Of a DNA stretch of 64,000 bases, positions 1 through 64,000 are shown piece after piece. The translations under genes were made by a program, and so were the position numbers. The stretch comes from Paramoeba atlantica (Eukaryota > Protista > Discosea). The DNA is taken from contig CDRNVI010000039.1 in assembly GCA_977017575.1 (NCBI GenBank), forward strand, positions 620,001-684,000, in the 5' to 3' direction. Within the stretch, counting starts at the first letter, position 1. The number at the start of each line of letters is the position of its first letter. Under the pieces are notes generated by a model. The model was not told where the DNA came from, ran no database searches, and saw only the letters and a list, made by a program, of their open reading frames with translations.

Positions 1-339
1 ATTTGTACCTAAGAATCATCATTTTTGGCTTACATGTAAATCCTTCCTGTTTCTTCGGCTTTCCTGGCCAAATTTACTTTTTTAGTCGCTTCGTTAAACG
101 CGGAGGTAGTTTTCAATGCGAAGCTCGCAGCATCAACCCACCCAAATATGTGTTCTAACACGCCTTGAGAAAACAAGAATAAGGAAAATTTGTCACGAAA
201 GTTGACAGAAAAGAGAAAGCTGGTCAAGAAAGCATGTCCCCCCAGGAAGAGAGATTTGGCTATTTTGACCAAAAAACTATTCTCTTACTGGGGGGTCTGC
301 CGTAGTAGTTATAATGCGAATTCAGTGATCATTGCTTGA

Positions 340-1443
340 TCATTGTTCGTTGTTCCGCAAAACTCTTTTTGAAGCGAGTACACGTAAATTTTGGGCGCGA
401 ATCTTTAGTTTCTTGGCGAGAATATTTTGGTTCATTCTGTTACATATGAGTAACGCGTCGCGAAGCATATTTCGTAAATGCAGGTGAATGGGATCTGAGG
501 GAGGTGCACCAAGAGCTAGCGGGGCACCATCGAAAGATGCAGATGAAGTATAGTGAAGTGCTTTAAGAAACTTTTCAACTGTTCCTTGAAAAGGTGTAAC
601 CAAAATTTTCAAAGCATCGTTCCAATTACCTCCTTTATATAGAGTACGCGCTAATGTACAAGCCAATGGTGGGCAACGAGAGATTTCTTCTTTCTCAGAG
701 TGTTCTAGAATCAGTTCGGAGGCCTCAATCCAATATTCACGCCTCCGAGCTATGGCTCCTAAATACACATAATGAGTAGATGTAACATACTTCATCATTT
801 TTGCGTCATTAAAAAAAGCCATCGTTTCTACCACGTTATTGTTCTGATAATAGTGGCGAAGCAGAGCTACAGTCAGAAGTTTTCTCTCTGAAGGAAAGCT
901 TTGCAGCATTCTGGTTACTTCTTTAGGGCTGCAATTTGTGTCTAGTGATCTTAAGAGTGCGAACTGCAGAGAAATTTGACATGGAGATGTTTTCAGTCCA
1001 AAATGTTGATAATGATTCTGGAGTCTGCACGCAAGACTCAAAGCCTGATCGGGACGTATGTATGACAGACTGAAAAGCAAGTAAGAGCACAAAGAAGATA
1101 TCCACCCGCACATCGTCGCATGATTTACATATCCTTGATACGGCTTTCCAGGAGGACTGCTTCGTGTGCCAGACATCGAGCACGCATGCAACAAAACTCT
1201 TTCCTCGTAAGTTTGTATAAAATTTCTTGTCTGCAATATTAGGTTTGTAACGCATGACGGATTCTTGCAAAGAAGTAACGGAAGAAGTCCCTTTACGGAA
1301 AGCAGCACAGAACACCGAGGTCGTAGCTTATTTTGATTATTCAAGATTGCTATGGCTCGTTCCCATCTATTTGTCCGAACACAGGTATGCAGGAAATCTC
1401 GTAATTCCTGCTTAGATATGACTTCCGAAATGATAATTTTCAA
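340..1443 (-). CDS. Hypothetical helical-repeat (PPR/TPR-like) protein; start uncertain
   Basis: 367-codon ORF in the gene-strand direction with amphipathic helical composition. The ORF opens on TTG; the nearest upstream ATG (~1468) is in another frame. Confidence 0.5.
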   Translation of the reverse strand: MKIIISEVISKQELRDFLHTCVRTNRWERAIAILNNQNKLRPRCSVLLSVKGLLPLLLCKNPSCVTNLILQTRNFIQTYEERVLLHACSMSGTRSSPPGKPYQGYVNHATMCGWISSLCSYLLFSLSYIRPDQALSLACRLQNHYQHFGLKTSPCQISLQFALLRSLDTNCSPKEVTRMLQSFPSERKLLTVALLRHYYQNNNVVETMAFFNDAKMMKYVTSTHYVYLGAIARRREYWIEASELILEHSEKEEISRCPPLACTLARTLYKGGNWNDALKILVTPFQGTVEKFLKALHYTSSASFDGAPLALGAPPSDPIHLHLRNMLRDALLICNRMNQNILAKKLKIRAQNLRVLASKRVLRNNEQ

Positions 1444-1767
1444 TCGGCTTTTTGTCTAAAAACATCCATTGGATATAAAGAAGAAAAATTCTATCATTTC
1501 AATTATTTCACATTATTGAAATTAAAAAATATTATTATTATAATTAAAAAAACATTAAGTCTCAATATAAAATGTAAATTAATACATAAACTTTAGTGAA
1601 AACAAACTGATAAAAGCTGAAGCCAAAACTTAGAATAGAATATGAAACTCTATTTTTTTACTCTATACCTTGCTTCCACAAAAACGTGGTATTACTTTAT
1701 ATGCAATATTATCAACGAAACGATTTTCAAAAAATTCATAGCACAAAGGACACTATGAATAAAGAAT

Positions 1768-3714
1768 TCATATTGTGTCGCTTACGCCTCGAACGTACAT
1801 GTTGAGTACATAATAGCAACTAAATCTGCGTGGAGGTTTCCGTTGCAGTGATGCACTATCATTAGGATAATCCGATGATTGTTTTGTGGCGCTGAAAGGG
1901 TGTGTTTCGTCACACGAATCAGATCCGACCTTCCGTTTTCGCGAAGTAGTTCCCGAGATAAGCTCTCCATTATCAGAGTCACGATTTCGCCAAAGCTTTG
2001 ACTTCCGGTCGGAACTGAGTGAAAGCACTGCGGCAACGTCGGGACACGCTGAGTGCACAAATAAAATACTATACTCAAACGTACGTAAGTTCGTTTTATC
2101 TTGGTTTTCAGATATTTGACATTGATCCCCGTTCTGGTCTTCGTAAAAAATATGGGAATCGCGCTCCTGAACATAGCTGCAAGTAAGAAATCCTCCAGCC
2201 AAGGGACCTGTGACGCGCCTACGAAGAAAATTCGCAAGAGAGGATAGGAGGTCGTGTCCTACACTCTCGGTATAAGTTGCCGCGGAAGATGGGTTTATCT
2301 GTACAAAGAACCGAAGACGGAAAGGCTTTTCTGGTGTCGATAAAGGAATTTTCATAGGAACATACTCGCGTGGGATCATAGTGTATTCCAAAGGCATTCC
2401 CAAAAGCGAGGGTCTCCTCCACGTATGTACCAGTGCAGCACTGTGCTCACTTTCGAAACAGAGCAAGGCTGTTTGTGTGGTTAACCCAATGGAGCGTATT
2501 TCCATCTCAGATGAGGCCCCTGAAAATAAGCTTTGAAGAGAGTGATTAATTATCACCTCCATATCACCTTCAAGTCCGGAGAGAAAAAGAATGTAGCGCT
2601 TATCATTGGGGTGGGAGCCTGGGAGCCCATGCGAGGAAAGTGGAATTGAGTCCCAAGTCATATTTCCGAGAAGAGATACGTCTTTCACGCACAGGGGTGA
2701 CGGACTAATGGCCGGTGCCAGCAATGCGGAGCGAAGTAATAAAGCAGTAAACCAATCGTGCAGCAATACATGGTAGCGTGAAACCTTGGATTTACCAGCG
2801 GAAGGTTTCGAAAGTTGCTTTTTAGATAACTTGGGGATAGAATGGCCAGAGAGAGAACTAGTGTTTGCAGAAACAATTTTCTTGTACGTGCAGTAGGGAT
2901 AGCGATCCAGAATTTCTTCTACTTGTTCCATTGTGCAAGGACGTGACATATGAAGTTCGACAACTGGACTTTGTGCATATGAAACTTCCTCTGGTACTTT
3001 CTTCTTTCGAATAGCGTTCACGCGCCGCGCATCACTCTTCTTACTCAAAATATTGCTATCTTCGTTTTCAATGAAGCCTTCATTCACGTTTGATTCGTCG
3101 TGTTTCAATATTCTTGCTTCGATTTCGCAACCAAATAATTCTTTGTGATTCAATTTTTGCTGAATCTGTTTGTATTTATGAAATTCATGTTCGGGAAAGT
3201 GCACTGCGACAGTTACACCTTCAGGGCCCACACTTTTAGCGTTGTAGTAGACTGAAAGACTCTCCTCAGAATGGTTGCGCAGGGAAGTCGTAAGTAAATA
3301 ATTGGTGTAAAACGCGCATACATCAGTAGGAAGATTTCGAATGAGAACCAATCTTGTAGCCCGCTCTGCCAGGAAAGTTCTACTGAGAGGTTCAAGGAGA
3401 ATTTTTGTATTGGCAACGGTTATTTTTCCTAGCTTATGAATTCTCTCAACGTCGTACTTACTTTTGCAGTAGACGATCACCCCTTTCATATCTGGAGTAG
3501 GCTCTGCGTATCCACAACGTACTTTCGTGAGTAAATTAATTGCTTTGCAAAACTGTTTGCAGACTGCATCGTAGTGTAAATTTGTCGACGGAAACGGAGT
3601 GCCCAGGATTCCAAAGCTACGAAATTCTTCCTGGGGTCCTTGGCAGGCGATCTGATCCATGTGCCAAACTGACAAAATAGAAGAAAGTTTGAGTAGGGTT
3701 CTAAATGCAACCAT
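1768..3714 (-). CDS. Hypothetical protein, possibly with divergent RRM-like domains
   Basis: 648-codon ATG ORF on the gene strand. Short hydrophobic beta/alpha patterns (RLVLIRNLP, YILFLSGL, ALLCFES) resemble RNP motifs but are weak. Confidence 0.6.
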   Translation of the reverse strand: MVAFRTLLKLSSILSVWHMDQIACQGPQEEFRSFGILGTPFPSTNLHYDAVCKQFCKAINLLTKVRCGYAEPTPDMKGVIVYCKSKYDVERIHKLGKITVANTKILLEPLSRTFLAERATRLVLIRNLPTDVCAFYTNYLLTTSLRNHSEESLSVYYNAKSVGPEGVTVAVHFPEHEFHKYKQIQQKLNHKELFGCEIEARILKHDESNVNEGFIENEDSNILSKKSDARRVNAIRKKKVPEEVSYAQSPVVELHMSRPCTMEQVEEILDRYPYCTYKKIVSANTSSLSGHSIPKLSKKQLSKPSAGKSKVSRYHVLLHDWFTALLLRSALLAPAISPSPLCVKDVSLLGNMTWDSIPLSSHGLPGSHPNDKRYILFLSGLEGDMEVIINHSLQSLFSGASSEMEIRSIGLTTQTALLCFESEHSAALVHTWRRPSLLGMPLEYTMIPREYVPMKIPLSTPEKPFRLRFFVQINPSSAATYTESVGHDLLSSLANFLRRRVTGPLAGGFLTCSYVQERDSHIFYEDQNGDQCQISENQDKTNLRTFEYSILFVHSACPDVAAVLSLSSDRKSKLWRNRDSDNGELISGTTSRKRKVGSDSCDETHPFSATKQSSDYPNDSASLQRKPPRRFSCYYVLNMYVRGVSDTI

Positions 3715-3895
3715 TCATCATAGCACGTAAGGGGTTCGTATAAGGTAACTATATATTAGCCCATATGTATTATTGAGTACATAAAATTAGTAACACTATG
3801 AACGCAGATGGGACAATCTTAAGCAGGTACGACTAGTTTAGCGAGATGCGTACCTCTAGTTTCCATCAGTAGTTTCCTCTAGTTTACAATTTCGA

Positions 3896-4699
3896 TTATT
3901 TCACACATCTGTTCCAGTTTTTATCTACTATATTCCAATTGATACAACGAAAAAAATTTCGTACGTACTTTGCTGGATCCATTTCGTAGTCAATGTAGTA
4001 ACTGTGTTCTGACATATCTAAGTTAAGCAACGGAATATAATCCATAGCAATTGGCGAGCTTCCGGGATCTACAAGTGACAGGAGCTCAAATTTGTAGTCC
4101 GCCCACACTAGAAATACCCACCCGCTGCCTGGAATATTTAAGGCATGTTGAAGAAATTGAGCCTGAAAATCATCTAAGCTTCCATACTGCAGTACCAGAG
4201 CGTTCCGCAGTGACTGTGACATGGTAGACCCAAAAGGAGTAATACATCGCCAAAAGAACGCGTGATTAAAATGTTGAGTCGCGGCATGGAACAACGTGGC
4301 AAGTGTGGCATCAGCGTTAGTTTTCCGAATGATAACATCCAAAGGCTGAGCCTCAAACATTGTTCCTAGTGTGTGCTCGTTGAGTTCCGACACAATCTTT
4401 CTGTGATATCGGTGATAGTGAATTTTCAACTGTGTCGGGCTAAATAAGGGCGATACTCCTCGTTCAATAGGATAATCTAATTTCGGCAAATGAAAGAAAC
4501 CCCGCTTTTTTCTCGTTTGTTCTTCCTGCTCTACGCATCGATATGTATTCCAGAATCTGAGGCTCGGGCAAAGCGCATATCGTTTTGCGTATTCATCGTC
4601 GTGCGTTATTGCAGACGGACTGTGCAGGTGGCAGTTGTGTTCGTTCATTCGAGGCTGGAAGGCAGAAATCCAGTTAACGACACGTGTAGATTGCAACAT
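3896..4699 (-). CDS. Fe/Mn superoxide dismutase family protein with N-terminal extension (likely mitochondrial)
   Basis: LPKLDY, IHYHRYH, QHFNHAFFW, GSGWVFLV and PLLNLDMSEHSYYIDY motifs. Start placed at MLQSTR (ATG 4699). Confidence 0.85.
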   Translation of the reverse strand: MLQSTRVVNWISAFQPRMNEHNCHLHSPSAITHDDEYAKRYALCPSLRFWNTYRCVEQEEQTRKKRGFFHLPKLDYPIERGVSPLFSPTQLKIHYHRYHRKIVSELNEHTLGTMFEAQPLDVIIRKTNADATLATLFHAATQHFNHAFFWRCITPFGSTMSQSLRNALVLQYGSLDDFQAQFLQHALNIPGSGWVFLVWADYKFELLSLVDPGSSPIAMDYIPLLNLDMSEHSYYIDYEMDPAKYVRNFFRCINWNIVDKNWNRCVK

Positions 4700-5021
4700 G
4701 TATGCGTACAAAAAATCTAAGAAAAGAACGAGAAGAAAATAGATTGACTTACAGTTTGCCAAGTTCGCGTAAATTCTTTTAAAGGAAACATTACACGAAG
4801 AGTTTTGTTCAGAAAGTTCCTCAACAATACATACTTCAACCGTAATCACATATTGCCGAGCTAAACTTTGAAATTGGTACGCAGAATCACACACATAATG
4901 TTTGATAATAGTCCCACTGTTAATTTTAGCAGTTAAATATTCCGGTATACACATGTAGTACACTGCATGTATCAATGCTTAAGTTAAATTAGCATACGCT
5001 TAACAAGAATCTATTCATGTA

Positions 5022-5612
5022 CTAAAACCTTTTCGATACAAACCCCCCTCTTAAAAATCCTCCCGCGCGACCCCTCCCAAAGTCGCCTCCCCTTGAACGC
5101 ATCGGGCCGCCACGACCCCGACCTGGGCCACCAGGACCTCCGCCGCGACCCCGTCGAGCAAACGTTCTCGGTGGATCCGTAAAGCGGTTGAGTGGAGTGA
5201 TCTGTGAAGGACTGATGCATAAGACGAACCCCTTTTCTAAACTCTTCGCCTCTACCCCTGTCTCAGGTATTACAGAAAACATGATTTTGGAGGTTGTCCC
5301 AAGAACGTCGTCGATACGCCCCATTTTAACTTTATTTCGAGTGTACACAAGGGCGTTGAATCGAGGAACCGTATACGGCTTCTTGTTGTAAGCAAAAAGC
5401 AACTTATCCTCACATGCATGGATATATTCAGCGACTTCCTCGACATATTCTGGAGGATCGGGTTCTGCAAAGCCGCCGCGTCGGTTTTGCATTTGCCCTC
5501 CTCTCCCACGCGCTGCGAAACCTCCCCCATACCCCCGAGACCCTCCGCTGGCTCCGCCTCGACCGTACTGGTTCGCATTCCCACCCCTAAAAGGCATTCC
5601 TCCTCGAGCCAT
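5022..5612 (-). CDS. GAR1: H/ACA snoRNP protein Gar1
   Basis: RGG-rich ends flanking a core HACEDKL...VPRFNALVY...GRIDDVLG...PLNRF. Confidence 0.92.
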   Translation of the reverse strand: MARGGMPFRGGNANQYGRGGASGGSRGYGGGFAARGRGGQMQNRRGGFAEPDPPEYVEEVAEYIHACEDKLLFAYNKKPYTVPRFNALVYTRNKVKMGRIDDVLGTTSKIMFSVIPETGVEAKSLEKGFVLCISPSQITPLNRFTDPPRTFARRGRGGGPGGPGRGRGGPMRSRGGDFGRGRAGGFLRGGFVSKRF

Positions 5613-5893
5613 GAAGTTGAAAGAGATCCAATACAAATGACTTGAGTGAAATACATATAAATTTACATTGTACATCGTGTTCGTTGTAAGCACGTGGATG
5701 AGAGCTACATACGCATATCATTCAATATTGTGCTTCAACGTAAAATTTCTGCTATTTGGAAACTGTGAATTGAGTCATGCTTGTGATCTGAAGTTTTAAA
5801 TTAGTTTAAGTTTAAATTAGTTTTAAACTGTTTACCTAAGTGCAACGCACAAAATTATTCGTTTCCAATGTCCTCTCGTATTTAGAAAACAGT

Positions 5894-6277
5894 TTAATCG
5901 TTTTCTAAGTATATGCTATCACCAAAACGAATTTTTAACTCTGACTTTAGACGCCTCATGCGCTCTTCTATGTTTCGCAGTTCCCCTTGCATTTTCTGAA
6001 GACTGACGGCCTGCTCGGATTTTCGCGTAGAGATTAGCTTCTCAACATGATCCACCTCAGTGGGGTAAAAGCACTCTCCTATCACACATTTCACTTCGTC
6101 TGCAATAAAGATTTCGTCCGATGCGTCTTCTAACTTTGAAATGTCATCTTGTTTTTGCAGGATGAGTTCTTTTAGTTCCTGTTGACGAGTGTTGAGCCTT
6201 CCGAAGAGACAAATCTTTTGCTGATCTTGCCATGTGACGTCCGGTTGATTGTTATTTGCAACGCGAGAGGCGCACAT
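5894..6277 (-). CDS. PFDN4: Prefoldin subunit 4
   Basis: VTWQDQQKI...LEDASDEI...IGECF...LKSELKIRFGDSIYLE; coiled-coil/beta-hairpin pattern. Confidence 0.85.
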   Translation of the reverse strand: MCASRVANNNQPDVTWQDQQKICLFGRLNTRQQELKELILQKQDDISKLEDASDEIFIADEVKCVIGECFYPTEVDHVEKLISTRKSEQAVSLQKMQGELRNIEERMRRLKSELKIRFGDSIYLEND

Positions 6278-6416
6278 TCAAATAAAACAAACGATAAATT
6301 CGAAGAAGTATAGTTCCGTGCAATTTAAAAAAGACAACTGCCTATTGTTAAAGGCTCACAGTTACGCATTTCTTGCGTGAAACCAAAGAAACACACACTA
6401 AGAATACACCCCTTTT

Positions 6417-7211
6417 TTACGACACACTATATGCTACACGCGTTACCCCACTCTTTGTTTCGATCTTTCGAATGCTCATTTTTCCTATTTCGCGTAGATG
6501 GCTTATATGCGTCCCGCCGCAAGGTATTTTCCTGTCGTATCCTTCCACCCACATGTGTCGCAGGGGATTGCCATCAGTGGATGAAGTTTGTAATGAAAGG
6601 TGGACACGACAGTCTTGTTCGACAATCGCATTGCACGTATCCTCCAGCTCACGTATAAATGCCGATTTGGTTTCCTTTGCGGCCGTCTTGTTGCCAACCA
6701 GTGAAGGTAGGGTACCCGAATATTCAACTGCTGATCCAACCGGGTGGTGATTCGCTTTATAAACCGACATTTTATCGTTGTGGTGCAAAACATCCAGTAA
6801 GGCAATGTCTAAAATATGGCCCGCTGTATGCAAGCGACTATGAAGTCCACGTGTTTGTGCATCAACGTGCTGGCGTACGGAACATCCCACTGCGGGCATA
6901 TTGTTCCCCTTCGAAGACAAGGAATCATTAGACGAGTAATCTATTTTCCCTTGATGAACCACCTGACGGTGTGTATTAAACCGTACGCTCGTTACTTTAA
7001 TTTTCCAGTCTGGTCCTTCCAGAATGCCAATATCACACGGTTGACCACCCCCACCCGGGTAGAACAATGTTTTATCTAGAACCACAGCAACCTCACTGGG
7101 CTCTGAGCATTCCTTGTTGTCCGACAGTCCGACTGCGCAGGAGAGCAAAACGCTCAACCCAGAAAGGGAACTGAATTCGTGCAAGTACGACAAGATAGTA
7201 GGGCTACTCAT
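6417..7211 (-). CDS. Stand-alone alanyl-tRNA editing protein (AlaX-M type)
   Basis: VVLDKTLFYPGGGGQPCDIG, RLHTAGHILD (HxxxH) and PCGGTH (CxxxH). No aminoacylation domain. Confidence 0.9.
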   Translation of the reverse strand: MSSPTILSYLHEFSSLSGLSVLLSCAVGLSDNKECSEPSEVAVVLDKTLFYPGGGGQPCDIGILEGPDWKIKVTSVRFNTHRQVVHQGKIDYSSNDSLSSKGNNMPAVGCSVRQHVDAQTRGLHSRLHTAGHILDIALLDVLHHNDKMSVYKANHHPVGSAVEYSGTLPSLVGNKTAAKETKSAFIRELEDTCNAIVEQDCRVHLSLQTSSTDGNPLRHMWVEGYDRKIPCGGTHISHLREIGKMSIRKIETKSGVTRVAYSVS

Positions 7212-7620
7212 GATATAAAAATCATTTAAATTAGACAACAAAGTTTTAAAACTCTCAATGACGAAATGTGATTCTTTTCGGAAAATACCAACTCAAACTT
7301 ACTTCTTAAACTTCCTACCTAACGTAACCCAGCCGTTAGCGATTTGGGGGAAAAGACTCATGTGTCAAGGCCGTTCTAAAAGTGCTAAAGAATCAATATG
7401 CATGTATAAAACCTGGGTGATGTCTAGTGACTACAAAGGGATGATTTTATAATTAGTAAACTCCCTCTAAATTAAAAGATACCTATAATAGTTCCTTCTT
7501 CAATTATAAAATTTCCAAAAAATCAAGGAGTGGATAAACAATCAGAGATTAGCGGGAGTCCCCAATGTGTAACTGCTTGGTTCGCTTTCTCAGGTGTGGC
7601 GCTTCACTGTTCGAAGGGCA

Positions 7621-10600
7621 CTAACAAGTTTCTTTGATTAGCGGCTCTTCACCTGAATTCGTCTTTCGCTGAAGATAAACTCCTTTACAAGGAATTGATA
7701 TGACTTCCACATCGAGTTTGGGTGTATTTTGGACTTTGTTTTCATTCGTTACACATTTCGTCCCAGGTGCCGCTACAAAAGCATTTACATAGTCTTGTAG
7801 AGCACTCTGCATAAGGTTGCTGACCTCTCGTATTAAATCGTCTCGCACTTCGGTATCGTCCGTGGTGTCGACGTCTAACCATAAACTGGTTGGACCGACG
7901 AGAACCAAAAGTGCTCTTTTACTTTTACAGCTTTCTTTCTTCCGAAATAACTTTTTCCAAAAGTAGGATGCTTTGTCTTCTGTGTTCGACGTACTATTTT
8001 CTAATAGGCTTCTATCCCCAGAATAATTCTTTTTCAGATGAGCAAAGACTTTTGCGCAGGAACTCTGAACGACGGCGGCTGCAAAGCAGCTCACTGGAGC
8101 AGTTGCAAGCGCAGACAAATCAAAATTTGAGACGATAGAGGAAGTAAGATTACGATTGGCAAAAAATTTATTTTCTTCCACTGTAACATGTGCACCAAAA
8201 GGGAGGAGCACTCTTCCCTGATATAAAAAGCAGCTATCCGGCGTAGACATTTGATTGCTCACTTGAATAGATTCATCCAAAATATGAGCACTGCATTTGC
8301 ACATTCGCCGAAATAATTCCTCTTTGCTTTTCGATGAATCGACTGTAGTACAGAGTACCTGACTGTCGTCCCACTTTATAAGATCGAAAAGGTATGCGAA
8401 ACAAATTTGTTCCAAATTTTTCCATTCGAACTGCAGTAAAGATCCAGAGGCATTCTTTAAATCGCTTGCTGCCTTTCCAGATATGCAAAAATGTGATACT
8501 AGCTTTCTATCGCAATCCGCATCAAACGTGGCGTGGTGCTCCGTGTACTTGAGCGCTTGGTTTGTGATGGTAACTTCATAAAATGTTTCCGGCTTAACAA
8601 GACGTTGTACGTTCTGTAATCCAAAAGGACGACCGAGTGCAATCATTACCTTGGAAGAGTAGCTCATGGCAGCAATACACTCTGGACGAATCACTCCGTT
8701 CTCGTGAGTATATTCCCCGAACGAAAAGAAATCTTCTTTTTTGTTAGTCGGGGCGTCCTTTATAACTGTTGGGCTAGAATTTCTTTCACATGATTCCTCT
8801 ATGGGAGTGTCATCGGGCGCGGCATCCGTTTCCGGTGCTTGAAATATGGGGACTGTCATTAGTCCATTGTATTCCGCCTCGCAGGCTGCGAGCAAAAAGT
8901 CCATGCGTTCGTGGAGCATGGTCAATGACCCCATTTCTACTGCTTTCTTAATCTGGTTTTCAAAAAGTATTTCGGTATTTTTTAGGTCACCAGCAAGATA
9001 TTCTGCAAGAATCTCGACAGGTATATCCGATGTGTCAAGGCCTTTTTTCCAAGCTTCTTTTACATGATCAATTTTTCGCGTGCCTCCATACATCGGAGCT
9101 ACGACGTCCAATCCCGCTCCCCTTCCAATGCGCACTTTCTGCCCGGTCAATAGATATTCCGCGTACAACGTGTCCCATACCTTTCCACCACGTTCAAAAA
9201 ACTGTTGTAAGGTCGGCTGTTTCCACAAATAGAGAAGGTCAAACTTGATATTATGCCCGATGATGACAGTAAACTGAGCTAAATCAGGTAACTGCATTTC
9301 TGCGCTCGTTTGATATCCTTCGGATGGAATAGAAAGCATGCCTTTGTAGTCCAGTAATCCAGGTAAAACGACCCGATTCTTATCACTGAAACAATTCGCA
9401 ACACGGCCATGCATTTTATGTGCTGTGGTTTCTAGATCCAAAATAAGATATTTTGAGTACTTATCTCGAACGGTCGATTCCTCGTGCTTTTGGCTCATCA
9501 GCGTGGAACGGCAAACAGAATCCCATCGTTGCACATTAACGTAGTCCGCAGGATAGAACGCTTGTTTTCCAATGGTTTGGACCCCGAACGTTTGGGCAAT
9601 GCTTTTCCCTTCACTACTTTCAGCATCTGTAGAGGACTTGCCTTTCTTTAATTTATTGAGATACGTCAGTTCATCCCTTTTCCAGTAACTGTAGGCCTTG
9701 ATTCTATTGAGAAGTTGAAGAGAACCACCAGTACCGTCACATGCTTTGGATGCAAACAGCTCAAGAAGCGCATCCCAGTTAAGTTGTCTAGTTGACTCCT
9801 TTATTTCGTTGCCAAAAACTTGAAAAAATATATCTTCCTCCGAGGCAGCACTTCTACACAACATAACAGTCGCGTCCTCATATACATCCAAAACTTGGAC
9901 TCGTACCCCACAACATTGGCGGAGAGTGTTGCACAATGAGCTTTTATATGCGGCGGTTACAAGAAGAATCGGCTGCGATGTGCGAGACCGAATCATGCGA
10001 GGAAATTCGGCCATTGACATGGCTTTCGTACGCTCGTACGTATGCAGGTTAAGTGCCACAATATGAGTTTTAGTGCTCACATGCGCCAATCGATTTCCCT
10101 GTATCAGTAAATTCGGTGAAGCGGTGTCATTACCTTTAACGCGTGGAACCGTGCAAACTGCTTCGACAAAATATACTTCCACCGGCACATCAGCCACGGC
10201 CCAGATATGCTGCCACCAATTCTGATAGCGATTTCCGAAGTGAGTAAATGTGTGAGACATGGCAGTGGTCACATTGCATGTTTTAATGCCAAACTTCGAG
10301 CAGTATTTCTTCAAGAATTCGTCATTTTCAGAGCCAGACTGCCCAGATTTTTCACAGAAATTGACTCCAGTATCACATTTTTCCAATTGGTTCCCGTTTT
10401 CCGAGAATTTTAGTAAAGAATAACCTCGCTGCTTTCGCAAATAATCAAAGAGAATTGATTTTACACTCCTTCCTAACAAAACGTACGAAACTGTTGGCGG
10501 GTTATTATCCGTTTTCAGAACCGATGACGTACACACCTTTCCAGATGTCGTATCGTTTGCATACAGGACTTGAAGTAAGTCGCGAACTTTACACTTCAGC

Positions 10601-11226
10601 AAAAATTGGACAATTACATCAGCATCGGTAAGTGGTAGCAACAGAGGTATTTCTTTACCGCAGTCCTTTTCATCGCTCTCTAAAACTTTTACCTTTTTTG
10701 CAAATTGCAATTTTAATTCTTCCATATCGCTCATCAAATTCAATTTGCGAAAGCACAACATTTTATCAAGAAAGGATTCCTTTGCAAATGCCTCGCTTGA
10801 AGGCTCACTCGTTTTCGAAATACTCATGGTTGCATCATCCTTCATTAAGTTTCGACATGGAACAAACATTCCGCATTGTTTTATCGCATCTTTTCTTGTT
10901 CTAGTGAGTTCAACAACGTATGGTGCGAGGAAATGCGAACGAGGAACGCTGTAAGCAGTGGACACGAGTAAGTTTTTGCATTCTTTTTGCGACCCCTGCA
11001 CTTGCTGCGTACTCTTAATTTCTCCACCACTTTTGTTGATTTCCGTCTTAGGCGCGTCGACTTCGGCAGATTTTTTCTGCTTAGCAATTCCGTGTTGGAC
11101 GCAAAATCTCTGGAGTAATTCGTCAGTCATTCCCGACTTATAGACGCTGCGATGCACCGACTTCATCAGTTCTTTGTAGGAAGCAAATATAAAGAATGGT
11201 TCTCCTAAAAGTGTCTTAGAATGCAT
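7621..11226 (-). CDS. Family-A DNA polymerase I-like protein (kinetoplastid mitochondrial PolI type): intact 3'-5' exonuclease, degenerate polymerase domain
   Basis: Exo I LILDLETT, Exo II GHNIKFD, WDTLYAEYLL, Exo III YLAGD, then MDFLLAACEAEYNG. Only vestiges of polymerase motifs A and C remain. Confidence 0.8.
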   Translation of the reverse strand: MHSKTLLGEPFFIFASYKELMKSVHRSVYKSGMTDELLQRFCVQHGIAKQKKSAEVDAPKTEINKSGGEIKSTQQVQGSQKECKNLLVSTAYSVPRSHFLAPYVVELTRTRKDAIKQCGMFVPCRNLMKDDATMSISKTSEPSSEAFAKESFLDKMLCFRKLNLMSDMEELKLQFAKKVKVLESDEKDCGKEIPLLLPLTDADVIVQFLLKCKVRDLLQVLYANDTTSGKVCTSSVLKTDNNPPTVSYVLLGRSVKSILFDYLRKQRGYSLLKFSENGNQLEKCDTGVNFCEKSGQSGSENDEFLKKYCSKFGIKTCNVTTAMSHTFTHFGNRYQNWWQHIWAVADVPVEVYFVEAVCTVPRVKGNDTASPNLLIQGNRLAHVSTKTHIVALNLHTYERTKAMSMAEFPRMIRSRTSQPILLVTAAYKSSLCNTLRQCCGVRVQVLDVYEDATVMLCRSAASEEDIFFQVFGNEIKESTRQLNWDALLELFASKACDGTGGSLQLLNRIKAYSYWKRDELTYLNKLKKGKSSTDAESSEGKSIAQTFGVQTIGKQAFYPADYVNVQRWDSVCRSTLMSQKHEESTVRDKYSKYLILDLETTAHKMHGRVANCFSDKNRVVLPGLLDYKGMLSIPSEGYQTSAEMQLPDLAQFTVIIGHNIKFDLLYLWKQPTLQQFFERGGKVWDTLYAEYLLTGQKVRIGRGAGLDVVAPMYGGTRKIDHVKEAWKKGLDTSDIPVEILAEYLAGDLKNTEILFENQIKKAVEMGSLTMLHERMDFLLAACEAEYNGLMTVPIFQAPETDAAPDDTPIEESCERNSSPTVIKDAPTNKKEDFFSFGEYTHENGVIRPECIAAMSYSSKVMIALGRPFGLQNVQRLVKPETFYEVTITNQALKYTEHHATFDADCDRKLVSHFCISGKAASDLKNASGSLLQFEWKNLEQICFAYLFDLIKWDDSQVLCTTVDSSKSKEELFRRMCKCSAHILDESIQVSNQMSTPDSCFLYQGRVLLPFGAHVTVEENKFFANRNLTSSIVSNFDLSALATAPVSCFAAAVVQSSCAKVFAHLKKNYSGDRSLLENSTSNTEDKASYFWKKLFRKKESCKSKRALLVLVGPTSLWLDVDTTDDTEVRDDLIREVSNLMQSALQDYVNAFVAAPGTKCVTNENKVQNTPKLDVEVISIPCKGVYLQRKTNSGEEPLIKETC

Positions 11227-11384
11227 TCAAGGTGTATTCTGATGTTTCCATAATTAAAATATTAAAACATTTTTTATCAGGAAGAGTCATCCTTATTCAC
11301 CGGAAATCTGATGATCGCAGATCAGTATAGATAACCCCTAACTTAATAAGTTACGCACGGGGTGCTTAAAAATCATGAAATTAC

Positions 11385-11425
11385 TGTATCATGAAATTAC
11401 TGTATCATGAAACTACTGTACTGTA
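11385..11425. repeat. 16-bp tandem repeat (ATGAAATTACTGTATC) x~3
   Basis: Read directly, just upstream of the Merlin fragment. Confidence 0.8.
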
Positions 11426-11487
11426 TCAGGAGGGGACAGAAATAGTTAAAAATTAAAGCATCGATGTAATTGATAAAGGGTTTATCA

Positions 11488-11800
11488 AACTTTACGCAAT
11501 TTCATACTTCCGCACTTGGAGAGTGCGCGGTCATTGGTTGCCTCTGATGCGTGGCGTGGTTACTCGGGGATGGGACAGTTCTGTCGTCACTTTGCGGTGA
11601 ACCATTCCAAAGAGTTCGTTGAGCTCCATGGTTACCACACTAACCATGCGGAATGTGTCCACCGAATTATAAAAGACTGGACTAGACGCCAGTATTATGA
11701 TTTCTGTGCTTCTGCCCAGGGCCTTTAGCGCAACATCGCCCTTCAATGCGTCAAATTCGGAGAGGTCCATAATGAGCGTGGCAAAACCGCTTTCGCAACA
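11488..11800 (+). pseudogene. Merlin/ISXO2 (IS1595-like) DDE transposase fragment
   Basis: TLRNFILPHLESARSLVASDAWRGYSGM...HFAVNHSKEFV...HTNHAECVHRIIK matches the ISXO2 SDxWxxY / VNHS / HTNxxE signature. Truncated and contains stops. Confidence 0.8.
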
Positions 11801-12164
11801 TGCTCCAGGGCATTGTGGAGCATTTCGGCAAGTCTCCCATCATTTTTGAGAAAAGCGACAGTGAGAACGAGCCTACGGATTCGAAAATATAAGTTAACGA
11901 ATAATTTCAGATCATAGCGCAATGAAAATTCGTATCCTCGGACGCTTTTTTCATTCACGTTTCTACTCAGCCTTACCTATTTTTTTATCTAAAATTCATG
12001 TCTCCAGCTTGTGACCACCGCCAAGTCCGAAGAAAGTGTCAGAATCTTCCCCAAAGCAAAGTAAAACACCTTCGATGATTCTGTGTCCCTTCGACGATTT
12101 CCGTTTTGACACGCGGGCACCTTGATGACCACTCAGGGGAAGTGCCCTCATACCCCCTTTTTGG

Positions 12165-12520
12165 TCACCCCAAAATTTTCGGAAAATTTCACCTTGTCGG
12201 ACCCCTCCTGTGCGTACCAGGGGGGGATCACCCCGAGGTGGGGAGGGGTGGAAAATCATTGCCGCGGCGTACTCTACCACTTCCCTGCGATCGATTTTGA
12301 AAAGCAAAAAAATCGAAAAAAACTTGCGACGTATGCCCTCCCCCATGGACCCCACCTAGACCCCCCATTTTTTTATTTTTTTTTCAGTTTTGGACCACCG
12401 GGGCCCCCTTTTACATTTTTTTATTCGAATATATTACTGAGTTCCTCTTTATATTTTCACTGTTTTTGTTCACTTTTTCAATAATCGAGGGTAGAGCGGT
12501 AGTTATACAACCACCACAAC
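12165..12520 (+). repeat. Dispersed GC/T-run module, copy 1 (also 37775-38135 forward and 29692-29930 inverted)
   Basis: Shared blocks GGGGTGGAAAAT, GGACCCCCCATTTTTT, TTCAGTTTTGG(A/T)CCACCGG and TTCACTGTTTTTGTTCACTTTTT...ATAATCGAG(G/T)GTAGAGCGGTAGTT. Confidence 0.85.
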
Positions 12521-13409
12521 AAATTACTTATGAGCGCAGTAGTAAATAGGGAGGCGGTAATATAGGGCAGCGAGGGAGTAGTATCTCCCTCAACAAGGAA
12601 GCCAATGCCAACATGGAAGTTGTTGAGGAAGACGTATCTAAAAAAGTGTATTCTACTGACGATATACAGAACTCCTGGCACCAACCAAACATTGGTGATG
12701 AAAATTCAACGGATCCTTTTTTTTACAGTGTCTCTGTGTCCTTTTTACCTCTAATCCCCTTTACCTAGAGGTTTTGGCCATAAAAGAAGGGCAATATTGT
12801 GAGGGTTGGTAGTCCTAATCTGGGCTTACCCAGAGAGGGTTCACCAACCCGTCATTATCACGGCGGTTCAATGAATGAAGCCGAGCACACCATCATTCTC
12901 AGAATATTTATTCAGACGTTTATTATTCGGACGGCAACCCCACATATACACACGTTTAAACCACCAGAACTATACAGAACTGTACTACTAGTCTCTACTA
13001 GTCAACTAGTCTCTACTTGTATTACTAGGAATCTATACTGAATTAGCATTCTTACTACTCTTACTAGTGGAACTACTCTAGGAAAGGCCGCTCCATTAAA
13101 ACCTAGAAACCCTCCACTAAACGAGTAACTACGACTCAATAGCACTGGTCATTTAGGGTTCCACTAATTTACGCATCATCAATGATGCAGGGATACCACA
13201 CTTACAAAAAGTATGGCGTATCCAAAACGTAATAATAAAAGCGAGTCAGAGTCCACACGTGGAACTGTAGCCATCCAGACCGACACTGTATCCAACTGCC
13301 GTCACACGCTCCATTGCAATTCCACGAGAGGCAGTACCCTACTACCGGTCATATTCTGTATCAAACGCCACATTCCCTATCAAATCAACGCGACTGATTC
13401 AACGCTACA

Positions 13410-14530
13410 TGCGGATCTACACTCCATGCGAGCGGTTCGACGCTGCATCAAACAGCGGATCTACGCTCCATCAAATCAGCATGAGTGGCTCGACGCTGCA
13501 GAAACAGCGAGAACCTACACTGCATGCGAGCGGTTCGACGCTGTATCAAACAGCGGATCTACGCTCCTATAAATCAGCATGAGTGGCTCGACGCTGCTAA
13601 AACAGCGGCTCCACACTCCATGCGAGCGGCTCCACGCTATATCAAACAGCGGCTCCACGCTCCATCAAATCAGCATGAGTGGCTCCACGCTGCTAAAACA
13701 GCGGCTCCACACTCCATGCGAGCGGCTCCACGCTGTGTCAAACAGCGGCTCCACGCTCTATCAAATCAGCATGAGTGGCTCCACGCTGCTAAAACAGCGG
13801 CTCCACACTCCATGCGAGCGGCTCCACGCTATATCAAACAGCAGCTCCACGCTCCATCAAATCAGTATGAGTGGCTCGACGCTGCTAAAACAGCGGCTCC
13901 ACACTCCATGCGAGCGGCTCCACGCTATGTCAAACAGCGGCTCCACGCTCTAACAAATCAGTATAAGTGGCTCCACGCTGCTAAAACAGCGGCTCCACAC
14001 TCCATGCGAGCGGCTCCACGCTGTGTCAAACAGCGGCTCCACGCTCTATCAAATCAGCATGAGTGGCTCCACACTCCTAAAACAGCGGCTCCACACTCCA
14101 TGCGAGCGGCTCCACGCTGTGTCAAACAGCGGCTCCACGCTCCATCAAATCAGTATGAGTGGCTCGACGCTGCTAAAACAGCGGCTCCACACTCCATGCG
14201 AGCGGCTCCACGCTATGTCAAACAGCGGCTCCACGCTCTATCAAATCAGCATGAGTGGCTCCACGCTGCTAAAACAGCGGCTCCACACTCCATGCGAGCG
14301 GCTCCACGCTGTGTCAAACAGCGGCTCCACGCTCCATCAAATCAGTATGAGTGGCTCGACGCTGCTAAAGCAGCGGCTCCACACTCCATGCGAGCGGCTC
14401 CACGCTATGTCAAACAGCGGCTCCACGCTCTATCAAATCAGCATGAGTGGCTCCACGCTGCTAAAACAGCGGCTCCACACTCCATGAGCGGCTCCACGCT
14501 GTGTCAAACAGCGGCTCCACGCTCTATCGA
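13410..14530. repeat. 96-bp tandem satellite (~12 units), each made of four GCGGCTCCAC-core subunits (21+23+30+22 nt)
   Basis: ACTCCATG recurs at 13421, (13519), 13615, 13711, 13807, 13903, 13999, 14095, 14191, 14287, 14383 and 14479. Confidence 0.95.
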
Positions 14531-14719
14531 ATCTGCTTGAATTCCGCCGAATTAGTTTTCGGATTTTGGTGCAGGCCGGGTTTCAAGCCCGGTGTTGTCA
14601 AAACATTTTTTTTTGGCCTTCATGGTGCCTGGCCTGCCATGGCGCGTCTACTGCGCCGTGATAATGACGGGTTAGTGGACCCTCTCTGGGTAAGCCCAGA
14701 TTAGGACTACCAACCCGCA

Positions 14720-15563
14720 CATTATCATCACCTACGTATGCACCTAGGTACTGGTTCCAGGCCGGAGGGTGACAGGCATGCCTTTGGGGCTGTTGACTCT
14801 CTCTCTTTCTCTCTCTCTTTTGCTTGCTTCTCCCTCTCTCTCCCTCTCTGTTTCTTTCTTTTTTTCTCGTTCTCTCTTTCTTTCACCTTCTTTCTTTCTT
14901 TCTCCTTCGTTCTTTCTTTCTTTCTCCTTCTTTCTTTCTTTCTCCTTCGTTCTTTCTTTCTCCTTTCTTTCTCCTTCTTTCTTTCTTTCTCCTTTCTTTC
15001 TTTCACCTTCTTTCTTTCTTTCTTTCTTTCTCCTTATTTCTTTCTTTCTCCTTCTTTCTTTCTTTCTCATTCTTTCTATCATTCTTTCAGTCATTCGTTT
15101 CTTATTCATTCTTTTCTTCGCTCTTGCATTCATCCATTCATTCTCTCCATTGCTTTCTCGCTTTCCGTCACATTCTTTCTTTTCCTCGCTTCTTTCCCTT
15201 TCGTTTTTTCTCACTGTCTCCATCTTTTGCTATCTATCTCTCCCCTCCTTTCTTTTTTTCTTTCCTTCTCTCCTACTTTCATTCATTCATTCATTCATTT
15301 CTTCATTTTTTCTTTCCTTCGTTCATTCATTCCTTCATTCCTTCCTTCATTCCTTCTCTTCCTTGCTTTCTTGCTTTCCGTGTCTTTCTTTCTCTCCTTC
15401 CATTCTTTCAATGCGTAAACTTAAAGTTTGCGTCGTATAGCGGTTCTCCGCTCAATGGGTCCACCTATCTTCCTCACACTTCGCTTCAATGATACTAGGT
15501 ATCAACGAAGCGACGCCGGGCTTGGAACCGGTATCTAGCGTGTTTACGTAGGTGGTGATAATG
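14720..15563. repeat. ~620-bp C/T low-complexity tract (14793-15410) enclosed by ~46-bp imperfect inverted arms
   Basis: Left arm 14720-14765 CATTATCATCACCTACGTA...GGTTCCAGGCCGG; right arm 15516-15563 is its imperfect reverse complement. Confidence 0.85.
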
Positions 15564-15698
15564 CATAGACAAAGATTGATAAGATAAAAAAACTAGACTG
15601 AACTCTGAATTCGAAATCCATATCGTTAAATATCCGATTCAACGTGAAGTGTAGAATGCGTTTCTATGAGTGTATGCCTCCTGCACACTTATGGTAGT

Positions 15699-16271
15699 CT
15701 ACCACTGCATATACGGCACAGGATTTGATCGTATCTTTAGGCCCATGGAATATATGTCTTTTTTAGATAGCCATATGTGAGTGATTCCGGATGATCCTTC
15801 ACTGGTGTTCAGGTCCGTAAAAAGACCACTCGCAACTCCGTGGGCGTCTAACCGTTTTTGAGTAGATTTGGAAAAAAGGTTTCCATCTACATTAACATGA
15901 CCTCCACCCTGAACGCCAAGCGGTACAGTTTTAAGATAACGCTTTTGATGTCTATTAAACCCAAGATCAGAAAGGTGATATAATGCCAACTTATTTCGCA
16001 GTTTGGTGGCTTTTGTTTTACTTGTAATCTGCACGTTTGGTTTTGATTTAGAGGATAGCGAAGAAAATTTTGTAATACTAATAGACTGAATTTCGGTAGG
16101 TTGTAGATTTTCGGTAGGTTGTAGTTCTGTCGTACTAATCTGTGGTGCCAACATTGATGCACCATCGCTCTTTGTGAAATTGTCACTAACTGGAATATTT
16201 GAATCTTTGTTCTCCGCTTTAGTGAAAAGAACACATGTAGCTCGTAGAAGACTTCCTGCTATCGGATTCAT
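15699..16271 (-). CDS. Orphan 190-aa ORF inside the repeat island
   Basis: ATG-initiated ORF with no recognisable motif and a short internal duplication (ELQPTENLQPTE). Confidence 0.4.
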   Translation of the reverse strand: MNPIAGSLLRATCVLFTKAENKDSNIPVSDNFTKSDGASMLAPQISTTELQPTENLQPTEIQSISITKFSSLSSKSKPNVQITSKTKATKLRNKLALYHLSDLGFNRHQKRYLKTVPLGVQGGGHVNVDGNLFSKSTQKRLDAHGVASGLFTDLNTSEGSSGITHIWLSKKDIYSMGLKIRSNPVPYMQW

Positions 16272-16337
16272 AGGTAGAACAAATTAGATATACTAGGTTT
16301 TAATGCATAAATATTTATAATAAACCGCAAGTCGAAT

Positions 16338-16462
16338 CAATATCCTAATTCGGAATTAGGATATTAAGCTGAATTAGCATAATACTGAAGGCGAATTAGG
16401 ATATTAAGCTGAAAAAGGTCGAATTAGGATATTCATCCAACTTTGCTAGTATCCTAATTCAG
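16338..16462. repeat. Cluster of GAATTAGGATAT motifs including a perfect 13-bp palindrome
   Basis: AATATCCTAATTC-G-GAATTAGGATATT, plus two more direct copies and one inverted copy. Confidence 0.8.
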
Positions 16463-16865
16463 AAATTTTTTAAGAATAGGAAAAACAAATGTTCTGGATA
16501 TAGCATATTAAAGGCTTATTGCACCTCACTTCTTTCACTTCACTTCCTTCACTTAAACCGTCTGTCGGTTACCGTTTTAATTCGTATTCGAACGGTAATG
16601 TGCCATTTAAACGGTAATGTGCCTATCTAAACCGTAATGCGCAATAAACATTCTTTCTTCTGAAAATATATACGGTAATATTCAAGTTTTTTAAAAAGTA
16701 TTTTCTATAAACTCCTCTGTATACCCCCCCCTCCATAAGTAATTATAAATACGCCTTGAACTCGCACTTTTACTCCCTTATGACTTATAATTCCTATGTC
16801 TTTCATAAGTAATTATAAATGCAACTTCGACCGATTGGATTTTTTTTGTTTTAGGAAAAAGATCC

Positions 16866-16932
16866 TGTCACTACTTTCTTGTCACTACTTTCCTGTCACT
16901 ACTTTCCTGTCACTACTTTCCTGTCACTACTT
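16866..16932. repeat. 14-bp tandem repeat (CCTGTCACTACTTT) x~5
   Basis: Read directly. Confidence 0.9.
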
Positions 16933-17447
16933 AATGGACCTCATGCGTACTGCCACTGCAAGCCAGTGACAACTTGTGCAAGCCACAACGGCCATTTTTC
17001 TCGTGGACTTTACTTCGGTTGTTGTTAGACCATCAAAAAGGTAGGTTGAGAAAAAAGTTCTCTGGTTTCGCTCCATTTTCGAAATGAGTGAAAGTGAGCA
17101 CGCTCTGGATGAAACTCTTAAGTTCAATGAACTCGTTTTTGAGCACGAATGCGTTCTACGTCAAATAATTACAGACGCTCTAGAAACTCAATTTGGCAAA
17201 GTGATCAACAATATACGTTCCGAAGAATCACTAGAACATACACGCCTCATGAGCTTGATAACCTTACTGACGTAGGATTAGAACGATTATCTATTTGAAG
17301 CGCTTATTTGTGAAATTGTGATGGCAAGTATCTAATATAACAACTTTTACTCCCCTCCAGGTTCACCAGTTTCACATCCATAAGTAATTATAATTATAAT
17401 TACAATTATATATATTTTTCCCTCTCTCCCTAAACCCCATCGCCCAG

Positions 17448-20030
17448 CTAGCCTCGTACCCCGCGGCGGTACCAGTCTTGTACTGCCGCCTGTACAATCT
17501 GGGCATTACCTTTCTGGATGGCCACCCCTATGGCCATCAGAAGGTGGGACATGCATCCGTTCTTGTCGGATGTGTGGGCCCGGGCCACCTTGGTTAGGAA
17601 GTTCAAGGTCTCTGGGCCCGGGATCCCGTACGTGGTGAAGGCCAAGGGGTAAAATTCCATCCCTCAGGCGGTCGCCATCTCATCGTGTGAGCGCCGCTTC
17701 GGCCATCCTCAGGGTATGAGAAGGCTCTGCGGCCTCCTTCTCCACGTAGGACGGGGCCAGTGGGTTCACAACTGTGACATCAACTAGGGCGGTCTTCCGT
17801 CCCTGCTGGAAGCATATGTCGGGCCCCCGTCCATTGTCGAACCTCGGTTCGTGTAGGTCCGGTTTGAAACCATACTGCACAAGAAGGTTTCGAAAGGTTT
17901 CCTTGACCTCCTTGTGGCGGGAGGCCTGGGTTTTCCCCTTAACCTTCTTGCAATCCAGTGCGTGTACGCAAAACTCCTCATTGCGGAGGGTTGCACCGCA
18001 CACGCACTGGAGCTCAGGTTCCGAGGTGGGGGCGACCAAGTACCGGAGACGGGCCGCAGTCTCCCACTGCGGGTCCCGCATGTAATACTCCGGCCTGTTG
18101 GGCCATGCGTTCACCCACTTAGTGGAGTGAATGTTCTGGGTCTGTCGCGTGCAGACCAGTTGGGTAGCCGTCGGAGCTTTCCCCAACGCGGCTTCACAGA
18201 GGTTGCGCCGCTGTTCCTTGGCTGACATGCCTTGGGGTCGGCCCTGTAGGGCGTTCTTCGCCTTGGCCTGCATGTCTTCCGCCTTGTGCTCGAAGGGGAT
18301 GGTCCCCAGGAAATCTGCCGTGAAAAGGTTATTGGAGAACGGCGTTTTTCCCAAGGAGCCCATCCCCCCGAGCAAGGCCTCAGCACATGCCAGGACAGCT
18401 TTGTCGACCTGGGTATTGGCCACTTTAGTGACCGGGGGCTCGTGGGTCCTTACGATGCAGTTCCATCGAGGACTCTCACAGAGTCTTAAGAGGGGCAAGG
18501 CGCATTGCCTGCTAATGTCCTTGAGTTTCCCAGGAAGGACCTTGGGGGCCTTGGAAAGCACCCATTCTTCCTCCCTAGCCTCCGACACCCCGACGAAAGA
18601 CCCCAGTAGTTTGACCCCCCGAGGGAGTTGACCATGCGAGATCCGGAGAACTCGGAGAAGAGGTCCTCGCGTCTAGTAGCTACTTTGCATTTAGCGGTAT
18701 TTAGCCGCAGCCCAAGATGCTTCAGCTCCTCGCGGAGGGCCTCTAGGGCTTCCGCGCAAAACTTGGGTTCACCAGCAAAGGTGACGTCATCTAGGTACGC
18801 CCAGACCTTCAGCGCACCTGTGAAGTTGGCCGCCACTCTGGCGATTGCCCCCTGGATCCCTATGGCAAATAGGATGGGAGCCATGGGGTCACCTTGCTTG
18901 ACCCCCCTTGAGCTCGTGATGCATTGGCCTTCCCCAAGGTGAAGGGTACTTGTGGTACCGTAGCTGAAAAGGGTGATGCCCTCAATGGGGAAAAGTTTCG
19001 GATTCCCCCTTACCGCCCTAAAAATTGCCGACCGTGAGATGCTATTGAAAGCGTTCTCGAGGTCTGCAGCCACGATGACCTCCTTCGGCCTGTCCCTGAA
19101 GTGCTGTCGCACATTATAAATTATGTGCTCACACCCCTGCGTGTATTGGGCTCCAAACTAGATGCCCTGAAAGCAAGTGGGGAGATGTTCCCGGATTTTC
19201 TCCAGGGCAAGGAGCCCCGCCACCTTGAGGATGCACCCTCCCAGGGCGACGGGCCTGTAGGAAGAGTGGCGCCCCGCCGGGGAGTCCGGTTTGGTGAATA
19301 GTTTTAAAGACGCCCCCGTGAGCAGTTCCCTCATTGAGGGGGGGAGGGAGTTAGTCATTATCCCGTGGATTATCCACGTGATACAGTCGCGGGGTCCATC
19401 TTCCATGAGGATTGGGACAAGCAGTTCCTTGGTCCATCCCGTAGGTTCGGGGGCGCGGATAGGGGCCAGGCTTTGAGCCTTCCTGGCCACATCGGCGGGG
19501 GAGGGTAGGGTTCCGTGTCTGTCCCTATTGTACCTGAATTTCCCCGCAGTGTAGAGCCCGCCTGTGGGGTGTAGACGCTTAGCCTGTTCTAGGGCCGCCG
19601 TGGGGTTGGCCGGAGGATTGAGGGGCGCCTCCATCGTTTTGGCCGCCCTGGAGAAGCAACCCGCCCTGCACAATTCCTCGACCCGTTTTTTGACAGACCA
19701 CGGGGGGCCGTTGGCCTGACTCGGGGATGGAGCCAAGGTCTCCGAACCCTCTAGATGGGCACGCATTCTCAGTTCGCGCGCTAGCTGGCGTGGCGACAGC
19801 TTGTCCTTGGGGAGAAAAAGGAAACGTTTAACGGCGAGGAGGAGGTTCCAGGCCATCTCGACCTTGCCCTCCACTGACTTGTTAATAAAATCATGGCATA
19901 CACCGGCAGTGTATTCCTTCCAAGCCGGGTATTGGAGTGCGTACAGCTTACGTAAGGACCCCCTCCCAAGGAGCTCTGCTAAGTTTTCGGGGGAAGGGGC
20001 TTGTCCACGCTCCTCAACTGGAGCGCCCTG
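17448..20030 (-). pseudogene. RT / restriction-like endonuclease pol region of retroelement copy 1
   Basis: ORFs 19158-19874 and 18486-19112 share a frame, split by an in-frame TAG (IQFG to I*FG). There is a frameshift in the G-run at ~18615-18620 and a frameshift plus TGA at ~17665-17690. Confidence 0.9.
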
Positions 20031-21546
20031 GCATACCTATGTGTTCTATGAACACTTGTGTGTGTTCAGTAGTTCTATGGTTCAATGAACACTTTTATGA
20101 ACCAATAGAACACTTTTTCGATTTTTTTCCTGAAGTACAAACAATTTTTTTTTGAAGCTTTGTTTCATTCAAATGGCCCCAGATGGTACTACACGACCTA
20201 GATCCTCACGTACATGTAGGTACATGGCAGAATAGGTGGTGCGAGTCTGTGCCATCGATATGATTCCAGCGTCACGTGTTCGTTTACGTTTTGGGGCAAA
20301 CGAGACCGTTTTGTACACATCGGATAAGTAAAGGCTTATACAGGGGTGAAAACTTCCATCTGGGGGGGAGTCTAAAATTTGCAAAAACTTTTCAATTTCG
20401 GAAAATAATACCGCATTCGAGAGGGTGGTTCCCCATGGAAATGGATTGGAGTGCAAATGGATTACAGTGTTATATTTAATTACGGTATTATTTAATTACG
20501 CTTACCTTAAAAGCGTAATTAAGTAATACCGTAATTAAATACAACACTGTAACCGGAATATAATCCACTCGTAAATTACTAATTTTTGAACACACTTTTT
20601 GAATAATTTTTAAGCGCCTAAGCCATTGGATTCGTCTGTGATCATTTTATAAAGGCTTGTGTTTCGTATGAAAGTGAGGCCGATGGTATATTATTTATGT
20701 TTCTCATGAAAGTGGATCGGCTTCCGATACCAAAAAGGAGAAAAACAACTGACAACTCGGAAAATGAGGAGAATTCACAGCCTTTATGGTCTTTGAAGGC
20801 CTTACTCAAAATGAAATCCCTTGGAAATGGGCCAGCGCGAGACATTCCGGCATCCAAGCGCGAAGCTGAGGTACGAAGTGTGCTTCGAGGTAAGGTTGCG
20901 AGAACTGGCGGTAATAGGAAACCGTCTAAGTAAGGAAAGAATTGATGGAATTGTATCTTTGCAAATTTTGAATACCTTGAGGATTATTCGTAGGTTATGG
21001 GAAAAATATTGTTTGTTTGTACCGTATCAGACACATATAAACTCTGAACTTGGAAGTCATAGATGAAAGCTTTCAAGGTGAAAGTGTTAAGCTTTTTAAC
21101 CGACTTTAAGTCGGTCATATTGGATACTGGATTTATTTTTGTATTTGGATTGGTGGCTTCCCATTTTTCTTCGACGGGCACGAAAGATTCCTGTGGGACC
21201 TCGTCCTCTCATTAGAAATTGTTGAGGGTAATAGATAATGCTTGACTAAATGAGGGAAACAATAGTTTTTTGCAACAACAACAACAAAATATTTTGAAAT
21301 GAGAAATGCATTACGTTCGGCGAGTACAAAAAAAGCTGCCACGCGTACTAAGAGAGAACCTCATACCGCGGCATTCTTATACTGCATAGCTAGGGCATGT
21401 GTAATCACTTGGATATGCGCAAAACAAAAAAGTTTTATGAATAATAATCGATATGTTCGTGTGATGTGTACCTCCCCAAAAAGTGTTCAATGCGTTCTAT
21501 GTGTTCAATAAACAAAAAAAAGTGTTCATAGAACACATAGGTATGC
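20031..21546. mobile_element. Non-autonomous DNA transposon with 26-bp TIRs and apparent 4-bp TSD (CCTG)
   Basis: GCATACCTATGTGTTCTATGAACACT at 20031-20056 and its exact reverse complement at 21521-21546. CCTG lies immediately outside both ends. Confidence 0.85.
20465..20549. mobile_element. 85-bp palindromic TA-flanked MITE (CAGTG...CACTG)
   Basis: TA|CAGTGTTATATTTAATTACGGTATTA...TAATACCGTAATTAAATACAACACTG|TA; ~38-bp arms with 2 mismatches. Confidence 0.8.
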
Positions 21547-23449
21547 CCTGGGTTGTCGGGGTGGATTGCTTGCTTCGTGTGGTGGAAGACACCCCCCCAC
21601 CTCCGATGTCCCCCCCTCTCCCGTCGTCCGCTGAGAAATTTTGGGCACATTGGCGGCCGCCGCGATGTGCTCGATCAGGGTCCCGCGAGAGTGCGGGGTG
21701 GGCCCCCCATTACAATGGGATTTTGGATACGGGCCCGCTCTGAGGCTGCCAGCCTCGGCGCAATCCTCGCTGGCATCCGGCATGCCCCCCCCCAGAACAG
21801 GGGATGTGGACTTAGGGCCCGAAGAAAAGCTGTTGGGTGTCGGGGTGGGCCCCCCATTACAATGGGATTTTGGATACGGGCCCGCTCTGAGGCTGCCAGC
21901 CTCGGCGCAATCCTCGCTGGCATCCGGCATGCCCCCCCAGAACAGGGGATGTGGACTTAGGGCCCGAGGACAGGCTGTTGTGTGTCGGGATGGACCCCCC
22001 ATCACAATGGGATTTTGGATACGGGCCCGCTCTGAGGCTGCCAGCCTCGGCGCAACCCTCGCTGGCGTCCGGCATGGCCCCCCCTGATGCGGGGGTGTGG
22101 GAATGGGGTCTGTAATGTGGGGGTCGGGTAGTGGGGTGGGGATGTCCTCGGTTTGAGTGCTCGTCTGTCCCGTTACGTTCACGGGGTTACTGTCCGCGGG
22201 GCCGGAGGATTTAGGCGTTGTACATTTCCGTTTTGCGCGACGTGGTCCCGGGTTGGCTTCGATGCACCCTCTGCGGAGGTTACACCGGACTAACTCGGCC
22301 GACCACCCCGAGTCAGCTATCAGTCCCTCCGTGGGCGTGAAGCTCCAGCAAGCCGTTCCGCCCTCCGACACGAACGGCGTCCAGGCTCCTGCGAAGCACT
22401 GGGCTACACCCAGGGCGTGGCATAGGGAAAAGGGGATATGTTCGCCTGGGAGATCAGACGGCGTCTCTATGCTTGCTCCTGCTCCCGATCCGTCGAAGAC
22501 TTTGACGTGGGGACCGTGGGAGGGGCCGTGGTTTGGAGTGAGCAGAGAGGCCCAAATGCACTCAGCCTCTGCCAGGTCCTCATCGGTCACCAGGTATGGC
22601 CCTCCCGGCTCATTGGTCAGGCTTATGCGGTCGGGGGGGACCCCCAAGGTAAAGCCCACCGCTTGTACGAAACTCTGTAGGGGGTGTCTGGCAGGGACGG
22701 GGACCTGGATGTGTCCGGCCAAGTGGGGTCCGAGGTGCAGGTTGACCCTAGTCCATGGTTCTTCGGAGGGTTGCGTCGAAGATGAGAGTTGGTGTCCGCC
22801 TTGCTGGTGGGGAGGTGATGGGTAAGGGCCGCTAGGGGCGTCGGTTGGGGTGTTTGTGAGGGCGGGAGGTTTGGCGGCAAGGGGGAGGGGGGGGGTCGTC
22901 CACTTCCAAGTTGTGCGTTTCCGTGGGGCCGGGGGCGGGGCCGGGGGAGGGGCCAGGGGAGGGGCCGGGGGAGGGGCTGGGGGAGGGGTCGGGGGAGGGG
23001 CCGGGGGGGGTGCGTACAGGTTTTGGAGTTGTTGGTAGAGATGGCTGAAGAGGTCGGCGGCAGAGGCCCACTGTTGTTCCGCAATCATCATAGCTCCCTG
23101 GCGGTGCTCTGATGAGAGACGGGATACCATCGCCCGGGCCGCGGCCACTTCGTGGACGGTTTTGTGCTCGATCATACGTCGCTGGTCCCGAAAAACCTGT
23201 CCGCAGGTCTGACACAGGTGGGCTTTGTCCTGTTCGGTAGAGCTGGCGATGTCTGTATTCCTGACGGGCGTCCTGACAGAGGAGGTCAAGCCACTCGGTG
23301 TAGAGGGCATCCCTCGTCGCCAGGTACTCTCTCTCTTTTTCTCGGACGGCGCATGACAGCCGGTTGGCTGTCACTTCCCTCTTCAACCCGTAGGGCACTC
23401 CGTCGTCTCGCTGGTGTTTGATGTAGGTACCCAGGAAATCCTGGTTCAT
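21547..23449 (-). pseudogene. ORF1-like region of retroelement copy 1 (C2H2 finger, Pro-rich tract, 2A-like motif)
   Basis: CQTCGQVFRDQRRMIEHKTVH, a PPAPP tract and LRRGCIEANPGP. Frameshifted between ORFs 22832-23449 and 21526-23310. Confidence 0.75.
21695..22082. repeat. ~146-bp tandem repeat (~2.6 copies) inside the retroelement coding region
   Basis: ACAATGGGATTTTGGATACGGGCCCGCTCTGAGGCTGCCAGCC recurs at 147- and 145-bp spacing. Confidence 0.9.
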
Positions 23450-23527
23450 CTTACCTATGAGAGCTAGCTGTTCCTTGTGTGATGGGGCTCTGCCAAGGGG
23501 TGTGGAGGTTTGAGGGGGGATCTGTAC

Positions 23528-23938
23528 CTAACCTTGTTTTCCTAAGAATCGGGGGTGAAAGGGATTTGGCCTTGTCGGCGTATGACTCGGAGTCATGTGA
23601 AGAAGTGTTCCTGGGGGCGAAAGATACACTGGACGGCGAGCGTGTGTGAGGTCCTTCGGACTGTCGTTGAAGGGGCGGTCTCGAGTTCGACCTCGCGCGG
23701 GAGGACGAGCTTCTGGGGAATGCTTCTGGGGGATGCTTCTGGCCTCTCGGGAGGTGGATGTCTGCCTGAGTCCGTTGTTAACGGGCCCAAGGGTGCTAGG
23801 TTTGTCCCAAATGATACGGGACGCAGTGCCGGTTGTGGATAAACAGACTGGGCACAACCGGTGGGTGGGGGAGAGTGGTTCGAATTTCGAGCCACAGTAA
23901 GCGCAGAACAAGAGTCCCTTGAGCGGGAGTTCTGACAT
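23528..23938 (-). CDS. Retroelement ORF0 with C4 zinc finger (copy 1)
   Basis: First ATG after the SL-like sequence; CAYCGSKFEPLSPTHRLCPVC. Confidence 0.6.
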   Translation of the reverse strand: MSELPLKGLLFCAYCGSKFEPLSPTHRLCPVCLSTTGTASRIIWDKPSTLGPVNNGLRQTSTSREARSIPQKHSPEARPPARGRTRDRPFNDSPKDLTHARRPVYLSPPGTLLHMTPSHTPTRPNPFHPRFLGKQG

Positions 23939-23979
23939 GGGGGGGGAGAAGTAGTAGTGAAGGAAAGGAGGAAATAAAT

Positions 23980-24016
23980 CAACAAGGTACAGAAACTGTA
24001 TCTTTATCGTTAAGTT
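23980..24016 (-). other. Spliced-leader exon-like sequence forming the 5' end of retroelement copy 1 (AACTTAACGATAAAGATACAGTTTCTGTACCTTGTTG)
   Basis: Has the kinetoplastid SL start AAC(T)TAACG, the core ACAGTTTCTGTAC and terminal TTG. It is not followed by a GT donor. Confidence 0.85.
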
Positions 24017-24040
24017 CAAAAAACTTATAATTTATACTTA

Positions 24041-24221
24041 CTGCCCCCCCCGTTTAAGCGCACCTCGTTTTCCGTGAAAAGTGCGCTTAAACGGGGGGGT
24101 CTGAATCGTTATGTAAAAAAAAAATTGGCGCCGCTTCGCGCCGCCGGCCCCCTTCTCTTCAACTCTGTGTGCGCTTAAACGGGGGGGTCTGGCCGGGTGC
24201 GCTTAAGGGGAGGGGGGACAG
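24041..24221. mobile_element. TA-flanked MITE A
   Basis: TA|CTGCCCCCCCCGTTTAAGCGCAC ... GTGCGCTTAAGGGGAGGGGGGACAG|TA, with two internal GTGCGCTTAAACGGGGGGG copies. Confidence 0.8.
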
Positions 24222-24459
24222 TATAATTACTTATGGAGGGGGAAGTAGGTTAATGTTGAATTACTGTCGCAGGCTTACAAAATAGAACAAGTAAGAAACA
24301 ATCCCAATAGTATTTACTCATAAATATACAATCCTCCATTCTTCGAAAGCAATGCTTGAGATAGTGTCAGACCACGACACCGTTCACTATTTCGCGTCCG
24401 AACCGCCCTTCTTTTTGCATTTATTGCCAGTGGTGCCCGACTCCAGATGAACAAAAGGG

Positions 24460-24902
24460 TCGATGCGTTCTTTGTCAAGTCAATTCTTTCGGCGTAGTCT
24501 TTGCGGCCTTCGACTAACATTTTCTCATGTTGCCCACGTCATTATGGCGTGCAAAAAGAGAATTGCCTGGGCGAATGATGGAACGAAGTACGTGCGCGCA
24601 TCTATCAACTTTGTCCAAAAATTGAACATCCATTGGACAGTAAGGGGGAACGTACTATGTCCACGGTTCTCAAAAACGTTTGGAACAGCTTCACTGGAGA
24701 AGTGAATTCCTAACCTGCATCGCTCCGAGCTAAGATCAAAGCGTTCATCATCGAGAAGCTTCCTCCTAGCCCCGAAAAGTTTAGGGTTCTGCTGAGAGAA
24801 GTGTACCGCGCCAAAGCCTATGTCGAAAGTTCTGAGTAGGAGACAGACGGTGTAGACGAAGTAAGAAAGAAGCTTCTCGAACTTGGTGCCATTCAATATC
24901 AT
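24460..24902 (-). pseudogene. Possible hAT C-terminal dimerisation-domain relic
   Basis: FWTKL...VPSFAQAILFLHAIMTWAT*ENV loosely fits FW...P.L...A..L....SA..ER. Weak match. Confidence 0.3.
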
Positions 24903-25129
24903 AACAAGCGTAAGACAGAAACAAGCATTACCCCCCCTTTCATAATTCTTTATAAGTTCTAACCGAAGAAGCTTCCTAGTTTTCTACAAATTTATATAAA
25001 ACCAGAAAGTTCTAGAAACAATACTGGTAAAAACGGAGCTCGCGGCACTTCGCGCCCCGTTGTTCCTGGGTTGCGTATCCAATGAGTAATATATTATTTG
25101 TTTCTGTATTAAACTTAGGTTTTGTATTA

Positions 25130-25505
25130 CTGTACCCCCCCTAATTATCTGTCACACGTCACCCCCCCCCTAGTTATCTGTCACTTTTTGACACTTCGAT
25201 TTTTTTGGTCGACTGCCCCCCCTAGTTATCTGTCGCTTTTTAAAAATAGGTAAAATACTTTTTTCCAAAAAAGGTCATGAAATGAAACTTACATTCTTTA
25301 TTTTTGTATTTCAAGCAAAAGTCGTGCGTGGTGCTATTATAAACCGTTTCTGTAATTCCATGTTCTGAGTTTTTTTTGTGACAGACCCCCTCCCTAGTTA
25401 TCTGTCGCACACTGATCCGCCTAGTTATCTGTCACGCCCCTACCGCCCTAGTTATCTGTCACCTTTTCGCGAAAAGTAGTGACAGATAAGTAGGGGGGGG
25501 TACAG
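25130..25505. mobile_element. TA-flanked MITE B with subterminal CTAGTTATCTGTC repeats
   Basis: TA|CTGTACCCCCCCTAATTATCTGTCAC ... GTGACAGATAAGTAGGGGGGGGTACAG|TA, with several internal direct copies. Confidence 0.85.
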
Positions 25506-25519
25506 TACTAAGTGTTTCT

Positions 25520-26700
25520 GTGGTAATTTTATACAATCAACCAAAGTCCTATTGTTTTATGCCACGCAAGAAGGGCAAAGAAAAGTATTCCGAGCCGCGC
25601 AGTTTGGTTACCCAATACTTGTCAATATCAGGTCAACTATCTCAACGAGAACTTTGTCGACGGAACGAACGAGTGAGGGCGTACGTTGAAACTCATGGTG
25701 AAAAGCATGTGCTCTCTCTTCAATTGTCTGAACTCGTACTCCGAGCTAACGCTTTATGTCGGCATGTTCTGTTTTCTCAAATAGAAATTGAAGAATCTGT
25801 TGCAAGGAAAGAAATTTTACGTACCGAAGTTACCGAAATGTGGTCCACAAACACCGAGTGTTTGTGCACTCGCAATATACTGCTGCTCTTATTTACAACT
25901 TAGCCACTGCTAGTGCCCGTCGAGAAGCGGCTACTACTCTCGCAGAGCGTAGGGCAGAGGCTCCAAGTCAAACTTCTCTCGATGAAATCTCTCGTGACCC
26001 CCCCGTCAAACTTCGAAGCGGAAGAGGAGAGGGCCCGCCTTGCCCAGACTTCATTCGATCAAGGAAAATTTCGTTGATGAAGTTTGTACGGCAGCCGTTG
26101 CATGTCTTTCATCGGAAAAACGCAATATGTGCGATGATCTTGCTCTGCTGGATCAAATGAACCACTTTATTCATCTACGTTGCAAGCGCTGCTCCGAAAT
26201 TTTTCTTTCTCTTTGTGAATTGACATACAACCGCCACCTGAATCATATCTGCCCTGGAATTTCGAAACAATCTGTGGCGTTAGTGCAGGAGGAGAAGACA
26301 CTATACGAATTTTGGCACACTGATTTTCCTACCATCGCTGCCTCCACCAATATTCCTCTATCGGTCGCCCTGCACTTCGCGCAACAGATTGGACAACGAT
26401 GGCCGTACAATGCGCCCGAGAGGTGACATTTTGCGGACCATGCCAAGAGAAGTAGGTACTTTGGAAATCGACATGGCCGTCTTGGAAGCGAAATTATGGC
26501 GCCAAATTCATGAGCTGGTCGACAGCTACGAGTTGTTTGGAATTGCTTTAGACGGAGGCACCGATCAGGTTCTCGGGGAACACATTATGGTAGCGGTGCT
26601 ATACGTAGGTCCTCACCACTGGGTACTGCCGCCCATGTATCATGAAAAGCATGGTGCGTTCAATGGTGCCCAAAAAGATTGACGAGCTATATCGGCGTTT
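25520..26700 (+). pseudogene. Fragmented hAT-like transposase
   Basis: Overlapping broken ORFs. LFGIALDGGTDQVLGEHIMVAVLYV resembles the hAT first catalytic-Asp motif (FSIALDESTD...LAVFVRYV). Confidence 0.55.
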
Positions 26701-27001
26701 GGGTATTTTGGGCGAAAGCGACTTTGCCTCAATGAACAATGCTGTTCATCGTGCTGTAAGATGCTACCTTTGGGTTCGACCCATAGTCACTGATTGCGAT
26801 TCCAGTAATGCGATTCAGTAATGTCACATAAGTACAGTAGTCGACAAGGCAGTATATCTCCGGAAAAGATGGCGGTGTACATTTTCGTACACTACAATAT
26901 TAAGCGATTGGATTCTCAAATCGATGCGATTGTTGAATGAATATTTATGACACATTTCTGATGTGTGCGAATTCAGTAAAGCATTTTCTTATAAACGAGA
27001 G

Positions 27002-27487
27002 CACGGGTTAACATGCCTATATCACGTTAACATGCCCCCCCCGGCATGTTATCGTGATATAGGGCTTTATAACATGCCCTCCCCTTCTGATTTTCTCGGC
27101 GAAGCCGAGCCTTTTTTTAATACACTATATTTTCCTCTCGTTTCTTTAATCTGTATTTTTTTTTATAATGTGTTCATTTTTCATTGTCGAATCAGGGTCA
27201 TACTCGTGAGGAATCCTGTGAAGAAGAATTCTCTGAAGAAGAGGAGGAGGGTGAGGAAGAGGAAGACAAGCAGGAAGAAGAAGAAGAGGATGATGATGAG
27301 GAAGACGAAGCTGCTGATGAAGGTGTTGAGCTCCTGATAGTAGAGTTCTCCGACCTTTTTCATGTAGAATTTTTGTGTCGATTGCTTTCCTTATTTTTTC
27401 AAACGGAGGTTCAGAAATTTAACATGCCTGTAACACCATAACATGCCTGTAGCACCATAACATGCCCCCCTGGCATGTTAACCTGTA
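27002..27487. mobile_element. Short TIR element with AACATGCC subterminal repeats and an acidic (E/D-rich) coding relic
   Basis: CACGGGTTAACATGCC ... GGCATGTTAACCTGTA; multiple TAACATGCC copies near both ends. Confidence 0.65.
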
Positions 27488-27689
27488 ACGCCGTTTACAT
27501 CAAAACTTGGTTCTCTTTTATACCCATTTGATATCTACAGTACATTTCTAAAGAATTTGTTTGGGTTTTTTCCTTAAGTTCTTAACGCTGGTCTTGTTTT
27601 CCCCCTTGCGAACGTTTTTCCTATTTCTATTTCTATATTTCTCGTTCATGCAAAATTTGAATGATCGGTGAGATGCATCATACACCGTA

Positions 27690-29691
27690 GGAAAATAACA
27701 GAAGGAAAGAAAAAATTTGGTCTTTTATTGAAATGCACCGTAATGGCTCCGTCGAATGATCAATTCTTTTATTAGGAGCATGGGAGGAAGATGCATGGAG
27801 AGGAGGGTGTTGCGGAGAAGTCACAGCCGCGATTCCTTCCATGATAGTTCCTTCCCTGCTGGGGGAAGAGGTGTCGGGCTCCTGGAGGAGGGCACTCAGA
27901 GTCTCGCTCGGTGCCTGCCGGGGCTGGGGCGCGGATGAGGCCAGCGACCCTCGGTTCTTGTGTCTGGGGCATGTATCCCCTGCGTAGATTGCATTTGACA
28001 ACCCGGGTGGTCCATCCCGTTTCGCTGACTAGGGTTTCTGTAGGGAGGAAACACCATAGCACGCCCTCCTCGTATTCACGAGGTTTCCAAGCTCCAGTCA
28101 GCACTGGGGGAATACCGAGAATCTCACTCAGACCGGCCGGGATGTTGTGGGCTGCCTGTAGTCCGGGGGCGTTGATGAACCCGTGCATGGATCCATCGTA
28201 CACCCAAATAACGGCCGCCTCGTTGTTACGGGGGTTGTACGGAGGTAGGGACAGGCTGACCGCTACTCGTTGAGCGCGATCTAGGCCCTCCCGATCTGTG
28301 ATAGGGGTGGTTTCGCCAGCACTGTCTTTGAGGAGGAGATTTTCCCCAGGGACCCCTAAAGTGTTCCCCACTGTGCCGAGGAAAGCTTGGAAAGAGGAGT
28401 CCGGGGGGCAGGGGATAGTGGCATATCCGGCTCGCTCCGGCCCAAGATCAAGTAGGAGCTTGAAGGGTTCTGAAACAGAGTCGACCTGGGGATTGGTTGG
28501 CGGTGCAGGTGTAGCCTGCGAGGGGATTAGCTTCGTCGCTATCCCAGGGAAAGGTGTGGGAAGAGGGGGAGAACGAAAGGTGGGCTGGGGCTAGGGTGGG
28601 TCGCCAGCCATCGCACTCGCCTGTGCCCTTTGGAGGTGGGCCTCCATCGTGCAGAACTCCTCATATAGAGCCATGAAGGAGGAGAAGCGATCGGCCTTGT
28701 TCCTGAGGGCTTCCGGGGCGTGTTCCCGAAGCAGGGCCCGTGACGCAACCCTTAGGCGTTTCGGCCCGTGCACCTTGATGCGATGCGCCTGGAGGGCAAC
28801 AATGTGCGGCTGCGTAATGCCGCATTCGGAGCAAACCAGACACCCTTCATTAATGAGATAGATACGCTCCTCGATGGGCTTGTGGGTGTCGTGCAGCGTC
28901 CAAACGGCTTCGAGTGTAAGGGCCCGACGTTCACGGGCCTCTTTCTCCATCATTGATGTTACGTCGTGTTCGGCGCTGAGGGTCACAGCCAGCCATAAGG
29001 TGACTGCGCATCTTCCTGTCTCCGCGGAAAAGCGATTTGAGCCGGTTCGGGCAGGAAGGAGCTTGAGGCGGACAGCGTCCATGGATTTGAACTGCTGTGC
29101 CATTGTGGGTAGGGATAACGACCGCTCACCGGGTGGCGGGCCATCGCTGTTCCGGGAGCGGCTCCGAGGAGAGATGGAGCGCGGGGGTCTTCGGGTTACC
29201 GACCGGTGTCGAGAGGACCTAGGAGAAGAAGCAGAGAGGGGAGGAGGGATCCCGGGGGTTTTTCGTCTTAGCACGCGCGCGAAGGTCTTTTCTGTGCTGC
29301 GCTCGAAGGGAAATGCACGCATCACAAAAGCACATATCCCGCCTGGCGGGCATAAAGGGGAGGCCACAAAAGTCGCACGCGCGGGACTTGAAAGGGGTCT
29401 TTGCACGGACTTCAAGGTCCGGCCTCGCCTTCTTCAGCTCCTCGATAGAGAGCTGGTGTAGCCCCACAGTCTCGGTGGAGAAGTGGGGGCTAGAACCTCG
29501 CCTGAGAGGGGTGGTAGAGCGTCCCCCTGAGGTCGAGGTAGGTGGGGAATCGGGCCCACCGGGTGAATCCTTGCGCCCCCGGTAGCCTCGTCGACGTCGT
29601 GTCGTGGGCATGTATCGGGGGGAGAGAGGAGTAGAGGTAGAGAAAAGAAAAAGGATTCAACAAGGTACAGAAACTGTATCTTTATCGTTAA
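27690..29691 (-). mobile_element. Second, divergent member of the same retroelement group (5' part only, RT absent)
   Basis: SL-like head, C4-finger ORF0 (29219-29611), C2H2 ORF CSECGITQPHIVALQAHRIKVH, and W.F.PTE.L...GW....V.CNLRRG block homologous to copy 1. Confidence 0.8.
29658..29691 (-). other. SL exon-like sequence at the 5' end of retroelement copy 2 (TTAACGATAAAGATACAGTTTCTGTACCTTGTTG)
   Basis: Identical to 34 nt of the copy-1 head; the first 3 nt (AAC) are missing. Confidence 0.85.
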
Positions 29692-30147
29692 AGATGGGGG
29701 GTCCATGGGGGGGGTCCAGGGGGGGTCCAGGGGGCATACGTCGTTTCAAAATCTTGATTTTCGAAATCGAGCGCGGGGAAGTGGTAGAGTAAGCCGCGGC
29801 GATGAATTTCCACCCCCCCCCCCACACCTGGGCGTACCCCCCCCTGGTACGCGCGGAAGGGATCCGACAAGGTCAAAAACTCCGAAATTTTTGGGGTACC
29901 AAAAAAAAAACGTTTGACCCAAAAAGTAAAAATATTATTTTTCCAAAATCGACTCCTAAACCGTATTTGGAGAGTTTTGGACCTCAGCTACCATTCTACG
30001 ACGTTTTTGTCGACAGATTCGACTCCTGCTCCGACTGGTAAGGCATCCAAAACGGCCCAAATATGGTGTAAAATTTCGCAATTTTTGTCGAAAAATCGAG
30101 CTTTTTCCCCCAAAAAAATGGATTATTCATGATCTTTTGGAGATTTT

Positions 30148-30260
30148 TCTTTTTTAGGCTCTTCGTTAAACGCGGCGGTAGTTTTCAATGCGAAGCGCAC
30201 AGCATGAGTGACTTCTAAGTTGAAAACAACCACCGCGTTTAACGAAGAGCCTAAAAAAGA
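30148..30260. repeat. 113-bp palindrome (41-bp arms, 31-nt spacer), copy 1
   Basis: TCTTTTTTAGGCTCTTCGTTAAACGCGGCGGTAGTTTTCAA / TTGAAAACAACCACCGCGTTTAACGAAGAGCCTAAAAAAGA. Inverted copy at 37246-37358; half copies at ~76-135 and ~52645-52690. Confidence 0.9.
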
Positions 30261-30406
30261 ATTTGAAAAATTATAATACTATAAGCGACTTTCGTAGACT
30301 AAAAGTTAGTACTAGAAATTTGCACATTTTATGAAAGCTGCGCATCTTAAAAATATGAGCGCAGGAATGTGACCAGGCAATCTAGGCACTTAAACGGTAT
30401 GCTCCC

Positions 30407-33400
30407 TCACGCAGTTTCAAGTTCAGACTCTAAGCGAAGCAACTTGTACATCTCGACCGCACCCTGAAGTTTCTGGTTCTCCACTTCAAGCTTACTTCGT
30501 TTATCCATTTCTGAGTTAAGTGCAAACTCAATCATGCGGCTCATTCCTACCTGTTGTTTAAACTCATTGAAAACCACGTTATGAAATGTAATATAAATAC
30601 CCATTAGCTTGTTGCTAAATTCATCGACAGATTTGTAGCGTTCCTGATGCTCCTCGGTTTCCAAAGCAAAGCGATTTAGAAAATGGCTCTTGTCGATTTT
30701 TCGCACGTCCTGTAGGTTCTTCGAAGACTGCGCTTCGATTTCTTCCAGTTTTTTGCTGTGTAGTTTCCTGAGATAATCCACTTTTTCTGAATGTGTTGAT
30801 GACATACGCATGTTCCATGTTTGTGTCGAAATATTAAAGCTTTGTATCCAAGTGTTTTCTACCGCTGAATTCCAAGCAAGGAAAGTTGCCGAAAACAGTT
30901 CCAAATATCGGGGAGTTGTTTCTTGAAGGGAAGCTAATGTCTCTGATCGACGCTCTGCAATATTCTGAATTTTTTGCTTTTGGCGCGCATGCTGAGATCC
31001 TAAAGCATCCATCTCAGCAGCGTATCCTCGCGTCATTTGTGTAATACGAGTTTCATATTCTTGGGCTTTGAGTTTTAGTAAAATTCTATCGCATTCTTGC
31101 ACTATACTTCCACGTTCAAGTGCGTATTGATAATGCGCAACAAGTCTTTCATCTTGCTCTTGACCTTGCATGCGTTGAATTTCGAATGTGTGCTCCTCGT
31201 TTAATACCTGGGACTCTTCAATATAAACAACAAGTTTTTTAGAATACTCTTCAGAACTCTGCGCACGACCTTCTGCCCCCATCAAAAGTGATTGCCACTT
31301 TTTCTCAGAAGCGCTAAAATCATCGAGTGAGCGTTTCTTATCTGCTTCAAAATGATCATTAAGATTCGTGCGCTGTTCTTCAAGCTTAAAAAGATTTTCA
31401 TTACGAGTTGCTTCACTAGCCTGTTTAAAAGCATTTTCTAGTTCTCCGCGCTGCAAACAAATCTCTGCGCTGGAATTATAAAGAATCAGCTTCTGGCCTG
31501 ATAGGAATTCTTGGCAATCATGCCTATTTAACATATTACTGTCATACAAACTAACAACTTCGTGTTGTTCGAGTTCATGATGCACTATTCGGAAATATTC
31601 ATCCAAATACAGGGCCTCTAAACGACGACGTTCCTTTGCTTCATCTACAAGGAAGGAATAGAGAACTTCGCATTGACGTTTCTCTTCAGAAACTTTTCCC
31701 AACCGTTTCAGCATGCCTTCGAGTTGACTCTCTTTGTCTCTATCTAGTTCATGCATACTAATTTCCGCTTCTTTCAGCCGTGTTTCATAATCGTCGCGTA
31801 TTCCATGTAATCGCTCATTATACCGATCCACCGTAGAGACTACTATCTTACTTGCCATACTGGTGCTCGTCTCGATAATCTGTCGACAATATTCCTCGAA
31901 GGAATGCAAATCTTTTCTGGAATCTGATTCCAAAGCCCGTAGATTAGAGATGTCTTGGATAACACTATCTTTAAACATCTTCTCAGTGCGTTCCTGATAC
32001 TGCGAGAATAATGTCCGGTACGAATTGCAGAGCGATTGGTGAAGTCCTTCGTAAGCTGCATATTGTAGCTTATACCGTTGATTAAACATATCAACTTTTC
32101 GTTGCAAAAAGAGAGAATTCTGGTCAATAATTCCATCAAATTTGATCTGCATAGCAGCTAGCTCCGCTTCATTCTCAGATTCCAAATCATTCAAAAATGG
32201 TTTCACGCAGCGTTGGTCGAACGATATGAAATCATTAAGATTCCTATTGAGTGCTGCTTCTAGATTGGCATTCTTGATGTGGTTGTCCGCAAGTTTTTCC
32301 CGTAGCCTTTTTTCGGTTTCCGTAGACATTATCTCCCTTTGTTTCAGGTTGTCGATAAGAAGGAAGTCGTGCTCTCGTACGACTCCAAAAGACGGAAAAA
32401 TAGTTTGTTCAAACAGTTGATACTTTTTGCTCATGGCCACAGCCTGCTCATTTAAAATTGCTGAAGTTGCATCTCTCATGTTCTTCGACTCAACTTGCAG
32501 AGAAGATTTCTCAGCATTAATTTTGTGACCCATTGTTTTCATTTGTTCATTAGCGCGGTTCATTTCCTCCTGATAACCATTGGAAAGTCCTTGAAGCTTT
32601 ATGAAATGTGCGGAATATTCACAAAGCATACCAGTCGATATAGCGTATCTTTCGTCCGCAAATTCTCGAAATACCCTTTCCCTGTTTTGATGCTCTTCCG
32701 AAACACAAGCACTAAGTCTTTGCAAATGAGAATTGTCTTCGTTCTTTTCCATGGTGCCTGTCTTTTCTTCAAGAGAAGATACTTTATCTTCCAACATTGT
32801 ACATTCTCTAGTTAGCTCCACACGTAGCTCGGTAAGGGCCGCTTCGTTTTCTTCTCGAATTCGTCTTATTTGCGTATCATGCTCTTCGTTCATCATTATA
32901 ATTGGATTACTAGAACCTGACAAACCGTTCCCCGTCTGGGAATCATACTCAACGGATTCACCCCTGTTCCTTGTGTTGCCTTTGAGCTTGGCAGATTCTT
33001 CAATCCATTTTCTGCGAAGATCTTTGGTTGCATCGGCAACATGCCTTTGAATAACGGCCTTACTATGCTGCGCGAGAGAGGTTGTAAATGCCGACGTCAT
33101 GTTTGCAATGGCCGACCGCGTGCTCGTACCATATTCAAGTGCAACCGCCCGCAACGATGCCTCCATTTCAGCGGCTCGCTCAAATCCTATTGTGGAATGT
33201 GACTTCTTGTAATCCTCAAGATCGTTTACCTGTCGGCGCAACCGTGCTATTTGGGCTTCTTGCTCTTCTATTTTTTCAGTAAGCGATCCTTGCTTTTTCT
33301 TCAGTTCCTCATTTTCTTTGGAAAGTGCAACATCTTGCGCATAGTACTTTTCTTTTGCATTTTCTATATTTTCACTTTGAACAACTCCATGTGATGAAAT

Positions 33401-34990
33401 ATTCGTGTGCTTTTGCATTCGTCTAGAACTTTTAAGATTTATTGTAGCACCACTCACGGTGCTGGAAGTATCAGAAATAATTTCGTTCATCTCATTTCGA
33501 AGTTTCCTTGTTATAGCCTCTCGCGCCTTCCTTTCGTCATCGGCTTTTCTTTTGGCCTCATTGCAAAGCTGTACTAAATTTTGGTACCTTTTTCTGAGAT
33601 CTTCAAGCTCAATATTAAGTTTCTTGTCGCTTCCGTGTCGAGCACTCACTGAGTCCTCCTCCGGGGTTTCGAATCGCAGACGTCGGGCACCAGGCTCTAA
33701 AGATGAGTTCGGGCTCTCTATGTAAGACGCCTTTTCCGACCTGGCAGACAGCGAGAGTGCAGGAGATCCACGAGAAAGTTCATCGGCCCGGTTTCGTCTC
33801 CAAGGGGTCGAAATACCCTTTGACTGTGCTTGGACAACCGATAATTGTCTACGTAGCCGTTCAATAATGGCTAACAATTCCTTGATGCGTCTTTCGTACG
33901 GGTCCTCGTTAATCACACACATGTTAATTATTTCCCTTGCTCGGGAGGCGTAGCGTAACGTGTTTGTTGTTTCCTCAACGCTTATTGAGGCTGGTGAAAT
34001 AGCTGCTATCATGCAGGTCTTACTGTTTCCGCCGAAGGAGTCGGAAAGTATCCAAGTCAAAAGAGATTCACGATATGGTGGAATGAGGGCAGATCTACCC
34101 GATGAATGATCAGCAAGAGCATCAATGACGCGACCCAGTGTGGTTAAACTCAAATTTATCTTTGTAGCTTCTTTAAATTGAATGCCTTCGGCCCCAGAAA
34201 CGTAGGTTCGTTCCGACCCAGCCAAGTCTACGAGATGTAGCTTCGACGCGCAACGAGTGCCGTCTTTCCCGCGGCATAGGAAAATAGTAAGTATTGCATG
34301 ACTACGACTGCTGCGTTCGTTAATTTTTGTTGATGCGGTGTGGCGTTCTGCGTTACCAACTCTAAGCAGGTGAAGGATGTCGTGCTTTGTTTTAATACCG
34401 TGAATGCTTAGTCCCTCTACAAATGGGCCAGTCAGAGGATCATTTCTCACTCGCAACTCGCGGTCACTTTTTTCGAGTAAATCCATGACGCGTTCATTGT
34501 AGATTTCTAGGTAAGTACATTGTAGGTGCATACCTGGAGTTTTGGAGCAAGCGTGCTGAAGATCGGTAAATACACGTGGAATAATACCCTGCTCTTCACT
34601 GTTTTCTGGGTCTCCCATCATTGTGTAGGTTTTCCCACTTCCTGTCTGACCGTATGCGAGTATACAAGCGTTATACCCAGCCAAAACGTTGTCCCGCGCG
34701 GGTTCTCCGGCAATTCGATACATGGTTTCCTGAGAAATAAAATCTGTTTGAGGTACATTTGGAATCGACCACAAGCAAGAATCAAAGGTAAACATTTCTC
34801 TCGGTCGGAACTCATAATTGGGGTCCAGGACAATAACATTCGTTGATGACGTTTTTGGCATTCGGATGACTGGGACTGAAAACCCTGTAGAAAGTTCTCG
34901 GTCATGAAAGGGTCTGACACGGACCAGAACTCTGACGGCACTCTCAGTTGCTTCCTCCATTGTTTCCGAGGAATCTGTGCGACTTGCCAT
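30407..34990 (-). CDS. Kinesin with N-terminal motor (kinesin-3-like) and long coiled-coil tail
   Basis: GQTGSGKTYTM, YLEIYNE, SSRSHA, DLAGSER, SLTTLGRVI and GGNSKT motifs. Confidence 0.95.
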   Translation of the reverse strand: MASRTDSSETMEEATESAVRVLVRVRPFHDRELSTGFSVPVIRMPKTSSTNVIVLDPNYEFRPREMFTFDSCLWSIPNVPQTDFISQETMYRIAGEPARDNVLAGYNACILAYGQTGSGKTYTMMGDPENSEEQGIIPRVFTDLQHACSKTPGMHLQCTYLEIYNERVMDLLEKSDRELRVRNDPLTGPFVEGLSIHGIKTKHDILHLLRVGNAERHTASTKINERSSRSHAILTIFLCRGKDGTRCASKLHLVDLAGSERTYVSGAEGIQFKEATKINLSLTTLGRVIDALADHSSGRSALIPPYRESLLTWILSDSFGGNSKTCMIAAISPASISVEETTNTLRYASRAREIINMCVINEDPYERRIKELLAIIERLRRQLSVVQAQSKGISTPWRRNRADELSRGSPALSLSARSEKASYIESPNSSLEPGARRLRFETPEEDSVSARHGSDKKLNIELEDLRKRYQNLVQLCNEAKRKADDERKAREAITRKLRNEMNEIISDTSSTVSGATINLKSSRRMQKHTNISSHGVVQSENIENAKEKYYAQDVALSKENEELKKKQGSLTEKIEEQEAQIARLRRQVNDLEDYKKSHSTIGFERAAEMEASLRAVALEYGTSTRSAIANMTSAFTTSLAQHSKAVIQRHVADATKDLRRKWIEESAKLKGNTRNRGESVEYDSQTGNGLSGSSNPIIMMNEEHDTQIRRIREENEAALTELRVELTRECTMLEDKVSSLEEKTGTMEKNEDNSHLQRLSACVSEEHQNRERVFREFADERYAISTGMLCEYSAHFIKLQGLSNGYQEEMNRANEQMKTMGHKINAEKSSLQVESKNMRDATSAILNEQAVAMSKKYQLFEQTIFPSFGVVREHDFLLIDNLKQREIMSTETEKRLREKLADNHIKNANLEAALNRNLNDFISFDQRCVKPFLNDLESENEAELAAMQIKFDGIIDQNSLFLQRKVDMFNQRYKLQYAAYEGLHQSLCNSYRTLFSQYQERTEKMFKDSVIQDISNLRALESDSRKDLHSFEEYCRQIIETSTSMASKIVVSTVDRYNERLHGIRDDYETRLKEAEISMHELDRDKESQLEGMLKRLGKVSEEKRQCEVLYSFLVDEAKERRRLEALYLDEYFRIVHHELEQHEVVSLYDSNMLNRHDCQEFLSGQKLILYNSSAEICLQRGELENAFKQASEATRNENLFKLEEQRTNLNDHFEADKKRSLDDFSASEKKWQSLLMGAEGRAQSSEEYSKKLVVYIEESQVLNEEHTFEIQRMQGQEQDERLVAHYQYALERGSIVQECDRILLKLKAQEYETRITQMTRGYAAEMDALGSQHARQKQKIQNIAERRSETLASLQETTPRYLELFSATFLAWNSAVENTWIQSFNISTQTWNMRMSSTHSEKVDYLRKLHSKKLEEIEAQSSKNLQDVRKIDKSHFLNRFALETEEHQERYKSVDEFSNKLMGIYITFHNVVFNEFKQQVGMSRMIEFALNSEMDKRSKLEVENQKLQGAVEMYKLLRLESELETA

Positions 34991-35318
34991 TTAGATAGAA
35001 TGGAATAATGTAAGGAACTTAACAACTAGTAAACTTCAAAGCCCCAATCAATTTAAAGAGAAATAAAACAGAAGCATATTTTCAGAAAGGTGCATGTTTT
35101 ACGATACAAACTAGGCCAACTATTCCCTCTGTTAATTCGAAACATCAAAATCATATGTGGAAATATTCTCTTTTTTGGGCATTGCCTCTTGTGAATGCAT
35201 TGCCGGCGGCAGTATCGGAATTGCAGGTAAGGAACCATTGGCAAGTATACCCTGTATCACAAGGAAGAATGTTGTGATGCAGGTACTGTTCTATAGTAGA
35301 ACTTAATGTAATAGACTA

Positions 35319-36830
35319 TTAGACAGTGAATGACACTTGTCGTACAGGAATGTCTCTCCACCCTTTTTCCTTTATCTGCTTCATGACCAAAGGAGCCAGT
35401 ACAGGGCTCGGCGAGACTTCAATTATTGACTGAACGTTGGCAGCCTTGGGGTCCAATAAGAAATCTATTGTGTCACTCCACTGAACTGCGGACGAAAACT
35501 GTGCCAATAAGGTGGTACGAATAAGATCCGAAACCTTTTTACTAGGGGAGGGAAGCGTAGTTGGTGGGTACCCAGCCCTTCCCGCGTTCCACTGCTCTCC
35601 AACATTGGCCATACGCAAGCACTCACATAGATCCGAGACGAATTCATCGTCACACGACATAGGTTTTCCCATAATATTAGGAATGGTACGTAAATAGTTC
35701 GATTTCTCACACGTTGACTCATCCATGCATCTATCTAGAATCTCTTGAAAAGCAGTGGTGCCTCTTCTAAACACGGAACTGTGGAAAGGAAGGTACGCCC
35801 CCTCCAGGGGCTTAAACCACGGTCTCCTCTTCAACCCATCCCGTGCCAGCCCTTCTCTTCCTAACGTAGCCTCAATTATCTCCGGGGGCACAATAAATCC
35901 CACGTTATCCAAGAACGGATTCGCCGGAACGCCCATATGAAAAAACTTGTTTTTTCGTTTCGCCATTTTCGGACTCCCCGGTTGGTACCTTTCCTGCTCC
36001 CTCGCTTGCTCATACGCCGCCCGAAGCCGTGGCAACTCCACCGCATCCTGCTCCACCTCCCGCAGTGCTCTCTCCAACACCGCCTCCACCGTCTCCCTCA
36101 CCCCCACCCCCTCCTCCTCCCCCTCCCTCCCCTCCCTCCACTTCGGATCCAGCACCTTCCCCAGCACCGCCAACCCCTTCACGGTGCCCGTCACCAGGTA
36201 CTGCTGATGGGCCACATTATACCCCACCACCTCCAGCACCTCCCCCGTCCCCTCCATCAGCGGCCTCGACAGCCCCTCCACGAGCCCCAGCAGTGTGCTC
36301 TCCGAGAGCCCACACCGGGCCGCGCTCACCGCGTAGACCCGAAACGGGGTCTCCCCATTTGAGTCTCGCGGGACGGTTTCCTCCATCAGCCATCCCCGTT
36401 CGTAGGCCAGGGATAGCGCCTGGGGGAGCGAGAGTGCGTTCGCGGCATAGAGCGAGGCGATCTCCCCGAGGGAGTGGCCGGCGAGATAGGTAGTGCTCGG
36501 GTCGACGGCTCCCTGGTGGAGGAGCTGCTGCCAACAGGCCGCGTGGTAGGCGACCAGGGCGACCTGGGTGAACGGGGAGAAGTGGAGCGCGGTGGGGGGG
36601 TGGGTGATCTTGCGGAGGGGGCCCCCGGCGGGGTGGAGGCAGTGGAGGGCGGGGGTGGGGGTGTTGACGAGGGTGCTGAGGTCGAGTTGGTAGTGGTCTT
36701 TGAGAAAGTCCCGGGCGGATTGCCAGGTGGTGGCGAAGGGGCTTTTGGGGGGGAGGCGGGAGAGGAAGGAGGCGCCCATGCGGTGGCGTTGGGAGCCTTG
36801 GCCGCTGAAGAGAACGGCGTGGGTGGGCAT
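35319..36830 (-). CDS. Stand-alone acyltransferase resembling the MPT domain of fungal/CMN type-I fatty-acid synthase
   Basis: FSGQGSQ, FTQVAL, AGHSLGE, ERGWLMEETVPRD, YNVAHQQYLVTG, LPFHS, IPNI and LLAQFSSAVQW. Confidence 0.8.
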   Translation of the reverse strand: MPTHAVLFSGQGSQRHRMGASFLSRLPPKSPFATTWQSARDFLKDHYQLDLSTLVNTPTPALHCLHPAGGPLRKITHPPTALHFSPFTQVALVAYHAACWQQLLHQGAVDPSTTYLAGHSLGEIASLYAANALSLPQALSLAYERGWLMEETVPRDSNGETPFRVYAVSAARCGLSESTLLGLVEGLSRPLMEGTGEVLEVVGYNVAHQQYLVTGTVKGLAVLGKVLDPKWREGREGEEEGVGVRETVEAVLERALREVEQDAVELPRLRAAYEQAREQERYQPGSPKMAKRKNKFFHMGVPANPFLDNVGFIVPPEIIEATLGREGLARDGLKRRPWFKPLEGAYLPFHSSVFRRGTTAFQEILDRCMDESTCEKSNYLRTIPNIMGKPMSCDDEFVSDLCECLRMANVGEQWNAGRAGYPPTTLPSPSKKVSDLIRTTLLAQFSSAVQWSDTIDFLLDPKAANVQSIIEVSPSPVLAPLVMKQIKEKGWRDIPVRQVSFTV

Positions 36831-37066
36831 GGAGGTTGGGGGTCAGAGGTTGATTTGGGGCAAAGAAGCCGCTAGCAGATCTACCGGGTAAGCTCGCTGG
36901 AATGCCTATTGGGTTTCGCACGTTTGTTTTCGGTCATGTCCCACAGAAAATAAGTACTGTACATCTTTTTTTTGAAGTTTGATACATGAAAGTTCGTCCC
37001 CAAGAAAAAGAAAGCTTCTTGCATTATCTCAAAAAGAGTGGGCCTAGTACAGGAAATACGATATTG

Positions 37067-38842
37067 AGAGGGGTGACTCTGGGTGGGAGCGTCTGGGAGC
37101 GCCCGGGAGCGCCTAGGATATCTTTCGTCGATGTTTTTTTCCTTAGTTTCTCAATATTTTTTGCTTCCATCGGACGATACATAAATCATGTTACTGGAAT
37201 TGTTATTCTGCCGAAACGAGGGTTTCGGCATGTAATACAAGTCAATCTTTTTTAGGCTCTTCGTTAAACGCGGTGGTTGTTTTCAACTTAGAAGTCACTC
37301 ATGCTGCGCGCTTCGCGTTGAAAACTACCGCCGCGCTTAACGAAGAGCCTAAAAAAGAAAATTTAGCCTGGAAAACGGAAAGATTATAGCCAAAAATAGC
37401 CGAATTTCGGGTAAATATGGGGTGATTTTCGCGTATTTTTGCTGTCAGAGTACTAAATCCGATATTTGCGCATGGGAAATCACTCGTAGGCATGAATGAA
37501 AGCCTACCGAACGTATTGGGTAGAGAATGCGACTCCAACCATACCATTCTTTCGACACAAAAATGCCCCTTTAGGTCCGAAAAATACTTTTTCACCTTTT
37601 TTAGTCAAAAATGGGTCATTTTGAGGGGCGCACCACGGTTAGAAGAAGGGATACCTTGCAAAAGCAACTGCGGAGAAAGCTAGTGTAGGTCCCAAACTAT
37701 CAAAACACAATAGGGGAAACGATTTTGGAAAAATATTTTTTTTGCCATTTTTTTCGCCAAGTTGAAATTTTTTTCAAAAAAATTTTTCCGAAAAAATCCG
37801 AACCTGGCGGACCCGTCCTGCGGATACTACCCGGGGGGGTCACCCCCGGGTAGGGGGGTGGAAAATGCGCGCCAAGACCCCGGCTACCCTTTCTGCGGTT
37901 TTTTTTCGAAAACTAATTTTTTCGAAAAAATTTGCTCGACCATGACCCCCCCTGGACCCGCGCCCTGGACCCCCCATTTTTTTCAATTTTTTTTTTCAGT
38001 TTTGGTCCACCGGAGCCCCCTTTTATATTTTTTTCTTCTATTATATTACTGTGTTCCCCTTTATATTTTCACTGTTTTTGTTCACTTTTTTTTCAATAAT
38101 CGAGTGTAGAGCGGTAGTTCTACAACCACCGCAATAAAGCGTCTAACAATCAAAAATACTCGACATTTTACGCACTATAAATTCTTTTTTCCGTATTGCC
38201 TTCCATGGACTTACCTCCGCCTGATGAATCGGATGATCCATACATGGATCCAACATCAGATGTGAAGGAAAGTGAATTCCCAGAATATTGGAGATGGAAT
38301 ACACCCAACGCACGATGGACTCTCAAGACAACGGAGTTGCCTTCGGAGTTATTGTCCATTAACTTGTGCGAATTTCTCGAAAGTCACAATGTAAAGCATT
38401 ATGAGCCTTCACAGAAGGGTCGAGAAATTGTGGCGGAGTGGTTTCGGTCAGTCTGGAGAAGCTTTCGCGGAATCACGGTTGATGATTCCAAGAAAACACG
38501 AGATCGTCACAGACAAATGCGTGAGACTGGTGCACAGAGAGTGTCTCAAGTTGAACGCTTCGAAAAGGATATTTTGTCTCTTCGCTCGGACTTGAATGAA
38601 CTTCGAAAGGAATTTGACTCCCTACACGTTAGTTGCATTTCACTGATCGTATTCATAGCTCGACCATACACTTACCTATCTAAAGCCTCTTTTTCCTCTC
38701 TAACTTTTTGCTGAAAACAATGTCATGTTAGCCCAGCATGTTCGAAGGGGCATTGAGGATTTCGGCCTCTGCGAAAATCATTCCGCCAAGTCGGAGCTCC
38801 GTAGAAGCTTATTGGGAGCGCCTGGGAAGGAGTCACCCCTCT
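37067..38842. mobile_element. Putative non-autonomous element containing the 113-bp palindrome, the GC module and an orphan ORF
   Basis: 13-bp IR AGAGGGGTGACTC (37067) / GAGTCACCCCTCT (38842) with GGGAGCGCC repeats near both ends. No TSD seen. Confidence 0.55.
38205..38714 (+). CDS. Orphan ORF carried by the 37067-38842 element
   Basis: ATG at 38205; Trp-rich N-terminal half and a coiled-coil-like C-terminus; antisense to the host genes. Confidence 0.4.
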   Translation: MDLPPPDESDDPYMDPTSDVKESEFPEYWRWNTPNARWTLKTTELPSELLSINLCEFLESHNVKHYEPSQKGREIVAEWFRSVWRSFRGITVDDSKKTRDRHRQMRETGAQRVSQVERFEKDILSLRSDLNELRKEFDSLHVSCISLIVFIARPYTYLSKASFSSLTFC

Positions 38843-38987
38843 GAGTGAGACCAATATGAACGAACTATCTTACTAAGAGCTTACAAGCGCTCTCACGGCA
38901 CAAAAGCTAAGGGGGGGTGTTATCCTTTAAAGGGCATATAATGTAGTATAAAAGAAAATAGAAGAAGATGAAGTGGAGTGACGGTAA

Positions 38988-40136
38988 TCAATTTTTCCAT
39001 CTCATGAAATATTCAGAGCCTCTCGGAACAACGTGGAATATTGCTACCCATCTAGGCATGACGTATGAACGTTGCTGTAAAACACTCCGAATATCACAGA
39101 ATGTGTTTATCTCTGTATAATTCGTAGATCCAGGGTTGCGATTAAAGACAGCTAGTGAATCAACTTTGGCGTACCTTTTGTCGGTATCCCATGGTGGAGG
39201 ATCACTGAGTATCATTTCCAGGTGGTCACGTAGCGTAGTATCCCAATTGGCAGAACGAACAAAATCACATTGACCGTATTCGTCATAAAGAAACAAGATA
39301 GGAAATTGTCTACAGCCTTTCGTAAGTTCGGAAAGGACGGTCAAACCCTCCGAATGCCAGGGCAAGTTCTCCATATCGGTATCCGCGGTTCTAATTTTGA
39401 GCTCTTCCTGTAGGTATCGGATTAGGCTATTTTCTAATGCTAGTCGTTCTGTGTAGGTACGACTGATAGCAACCTTCTTTCCCTTCTGAGAGTTCAAAAG
39501 ATCTTGTATCTTAGCTTCAATTTTCGAAAACTCTGCCCAATTCTTCTCCCTTTCAAAGACATTTTCGGCGAACTTCAAAGCCTTTTCGTAGCGCCGAAGC
39601 CTAACACATGCCTGAACAGCGCGATGGTATGACTTGATATGCTCGGGATTCATATAAATAGCTCTCTCGGCGTCCAGCAAAGCGGAATAGTTATTTCGGA
39701 GATAAAGATGAGCTTGACTCCTATTGGAGTACAGTGCACACCTAAGTGATCTGCTTGCACCTTCGACAGATAGCGCTTCGGTGTAGAAAGACACGGCTGA
39801 GCGAAAGAGTTCTAAATTTCCTGTTTTAATGCCGACGCTTAAATTCTGATTTCCTGAATTCTTAAGCCTTTCAGCAACATCTTCAGGATTTGTGTCTTCA
39901 TACATGAGATTTGTTAATCCACAGACAGCGGCATTTTCCTCCACGTCCTTGTCAGTTATATTTTCCATAAAGAGTGGCATAGTCTTCCACGCCTCATCGT
40001 CAATCGCGTATCCAGAAGATTTGCTCCAAACCTGATCCAATTCATCTTCTAGCTCTTGTAATCTTCGCAAATCTTTCTCTTCTATTCCAGAAATATTGAT
40101 CCCGAAGGGGCTGCTATTTTCCGAAGACGTGTCCAT
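38988..40136 (-). CDS. TTC4: TPR co-chaperone Cns1/TTC4
   Basis: MPLFM motif, TPRs (LKNSGN...FYTEAL; LYSNRSQAHL...AL.DA) and wheel-domain FPILFLYDEYGQCDF. Confidence 0.85.
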   Translation of the reverse strand: MDTSSENSSPFGINISGIEEKDLRRLQELEDELDQVWSKSSGYAIDDEAWKTMPLFMENITDKDVEENAAVCGLTNLMYEDTNPEDVAERLKNSGNQNLSVGIKTGNLELFRSAVSFYTEALSVEGASRSLRCALYSNRSQAHLYLRNNYSALLDAERAIYMNPEHIKSYHRAVQACVRLRRYEKALKFAENVFEREKNWAEFSKIEAKIQDLLNSQKGKKVAISRTYTERLALENSLIRYLQEELKIRTADTDMENLPWHSEGLTVLSELTKGCRQFPILFLYDEYGQCDFVRSANWDTTLRDHLEMILSDPPPWDTDKRYAKVDSLAVFNRNPGSTNYTEINTFCDIRSVLQQRSYVMPRWVAIFHVVPRGSEYFMRWKN

Positions 40137-40566
40137 CTGTATAGTCTTAATAATGAGTTAAACAATAGGAAATTGACAATGCTGTTCGCCCTTGTAAAGG
40201 TGATATTGCATACAAAAACTGTTCTATGACCATCAAGAAAGTATGGTATTACCGCGAAAAAACGAGACATTTGTATTCTATAACTAACAAAAACTACTCG
40301 GGAACCAATGAAGGGTAAATACAAAGCATTAGAAATATCAAGATAGCATATTAGCTTAGACCTACACAACTTGCATTGTGTTAAAACATTTTTTCCATTC
40401 ACCATAATTCATCATACTAAATTAGTGAACTGTGGAGAACTTTTTTGAAACGCTTTATAGAAACACTCGAATTTGTTACGATTGACCATGATTGTTTTGC
40501 ATTGATATGTTTCGCAATGACAACATCGCACTCAGCTCACTGACTTGTGATACAGCAGTGTAATTT

Positions 40567-41655
40567 TTATACCTTTGGTAAATTTAGAACTGTGGCAGGA
40601 CCACTATCTGCTACTCTATTTGTTTTGCCGTGAACTCGTTTTTCGTTCCTGTGATGTTTTTTGCGTGCTTTTGCATTTTCTTCCGCAAGATAAGCTTCGG
40701 AAGCGACTTGCTCCTCTTCTCCAGTACAAATATCTAGAACGGGAACAATCCTACAGACTCGTTCTCTTTCCGTCCCTGTAATACTTCGGTGCAAATCTAC
40801 GAGGGTTTCGGCTGCTTTGGAAGTTTTCATGTATAAATAAGTGATACCGGACTCTCCATCTTCGCGCACGTACGAGACTCGGCATTGATCACCTCCGATC
40901 TCTGATAACACACTTTTAATCTCTCGCCAACTAACCCCCGGTGGTCCCTTCAAAACTTTTAGTATTGAACCCGTCTGTACAAACTTGAAAGGCCTTGGAG
41001 TTGAGGACTTCGCATTCGTAGCCTCGCCACCGTGTATAAGAACCTCTCGTTTATGTTTTAGAAAACGAGCTTCAGCTAATTCAGATTTCTTCTCATCATA
41101 GTCGGAAAAGAAGTCAACGTGAAGTCTGGGGACGAAATGATCTCCAATATTGTTCAGTTTCCCGAACGAAGGTTTAGCATTGACACATTTTTTCGCCTCT
41201 TCTACTGTAGAAAATTGAATCAGCATTGTAGGACGTATTCGCTGACTCGATTGACCTGTGTTTCTGTCATATTCTGTGAAAATCTTCTTTTCCACTTTTT
41301 CAACAACACCATAAACGGAGAAGAAATTTTTTATTTCTTTGTCTGTCGTATCAGGATGGATAGGTTTCACAAAGAGTGTCCGATGTACTGGATTGTCTTT
41401 TTCAAGGAGTGGATCTTTTCTTCGAATAGCGGTTCCTTCCTGATTTACCTCCAATGTTTCGCCAAGCTGGCGGGCTGCCTCCAATACTTCATCTACACTT
41501 TCACACAATTGCATCACATCTGGAAAGGTAAGAAAATGTGATATCAAAATCCAACCCTCATTTCTTTGCGTCATAGCTCTCCAAGCAGCATGTGCGGAAT
41601 CAAAGAGGTACTCGTCGGAGAATAAGTTCTGCAGAAAATCACTGAGATCGGTCAT
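40567..41655 (-). CDS. La-motif + RRM RNA-binding protein (La/LARP family)
   Basis: FSDEYL...GWILISHFLTF...LEVNQEGTAIRR, then RRM RTLFVK...IQFSTVEEA and a basic C-terminus. Confidence 0.85.
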   Translation of the reverse strand: MTDLSDFLQNLFSDEYLFDSAHAAWRAMTQRNEGWILISHFLTFPDVMQLCESVDEVLEAARQLGETLEVNQEGTAIRRKDPLLEKDNPVHRTLFVKPIHPDTTDKEIKNFFSVYGVVEKVEKKIFTEYDRNTGQSSQRIRPTMLIQFSTVEEAKKCVNAKPSFGKLNNIGDHFVPRLHVDFFSDYDEKKSELAEARFLKHKREVLIHGGEATNAKSSTPRPFKFVQTGSILKVLKGPPGVSWREIKSVLSEIGGDQCRVSYVREDGESGITYLYMKTSKAAETLVDLHRSITGTERERVCRIVPVLDICTGEEEQVASEAYLAEENAKARKKHHRNEKRVHGKTNRVADSGPATVLNLPKV

Positions 41656-41932
41656 GAGAATTAAAATATGCAAGGATCAAAGAGTATAAAAACGATGTCA
41701 AGAATCACAGACAGAACCTCCCACTATATATCCTGCCTTTACACTGATTCGTACCTTTTCATAAGGCTATTAAGTTTTTCCATAATCCGTGACTGTACTA
41801 CTTGAAACTACGCGCCTACTTCCCGAACGTGTGAAATACTGCAATTTCTGCGCCTCCCACTACGAAATCAACCTTTACCGATCACAGATACAATTTACGG
41901 AATCCATCTAATCCACTCAGTTTATTAAAACT

Positions 41933-43018
41933 TCAACTCGTCGACTCAAGTGCGGCGTTGGTCATTTTCATGATCCCTTCCTCGGTTTTATTTCCTCCAA
42001 TGAATCCCGAAGCGTGAACGAAAACACAACCCTCTACATGACACGCGCGCGAGAGCTCCTCATCGCGTAGACCTTTCCAAGGCAAGGCTTTGCGACTGGA
42101 AAATCCTCCCTGAGTCTCCGGTACCGCCATCACTCTCCACTCCCCCATCGTGTCCTGAAACAGCACATACAGAAACCGACCCTTCAAGGCAAGCTCCTCC
42201 TCTAAATCAAAGAGGTGATCTTTCCAGGGCAATCCCCCAGCGCTCAGCTTAAGCACACGCCCGGAGGGGTGAACCTCCGCGGCGCCCATCACGGCCTCCC
42301 TCACCAAGGCGCGTGCCGGGAACCACGAGGCACAGACCTGTTCCACAGCCTCGAAGAACTCGTGACACGTCAGCTCCATGGCCTGCGTGAACCGACGCGC
42401 GACCACCTCCTCACCGCTCTCCTCGTTCCACCGCGGGTTAAGCCGCGCCACCCGTGCGGGAAGCGAGCTGGGGACAAAGTAATTCGCCGTCGGTTTCCCT
42501 TGAAACGGATCCACCCCGTTGTCATTCCCATCAATGTGCTCAATAAAATGTCGATAGACCCGGTCGTACAACAGCTCCAAGTCTTTTTCCGTATTCTCCA
42601 GTCGCACGCCGTATTCCTCACAGTAGCTCTTCAGCAGGGATTTCCCGAAGTGCCGATAGACGAGTCCCGCACTGCTGAGTCGTGTGGCGTAGCCGCGGTG
42701 GGCCGTGCGGAAGGTGTCCTGGAACTCCGGCTGGTGGTGGTCCAGCCGCAGCCGCCCGGGGTCGTACACGCAGCCGACATCCACAACCGCCTGGGCCTTT
42801 TCCAAGAACCCCGGGGTACGGGTCCGCAGCACAACGGCGTCCACGAACGGGGGGGCGTGGAGCAGCAGCCCGCAGGCCAGGGCCTCGTCGCAGTGGAAGG
42901 TGCCGTTGTGGGTGGCAATCACACAGGAGGGGAGGGGGAGGGGGGGCTCGGGAAGGGTGTGGAGGACGGAGACGGAGCGAAGACGCTGGGAGATTTTTTC
43001 GCGTAGCGCAGCTCTCAT
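41933..43018 (-). CDS. MYG1: MYG1 (UPF0160) exonuclease
   Basis: THNGTFHCDEALA, VVDVG, DHHQ, LSSAGLVY, IDGNDNG and FVHASGFIGG. Confidence 0.95.
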   Translation of the reverse strand: MRAALREKISQRLRSVSVLHTLPEPPLPLPSCVIATHNGTFHCDEALACGLLLHAPPFVDAVVLRTRTPGFLEKAQAVVDVGCVYDPGRLRLDHHQPEFQDTFRTAHRGYATRLSSAGLVYRHFGKSLLKSYCEEYGVRLENTEKDLELLYDRVYRHFIEHIDGNDNGVDPFQGKPTANYFVPSSLPARVARLNPRWNEESGEEVVARRFTQAMELTCHEFFEAVEQVCASWFPARALVREAVMGAAEVHPSGRVLKLSAGGLPWKDHLFDLEEELALKGRFLYVLFQDTMGEWRVMAVPETQGGFSSRKALPWKGLRDEELSRACHVEGCVFVHASGFIGGNKTEEGIMKMTNAALESTS

Positions 43019-43260
43019 GGTTTTGGAGGGGTGTAAAAAAGGTTACGCTTTTTTATTATTATTTTTTCTGCTTTTTATCCGTAAAAATACAATCTGACAG
43101 ATTCTGTGGTCTTGGACAATAAAAAGCAGAATGCTCCAATCTTTGCAAAGCATTTGGGAGTCTGTAGACGACGGGCTAAAATATTAAATAAATTCGATAA
43201 AATTGGAACAATATTCGTGAGTTGACGGGTCGGTTGTTCAGGGTATATCAAATGTCGAAT

Positions 43261-44013
43261 TCATTTGACCTGTTTTGATTTCCTTTTTTGTTTCGAATTT
43301 TCCTTACTCTTTGAAGGTCTATTCTTTGTTACTGATAATGAGATCATGCCAGATAAGCCGCGTCCAAGTTCAAAAGTGCCTTTAGGTCCTATTCTGTTCT
43401 TGTTGAGTTTTAAGAAGAAGGGTTCACCAAAGGCTGCCATCTTGAGAGCAAGACTAATTTCCACGGCACCGGAATCCGAGATGCCGCACTGCGCAAAATC
43501 CAAAACATGTAGATCAACATTTTTGACATGCGTTCTGCTCGGCTCTATGAATGGTTCTAAGCGGCAAATGCTTCTCGTAATCATCACCGCCCCGAAATCA
43601 CCTAAAGGGTTATCCGCTAACTTTAAAATTTTGAGCACTGTGTTGCGATGGAGCTGCAAACAATAAATAAGTTCAAGAACTGGGCACCTTACACTTTCTT
43701 TTTCTGATCCGTGGCTCAAAATTCCTTGTGTGATCTGTAGAGTTGTAGGACTTGATATTGTATGCTTCCTAGAGGTTTTAATGATATTGTGACTTAGGTC
43801 TAACACTGACAAAGTCTCTAGGTGCAGCTTTAAAGAGGGGAAAACATGAGATGCCAGCTTTTCAGCACTAAGTCGAGCAGATAGTACCCATTTGTGTACA
43901 TTTGAAAACGACTTCAATTCTGCTTCATATTCCTGCAATTGTCTTTCTGTGAGTGATGAATTGCGCAGTATTACCCAATCGCTCCGCCGGTCTTGGTGCA
44001 GTACTCGTTTCAT
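43261..44013 (-). CDS. Leucine-rich-repeat (RNI-like) protein
   Basis: LDLSHN, LKLADNPLGDFGA, LDFAQCGISDSGA and LKLNKNRIGPKG. Confidence 0.8.
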   Translation of the reverse strand: MKRVLHQDRRSDWVILRNSSLTERQLQEYEAELKSFSNVHKWVLSARLSAEKLASHVFPSLKLHLETLSVLDLSHNIIKTSRKHTISSPTTLQITQGILSHGSEKESVRCPVLELIYCLQLHRNTVLKILKLADNPLGDFGAVMITRSICRLEPFIEPSRTHVKNVDLHVLDFAQCGISDSGAVEISLALKMAAFGEPFFLKLNKNRIGPKGTFELGRGLSGMISLSVTKNRPSKSKENSKQKRKSKQVK

Positions 44014-44256
44014 TACATGGTAAAAGGATTACAGTATTCCTCCAAAAGAAAAAAGAAAATTCTTCAAAAAAGACATTCTACGAATGCAGATAATGTTTAT
44101 CAAATTTGCAAAAGCAATAAAATTGTTGAGTTAGCGTATTTCTATATCGGGCAATACGCAAACACGGGCCGCTTTTTATAGTATAACAAACATGTACAAT
44201 GCACATTGTCTCGGGTTCTGAATTATGCGCATGGGGGAATAAGTCGGAGCTCAATT

Positions 44257-47200
44257 TTACGAGTCGTAGGTTGTCAAGGGTTCTTTTTTACCTTTTTTCA
44301 CTTTTTTGGACTTGGATGTGTCCCTTTTCTGACTCTTAGGCTTCTTCGCTGATGATTTTGATTGCTTTTTTGTAGCTTTTGATAGACTTACACTTTCATT
44401 GTCATTTGAATCTGAATCAGATATTCCAACCTCCGGGGTTTCGTGGGAACGGACTACTGAAGAATCGGAATCAACTGCATCTGGCTTGGTGCACTGGTCT
44501 ACTGTTCGAATAGTAGTTGAATTAGTGCTTTCCAGTGTACCATCCACAGATGAGGAAACCGGTTCGTCGTCGATGTTCCCTTCATCTGATCGTGGTGACT
44601 GACACTTCATACATTCCTCTCGATGTGCGAAGTTGCTCCATCCACAAAGAAGACACGACCACTTTTTTTTGGATCCAGGTAAGAACATTTGCTTCCTCGG
44701 GTTCGGCATCATGCATTTGGAACATTCATTCCTTGTATCAGAGTTTTGATTTCCACATAAACAGTCCCATGTAGATGTTGCGCTTGAATCCGAATCCTCA
44801 ATATCACTTGTTCTCAGAGTAGAACACGCCATACATAGTGTCCGGGAAGCAAAGTTCCTGTACGAGCAAAATCGACAGCTCCAATCGCCATCTCGAGCAC
44901 CAGGACCGAGTTTTGTTACTTCGACATTTTCATCCCCTTTTGGCAACGAGCACCGTTTACAGGCAGCGCGTGATGCAAAATTAGGAAAACTGCATGATTT
45001 ACAAACCCAGTCCTGCCGTTGAATACTCTTCTCACGCGTTATTTTACATAGGCAACACTCTGCCGACGACGACGGATTTTTCTGACCACAACGGCATTCC
45101 CATTCAGACTCCGATGAGCTTGAACTCGTACTGTGACTAGAGGGATTCGGACGGTCTCTTGAACACGAAAGACATTGTTTCATGCGGGGATCGTGATGAG
45201 ATCCACATGTACAGGTCCAAGTTGATTCAGCCATTGGAGCGCTACATTTGAAGCAGTCGTTTCTTCGACTAAAGTTAAGTGCACCACATTTACAAGTCCA
45301 CTCTCCATGTACGGATATAGAAGATGAAGCGGAAGATATATGAGTTGTGGCACTTGATTGCGGCAAAGCACACTTATTGCATGACGCGCGGGAGCGATAG
45401 TTCAAGTAACCGCAGACACAAAGCCAATCACCAGGCCGGCCCGTGTTTTGCGCAGCACGCGTATTTGGACTATGCCGCTGATTAATTGAATTATCTTCTA
45501 CTTCAGGCAACTTAGCTCTGCACGCAAAACATTCATCTTGATTCCCTTTATTCACGCGACCGCACTTACAAAGTCGTTTCGCTGCAAAGTTTAAGGCACT
45601 GGAACCTTTATCCTTCAAGGAACTTTGATCATTCGCTGTCTTCGCCGTATTACACCTAAAACAAAATTTCCTCGATGTAAAATTGAGCCCCCTACAGCTT
45701 GGACATAGCCAATCCCCTGGCCTCTGTTCTACTGACACCCTGCCCATAGTTCTTGCTTGTTCTGACACATTCATTGTAACACGATCGCCAGCACTTATGC
45801 TCGTTCGAGGCTTCATACATCCAAAGCAATCTTTACGTTGCGCAAAGTTCTGCATGCCGCACTCACAATGCCAATCATCCATGGAGTTCGCTGGATTTAT
45901 TGCAGCAGCAGGAGTTGTGCCTGTAGGACGCAAGTTTTGACATTTCAGACATTGCAATTGACGAGATAAATTTACGCACCCGCAAATGCAAGTCCAGTCT
46001 GCTTCATCACCGTAGGACAACTCACCTCTCTTATCTGTGTCCTGTGATGTGCACATCGTATTCATCGACTTACGTGTCTTGGAACATTGTGGGCATATTT
46101 CAAAGGCAGTGGGAGAAGAATATCCGCAGTCACAGCTGATTTCACTCACCTCAGTTCGAGGTGCACACTGATCTTTTGATGTCGCCCGGCACTTTATGCA
46201 GTTCGCTCGCGATGCAAAGTTAAAAGTATGACAGTTTTGGCAATACCAATTCATCTTGTTGTTCGGTTGTGTGCCGTACTCTACGAGAGGACTGTCGGCG
46301 CTCCGAGCTGTCCCGCAGCGAAAACACGAAGCACGTCGAGCAAAATTTATTGCGCGACACGTACACCTCCAATCCATTTTTGGGGCTACATTTTCACGAG
46401 AAACGCTACCAACAGCACTTGACTTTCCACATTGTGGACAAAAAAGAGCAGACATGGAATTCGTTATCCCACAAACACATTTCCAAGACACTTCCTTCGC
46501 AGCTATAGGCAAGTCGGATGATTTGTTGGCGTGACATGCTGTACATGTCGAAGTCAGAGAATTGGCTTGTCCACAGTGGCAGCGCCATGCATCTTGTGAA
46601 TTTGCCTTAGGCAACTTGGGATTCAGACAGACCCTGCATTCGTGTCGGGATGCAAAATTTACGAACCTACATACACTGCATTTCCAGTCCAAACGCCGTT
46701 CTGTTTGGGTGGAAGAAATTGCGCCACAAGCTTTGCATTTCTGAGCATTCTCATCGTTTTCCGCGGTGCATGTGGAGCAGAACCATGACAAAGTTGTTTC
46801 CTTGGTTCCTGAAGGTGATGCGGGCTCAACAGCTCGTTGAAAAGAGCATGAAAAGCATCTTTCGTCCGATCCCGAATTTGTAAAACCACACTGTTCGCAT
46901 TCCCATTTATCAACATTTAGTTGTTGCCCTGATGTACTGTTTCGTGACAGAGTAGCCTTTGTATTGTCACGTATTTCTTCATTTAGATTGCTGTGTGATG
47001 AACGTTGGACACCTAATTGCGATGCCGCAGACATTTTCGCAGTGTCACAAGCCTGGCATGTATTTGTACTCGACGAATTTGCCTTCCCACAGAAGCAATA
47101 CCATGTTGACTGCAGCGGGAGATTGACATCAGTATTAGTAGCACGCTGATCAGATTTTTTCTCAAGCTTCTCTGAGGATCGAATAGCGCCACTCTCGGAA

Positions 47201-48153
47201 TTTCCTTTCCTGAAAGGGTTCGCGCTGAACCAGGTAGTTCGAATGGGAACGCCTTGTACTCGGTCTCGAGGGCATTTCGAACACATTAATGCTTTGGCTA
47301 CATTTATGTGACGACAAGAACTGCATATCCATTCTCCGTTGTCAAATTTTCCCGTCTGATTAATCTTGGGCAACAACCCATGTGCTCTCTTGGTACTGCA
47401 GTTCGGGCACTGATAGACTTCGTCGAAAAGAAGAGCTCCGCATTTACAAATCCAACCATTGATTTTTGCTTCGTTCGAGAAAGCAACACCAGCCTTTAAT
47501 ACATTTTTATGATGTTGTGCATGATCTGGGCATTCGAGTGCTTCCACATTTTTATTCGTGAGGTCCAAAGTCTCTCTATTTTCACAATTTAGTTCATCGT
47601 CTTTTTGAACTGTCCTGGGGGATAAGATACTAGTAAAAGCATTTTCTGTTTCAATTTCTTCAAGCGGAATCTCCAGATCAGGCGAGTCATCTAGTATGCA
47701 TGGTTCCTTACCACATGTGCTACATGAGTACGATGTGGTTGAATTCGGAGACCCGCATGTACACGTCCAGGTAGAATTTTCTGTTCCGTTTTGATTTTTT
47801 TGTAATATCTGGTTCGTAGGTGTATTCTCCTTTAATGTTTTTGATTCTCCAGTGCGCTTGACCGTTTTACAGACACTAAGGTTGATCTCGGGAGCCGTAG
47901 GTTTTTCTTGAAATGCTGTGTTGGGTTCCTGTACGCCCCTTCGAGTTTGGCACTTCATACATAATAGCCGATTCGGATAATTCATAAAGTTGCACAATGG
48001 ACAAGCCCAAGACGTTTTCGTCTCTTCCCACGTTCCTTGAGTAAAAGACTGCTGCAAATATTTTCCTGATGACCAAATACTTCGTGTATTTTGGTAGTGG
48101 ATGGAAGTACGACTAAGACAAGACAGAGGCCCCGTCCAAACAGGTCGATACAT
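44257..48153 (-). CDS. Multi-RanBP2-type zinc-finger protein (25 fingers)
   Basis: Repeated W-x-C-x(1,2)-C-x3-N-x5-C-x2-C units, many with NFAxR. Confidence 0.9.
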   Translation of the reverse strand: MYRPVWTGPLSCLSRTSIHYQNTRSIWSSGKYLQQSFTQGTWEETKTSWACPLCNFMNYPNRLLCMKCQTRRGVQEPNTAFQEKPTAPEINLSVCKTVKRTGESKTLKENTPTNQILQKNQNGTENSTWTCTCGSPNSTTSYSCSTCGKEPCILDDSPDLEIPLEEIETENAFTSILSPRTVQKDDELNCENRETLDLTNKNVEALECPDHAQHHKNVLKAGVAFSNEAKINGWICKCGALLFDEVYQCPNCSTKRAHGLLPKINQTGKFDNGEWICSSCRHINVAKALMCSKCPRDRVQGVPIRTTWFSANPFRKGNSESGAIRSSEKLEKKSDQRATNTDVNLPLQSTWYCFCGKANSSSTNTCQACDTAKMSAASQLGVQRSSHSNLNEEIRDNTKATLSRNSTSGQQLNVDKWECEQCGFTNSGSDERCFSCSFQRAVEPASPSGTKETTLSWFCSTCTAENDENAQKCKACGAISSTQTERRLDWKCSVCRFVNFASRHECRVCLNPKLPKANSQDAWRCHCGQANSLTSTCTACHANKSSDLPIAAKEVSWKCVCGITNSMSALFCPQCGKSSAVGSVSRENVAPKMDWRCTCRAINFARRASCFRCGTARSADSPLVEYGTQPNNKMNWYCQNCHTFNFASRANCIKCRATSKDQCAPRTEVSEISCDCGYSSPTAFEICPQCSKTRKSMNTMCTSQDTDKRGELSYGDEADWTCICGCVNLSRQLQCLKCQNLRPTGTTPAAAINPANSMDDWHCECGMQNFAQRKDCFGCMKPRTSISAGDRVTMNVSEQARTMGRVSVEQRPGDWLCPSCRGLNFTSRKFCFRCNTAKTANDQSSLKDKGSSALNFAAKRLCKCGRVNKGNQDECFACRAKLPEVEDNSINQRHSPNTRAAQNTGRPGDWLCVCGYLNYRSRASCNKCALPQSSATTHISSASSSISVHGEWTCKCGALNFSRRNDCFKCSAPMAESTWTCTCGSHHDPRMKQCLSCSRDRPNPSSHSTSSSSSESEWECRCGQKNPSSSAECCLCKITREKSIQRQDWVCKSCSFPNFASRAACKRCSLPKGDENVEVTKLGPGARDGDWSCRFCSYRNFASRTLCMACSTLRTSDIEDSDSSATSTWDCLCGNQNSDTRNECSKCMMPNPRKQMFLPGSKKKWSCLLCGWSNFAHREECMKCQSPRSDEGNIDDEPVSSSVDGTLESTNSTTIRTVDQCTKPDAVDSDSSVVRSHETPEVGISDSDSNDNESVSLSKATKKQSKSSAKKPKSQKRDTSKSKKVKKGKKEPLTTYDS

Positions 48154-48623
48154 GTTATTGAGGTACTTTTATAGACACGATTCGAGCGGAACTGTGATAG
48201 GTTTACGGCATAGTTATACCAGAGTAGAGATACTGTATGCTCAATATAAATTTTATTAACTCGCTGTCTAAATACCAATTTCTTTTTTATTGTGGATACA
48301 AAAAATCAGAGTAAAAAACATCAGATCCAAAAGAATCAATACAACATTTAAAAGCTCTCTCCACACCTTTTCACGCACATGGTGTGTATTCGAGCACTAG
48401 CAAAGAAAACTTTTCGTTAATCAGTTATATTTCGATCTTTTTATTTTTCATTTCCGACGCTTTTTTTAGAACGCGGCTTTTTAATACAGGCTCGTGATAA
48501 ATAATACTGGCACGAGAACTAACTGAATTATGAAATCCTAAAATCAAAACATAAGTCAACAAATTGAGAAACCCGATCAATAAAAGGCAAAACAATCGAG
48601 TACAACTTACAGAATGACGCTAT

Positions 48624-49235
48624 TTATACCTTATTCCACGCTGCAATATCCATAGACTGAACGTCGTCTTCGAATTGCATAATCATGTCCTCGATATCAT
48701 CCGATGAAACTTTGTCATCTTCTATAACGATCATCACCTTCAGCTTCTTAATACCGAAGGCAATGGTGTCCAAACGGTGTGCGCCCCACACAAGGCCATC
48801 TTTATCTATCGCACGGAGTTTTTTCATTAAAGCTTCAAGATCGGTTGTGTCGTCCCAAGGCTTGATGTCTATGACAATATTCGACTTTGCAATAACAGCA
48901 GGTTTGGCTTTCTTCTTGGTCTCTTCCTCCTTCTTGCGTGCCTCCAGTGCTGCTTGCTCCTCTTCCGTGACTTCTCCAAACAAATCGACGTCATCATCCT
49001 CTTCCGCAGGCGCACTCTTCTTACTTTGGGGTTCCGCTTTCGGTTTACTGTCACTCACAGTTTGCATTCCCTTTCGTTCAGACGCAAAATAGGAAGCCAT
49101 ACGTGCCGCCCAGGAGATTACTTTCGCATTGTTGCCAAACATTTGTTGAAACAACTCAGCGTCTGCCTTGGAAGGTACGTACCCCTCAACATAGGGCTTT
49201 GTGAGAAGTTTTTTGTTAATCTCTGACAGGGACAT
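48624..49235 (-). CDS. EEF1B: Translation elongation factor 1-beta
   Basis: DDDVDLFG, KPAVIAKSNIVIDIKPWDD, GLVWGA and FGIKKL. Confidence 0.96.
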   Translation of the reverse strand: MSLSEINKKLLTKPYVEGYVPSKADAELFQQMFGNNAKVISWAARMASYFASERKGMQTVSDSKPKAEPQSKKSAPAEEDDDVDLFGEVTEEEQAALEARKKEEETKKKAKPAVIAKSNIVIDIKPWDDTTDLEALMKKLRAIDKDGLVWGAHRLDTIAFGIKKLKVMIVIEDDKVSSDDIEDMIMQFEDDVQSMDIAAWNKV

Positions 49236-49630
49236 GATAAAGTGTTAAAGAAAATATACGGAAAAACCAAGCCTATTTTAGAAACGCGAGCGCTATCCAA
49301 TACGTTTCCTGTGGGTACCGTAAGCACTTACAGTTTAGCATAAAATCCTTGTTCTTTCCCCCCTCTGGTGCATCGAATATGATACATTTTTAAAGTAAAG
49401 TTTATAATAAAACAACACCATTTTTAAAACATTTATCATTCCATTTTCCGAACTGCTGCTTCATACCCACGTTAGGGAACACACCCACAACAAATTCGAA
49501 TATGTACATTACGGGATCGAAATTGCATAAACACACGAAAACGTCTTGATTTAAAAACCCTGTACATCGGGATCGTTTTTACACTGCCCCTCCAAACCAC
49601 TTACCGTCCCCTTTGCGTGCATTCTCCTCC

Positions 49631-49987
49631 TCACACGCTCTCCCCCGCCTCGAGTTTCTCCCGGATCTCCTCCAGGAACGGCATCACGCGCTCGTACTGT
49701 ATCCGCATCCGCGCCATCCCCTCCTCCCCCTCCAGCTCGGTGCCGTCGCTCACGTACAGGTCCGAGGTGTCGGGGGCGTACTGCGAGTTCCCGGACCAGC
49801 GGGAGTAGGAGGCGTTGTAGAAGAAGAAGACCCAGGCCCCGAGCATGCACCCCGCGAGCAGCTGCTGCGTGCGGTGGAGGGAGGCGTTCCAGATCCCCGA
49901 CTCCCCGGGGTTGGTGTAGAAGTAGGACCGGCGGCAGCAGGAGAGCAGGGGGGCGGAGGGGAGCCGGGGGCGGGGGAAGGCTCGCAT
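49631..49987 (-). CDS. Small hypothetical single-TM protein (possibly mitochondrial)
   Basis: ATG ORF with high GC3, an Arg-rich N-terminus and one hydrophobic segment. Confidence 0.6.
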   Translation of the reverse strand: MRAFPRPRLPSAPLLSCCRRSYFYTNPGESGIWNASLHRTQQLLAGCMLGAWVFFFYNASYSRWSGNSQYAPDTSDLYVSDGTELEGEEGMARMRIQYERVMPFLEEIREKLEAGESV

Positions 49988-50145
49988 AGAGGGGGTATGT
50001 AATAAATTGGAAAGAAAAAAAGAGGTTTAGAGTGATCGATTTTAGAAGTTATTTTTTAAGAAATTATTGAATGATGTGTTATTTAGTTGTGAATAAGAGT
50101 TTAAAAATAGCGGTATAATATTTAAAAATGCTGCACAACGGGGTG

Positions 50146-50430
50146 TTAACTCGTGGGATGATGAATTTGCTTGTACGCGAGTAAGTGTCCTGTTTTGGGG
50201 TCTCGTATGGGTATAAAACGATAGGACATAATATCCTCTTTTGGTGGATCGGGAAAGGCATTGTTGCTGTCCAACAATGTGGTTTGGAAGTATTCACTTG
50301 TGTAGACAAGATAACCTACAAGCAGCGTCAAAGGGGGCATGAGGGTCATTTCCCATGTACGTGATGGAATCGTTTTGAGTCTAAGTCGGAATTTCTCGAG
50401 CCCACGACTGAAATACATTCTAGGAATCAT
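50146..50430 (-). CDS. Small hypothetical single-TM protein
   Basis: ATG ORF of 94 aa with a basic N-terminus and hydrophobic LMPPLTLLVGYLVY. Confidence 0.5.
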   Translation of the reverse strand: MIPRMYFSRGLEKFRLRLKTIPSRTWEMTLMPPLTLLVGYLVYTSEYFQTTLLDSNNAFPDPPKEDIMSYRFIPIRDPKTGHLLAYKQIHHPTS

Positions 50431-50734
50431 GAGGAATAGGAGAACAAATTTTGAGCTTCTTTGAACACATGGAATTTATGTATTGTAAACTGTGATTCCG
50501 TATTGCAAAATCTAATATTTATATCGCAAAATAAACCCTTTTCCGGTTAAACAAAAGTTAACCGAATTTAGATTAGAACGTTTTCTCCACAGCTATCGTA
50601 CTTTGGTCCTTTCGTCGGATAAACCGGTATAAGCACCTGATATGTGCACTGAACAGGGCACAATACATGGCATTGCAAAAGAATCATCGCATCGTTCAGC
50701 TCTCTGGCTGTTCTTCCCAGCGGCATGACGCAGT

Positions 50735-51466
50735 TTGTTCGATCTGTGGATATCGTTTACGCTTCCAAGTTCGGACAAATCTTACACTGTAAACTATCAT
50801 CAGGTTTGGTTGCAGCAAGGTTGTAGCAATATTTGTTCAAAATCAGCAGCAGAGGAAATAACTAAATGCTTGAATGAATCTCACGAACAGACATGCAATC
50901 GTGTTATCTTTACGGAAGAAAAAATATTTGACACTAATGATACCCGAAACAATGTGGGTAGCGCCCGGTCGAAAAGCAGTCCCGCGTCAAAAGGTACGTT
51001 CAAAAGGAGTACGGTTCCGTACCTTTTTGAATGTTCTGAAGTATTCCGATATTCTCATACTTTTCTCTTCAACGGGAAGATCACCTCGACTCGCGATTTG
51101 TCTTCACGTACTCGGTCCACGTCACCGGCACAGTTTCCCCCCGCAATGTCTACGACTGTTGAACGGGATACCATGACAGCAAGCGACATACGGCGAATGT
51201 GTACCCTAATCCGAGAGAGGTTAATCCTAGTGCCTAGTGAAAGCCCTACCCTTGGCACTACGGCCCATTGGAAGCGCAAAGATTATCAATCAAGGAAAGT
51301 ATCTAACGCAAAAGTACGAAAGGAAGGTTTGGAGCTCTACGCGGTGTGGGAAAATGAAGGAGCGAAGGAATTGAAATTTCCGCATCAGGACATGGAGTAT
51401 TACGAAATTCAAGTTGAGGATCCCGATATTCCGGTTGATTTTACACACATTCGAGTATTAATCTGA
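50735..51466 (+). other. Antisense 243-codon open frame (TE or pseudogene relic?)
   Basis: Long open frame opposite to the gene strand; first ATG only at 51147; no motif recognised. Confidence 0.3.
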
Positions 51467-51720
51467 CAAGCTATAGAAGACACAACACTATCGAACCCCG
51501 TTAGGCTACAATATGTTTGCGCAATTTAGGTATACTTCGTCGGTAACCCCTTACTGCATAGGTGGGTCCTTTACTTGGATATTACTCGTAAAGAACAAAA
51601 CATATCAAAATAATCTACTTGTCGGTGGGATATGCACATCCCCCAAACAATACTCAATGCGTTCAACGAACAGAGAAACCTATTCATAGAACACGCAGGC
51701 CTCTTATGAGAAAAATACCA

Positions 51721-52290
51721 TCAAATACCTTTTCGACGTTTACCAGCGGCAGGCTGTTGTTTGAGACGATCCTGCAAGAAAAGAGTAATTCTCTCTGCAT
51801 CCTCATTCGTATTATTCTCGAACGAAAATACTTTGCCTTCCGGGTAGCTCATCCTCGCCTCGTCCTCGCATATGCGAAATATCTCAGCTTCCATGTTCTC
51901 CTGACGTTTCTTTACACTATAGCCCCTGTCGGAGAGACGATCAAAAAGAGATTCAGTGGAACACTTGAGCACCACGACCACACTCTGAGGGTGGCCCATA
52001 ACCCATCTCTCGGGAAATAAGCCACAGGAATGATAATCCAAGAGGACGACCTCGCTGCTGGTGGCCAACTCTCTCTCCAAATGATCAAGGAGTTTTCCTT
52101 CGTCCAAAACATGTGTCTCTAATTTTTCATCGTAAGAATCGACATATCCATTCTCTTTTGCAATGGCGCTGATGTCAAGGTGCTTGGCATTCAATAACTT
52201 TTCCACACGCCGGCATAGACTGCTTTTTCCCGTTCCCGGAGTTCCCGTAATAACAATAACGGGAAAATCCATAGGTTTGCTATTGGTCAT
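51721..52290 (-). CDS. AK6: Adenylate kinase isoenzyme 6 (Fap7/hCINAP)
   Basis: ITGTPGTGKS, LLDYHSCGLFPERW, VLKCSTESLFDRL and ENMEAEIF. Confidence 0.93.
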   Translation of the reverse strand: MTNSKPMDFPVIVITGTPGTGKSSLCRRVEKLLNAKHLDISAIAKENGYVDSYDEKLETHVLDEGKLLDHLERELATSSEVVLLDYHSCGLFPERWVMGHPQSVVVVLKCSTESLFDRLSDRGYSVKKRQENMEAEIFRICEDEARMSYPEGKVFSFENNTNEDAERITLFLQDRLKQQPAAGKRRKGI

Positions 52291-52599
52291 GTTTGAAAAC
52301 AGTAAGAGAGACAAAATTCATTCAAAAAAATCTCCTTTTCTCTCACTGTACGAAATCGTTGGTTCACCGGCACTATAAACGTAGGTTGAAAACAAGTAAA
52401 ATTTGTTTGAACAACCATGCCCAAAAGGACTCAGGAAAAAGTTTTTGATCTTTCGTTCATCTCTTTCCTTATTTATTTTTTTAGCTTACTTACCAGACCA
52501 CGCGTTTTTTCGATCAGATGTGCCCCCTACCTCTAATGGTAAGACCCCAAAAAACGTCCGAAATATGGGGAGAATACGAAATATGGGGAGAATCGGGTA

Positions 52600-52765
52600 T
52601 TTGTACCAAAAGTTGGATTATTCTGGATCGTTTCGCAATTTTCTCCTTTTTAGTCTCTTCATTAAACGCGGAAGCAGTTCTCAACGCGAAGGGGGTAGCC
52701 GTGGTGGCTTCCAAGAGGGTTCAAACTGGATGGGAGTGTCTGGGAGCGCCTGGGAGCGCACCTTC
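52600..52765. repeat. Short derivative of the palindrome family (half palindrome + GGGAGCGCC repeats)
   Basis: TTTTAGTCTCTTCATTAAACGCGGAAGCAGTTCTCAACGCGAAG ... GGGAGTGTCTGGGAGCGCCTGGGAGCGC; similar to 1-135 and 37085-37112. Confidence 0.65.
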
Positions 52766-53057
52766 TCCTTTTTACAGGTCACCAATACCAAGTAGACCAA
52801 TGTAGTAGACCAATGTAGTATACCCTGGGCGGTCCATTGAGTATTCCAAGCATTGAAATATAAGTTGGAACGTCATGAGTATGAGTGGAAACGTTTTAAA
52901 AAGTCACGTAAAAGTTTTTTCGAGCGGAAAAAAATCATCAGAAAAAAATGGATTTTAACCTACATTTATAGTGCCGGTTACCCAAATCGTTTTACACCCC
53001 TACTCTGTTTCCTGCATCATTCCCACGATCAAATATGCTCTCCACCACGTCCCCGCT

Positions 53058-54344
53058 CTACTCCATCTGTTGCGAACCCTGCGTACTGACCAAATAATCC
53101 GCCAACGAGCACGGAAACATCACCGTGTTCTGCAAAACCTTCACGCCGACAAACGGCACCACCACATAGGGAATCAGCCGCTTACTCGGCGCCGGCACCC
53201 CAAACGGCAGCGGAAACAACACCGGACCCCAGGGATACCGCCACTTCACATCCCCCGCCCACCGCGGCCACACCACCGGACGCACGGGGCACATCGCCAC
53301 CAGCAACCCCGTCACCCCCACCCCATACCCCACCGCCTGTCGCCTCCTCACCGCCCGGGTAATCTCCGTAAGATCCTGGACAGCGTCGTCCGGGGTGTGT
53401 GCCCTCCCCGCCCCCCTCGCCCCCCTCACCCGCCTCTCCTCCCTCTGTCGGCGCGCCGCAAACCCCTGCCGCAGCGCATCCACCCGCCACGCGGTCGCGC
53501 TCCCGGTGTACACCCCGAGCCCCCCGGCATAGACCCCCGCGAGCAGGGCGCGGCGAAACCCCACCCACCGCGGCACGTGAACCCGGTAGCAATCCCTCCA
53601 CGGCACGTGGCGTACCCGGGCGTACCCCAACGTGAGCGTAAAAAACAGAACAAACTCGGGGAGAGCCCGCTGGACCCCCCACACCAGCCCCCGCGTCCCC
53701 TCCACGTCCCCGACGTCCTCGTTGTACCCCCCCGCGAGGCTGAGGCAGCGCACGGCGTAGCGCCAGGCCGCGAAGTCGTGGGTTCGCACGTAGACCTGGT
53801 TGAGGTAATTCACGAGGTCGGTTTTGTACTGCAGCCGCGCGACGGCGTCCCCGAGGTGGTCGTCGCAGAAGGCGTAGGCGAGGGCGCCGCAGACGGCGCG
53901 CTCGTGGAAGGGGTCGCGGGTCTGGAGTAAGTGCCGGAAGGTCTCGGCGTGGGGGAAGAGGGCGGAGCGGTAGGGCTGGACGCGGGCGAGATGGAGGAGG
54001 GCGTCCGCGGCGGCGACCTTGGGGGGGCGGGCGGGGGCCAGGGAGAGGGCCTGGCAGAGCGGGATGAGGTGGTCGAGGAGGGCGTCCCCGAGCTCGCGGG
54101 TGTAGAAGGCGTGGTGGGCGAGGAAGTGGAGGGCGCGGGTTGGGGTCGAGGGGGAGGGAGGGGGGGGCGTGGAGGGGGCGCGGAGGAGGTGGAGGACATC
54201 GGGGGCGAGGCCGTGGGAGAGGAGGGTGTGGGCCGCGGCCTCGTCGAAGGAGGAGAGGAGGAGGAGACGGTGGAGGGCGTGGGGGGAGGAGGGGTCGTGG
54301 AGGAGGGCGCGGTGGGCGAGGTGGGCGTAGTAGGCGGAGAGCAT
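53058..54344 (-). CDS. Hypothetical ARM-like protein with C-terminal hydrophobic segments
   Basis: Long ATG ORF (MLSAYY) with extreme GC3; helical-repeat N-terminal half. Confidence 0.7.
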   Translation of the reverse strand: MLSAYYAHLAHRALLHDPSSPHALHRLLLLSSFDEAAAHTLLSHGLAPDVLHLLRAPSTPPPPSPSTPTRALHFLAHHAFYTRELGDALLDHLIPLCQALSLAPARPPKVAAADALLHLARVQPYRSALFPHAETFRHLLQTRDPFHERAVCGALAYAFCDDHLGDAVARLQYKTDLVNYLNQVYVRTHDFAAWRYAVRCLSLAGGYNEDVGDVEGTRGLVWGVQRALPEFVLFFTLTLGYARVRHVPWRDCYRVHVPRWVGFRRALLAGVYAGGLGVYTGSATAWRVDALRQGFAARRQREERRVRGARGAGRAHTPDDAVQDLTEITRAVRRRQAVGYGVGVTGLLVAMCPVRPVVWPRWAGDVKWRYPWGPVLFPLPFGVPAPSKRLIPYVVVPFVGVKVLQNTVMFPCSLADYLVSTQGSQQME

Positions 54345-54794
54345 GGAGGGAGGGAGGGGGGATAGAGGGTTACAGAGGCATGGTGGGGTGGTATAGGATT
54401 TAGGGGAGGGATGTGATGAGTTCAGGGTACAAAAATTAAAAATACCCCGTTTTTGGGTACCATTCCTCTGAAAAGTAATGACTGAGGAAACCATATCTTA
54501 CTCCTGAGGGCTTAAAAATAGACATTATTTTGAACACGTCTTTCATTCATTTTTGATGAAAATGTAAACCTATGCGAATTCAAACTCATTGGGTTCACAA
54601 AACAAAAAAAATCTTGTAAACAAAAATATTTCATGATAAAAAGGTAGAGGTATAGAATATATCGCTTCGCCTACAATATACACAACGTATGTATACACAA
54701 CGAAACTTACCTGTACATACTATCCTACATGCATAAATCTCAAGCTGTGGCTCACAATCTATTTGTGGCTTGCCACACAAAGACTCCCTGATAC

Positions 54795-55706
54795 TCAATC
54801 AGTGGTTTGTGTAAAATAGGGATGCTCTAATGCTTCCTCGGCCGTTAGTCTTTGGTAAGGCTCATACAACAATAAGTTTTGAATAAGATCTATTCCGTCG
54901 GCACCTATGCGCCGTACTTTGGAAGACCCATAAAAACGCTTACATTCAGGTGCATAGTTTCTACGAAACTCTGGCTTGGCTAAAGTCCTTTCTGAATTTG
55001 CATACTCATGCATACTTGGCCACAACGTATCGTTTGGAGCGCCGAGGAATTTGAAAATGCGAAGCAGCTGATCCGCATCGTTCTGCCCCGGGAATACAGG
55101 CTCACCTGTTATCATCTCGAGCATGATGCAGCCGGCGGACCACATATCCACTGCGGGTCCATAATTTCCATTGCCAAGTAGCACATCGGGAGCACGATAC
55201 CATAGCGTCACCACTTCGTGCGTGAACTTCTTAGCTGCGATGCCATAGGCTCTGCCCAGTCCAAAATCTCCAATTCTTAGATCCTGTGCCTTGTTGATTA
55301 ACAAATTTTGAGGTTTTAAGTCTCTATGTAGCACACATCGTTTGTGGCAATAGGCAATCCCCTCCAACAACTGACGTGACATGCGCTTAATCGTGGATGT
55401 AGGCACAGGTGAGGCACTTTGTTCATCTAAATATTTCCTCAAGTCCATATCCAGATATTCAAACACAAGTGTGAGTTTTCGTTCATTGTGGAGGACTTCG
55501 TAGAGTCGTACTAAATTGGGGTGCCGCAGTTCTTTCAGGAGACTAATTTCTCGTATCGCTGTGCACGGAACTCCTTCCTCATCGTTTTCTAGTCGAATAC
55601 ATTTCAGCGCGACGAGGTTGCCCGTCTCTCGATCGCGGGCTTTATGTACAACGCCATAGGCTCCCTCTCCAATACGGTCAATTTTTGTATACTGATTCAA
55701 AGTCAT
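54795..55706 (-). CDS. CRK1: cdc2-related kinase 1
   Basis: GEGAYG, EGVPCTAIREISLLKEL, HRDLKPQN, DFG and VVTLWYRAPDVL. Confidence 0.93.
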   Translation of the reverse strand: MTLNQYTKIDRIGEGAYGVVHKARDRETGNLVALKCIRLENDEEGVPCTAIREISLLKELRHPNLVRLYEVLHNERKLTLVFEYLDMDLRKYLDEQSASPVPTSTIKRMSRQLLEGIAYCHKRCVLHRDLKPQNLLINKAQDLRIGDFGLGRAYGIAAKKFTHEVVTLWYRAPDVLLGNGNYGPAVDMWSAGCIMLEMITGEPVFPGQNDADQLLRIFKFLGAPNDTLWPSMHEYANSERTLAKPEFRRNYAPECKRFYGSSKVRRIGADGIDLIQNLLLYEPYQRLTAEEALEHPYFTQTTD

Positions 55707-55800
55707 CGCCTGATGTGTACATTATTAAATCTGTGTTATTCTTTACCTAAATCTAATGTGTAATAAAAATAGATAAAGTTTTGTGCAAAATATTAATTTA

Positions 55801-56134
55801 CTGTGCCCCCCCTTTATACTTTGGCCATTTTGATGAGTAACGAAGTATAAAGGGGGGGTTGGAATTTTTTCCCCGCTGTAAAACAAAGTATAGACAAAAG
55901 TGTAAAAAAAGGCCGCGCCGCTTCGCGGCGCGCCTCATCCAGTTTTCCTGTCTTTCCTTCTATATCACCTTCCATTTCTAGAAGGAAAGACTGGGAACGT
56001 TCTCGTTTTTTTCTAAGGTTTTAGAAAATTTGCGAAAAATAAATAAAAAAATCGGCCCCCCTTCGGGGTGCACAAAAAAAAAAGAAGTATAAAGGGGGGG
56101 GTCTGACCAGCGAAGTATAAAGGGGGGGGCACAG
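55801..56134. mobile_element. TA-flanked MITE C
   Basis: TA|CTGTGCCCCCCCTTTATACTT ... AAGTATAAAGGGGGGGGCACAG|TA, with internal AAGTATAAAGGGGGGG copies. Confidence 0.85.
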
Positions 56135-56140
56135 TATATA

Positions 56141-56220
56141 TTTTCGTCCCCCTACCCAGTGAGCGCACGCCGCGGCGGTACCAGTTTGGCACCGCGGCGC
56201 GCACCATCTGGGCTTTCCAT
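56141..56220 (-). mobile_element. Extreme 3' stub (5'-truncated copy) of the CRE-like retroelement
   Basis: Encodes VRAAVPNWYRRGVR, versus VQAAVQDWYRRGVR at the end of copy 1; shares CCGCGGCGGTACCAGT. Confidence 0.75.
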
Positions 56221-56420
56221 GTGTAAGTAGTTTAAATGCGAATAATTATGGAAGAATACCGAATAAATATTCAAATTCTTGTTATAGATTAGTGCTGTAG
56301 AGGTGAGTCCCTCGGTGTGGGTCCATTGAGATCGATGTCCCTCGGTGTTCCGCATCGTCTCCAGTAAGCGCTTTGCAATGCAACGTTTCTAAGCCACGCA
56401 AAAAGGATAGCTGAAGGCAT

Positions 56421-56879
56421 TCAAGATTTCCGAGGCACGGTTGTTGCATCGTTGTTACCTGTTTCATCTGTCGTGGGAGATTTTCCTTTTCTCCTTTTGT
56501 TCCGATTTCGGATTCCTTTCTCGAGGTTTAAGTCGGTCCTATATTTTGCAATTTGGCTCTTCAAATCTCGAATTTGGTTTATAACTTGTTCTTGTGATTC
56601 CATAGTAGAGAGAGCATCAGACTCTCTCGCTGATTGTTTAATATTGCGCAAACGCGTGCGATGTTCTTTTAACTGCTCCTGCAGATTACGTTGTTCTTCA
56701 AGATGTTTGTCAAACAAAAATTTGTACGACGACTGGAAATGATGGCGCTGCAAGGTTCCGCAATCGCTTTCGAAACGCGGATCCCAACCTTTGGCTTTGT
56801 CCCCGCTGGAAAAGGATTTAAATAGCTTAGGAGGACGATGAGAATCCACTTGTCTAGGCCGATCACGAGACCCCGCCAT
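56421..56879 (-). CDS. RRP36: rRNA biogenesis protein Rrp36
   Basis: DPRF...FQSSYKFL followed by a coiled coil; small basic protein. Confidence 0.75.
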   Translation of the reverse strand: MAGSRDRPRQVDSHRPPKLFKSFSSGDKAKGWDPRFESDCGTLQRHHFQSSYKFLFDKHLEEQRNLQEQLKEHRTRLRNIKQSARESDALSTMESQEQVINQIRDLKSQIAKYRTDLNLEKGIRNRNKRRKGKSPTTDETGNNDATTVPRKS

Positions 56880-57027
56880 AAAAATAATAGGAGTGTGCGT
56901 AGTGAAAATCGTTTTGCCTATTTTATTTAGAAATGTAAATGGACAACGCCGTGTAGTGTCATAGCCTTACGTTTTTATCTGAAGTCTGAGTACGATACAC
57001 GCACCATATGAAATGGGAACCATTCAT

Positions 57028-57837
57028 TCAACTCCCGCCCTCTGCCTCACTTTTCAGTGGAATGGGTGGATGGATAGGGTCTAACGACACCGCCTCCTCC
57101 GCGGTGGGATATGACACCTCGGCGTCGTACCCACTGAGGTCGCCGCACTGTAGGAAGGGGACATAGGGAAGTGGGGTCGTCGTGTAGACCTTTGTGTCTG
57201 TCTTCGACAGAAGAAAGGGGAGATACTCGGGGGCGGGTGAAAACCCCCGGGCCACCACGAATGCCTCCATCGAGCTGGTCCGGGAGGCCCGCGGCTTCAT
57301 CACGGACACCTGTCGGAACAGCACACGTAGTTTGGATATAACCAGTGGGGTACTCTTACCGCGAAAGATTTTCGCCACAAAGTCTCCCCCGGGCTTTAAC
57401 AGCCGCGCGGTGATCTCCGCCGCACTTAGGAGTAGCTCATGCTGGAGATACTCATCCAGTTCGTGCAGTCCCGTGACATCCGGGGCGCCGTCGCAAATGA
57501 CCAAATCTGCCGGGATACCTTCAAAGTAATCCAGGATCTCTCGTGCGGTGGAGTCTCGCGTGATATCGCCCTGGATGGTGTGAACGCCGGGGATGGGCGC
57601 GGTCTCCTGTAAATCCACAGTAACAATCAAAGCCTCAGAGTTGTTGGATAGTCTGTCCGCGAGTACTTGGCTCCAGCTTCCTGGGGCACCGCACAGATCC
57701 ACCGCTCGAGCGACGCCATCCAGCAAAGGAACCTCCTCGAGAAGTTGCAGAAGTTTGTAAGCACTGCGGGCACGATAGCCCTCCTCCTTCGCCTTGCGGT
57801 AAAAGATATCACGCTTGTCCTTTGAAGCTTTTCCCAT
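57028..57837 (-). CDS. TRM7: tRNA 2'-O-methyltransferase Trm7/FTSJ1
   Basis: MGKASKDKRDIFYRKAKEEGYRARSAYKL, DLCGAPGSWSQ and CDGAPDVTGLH. Confidence 0.94.
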   Translation of the reverse strand: MGKASKDKRDIFYRKAKEEGYRARSAYKLLQLLEEVPLLDGVARAVDLCGAPGSWSQVLADRLSNNSEALIVTVDLQETAPIPGVHTIQGDITRDSTAREILDYFEGIPADLVICDGAPDVTGLHELDEYLQHELLLSAAEITARLLKPGGDFVAKIFRGKSTPLVISKLRVLFRQVSVMKPRASRTSSMEAFVVARGFSPAPEYLPFLLSKTDTKVYTTTPLPYVPFLQCGDLSGYDAEVSYPTAEEAVSLDPIHPPIPLKSEAEGGS

Positions 57838-58405
57838 TTTTTTGTAGCCGGTTACGAAAAAAGTTGATCAAAAAGAATGATTCGAAGAGGTACGCAATAG
57901 AATTAGACTAAAGTTTCGGCCAAATTTTGGAATTGGACTGTATTTCGTATTGATAATTATAATTAGGAACGTTTTTTATGCCTTAAAATTTATCATACCT
58001 TTATATCGCTTTTTGTCTACCCCCGCAGCAAGAGTTCAAAAAACCTCTCAGCTAAAGGCGAGTGCATTGCATTACAAAATTAATGTGACCATTCATGTTA
58101 ATGGTCTCGATAAAACAACGAAACAAAAATTTATCCAAAACAGGACACGCACTCCGAACGGGGTGAATTCCTTCGACCACCCACAACCCCTTTTTCCCGC
58201 GGGGAAATCTCCCCCACATCACCCATGCCCCTCCCCCTTTTACCAATCCACCTCATACCCCCGATTTCCCTGTCCTCCCTCCCCTCCACCATACCCCGAC
58301 CCCCCATGACGATCTCTTGCACGATCCCCACCCCCACCACCTCGTCCACGATAACCCCCTCCCCCTCCCCCTCCCCGTCCCCCTCCATACCCTCGACCAC
58401 CACCC

Positions 58406-59989
58406 CTATACCCCCCACCCCCTCCCCTCCCCCAAACCCCTCCGGTCGCCTTCCCCCACCCCCTCCCCCACCCCTCCCCCTCCCCCTCCCCCAAACCCCT
58501 CCGGTCGCCTTCCCCCCCCTCCCCCTCCCCCTCCCCCCCCTCCGCCATACCTCCCCCCGCCCCTCCTCGCGGCGCCCATCCGCCTCCCCCTCTCCGCCAT
58601 CTCCCCCACCCCCGGCGGGACCTCCACCCCGGAGACCTGCAGGAACCGCTCCAGCGCCACCCCCACCCCGCAGTCCTCCCCCCGACTCAGCAGGGTGTGG
58701 GCGTACCCCCGCTGGCCGTTCCGCCCGGTGCGCCCGATGCGGTGGACGTAGGACTCGAAGTGGCGGCCGAGCTCGAAGTTCACGACGTGGGCGACGCTCG
58801 GGATGTCGAGCCCGCGGGAGACGACGTCGGTGGCGACGAGCACGTGGGTGTCGGGGCCGCGGAAGTCGCGGATGGCGCGGTCGCGGTCGTGCTGGGGGCG
58901 GTCGCCGTGGATGCACGCGGCGAAGGACCGCGGGAGGGGGGTCCCGAGCACGTGGTGGAGCTGGTGGGAGAGCTGGGCGTGGACCGCGGTGGCGGTGGAC
59001 TTGCGCTCGACAAAGACGAGCACCTTGTCGGTGGGGAGGAGGGTGCGGGTGGCGTAGAGCTGGAGGAGGGCGGGGAGACGGCTCGGGGGGGTGTCGCCGT
59101 CGCCGAGGAGGTAGAAGCGTTGGGTGATGAGCGGGTTGATGCTGTGCCCGGTCTCGTGGGCGCCCGTGCTGACGATGTGGTAGTTGGAGGAGATGTAGCG
59201 GTCCGCGAGGGTTTGCACTTTCTCGTCCCAGGTCGCGGACCACATGAGGGTTTGCGGGCGGGTGGGGTTTTCTTTGAAGAAGGTCATGATGTCGCTGATC
59301 TGGGGGGCAAAGCCCATGTCGAGGAGGCGGTCGGCCTCGTCCATGGCCACGAATCCGCACTTCCGGAAGTGCACCACCCCCTCGCGCGCGAAATCGGTCA
59401 GGCGACCGGGGGTGGCGATGAGCACGTGGGCTTTGTTCGCCTGTCGGGCCTGGTACTCCCAGTTTCCCTTACCTCCGTGGGCCATCGCGACCTTGAGCTC
59501 ACTCCCCGCGGTGAGCTTCACAAACACCTGGTGGGTTTGCTGGGCGAGCTCCCGGGTGGGGCATATCACCAAGCACTGGCAGCACGCCTCACTCGGGTCC
59601 ACGCGCATTAACGCGGGAACCGCAAACGCCAGGGTCTTGCCGGTGCCGGTGGGCGCGAGACCGATGAGATCACTGCCTTGAAGCATCATCGGGATCGCGT
59701 GGCGCTGGATCGTAGTGGGGGTCACAAACCCGGAGGTGGTGAGGGAGTCCGTTAAATACGAAGGGATGGGGAAGTTAGACTCCAGGGTGTTAAGTTCGCT
59801 GTACTTGTGGAGGTTAAGTTTAGGGTCGGAAACGTCGCAATGCTTGCCGCTGTTGTCGATGATGGTGAGTTTGAGCGCGTTCGCGGCTTGGACGGCCGCG
59901 GAGCAGTAGCGCGCTAGGGAACCCAGGCGCCATAGGGGAAGGGAAGGAGGCGTGAAGGGCAGTTTTAACCCATAGTTCCAGCGACGCAT
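58406..59989 (-). CDS. DEAD-box RNA helicase, probably mitochondrial
   Basis: PTTIQ, APTGTGKT, PTRELA, TPGRL, DEAD, SAT, ATDVVSRGLD and HRIGRTGR; presequence-like N-terminus; Gly/Arg tail. Confidence 0.93.
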   Translation of the reverse strand: MRRWNYGLKLPFTPPSLPLWRLGSLARYCSAAVQAANALKLTIIDNSGKHCDVSDPKLNLHKYSELNTLESNFPIPSYLTDSLTTSGFVTPTTIQRHAIPMMLQGSDLIGLAPTGTGKTLAFAVPALMRVDPSEACCQCLVICPTRELAQQTHQVFVKLTAGSELKVAMAHGGKGNWEYQARQANKAHVLIATPGRLTDFAREGVVHFRKCGFVAMDEADRLLDMGFAPQISDIMTFFKENPTRPQTLMWSATWDEKVQTLADRYISSNYHIVSTGAHETGHSINPLITQRFYLLGDGDTPPSRLPALLQLYATRTLLPTDKVLVFVERKSTATAVHAQLSHQLHHVLGTPLPRSFAACIHGDRPQHDRDRAIRDFRGPDTHVLVATDVVSRGLDIPSVAHVVNFELGRHFESYVHRIGRTGRNGQRGYAHTLLSRGEDCGVGVALERFLQVSGVEVPPGVGEMAERGRRMGAARRGGGRYGGGGGGGGGGGGRRPEGFGGGGGGGVGEGVGEGDRRGLGEGRGWGV

Positions 59990-60328
59990 AGAGAGTTCGT
60001 GTAGAATTCCAAAAAAAGGGCTTTTCTGAAATATCTTTTTGTGCGAAGTGGTGTCTACTTGATAAGGTAAATCGTTTTATGTTTCTTACATGTATGCGCA
60101 AAGCTTAATTGGGAACTTGGTAGTAAACAAATCAATCGTGCTACAGATCTTTACATTCACAATGTGATGTTTAAAAAAGTTGTGGCTCATCTTCTTTCTT
60201 TTTTGTTATTTTATTGTGAAACTTATTTTTCAATGTTGGATCAGAATTCGTTTTTTAGAATTTTCTGGGGTTATCCACCTTTTCCGACTATTCAATAAAA
60301 AGAAAGGGGAAGTACCACAGCCGACGGC

Positions 60329-61201
60329 CTAGGATCCAATATACAGCGTGGTGTCGTCGATCCACTTGTACGGCGGCACCTCCAGGTTCAGCGGGGCGGG
60401 TCCCATACGAATCCGACCACTGATGTCATAGTGCGACCCGTGGCAAGGGCAAAAGTATCCGGAGTAGATCCCCTCATTCGCAAACGGGATACACCCCAGG
60501 TGGGTGCAGATCGCAATCATCACCGTGTGGTCCGGCCTCACCGGAAACCGATCGCTGTCCTTCTCCGGGTGCTTTAAATCCCGCATCGGGGTTTCCTCCA
60601 TTAACCGGATTTGTTCCTCCGTACGGTGGTACACATACACCGGCTTCCCCCGCCACACCACCGTCTTGCACTCCTTCTCATCCAGCACCCCAATATCGAC
60701 CTCAATATTGGACTGGTTCACTGCTTTCATCGGGGGCATGGCCAGCCAATAGAACGGCGCAATCAGGTACCGTACCCACAACAGGAACAGCCCCGTGAGT
60801 GAGGCGTTGAGGGCTAAGTCACACACCAGGTCCCGGTCCGGGTCCGCCCGTCGAGGCTTTAGAATGTGTTTCCGGAAGAACTCCTCATCGTAGGAGGCGT
60901 AGTAGTTCGTGGTGATTGTGCTCTCATCGTGGATGTTGAACGTGAGCCCCTTGGAGTCACCTTGGGGGTAAGTGTTGAGTTGGAGCTCGTCCCGGGTCGC
61001 GAGGTCGCTGATCTGGGCGTACTCCTCCGAGGCGTACTTCCCGGCCCACCCGTACTTGGCATGGAGCGTGGGGCTCACCGCGGGGCGACCAAACTCCTCG
61101 GCGTAGGAACGCACCGTGACGTCACCCTTGGTCAGCGGGGTACGACCCTCGAGTTGCCGCATGAGAAGGTCCATGCTTTTGGAGAAGGTGCGGCGAAGCA
61201 T
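60329..61201 (-). CDS. UQCRFS1: Rieske Fe-S protein of complex III
   Basis: CTHLGCIP, CPCHGSHY, WRGKP and GPAPLNL; mitochondrial presequence MLRRTFS. Confidence 0.97.
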   Translation of the reverse strand: MLRRTFSKSMDLLMRQLEGRTPLTKGDVTVRSYAEEFGRPAVSPTLHAKYGWAGKYASEEYAQISDLATRDELQLNTYPQGDSKGLTFNIHDESTITTNYYASYDEEFFRKHILKPRRADPDRDLVCDLALNASLTGLFLLWVRYLIAPFYWLAMPPMKAVNQSNIEVDIGVLDEKECKTVVWRGKPVYVYHRTEEQIRLMEETPMRDLKHPEKDSDRFPVRPDHTVMIAICTHLGCIPFANEGIYSGYFCPCHGSHYDISGRIRMGPAPLNLEVPPYKWIDDTTLYIGS

Positions 61202-61439
61202 GGGCGACGGGGAGAAAAAAAGGGGTGTGGGTAGAAGTAAAGATTAGAGAAAAAGAAAATCTAGAAAAAATAGAGTAGAGTTAAGGAGGAGATAAGTGAC
61301 ACCGGGAATACACGGATTCGATCGACATACGAAAATCAAGTCTTGATCGAGAATCTAACTTCACTCCTTATAGAAAGGCAAATATGAAATAGAATACAGT
61401 ACAGTGTAAGGGGGGCAATTCCAAGAGATTGAATCATGA

Positions 61440-62129
61440 CTACACTGGTCTCGCCTCACAACGTTGGCTCTTTAAAGGACCTTTTAAGGAATCTAAACGT
61501 GCACGTAGATCGGCTAAAGAAGAGGAGGATGTCTCTGGAGTGGGAGACCCTGCTGAGCTACTTACAGGTTGGGAGATATTCGCCGTAGAAGACAGACGAG
61601 CTTCCGCCGACAATTCTTCCAGTAATCGATTGCCCTCCTCTTCGGTACTGTTTTCAGCCATCTCATCAGCCCCTAGGCTTAACGCGTCGGCAAGAGCCAT
61701 TTCATTAATACCCAGTAACGCCGCCTGTTCCTCAAAATTACGCAATGATTTTTGAGTTTCGGTTGAGTGAAGGCTCCGGTTTGTGTTTGACAGCGCCTGA
61801 GATATGCCACCGAGGGCTGCCGTAATCGCTTGTGTGGACTGCACCATATCCATTCGTATGAGCAAAACATTCAACTGTTTGTTAATACGAGATATTTTCC
61901 CGATAAAGGTGCGGATCGCGGCAAGCTCTGCCGTTTGAGCCCCTGGTGTTGTGTCCGATTGATTCTGTCGTTCGATCTCTGCTTTGAGCCTACGCTCCTT
62001 TATACGAAGTTTGTTCTCCTGTTGAGCCATTTGTCGGATACATCTCCGAAGCACGCGCTTGTGTTCTCGTTGTGAATCCTCCACATTGGGTGAAGAGCGG
62101 AACCAATTCCAAGGCAACCAGTTCCACAT
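61440..62129 (-). CDS. ESCRT-III (Snf7/Vps2-Vps24 family) protein
   Basis: Basic N-terminal helices (EHKRVLRRCIRQM) and an acidic C-terminus with a MIM-like DLRARLDSLK. Confidence 0.75.
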   Translation of the reverse strand: MWNWLPWNWFRSSPNVEDSQREHKRVLRRCIRQMAQQENKLRIKERRLKAEIERQNQSDTTPGAQTAELAAIRTFIGKISRINKQLNVLLIRMDMVQSTQAITAALGGISQALSNTNRSLHSTETQKSLRNFEEQAALLGINEMALADALSLGADEMAENSTEEEGNRLLEELSAEARLSSTANISQPVSSSAGSPTPETSSSSLADLRARLDSLKGPLKSQRCEARPV

Positions 62130-62487
62130 GTTCGTATTAATTTAATGCATAAGTTATATTCTCTTGAAAAAGAAATCAAATCTTTTTTGTCGTTTCGATC
62201 ACCAAAGTTTCGAACTAAAATTGCGTATAAGTTCACGTATTCGTTCCGAGTAATCATCCTAGTAGAATTGTGCTTGTATATTGTCACCTTGTGAATTTAC
62301 TCTATACACACTATCCACCTAGAGCCAAAAAGCTCTTATCCGTAAACTGTTACCCTCCGTCCCACTGTATACGATCCACGTATTTAGGGACCGCAATGGA
62401 GAGAAAGGGACGCCTAGGTTTCCTTAGCTTCTCTCCCCTCTTTTCCTCACACGGGGTAAGTACGGTTAGCACACCTTTTGGATTCCT

Positions 62488-63045
62488 CTATCTATCCACA
62501 AAGTGCGCATTACGAGAAGGCACCGAAAACGGGGCTAAACACTGTGCCGGAATCGGCAAACCCGCCCCCAGCGGCGTGGGCTTTAGTTGGATCTTTCGCA
62601 TGGAGTTCTGGACATACGCGCGGAACAGCTCGGGATCCACCCACAGCGTCCAGTCACACGTCGTCAGGAACGTGAGCTCGAGTTTATTCACCTCCTCCCG
62701 GGGTATCCCCCCAATATGGCCATAGTACCCGTTGCTGTAGTAAATGTCATCCCGGAGTTTCGCGGCGACCATCACGGCGATGAGAATCAGCCGGTGGGCG
62801 TTGAAAAAACTTAGACTCGTTTTCGTCTCCCGCAGGAACCGGTCGATATAGACCAGGGCGAGCACCAGGCACTCCGGGCTGCACTTGCTGTACCGCTGGA
62901 TGCGACTCACGTAGTCGGAGATGCTGATCGGGGGGACGCGACAGCTGTGGAAGGAGGTGCGGAGGGGGCTGGTTTGGGCGTTGTCGTTCGCCGCACAGTG
63001 CCATTGTAGGACGTGGGAACACAACTCAACGTAGTCTTGACTCAT
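62488..63045 (-). CDS. PHO80/CYC2-like cyclin
   Basis: FHSCRVPPISISDYVSRI, LALVYIDR, HRLILIAVMVAAK, YYSNGYYGHIGG and LELTFL. Confidence 0.92.
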   Translation of the reverse strand: MSQDYVELCSHVLQWHCAANDNAQTSPLRTSFHSCRVPPISISDYVSRIQRYSKCSPECLVLALVYIDRFLRETKTSLSFFNAHRLILIAVMVAAKLRDDIYYSNGYYGHIGGIPREEVNKLELTFLTTCDWTLWVDPELFRAYVQNSMRKIQLKPTPLGAGLPIPAQCLAPFSVPSRNAHFVDR

Positions 63046-63251
63046 GGAGGTGGGGAGAGAGGGGTAGCAAAAAGAAAAACAGGCTGTGAAAAAAAAACAA
63101 GTAAATAGGCCCAACTTGGTATTCGTACAAATTCGTTTTTTAAGAGAATTTGGAACTGGTTCTACATGCATGTGTGTAAGGGTTCTTAGGAATGATTTTA
63201 CAAGAATACATGACTAAAAGAAAGCCAAGCACTCAAAGAACCAATCTCGCC

Positions 63252-63668
63252 TCATGTCCCCTTTGCTCTAGTCTCAAAAGGCCACCGCTTATCTTTAGGC
63301 TCCACAATATCTGAGGCAGGCGGGGCAATCTTAGGCGGCAGCACATCGGGATGAAACCTCGAGGTGAAGTTCATTCGGGAACGTCGCCCTCCTCGTTCGT
63401 TACCAAATTGCTGAAATTCCTTCTCCTCCTTATCTTGAAGGAATTTCTGCCCCTCTGTGTTGTACCACTCCTCCATTTCCCGCCACTGCAAACGGGAGGT
63501 GTGCGTGGAGAGTGTCTTGTGTGCGGTGAAATCCTCCATGGTTCGGTACCGCGAGAAGCAAAGCGCACAACTCAGTTGTGCGCCGAACTTCAGCGGAGGC
63601 GGACCCTTTTTACGTTTCGTACTCAGCGCAGGTGCAGCTTTGAAGCGGTTTAATGAGAGTGTAAACAT
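63252..63668 (-). CDS. Small hypothetical C2H2-finger protein (possibly mitochondrial)
   Basis: CALCFSRYRTMEDFTAHKTLSTH and a basic N-terminus. Confidence 0.65.
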   Translation of the reverse strand: MFTLSLNRFKAAPALSTKRKKGPPPLKFGAQLSCALCFSRYRTMEDFTAHKTLSTHTSRLQWREMEEWYNTEGQKFLQDKEEKEFQQFGNERGGRRSRMNFTSRFHPDVLPPKIAPPASDIVEPKDKRWPFETRAKGT

Positions 63669-64000
63669 AAAACACCGTATGAAGAATAAGAGAAAAGATC
63701 TAGTGTACTTCATTCATTGTGGTTCATGCTTCGTCAAGCACTATTTTCTCATTTTAACGTGATATTTATCCTATGAGTTTGTCGTACGTTGTACAGAAAT
63801 AAGTTTTTTAACTTTACATTTTCATTCTTTCTTCTCACCTATCTTCTTTCCTTGTAGAACAGGGTCATGCAGGTCCCTTTCCACTTCCACAAGTCCTTTG
63901 CTACTTTACTTCAACAAGATTTCACCCCACCCCATATTTTACCTCTTACTTTTGCTTCGGTCGTGCTCGTACCGGCGGGGTGCGCACGCGACGTAGGGTG

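Follow-up and report, generated by a model that had tools for sequence, protein, structure and literature searches.

Two retroelement copies on the minus strand of the window (the whole 64,000-nt stretch analysed here, contig CDRNVI010000039.1, positions 620,001 to 684,000) both begin with the spliced leader (SL) of the host. The leader is found at the 5' ends of elements across the genome, and thus the elements in the window, like several hundred others, are copied back from RNAs bearing the leader at the 5' end. With a probability of about 0.6, the two copies are R2-superfamily LINEs reverse-transcribed from RNA with the host's capped spliced leader, which was most likely acquired by trans-splicing.

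Two leader-headed copies in the window

Copy 1 (17370..24016, minus strand; the 3' boundary is approximate) is a decayed LINE of the R2 superfamily, the group with a restriction-like endonuclease. It has an N-terminal Cys-rich ORF and several frame breaks. Its reverse-transcriptase piece (18489..19157, minus strand) matches Pfam RVT_1 (E=3e-16), and the best matches among solved structures are R2 proteins (8gh6, E=1.5e-7). A C-terminal CCHC and a putative restriction-like endonuclease motif (KPD...D-V-T-V; 17683..17950, minus strand) were read from the translation, with no family model confirming them. The copy is broken up by an AT-rich insertion of about 1.5 kb (20030..21547) with 37-nt terminal inverted repeats and no coding frames inside, and its 3' end lies in AT-rich sequence of the TATAATTA type. 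All its relatives of 75-98% identity show the leader at the same joint with the UTR, in some cases truncated or decayed to a fragment. The coding 5' part of copy 2 (27700..29695, minus strand) is ORF1-like, has frame breaks and shares 38-47% amino-acid identity with copy 1 over about 170 residues. Neither a reverse transcriptase nor a CCHC or restriction-like endonuclease of copy 2 was found in the window, and its remainder, down to about 24017, holds no recognisable retroelement coding sequence. Of the two retrotransposons originally reported, copy 1 is thus confirmed by its reverse transcriptase, but copy 2 is represented in the window by its ORF1-like 5' part only. Just before the head of copy 1, a stretch (24017..24110, minus strand) with a 19-bp G/C-rich hairpin and ATAAATTATAAGTTTTTT may belong to copy 2 as its 3' end or be the AT-rich site into which copy 1 was inserted. 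The whole head-to-tail composite of both copies is duplicated at C40:203460-211237, and the joint between leader and UTR is identical in all three close copies of copy 2, including those at C26:24970 and C40:203444.

The shared leader occupies 24016-23980 (37 nt) in copy 1 and 29695-29658 (38 nt) in copy 2, both on the minus strand. Measured against the 38-nt exon as defined from SL RNA genes, the head of copy 1, AACTTAACG...CCTTGTTG, has one T fewer (AACTTAACG vs AACTTTAACG in the genes), and that of copy 2, ATCTTTAACG...CCTTGTTG, has T instead of A at position 2, so that each agrees with the exon at 37 of 38 positions. These are candidates for private leader defects, as is CTTTGTTG at C3:645480. 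Copy 2 had been thought to lack the first AAC, which is wrong: the head reads A-T-C-TTTAACG (29695-29692), a full 38 nt with a substitution at position 2. A leader-like sequence common to both 5' ends, with identity ending one base past TTGTTG, had been noted and is indeed present. The two copies are exactly identical over 35 nt (24013-23979 and 29691-29657; TTAACG...TTGTTG plus one A), and the UTRs then differ (ATTTATTTCC... vs AATCCTTTTTC...). Within the window, the 20-mer ACAGTTTCTGTACCTTGTTG has exactly two occurrences (23980-23999 and 29658-29677, minus strand), against 0.02 expected by chance, and none of 100 shuffles gave two matches.

Both heads are joined straight to a pyrimidine-rich 5' UTR, of 41 nt in copy 1 (23939..23979; ATG at 23938-23936) and 46 nt in copy 2 (29612..29657; ATG at 29611-29609). 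As had been stated, no GT donor follows either head, the next base being A, and no SL intron exists anywhere in the window, SL arrays being located on other contigs. Neither a third copy of the leader in the window nor AG-truncated stacked relics at either copy were found.

The host leader and its dispersed copies

An SL RNA gene consists of the 38-nt exon followed by an intron beginning with GTATGAGAAGC. Such genes are present on contigs other than that of the window (C3, C11, C24, C74, C97 and C107), in arrays of 2.56-kb tandem units that include 5S rRNA (12 units on C97 and 9 on C107). All 25 array genes fetched read cccttgtt, then AACTTTAACGATAAAGATACAGTTTCTGTACCTTGTTG, then GTATGAGAAGC, and none is interrupted. 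The SL RNA of 105 nt folds into three stem-loops (z=-6.7). The 37-mer had been proposed as the host leader, and comparison with the true SL was to decide; it corresponds to the exon of these bona fide genes. A sequencing run presumed to be RNA (X1) gave four contigs (depth 48-1448), each with the leader joined at its end to a different sequence, a support that consists of contigs only and not of read starts.

The genome contains a 34-mer of the leader at 594 places vs 39 for the SL intron. The search and classification of flanks that had been proposed place about 555 of the 594 outside SL genes, spread over most contigs, and at 5' ends of retroelements in the sampled contexts. The leader precedes the pyrimidine-rich UTR and ATG of one of several families in 27 distinct non-gene contexts, and it mostly comes directly after A-runs. 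The carriers belong to many unrelated families and include LINEs with a restriction-like endonuclease, poly(A) LINEs, tyrosine-recombinase elements and a SINE-like family. No shared promoter was found upstream of the heads, where A-runs or unrelated repeats are found instead.

The 5' end of the leader is scrambled in these copies. Position 2 is A in every SL gene, while T, A, C and G occur 52, 30, 6 and 5 times in 93 dispersed copies; about two thirds of the dispersed copies in this genome sample are thus non-A at a position followed by well-kept ones (positions 3-6, at least 89%). The ATC start of copy 2 is the commonest variant genome-wide. Among 15 near-identical copies of one family, the bases at position 2 are A, C, A, T, T, A, G, T and so on, and four heads are truncated, showing that each insertion scrambles the first two bases afresh. 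Retrocopies of unspliced SL RNA share the defect (AGCTTT, gtaCTT). This pattern of A in genes and mixed bases in dispersed copies is new here. It is consistent with a stall of the reverse transcriptase at a 5' end that is capped and modified, as had been expected from trouble for the reverse transcriptase at the cap, and the modification may be of the cap-4 type, affecting the base. In trypanosomatids, full cap 4 forms only in the presence of the intron and Sm site of SL RNA.

Evidence for trans-splicing of element RNA comes from stacked heads. Fifteen stacks of the AG type are found genome-wide, 13 with the leader followed by TTTCTGTACCTTGTTG (16-nt relics) and two with the leader followed by ATACAG... 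(22-nt relics), and both kinds of relic start right after one of the only two AGs in the leader. Relics of the dinoflagellate type at internal AGs had been anticipated. These stacks show that trans-spliced element RNAs get re-inserted. Triple stacks are also present, but no full leader-leader stack was found. The commonest relics do not follow an AG: about 30 are 10-nt TACCTTGTTG and about 15 are 7-nt CTTGTTG, within a total of about 50 relics (10, 7 and 8 nt). They precede different UTRs, so that slippage or jumping of reverse transcriptase also acts here.

Origin of the leader heads

In the proposed origin of both elements, RNA with the host's capped leader would be reverse-transcribed to its very 5' end, and the 38-nt leader would thereby be written in DNA as the first bases of the insertion. 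The element RNA would most likely get the leader by trans-splicing from SL RNA, as kinetoplastid mRNAs do. Both copies lie in sense orientation within a minus-strand polycistronic gene run, so that read-through transcription would be available to both. The clean heads of copies 1 and 2 are attributed to trans-splicing by inference. The earlier idea that such elements are mobilised as mature SL-trans-spliced mRNAs is in part upheld, by the host leader itself, the scrambled 5' end and the AG relics; it meets difficulty in the joint, which reads TTGTTG/A without AG, and in the one family surveyed completely. Since the joint has no AG, a leader-headed copy cannot remake the same RNA by canonical trans-splicing. 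In that family all 15 full-UTR copies are leader-headed, and the assembly contains no leaderless master with an AG acceptor. Nor were copies joined at the UTR's own polypyrimidine-AG found. One tyrosine-recombinase element contains a second copy of its leader-joined sequence in the same unit, and there an AG precedes it.

The missing AG and the missing leaderless master of one family keep alive a rather unlikely alternative, in which the leader is captured and heritable and the 5' end of the RNA is remade at the genomic leader by an internal promoter, as by Pr77 in trypanosomatid ingi/L1Tc, or by 5' processing, with no need of trans-splicing. Variants of the joint (A, AA or AATTAA after the leader) behave as inherited subfamily markers. 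Odd stacked heads are common to copies on different contigs (L007/L030 and L082/L084, which may be haplotigs), and unrelated families have a similar A(A)TT(A)TTT-pyrimidine start after the leader. There is also the precedent of Pr77, which binds SL-promoter factors (PMC8190864). On the other hand, families with only 38-47% identity between their proteins share the leader to the letter, and the variation of position 2 among near-identical siblings is better explained by a modified cap derived from SL RNA than by a plain transcript. The lack of a common upstream promoter, the absence of an HDV-like ribozyme in either head by Rfam and the AG-relic stacks, which show that trans-splicing of element RNA does occur, are further arguments against capture. 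It is unlikely that the leader-headed copies themselves are sources, with RNA starting exactly at the genomic leader without trans-splicing. If they were, several unrelated classes of retroelement would have adopted the host SL exon as a portable 5' module, the leader might serve as an initiator, as an internal promoter or as a landing pad for SL RNA to set the 5' end, and the elements would make self-leadered translatable mRNAs where all other mRNAs need trans-splicing.

Instead of coming from trans-splicing, the preferred source, the leader might be gained at the cDNA stage. Reverse transcriptase of the element would then jump from the 5' end of element RNA to a free SL exon or to another mRNA with the leader, or the second strand would be primed by SL RNA. 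The R2 reverse transcriptase jumps end-to-end between templates, U6-L1 chimeric pseudogenes are a parallel for such a chimeric head, and SL RNA is itself retro-copied in trans here. Partial 5' stacks such as AACTTTAACGATA/ACTTTAACG (L007, L010 and L023) also speak for it, and the frequent 10-nt and 7-nt 3' relics off AGs show template jumping or slippage around the leader. This origin is nevertheless very unlikely for the heads, which are always the exon alone, ending exactly at G38, whereas SL RNA retrocopies retain the intron as far as GGGGCTTA; only the rare free-exon intermediate could then be the donor, and the joint is constant in families rather than scattered as jumps predict. Insertion into SL RNA genes in the manner of CRE, SLACS and CZAR, with the leader as a remnant of the target, is practically ruled out in spite of the shared architecture of reverse transcriptase and restriction-like endonuclease in copy 1, because none of the 25 array genes is interrupted, the roughly 555 heads are dispersed and, as had been stated originally, the elements lie away from SL arrays, neither in nor next to SL genes; the window has no SL intron, promoter flank or array, the full exon stands at the 5' end instead of being split at nucleotides 11/12, and the 3' flanks are AT-rich repeats rather than the remainder of an SL gene.

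Comparison with known systems

The closest parallel is the relict DinoSL of dinoflagellate retrogenes, described for example in three reports (PMC5585692; PMC6050394; PMC12014239). In both cases the DNA of retroposed units starts with a leader that is normally added to RNA only, and stacked 5'-truncated relics begin right after an internal AG of the leader. In contrast to dinoflagellates, the host here is euglenozoan with a kinetoplastid-type leader, the carriers are retrotransposons themselves, and most heads are clean, full-length and not stacked, many relics being off AG. In the AG-relic stacks, trans-splicing has left a fossil record otherwise known mainly in dinoflagellates, and the scramble at position 2 may be seen as a genomic footprint of a modified cap met by a cellular reverse transcriptase.

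CRE/SLACS-type elements occupy a fixed exon position within SL RNA genes (PMC12278014). Like copy 1, CRE1/CRE2, SLACS and CZAR of trypanosomatids and NeSL-1 of nematodes are leader-associated LINEs of trans-splicing hosts with a reverse transcriptase and a C-terminal restriction-like endonuclease. Transcripts of SLACS begin at +1 of the SL gene that the element interrupts, so that leader bases are found at their 5' end. Unlike in that group, the SL genes examined here are uninterrupted, the whole exon heads the element, and the insertions are dispersed, those of the copy 1 family being in TATAATTA-type sequence. Pr77, the hallmark of ingi/L1Tc/RIME/SIDER (PMC1874656; PMC8190864), is likewise short, conserved and shared by many kinetoplastid retroposon families at their very 5' ends, and it provides a way of making translatable RNA in a genome without gene promoters. 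The head described here is set apart from it by description, as a host leader exon plus a pyrimidine-rich UTR. Pr77 is a 77-nt element-specific promoter with ribozyme activity that gives unspliced transcripts. R2 elements, too, are co-transcribed with host sequence and need a defined 5' end of RNA, and some R2 RNAs keep upstream host bases. In contrast to HDV-type processing in R2, the host sequence kept here is a trans-acting leader and not the target flank, and no HDV-like ribozyme was matched in Rfam (E<=1, 16000-30500), a search that a divergent ribozyme may escape.

Leader-headed retrotransposons in Euglenozoa were not found described in the full-text literature searched, whose incomplete coverage makes this no proof of novelty. 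Kinetoplastid mRNAs need the capped leader for translation in a genome with almost no gene promoters, so that a retrotransposon faces a real problem in making RNA that is full-length, translatable and heritable. Trypanosomatids answer it with Pr77 or residence inside SL genes. The missing acceptor at the joint raises a testable question on how the 5' end is formed. With about 555 non-gene copies of the leader, heading several classes of element in the sampled contexts, this genome represents a third outcome at scale.

Leader-headed retroelements in the window

Two minus-strand retroelements in the window, copy 1 and copy 2, each carry at the 5′ end a head, that is, a DNA copy of the 38-nt exon of the host spliced leader (SL). 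The head of copy 1 (24016-23980, minus strand) reads AACTTAACGATAAAGATACAGTTTCTGTACCTTGTTG and that of copy 2 (29695-29658, minus strand) reads ATCTTTAACGATAAAGATACAGTTTCTGTACCTTGTTG. The leader 20-mer core has exactly two matches in the 64-kb window, against a chance expectation of 0.02, and the repeat finder lists the two heads as pair D10. The sequence, this count and the D10 entry confirm the original prediction that both 5′ ends share one sequence, identical to one base past TTGTTG. A pyrimidine-rich UTR follows, of 41 nt in copy 1 and 46 nt in copy 2, the two being unrelated in sequence, and then an ATG. The predicted absence of a donor site or SL intron around the heads also held in the window, where neither head is directly followed by GT and where neither an SL intron nor a third leader copy was found. 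The leader of copy 1 is one T short within positions 4-6. Copy 2 had been described as lacking its first AAC, which is wrong, since A-T-C is present and the head is full-length with a substitution at position 2. Heads with private defects also occur elsewhere in the assembly, at C3:645480 (CTTTGTTG) and at C4:319296.

Copy 1 (about 17370-24016, minus strand), whose N-terminal ORF is Cys-rich and which encodes a reverse transcriptase, is securely a retrotransposon. Its reverse transcriptase matches RVT_1 (E = 3e-16) and has its best relatives among solved structures in R2 proteins, and its C-terminus bears a CCHC motif and KPD…DVTV, a restriction-like endonuclease signature; in the ESM Atlas this C-terminus retrieved only unnamed eukaryotic reverse-transcriptase-like clusters without clade assignment. 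The element has several frame breaks, and its 3′ end is AT-rich sequence of the TATAATTA type with no poly(A) tail. An AT-rich 1.5-kb element whose terminal inverted repeats are 37 nt long and 92% complementary lies within it at 20030-21547, and this insertion contains a 42-nt perfect-type hairpin (20462-20552). A 2A/StopGo-like motif (...GCIEANPGP; 22228-22305, minus strand), confirmed on translation, is located between the ORF1-like and pol-like parts. Within 22913-23025 and 21640-22076 (minus strand) the long ORF has tandem repeats of 12 nt (GGGGCCGGGGGA type, encoding PLPRPLP-like repeats) and of 145 nt, the latter in three units. Copy 2, which is coding over roughly its first 2 kb only and in which no reverse transcriptase was seen in the window, is probably a retrotransposon; it resembles copy 1 at the protein level only (38-47% identity over about 170 residues). 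Every large ORF in the window lies on the minus strand, and copies 1 and 2 are therefore sense-oriented inside a polycistronic run.

Copies 2 and 1 are arranged head to tail, and this composite (17300-29700) recurs at C40:203460-211237 with 97-99% identity, as a haplotig or segmental duplication. Every relative of copy 1 that was collected by UTR and ORF1 similarity, independently of the leader, has the leader at the same joint, the border between leader and 5′ UTR: it is intact or has one change in L081-L084, is decayed in L080, has an internal 18-nt deletion in L076 and is cut to its last 7 nt in L077/78. The pairs L081/L083 and L082/L084 are identical on different contigs, and haplotigs probably inflate copy counts in this assembly. 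For copy 2 the joint is identical in all three close copies, its head being found by an exact-anchor search in the window copy only and by a mismatch-tolerant search in three. A 115-nt palindromic hairpin repeat with 42-nt arms (30147-30261) lies between the kinesin stop and the copy 2 head and is very high-copy, its contig depths in the DNA run X2 summing to as much as about 58,000. Directly upstream of the same head (29700-30400 region) is a repeat of about 440 nt that is also upstream of the head in L081/L083 and next to a truncated relative in L041.

The host leader and its dispersal

True SL RNA genes were recovered by a genome search with the leader followed by GT. The SL intron (GTATGAGAAGCTTCGAACTC...) occurs at 39 places in the genome, and 25 of the 30 fetched places share one upstream flank (…ggtaaagcccttgtt), behind which come the exon (38 nt, AACTTTAACG…CCTTGTTG) and then the intron. 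The genes are arrayed in tandem with a unit length of about 2.56 kb (12 units on contig C97 and 9 on C107), and further genes are on C3, C11, C24 and C74. The unit also contains a 5S rRNA gene, a likeness to other euglenozoan SL arrays; this gene was the only Rfam match in the unit, the SL RNA being matched by no model. The 105-nt SL RNA is predicted to form three stem-loops with the donor site within stem I (z = -6.7). SL RNA gene variants (exon ...CTGTCCCTTGTTG, and ...ATAAAGGTACAG) occur within arrays (L047-L050, C11:3829, 6722; L070/L071, C97), C11 and C24 each have two SL genes 297 bp apart, and spacings of 7.3 kb in the C74 array imply insertions in the spacer. Run X1, guessed to be RNA and the only candidate among Logan contigs of which none is recorded as RNA, yielded four contigs (depth 48-1448) whose ends link the leader to four different downstream sequences. 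The proposed identity of the heads with the host leader thus stands: a different real SL would refute it, and the exon of the SL RNA genes did not bear this out.

The leader 34-mer occurs at 594 places at three mismatches or fewer, over most contigs; set against 39 introns, this leaves about 555 copies outside SL genes, some copy counts being inflated by duplicated contigs (haplotigs). Genome-wide statements here are based on 84 fetched loci and on matched strings from pattern searches. Behind the leader, 27 distinct non-gene contexts have a short pyrimidine-rich UTR and then the ATG of several different families: poly(A) LINEs with a weak LsmAD-like motif in ORF1, the copy 1 and copy 2 families, a tyrosine-recombinase element arrayed in tandem with a period of 5,093 bp, and others that were not classified. 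The ORF1 of the poly(A) LINEs (L006, L015, L021) starts about 40-50 nt past the leader, contains the conserved motif ...GSWDQF.GN.HLI...STY.E.LYTTP and gives sub-threshold Pfam matches to the LsmAD domain of ataxin-2/Pbp1 (E = 9e-5 to 3e-3). An A-run of at least 6 lies within 20 nt upstream of the leader in 10 of the 27 contexts, many of these runs being poly(A) tails of other LINEs (…cccttattaattgc(A)n); in the LINE family marked by MPPDDSFDAN, which was surveyed in full, such a run precedes all 14 visible heads. A SINE-like family has as its head only the last 25-28 leader nt, followed by GTACATTTT and, in L031-L042 (e.g. C2:38803, C3:18107, C4:128703), by a hairpin and ...gtaggggacg. This head begins near exon nt 11-13, close to the nt 11/12 site of SLACS/CRE in trypanosomatids. 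The leader + GT query matched 449 places at one mismatch or fewer, and at the 12 loci examined every non-gene match belonged to the SINE-like family.

Traces of RNA in the heads

The 5′ end of the dispersed leaders is scrambled. Position 2 is A in 25/25 fetched SL genes and in 7/7 of a second sample; among 93 dispersed copies taken in contig order it is T in 52, A in 30, C in 6 and G in 5, positions 3-6 being kept in at least 89% of the copies of a local sample. In the MPPDDSFDAN LINE family, with 15 near-identical full-length copies, position 2 reads A, C, A, T, T, A, G, T…, and the defect is therefore created afresh with every insertion rather than passed on; four heads of this family are cut back to (AA)CGAT. 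The same defect is found in unspliced SL RNA retrocopies outside the arrays (L045, C6:27061-27127; L058, C83:~133000; L059/L060, C87:74364, 106922), which begin, with their first two bases altered, AGCTTT or gtaCTT and consist of the exon and the intron up to GGGGCTTA, then A-runs. Another retrocopy (L053, C25:199053) is 5′-truncated and lies behind a LINE poly(A) tail. In trypanosomatids, cap 4 includes base-methylated nucleotides at the leader 5′ end. Most simply, reverse transcriptase would be unable to read the cap-proximal nucleotides of a leader genuinely derived from SL RNA. The earlier idea of a cap-stalled enzyme is upheld in kind by the scrambling of position 2, although the detail cited for it, the AAC loss, is not.

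An unbiased survey found 79 stacks of a leader with a partial leader (relic) behind it. The relic is the 16-nt TTTCTGTACCTTGTTG in 13 of them and the 22-nt ATACAG… in 2, both starting directly past the leader's only two AGs, and one member of the MPPDDSFDAN family carries such an AG-relic stack (C48:301054). Transcripts of leader-headed copies were thus trans-spliced at the internal AG and then inserted again. Triple stacks occur at C3:706055, C20:57441, C35:33558 and C63:378799. The expected stacking of SL on SL was thus found in partial form, but full leader-leader stacks with 0-12 nt between were absent. The commonest relics, the 10-nt TACCTTGTTG (about 30) and the 7-nt CTTGTTG (about 15), neither of which begins after an AG, precede different UTRs (e.g. 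C1:65009, C2:405032, C19:603094); the 10-nt relic as a single-family trait was rejected, as it is found before at least five. These non-AG relics, together with partial 5′ stacks at L007, L010 and L023, point to slippage or template jumping as a process evidently at work around the leader. The tyrosine-recombinase element has a second copy of the leader-joined 34-nt sequence 39 nt upstream, there after …gacAG, an acceptor. Its array (L001-L004, L029; C1:9752-25063, period 5,093 bp; C3:629877) has the leader between two copies of the 34-nt ACTTTTCTTATTTG...AAAAGT, and it fits an element copied from trans-spliced RNA.

Renewal of clean heads

A head would be copied from the 5′ end of an RNA bearing the host leader gained by trans-splicing, and we give trans-splicing as the source of the clean heads a probability of about 0.6. 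The SL-trans-spliced mobilisation originally predicted is favored by the AG-relic stacks and the RNA-derived 5′ ends, but clean joints without AG and the missing leaderless master speak against it. The joint reads …TTGTTG|A…, and the same RNA is therefore not regenerable from a leader-headed copy by canonical trans-splicing. In the MPPDDSFDAN family the leader is present on 15/15 copies with a complete UTR, and the assembly therefore holds no leaderless master of this family; none with an AG at the joint was found among 15 exact copies or 17 at three mismatches or fewer. The joint variants in this family (|A, |AA, |AATTAA + TTTTTC) amount to simple indels and do not represent alternative AG sites, and the UTR's own strong polypyrimidine-AG, which lies 9 nt before the ATG, serves as the joint in no copy. 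These joints would suit initiation or processing at the genomic leader itself, an unlikely source beside the AG-relic stacks, and an Rfam search of the heads gave no match to an HDV-like ribozyme. Addition of the leader at the cDNA stage is very improbable.

Comparison with known systems

Among known elements, the CRE/SLACS/CZAR LINEs come closest; they reside inside SL genes (PMC12278014). Their enzyme architecture is present in copy 1, but their defining target-site feature is not. All 25 array genes examined are uninterrupted, and with no SL intron in the window, SL-gene targeting of the CRE/SLACS kind was rejected; that most members sit in SL arrays was likewise not observed. The solution to this 5′-end problem that is known from kinetoplastids is Pr77 of ingi/L1Tc (PMC1874656, PMC8190864). 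Full-text literature searches returned no report of leader-headed retrotransposons in Euglenozoa and no paper containing the leader 20-mer, and such elements are not mentioned in the literature found on Bodo saltans, Diplonema and the trypanosomatid mobilome. As a phenomenon, the relict DinoSL of dinoflagellate retrogenes comes closest (PMC5585692, PMC6050394), and the AG-relic stacks are a signature known from dinoflagellates.
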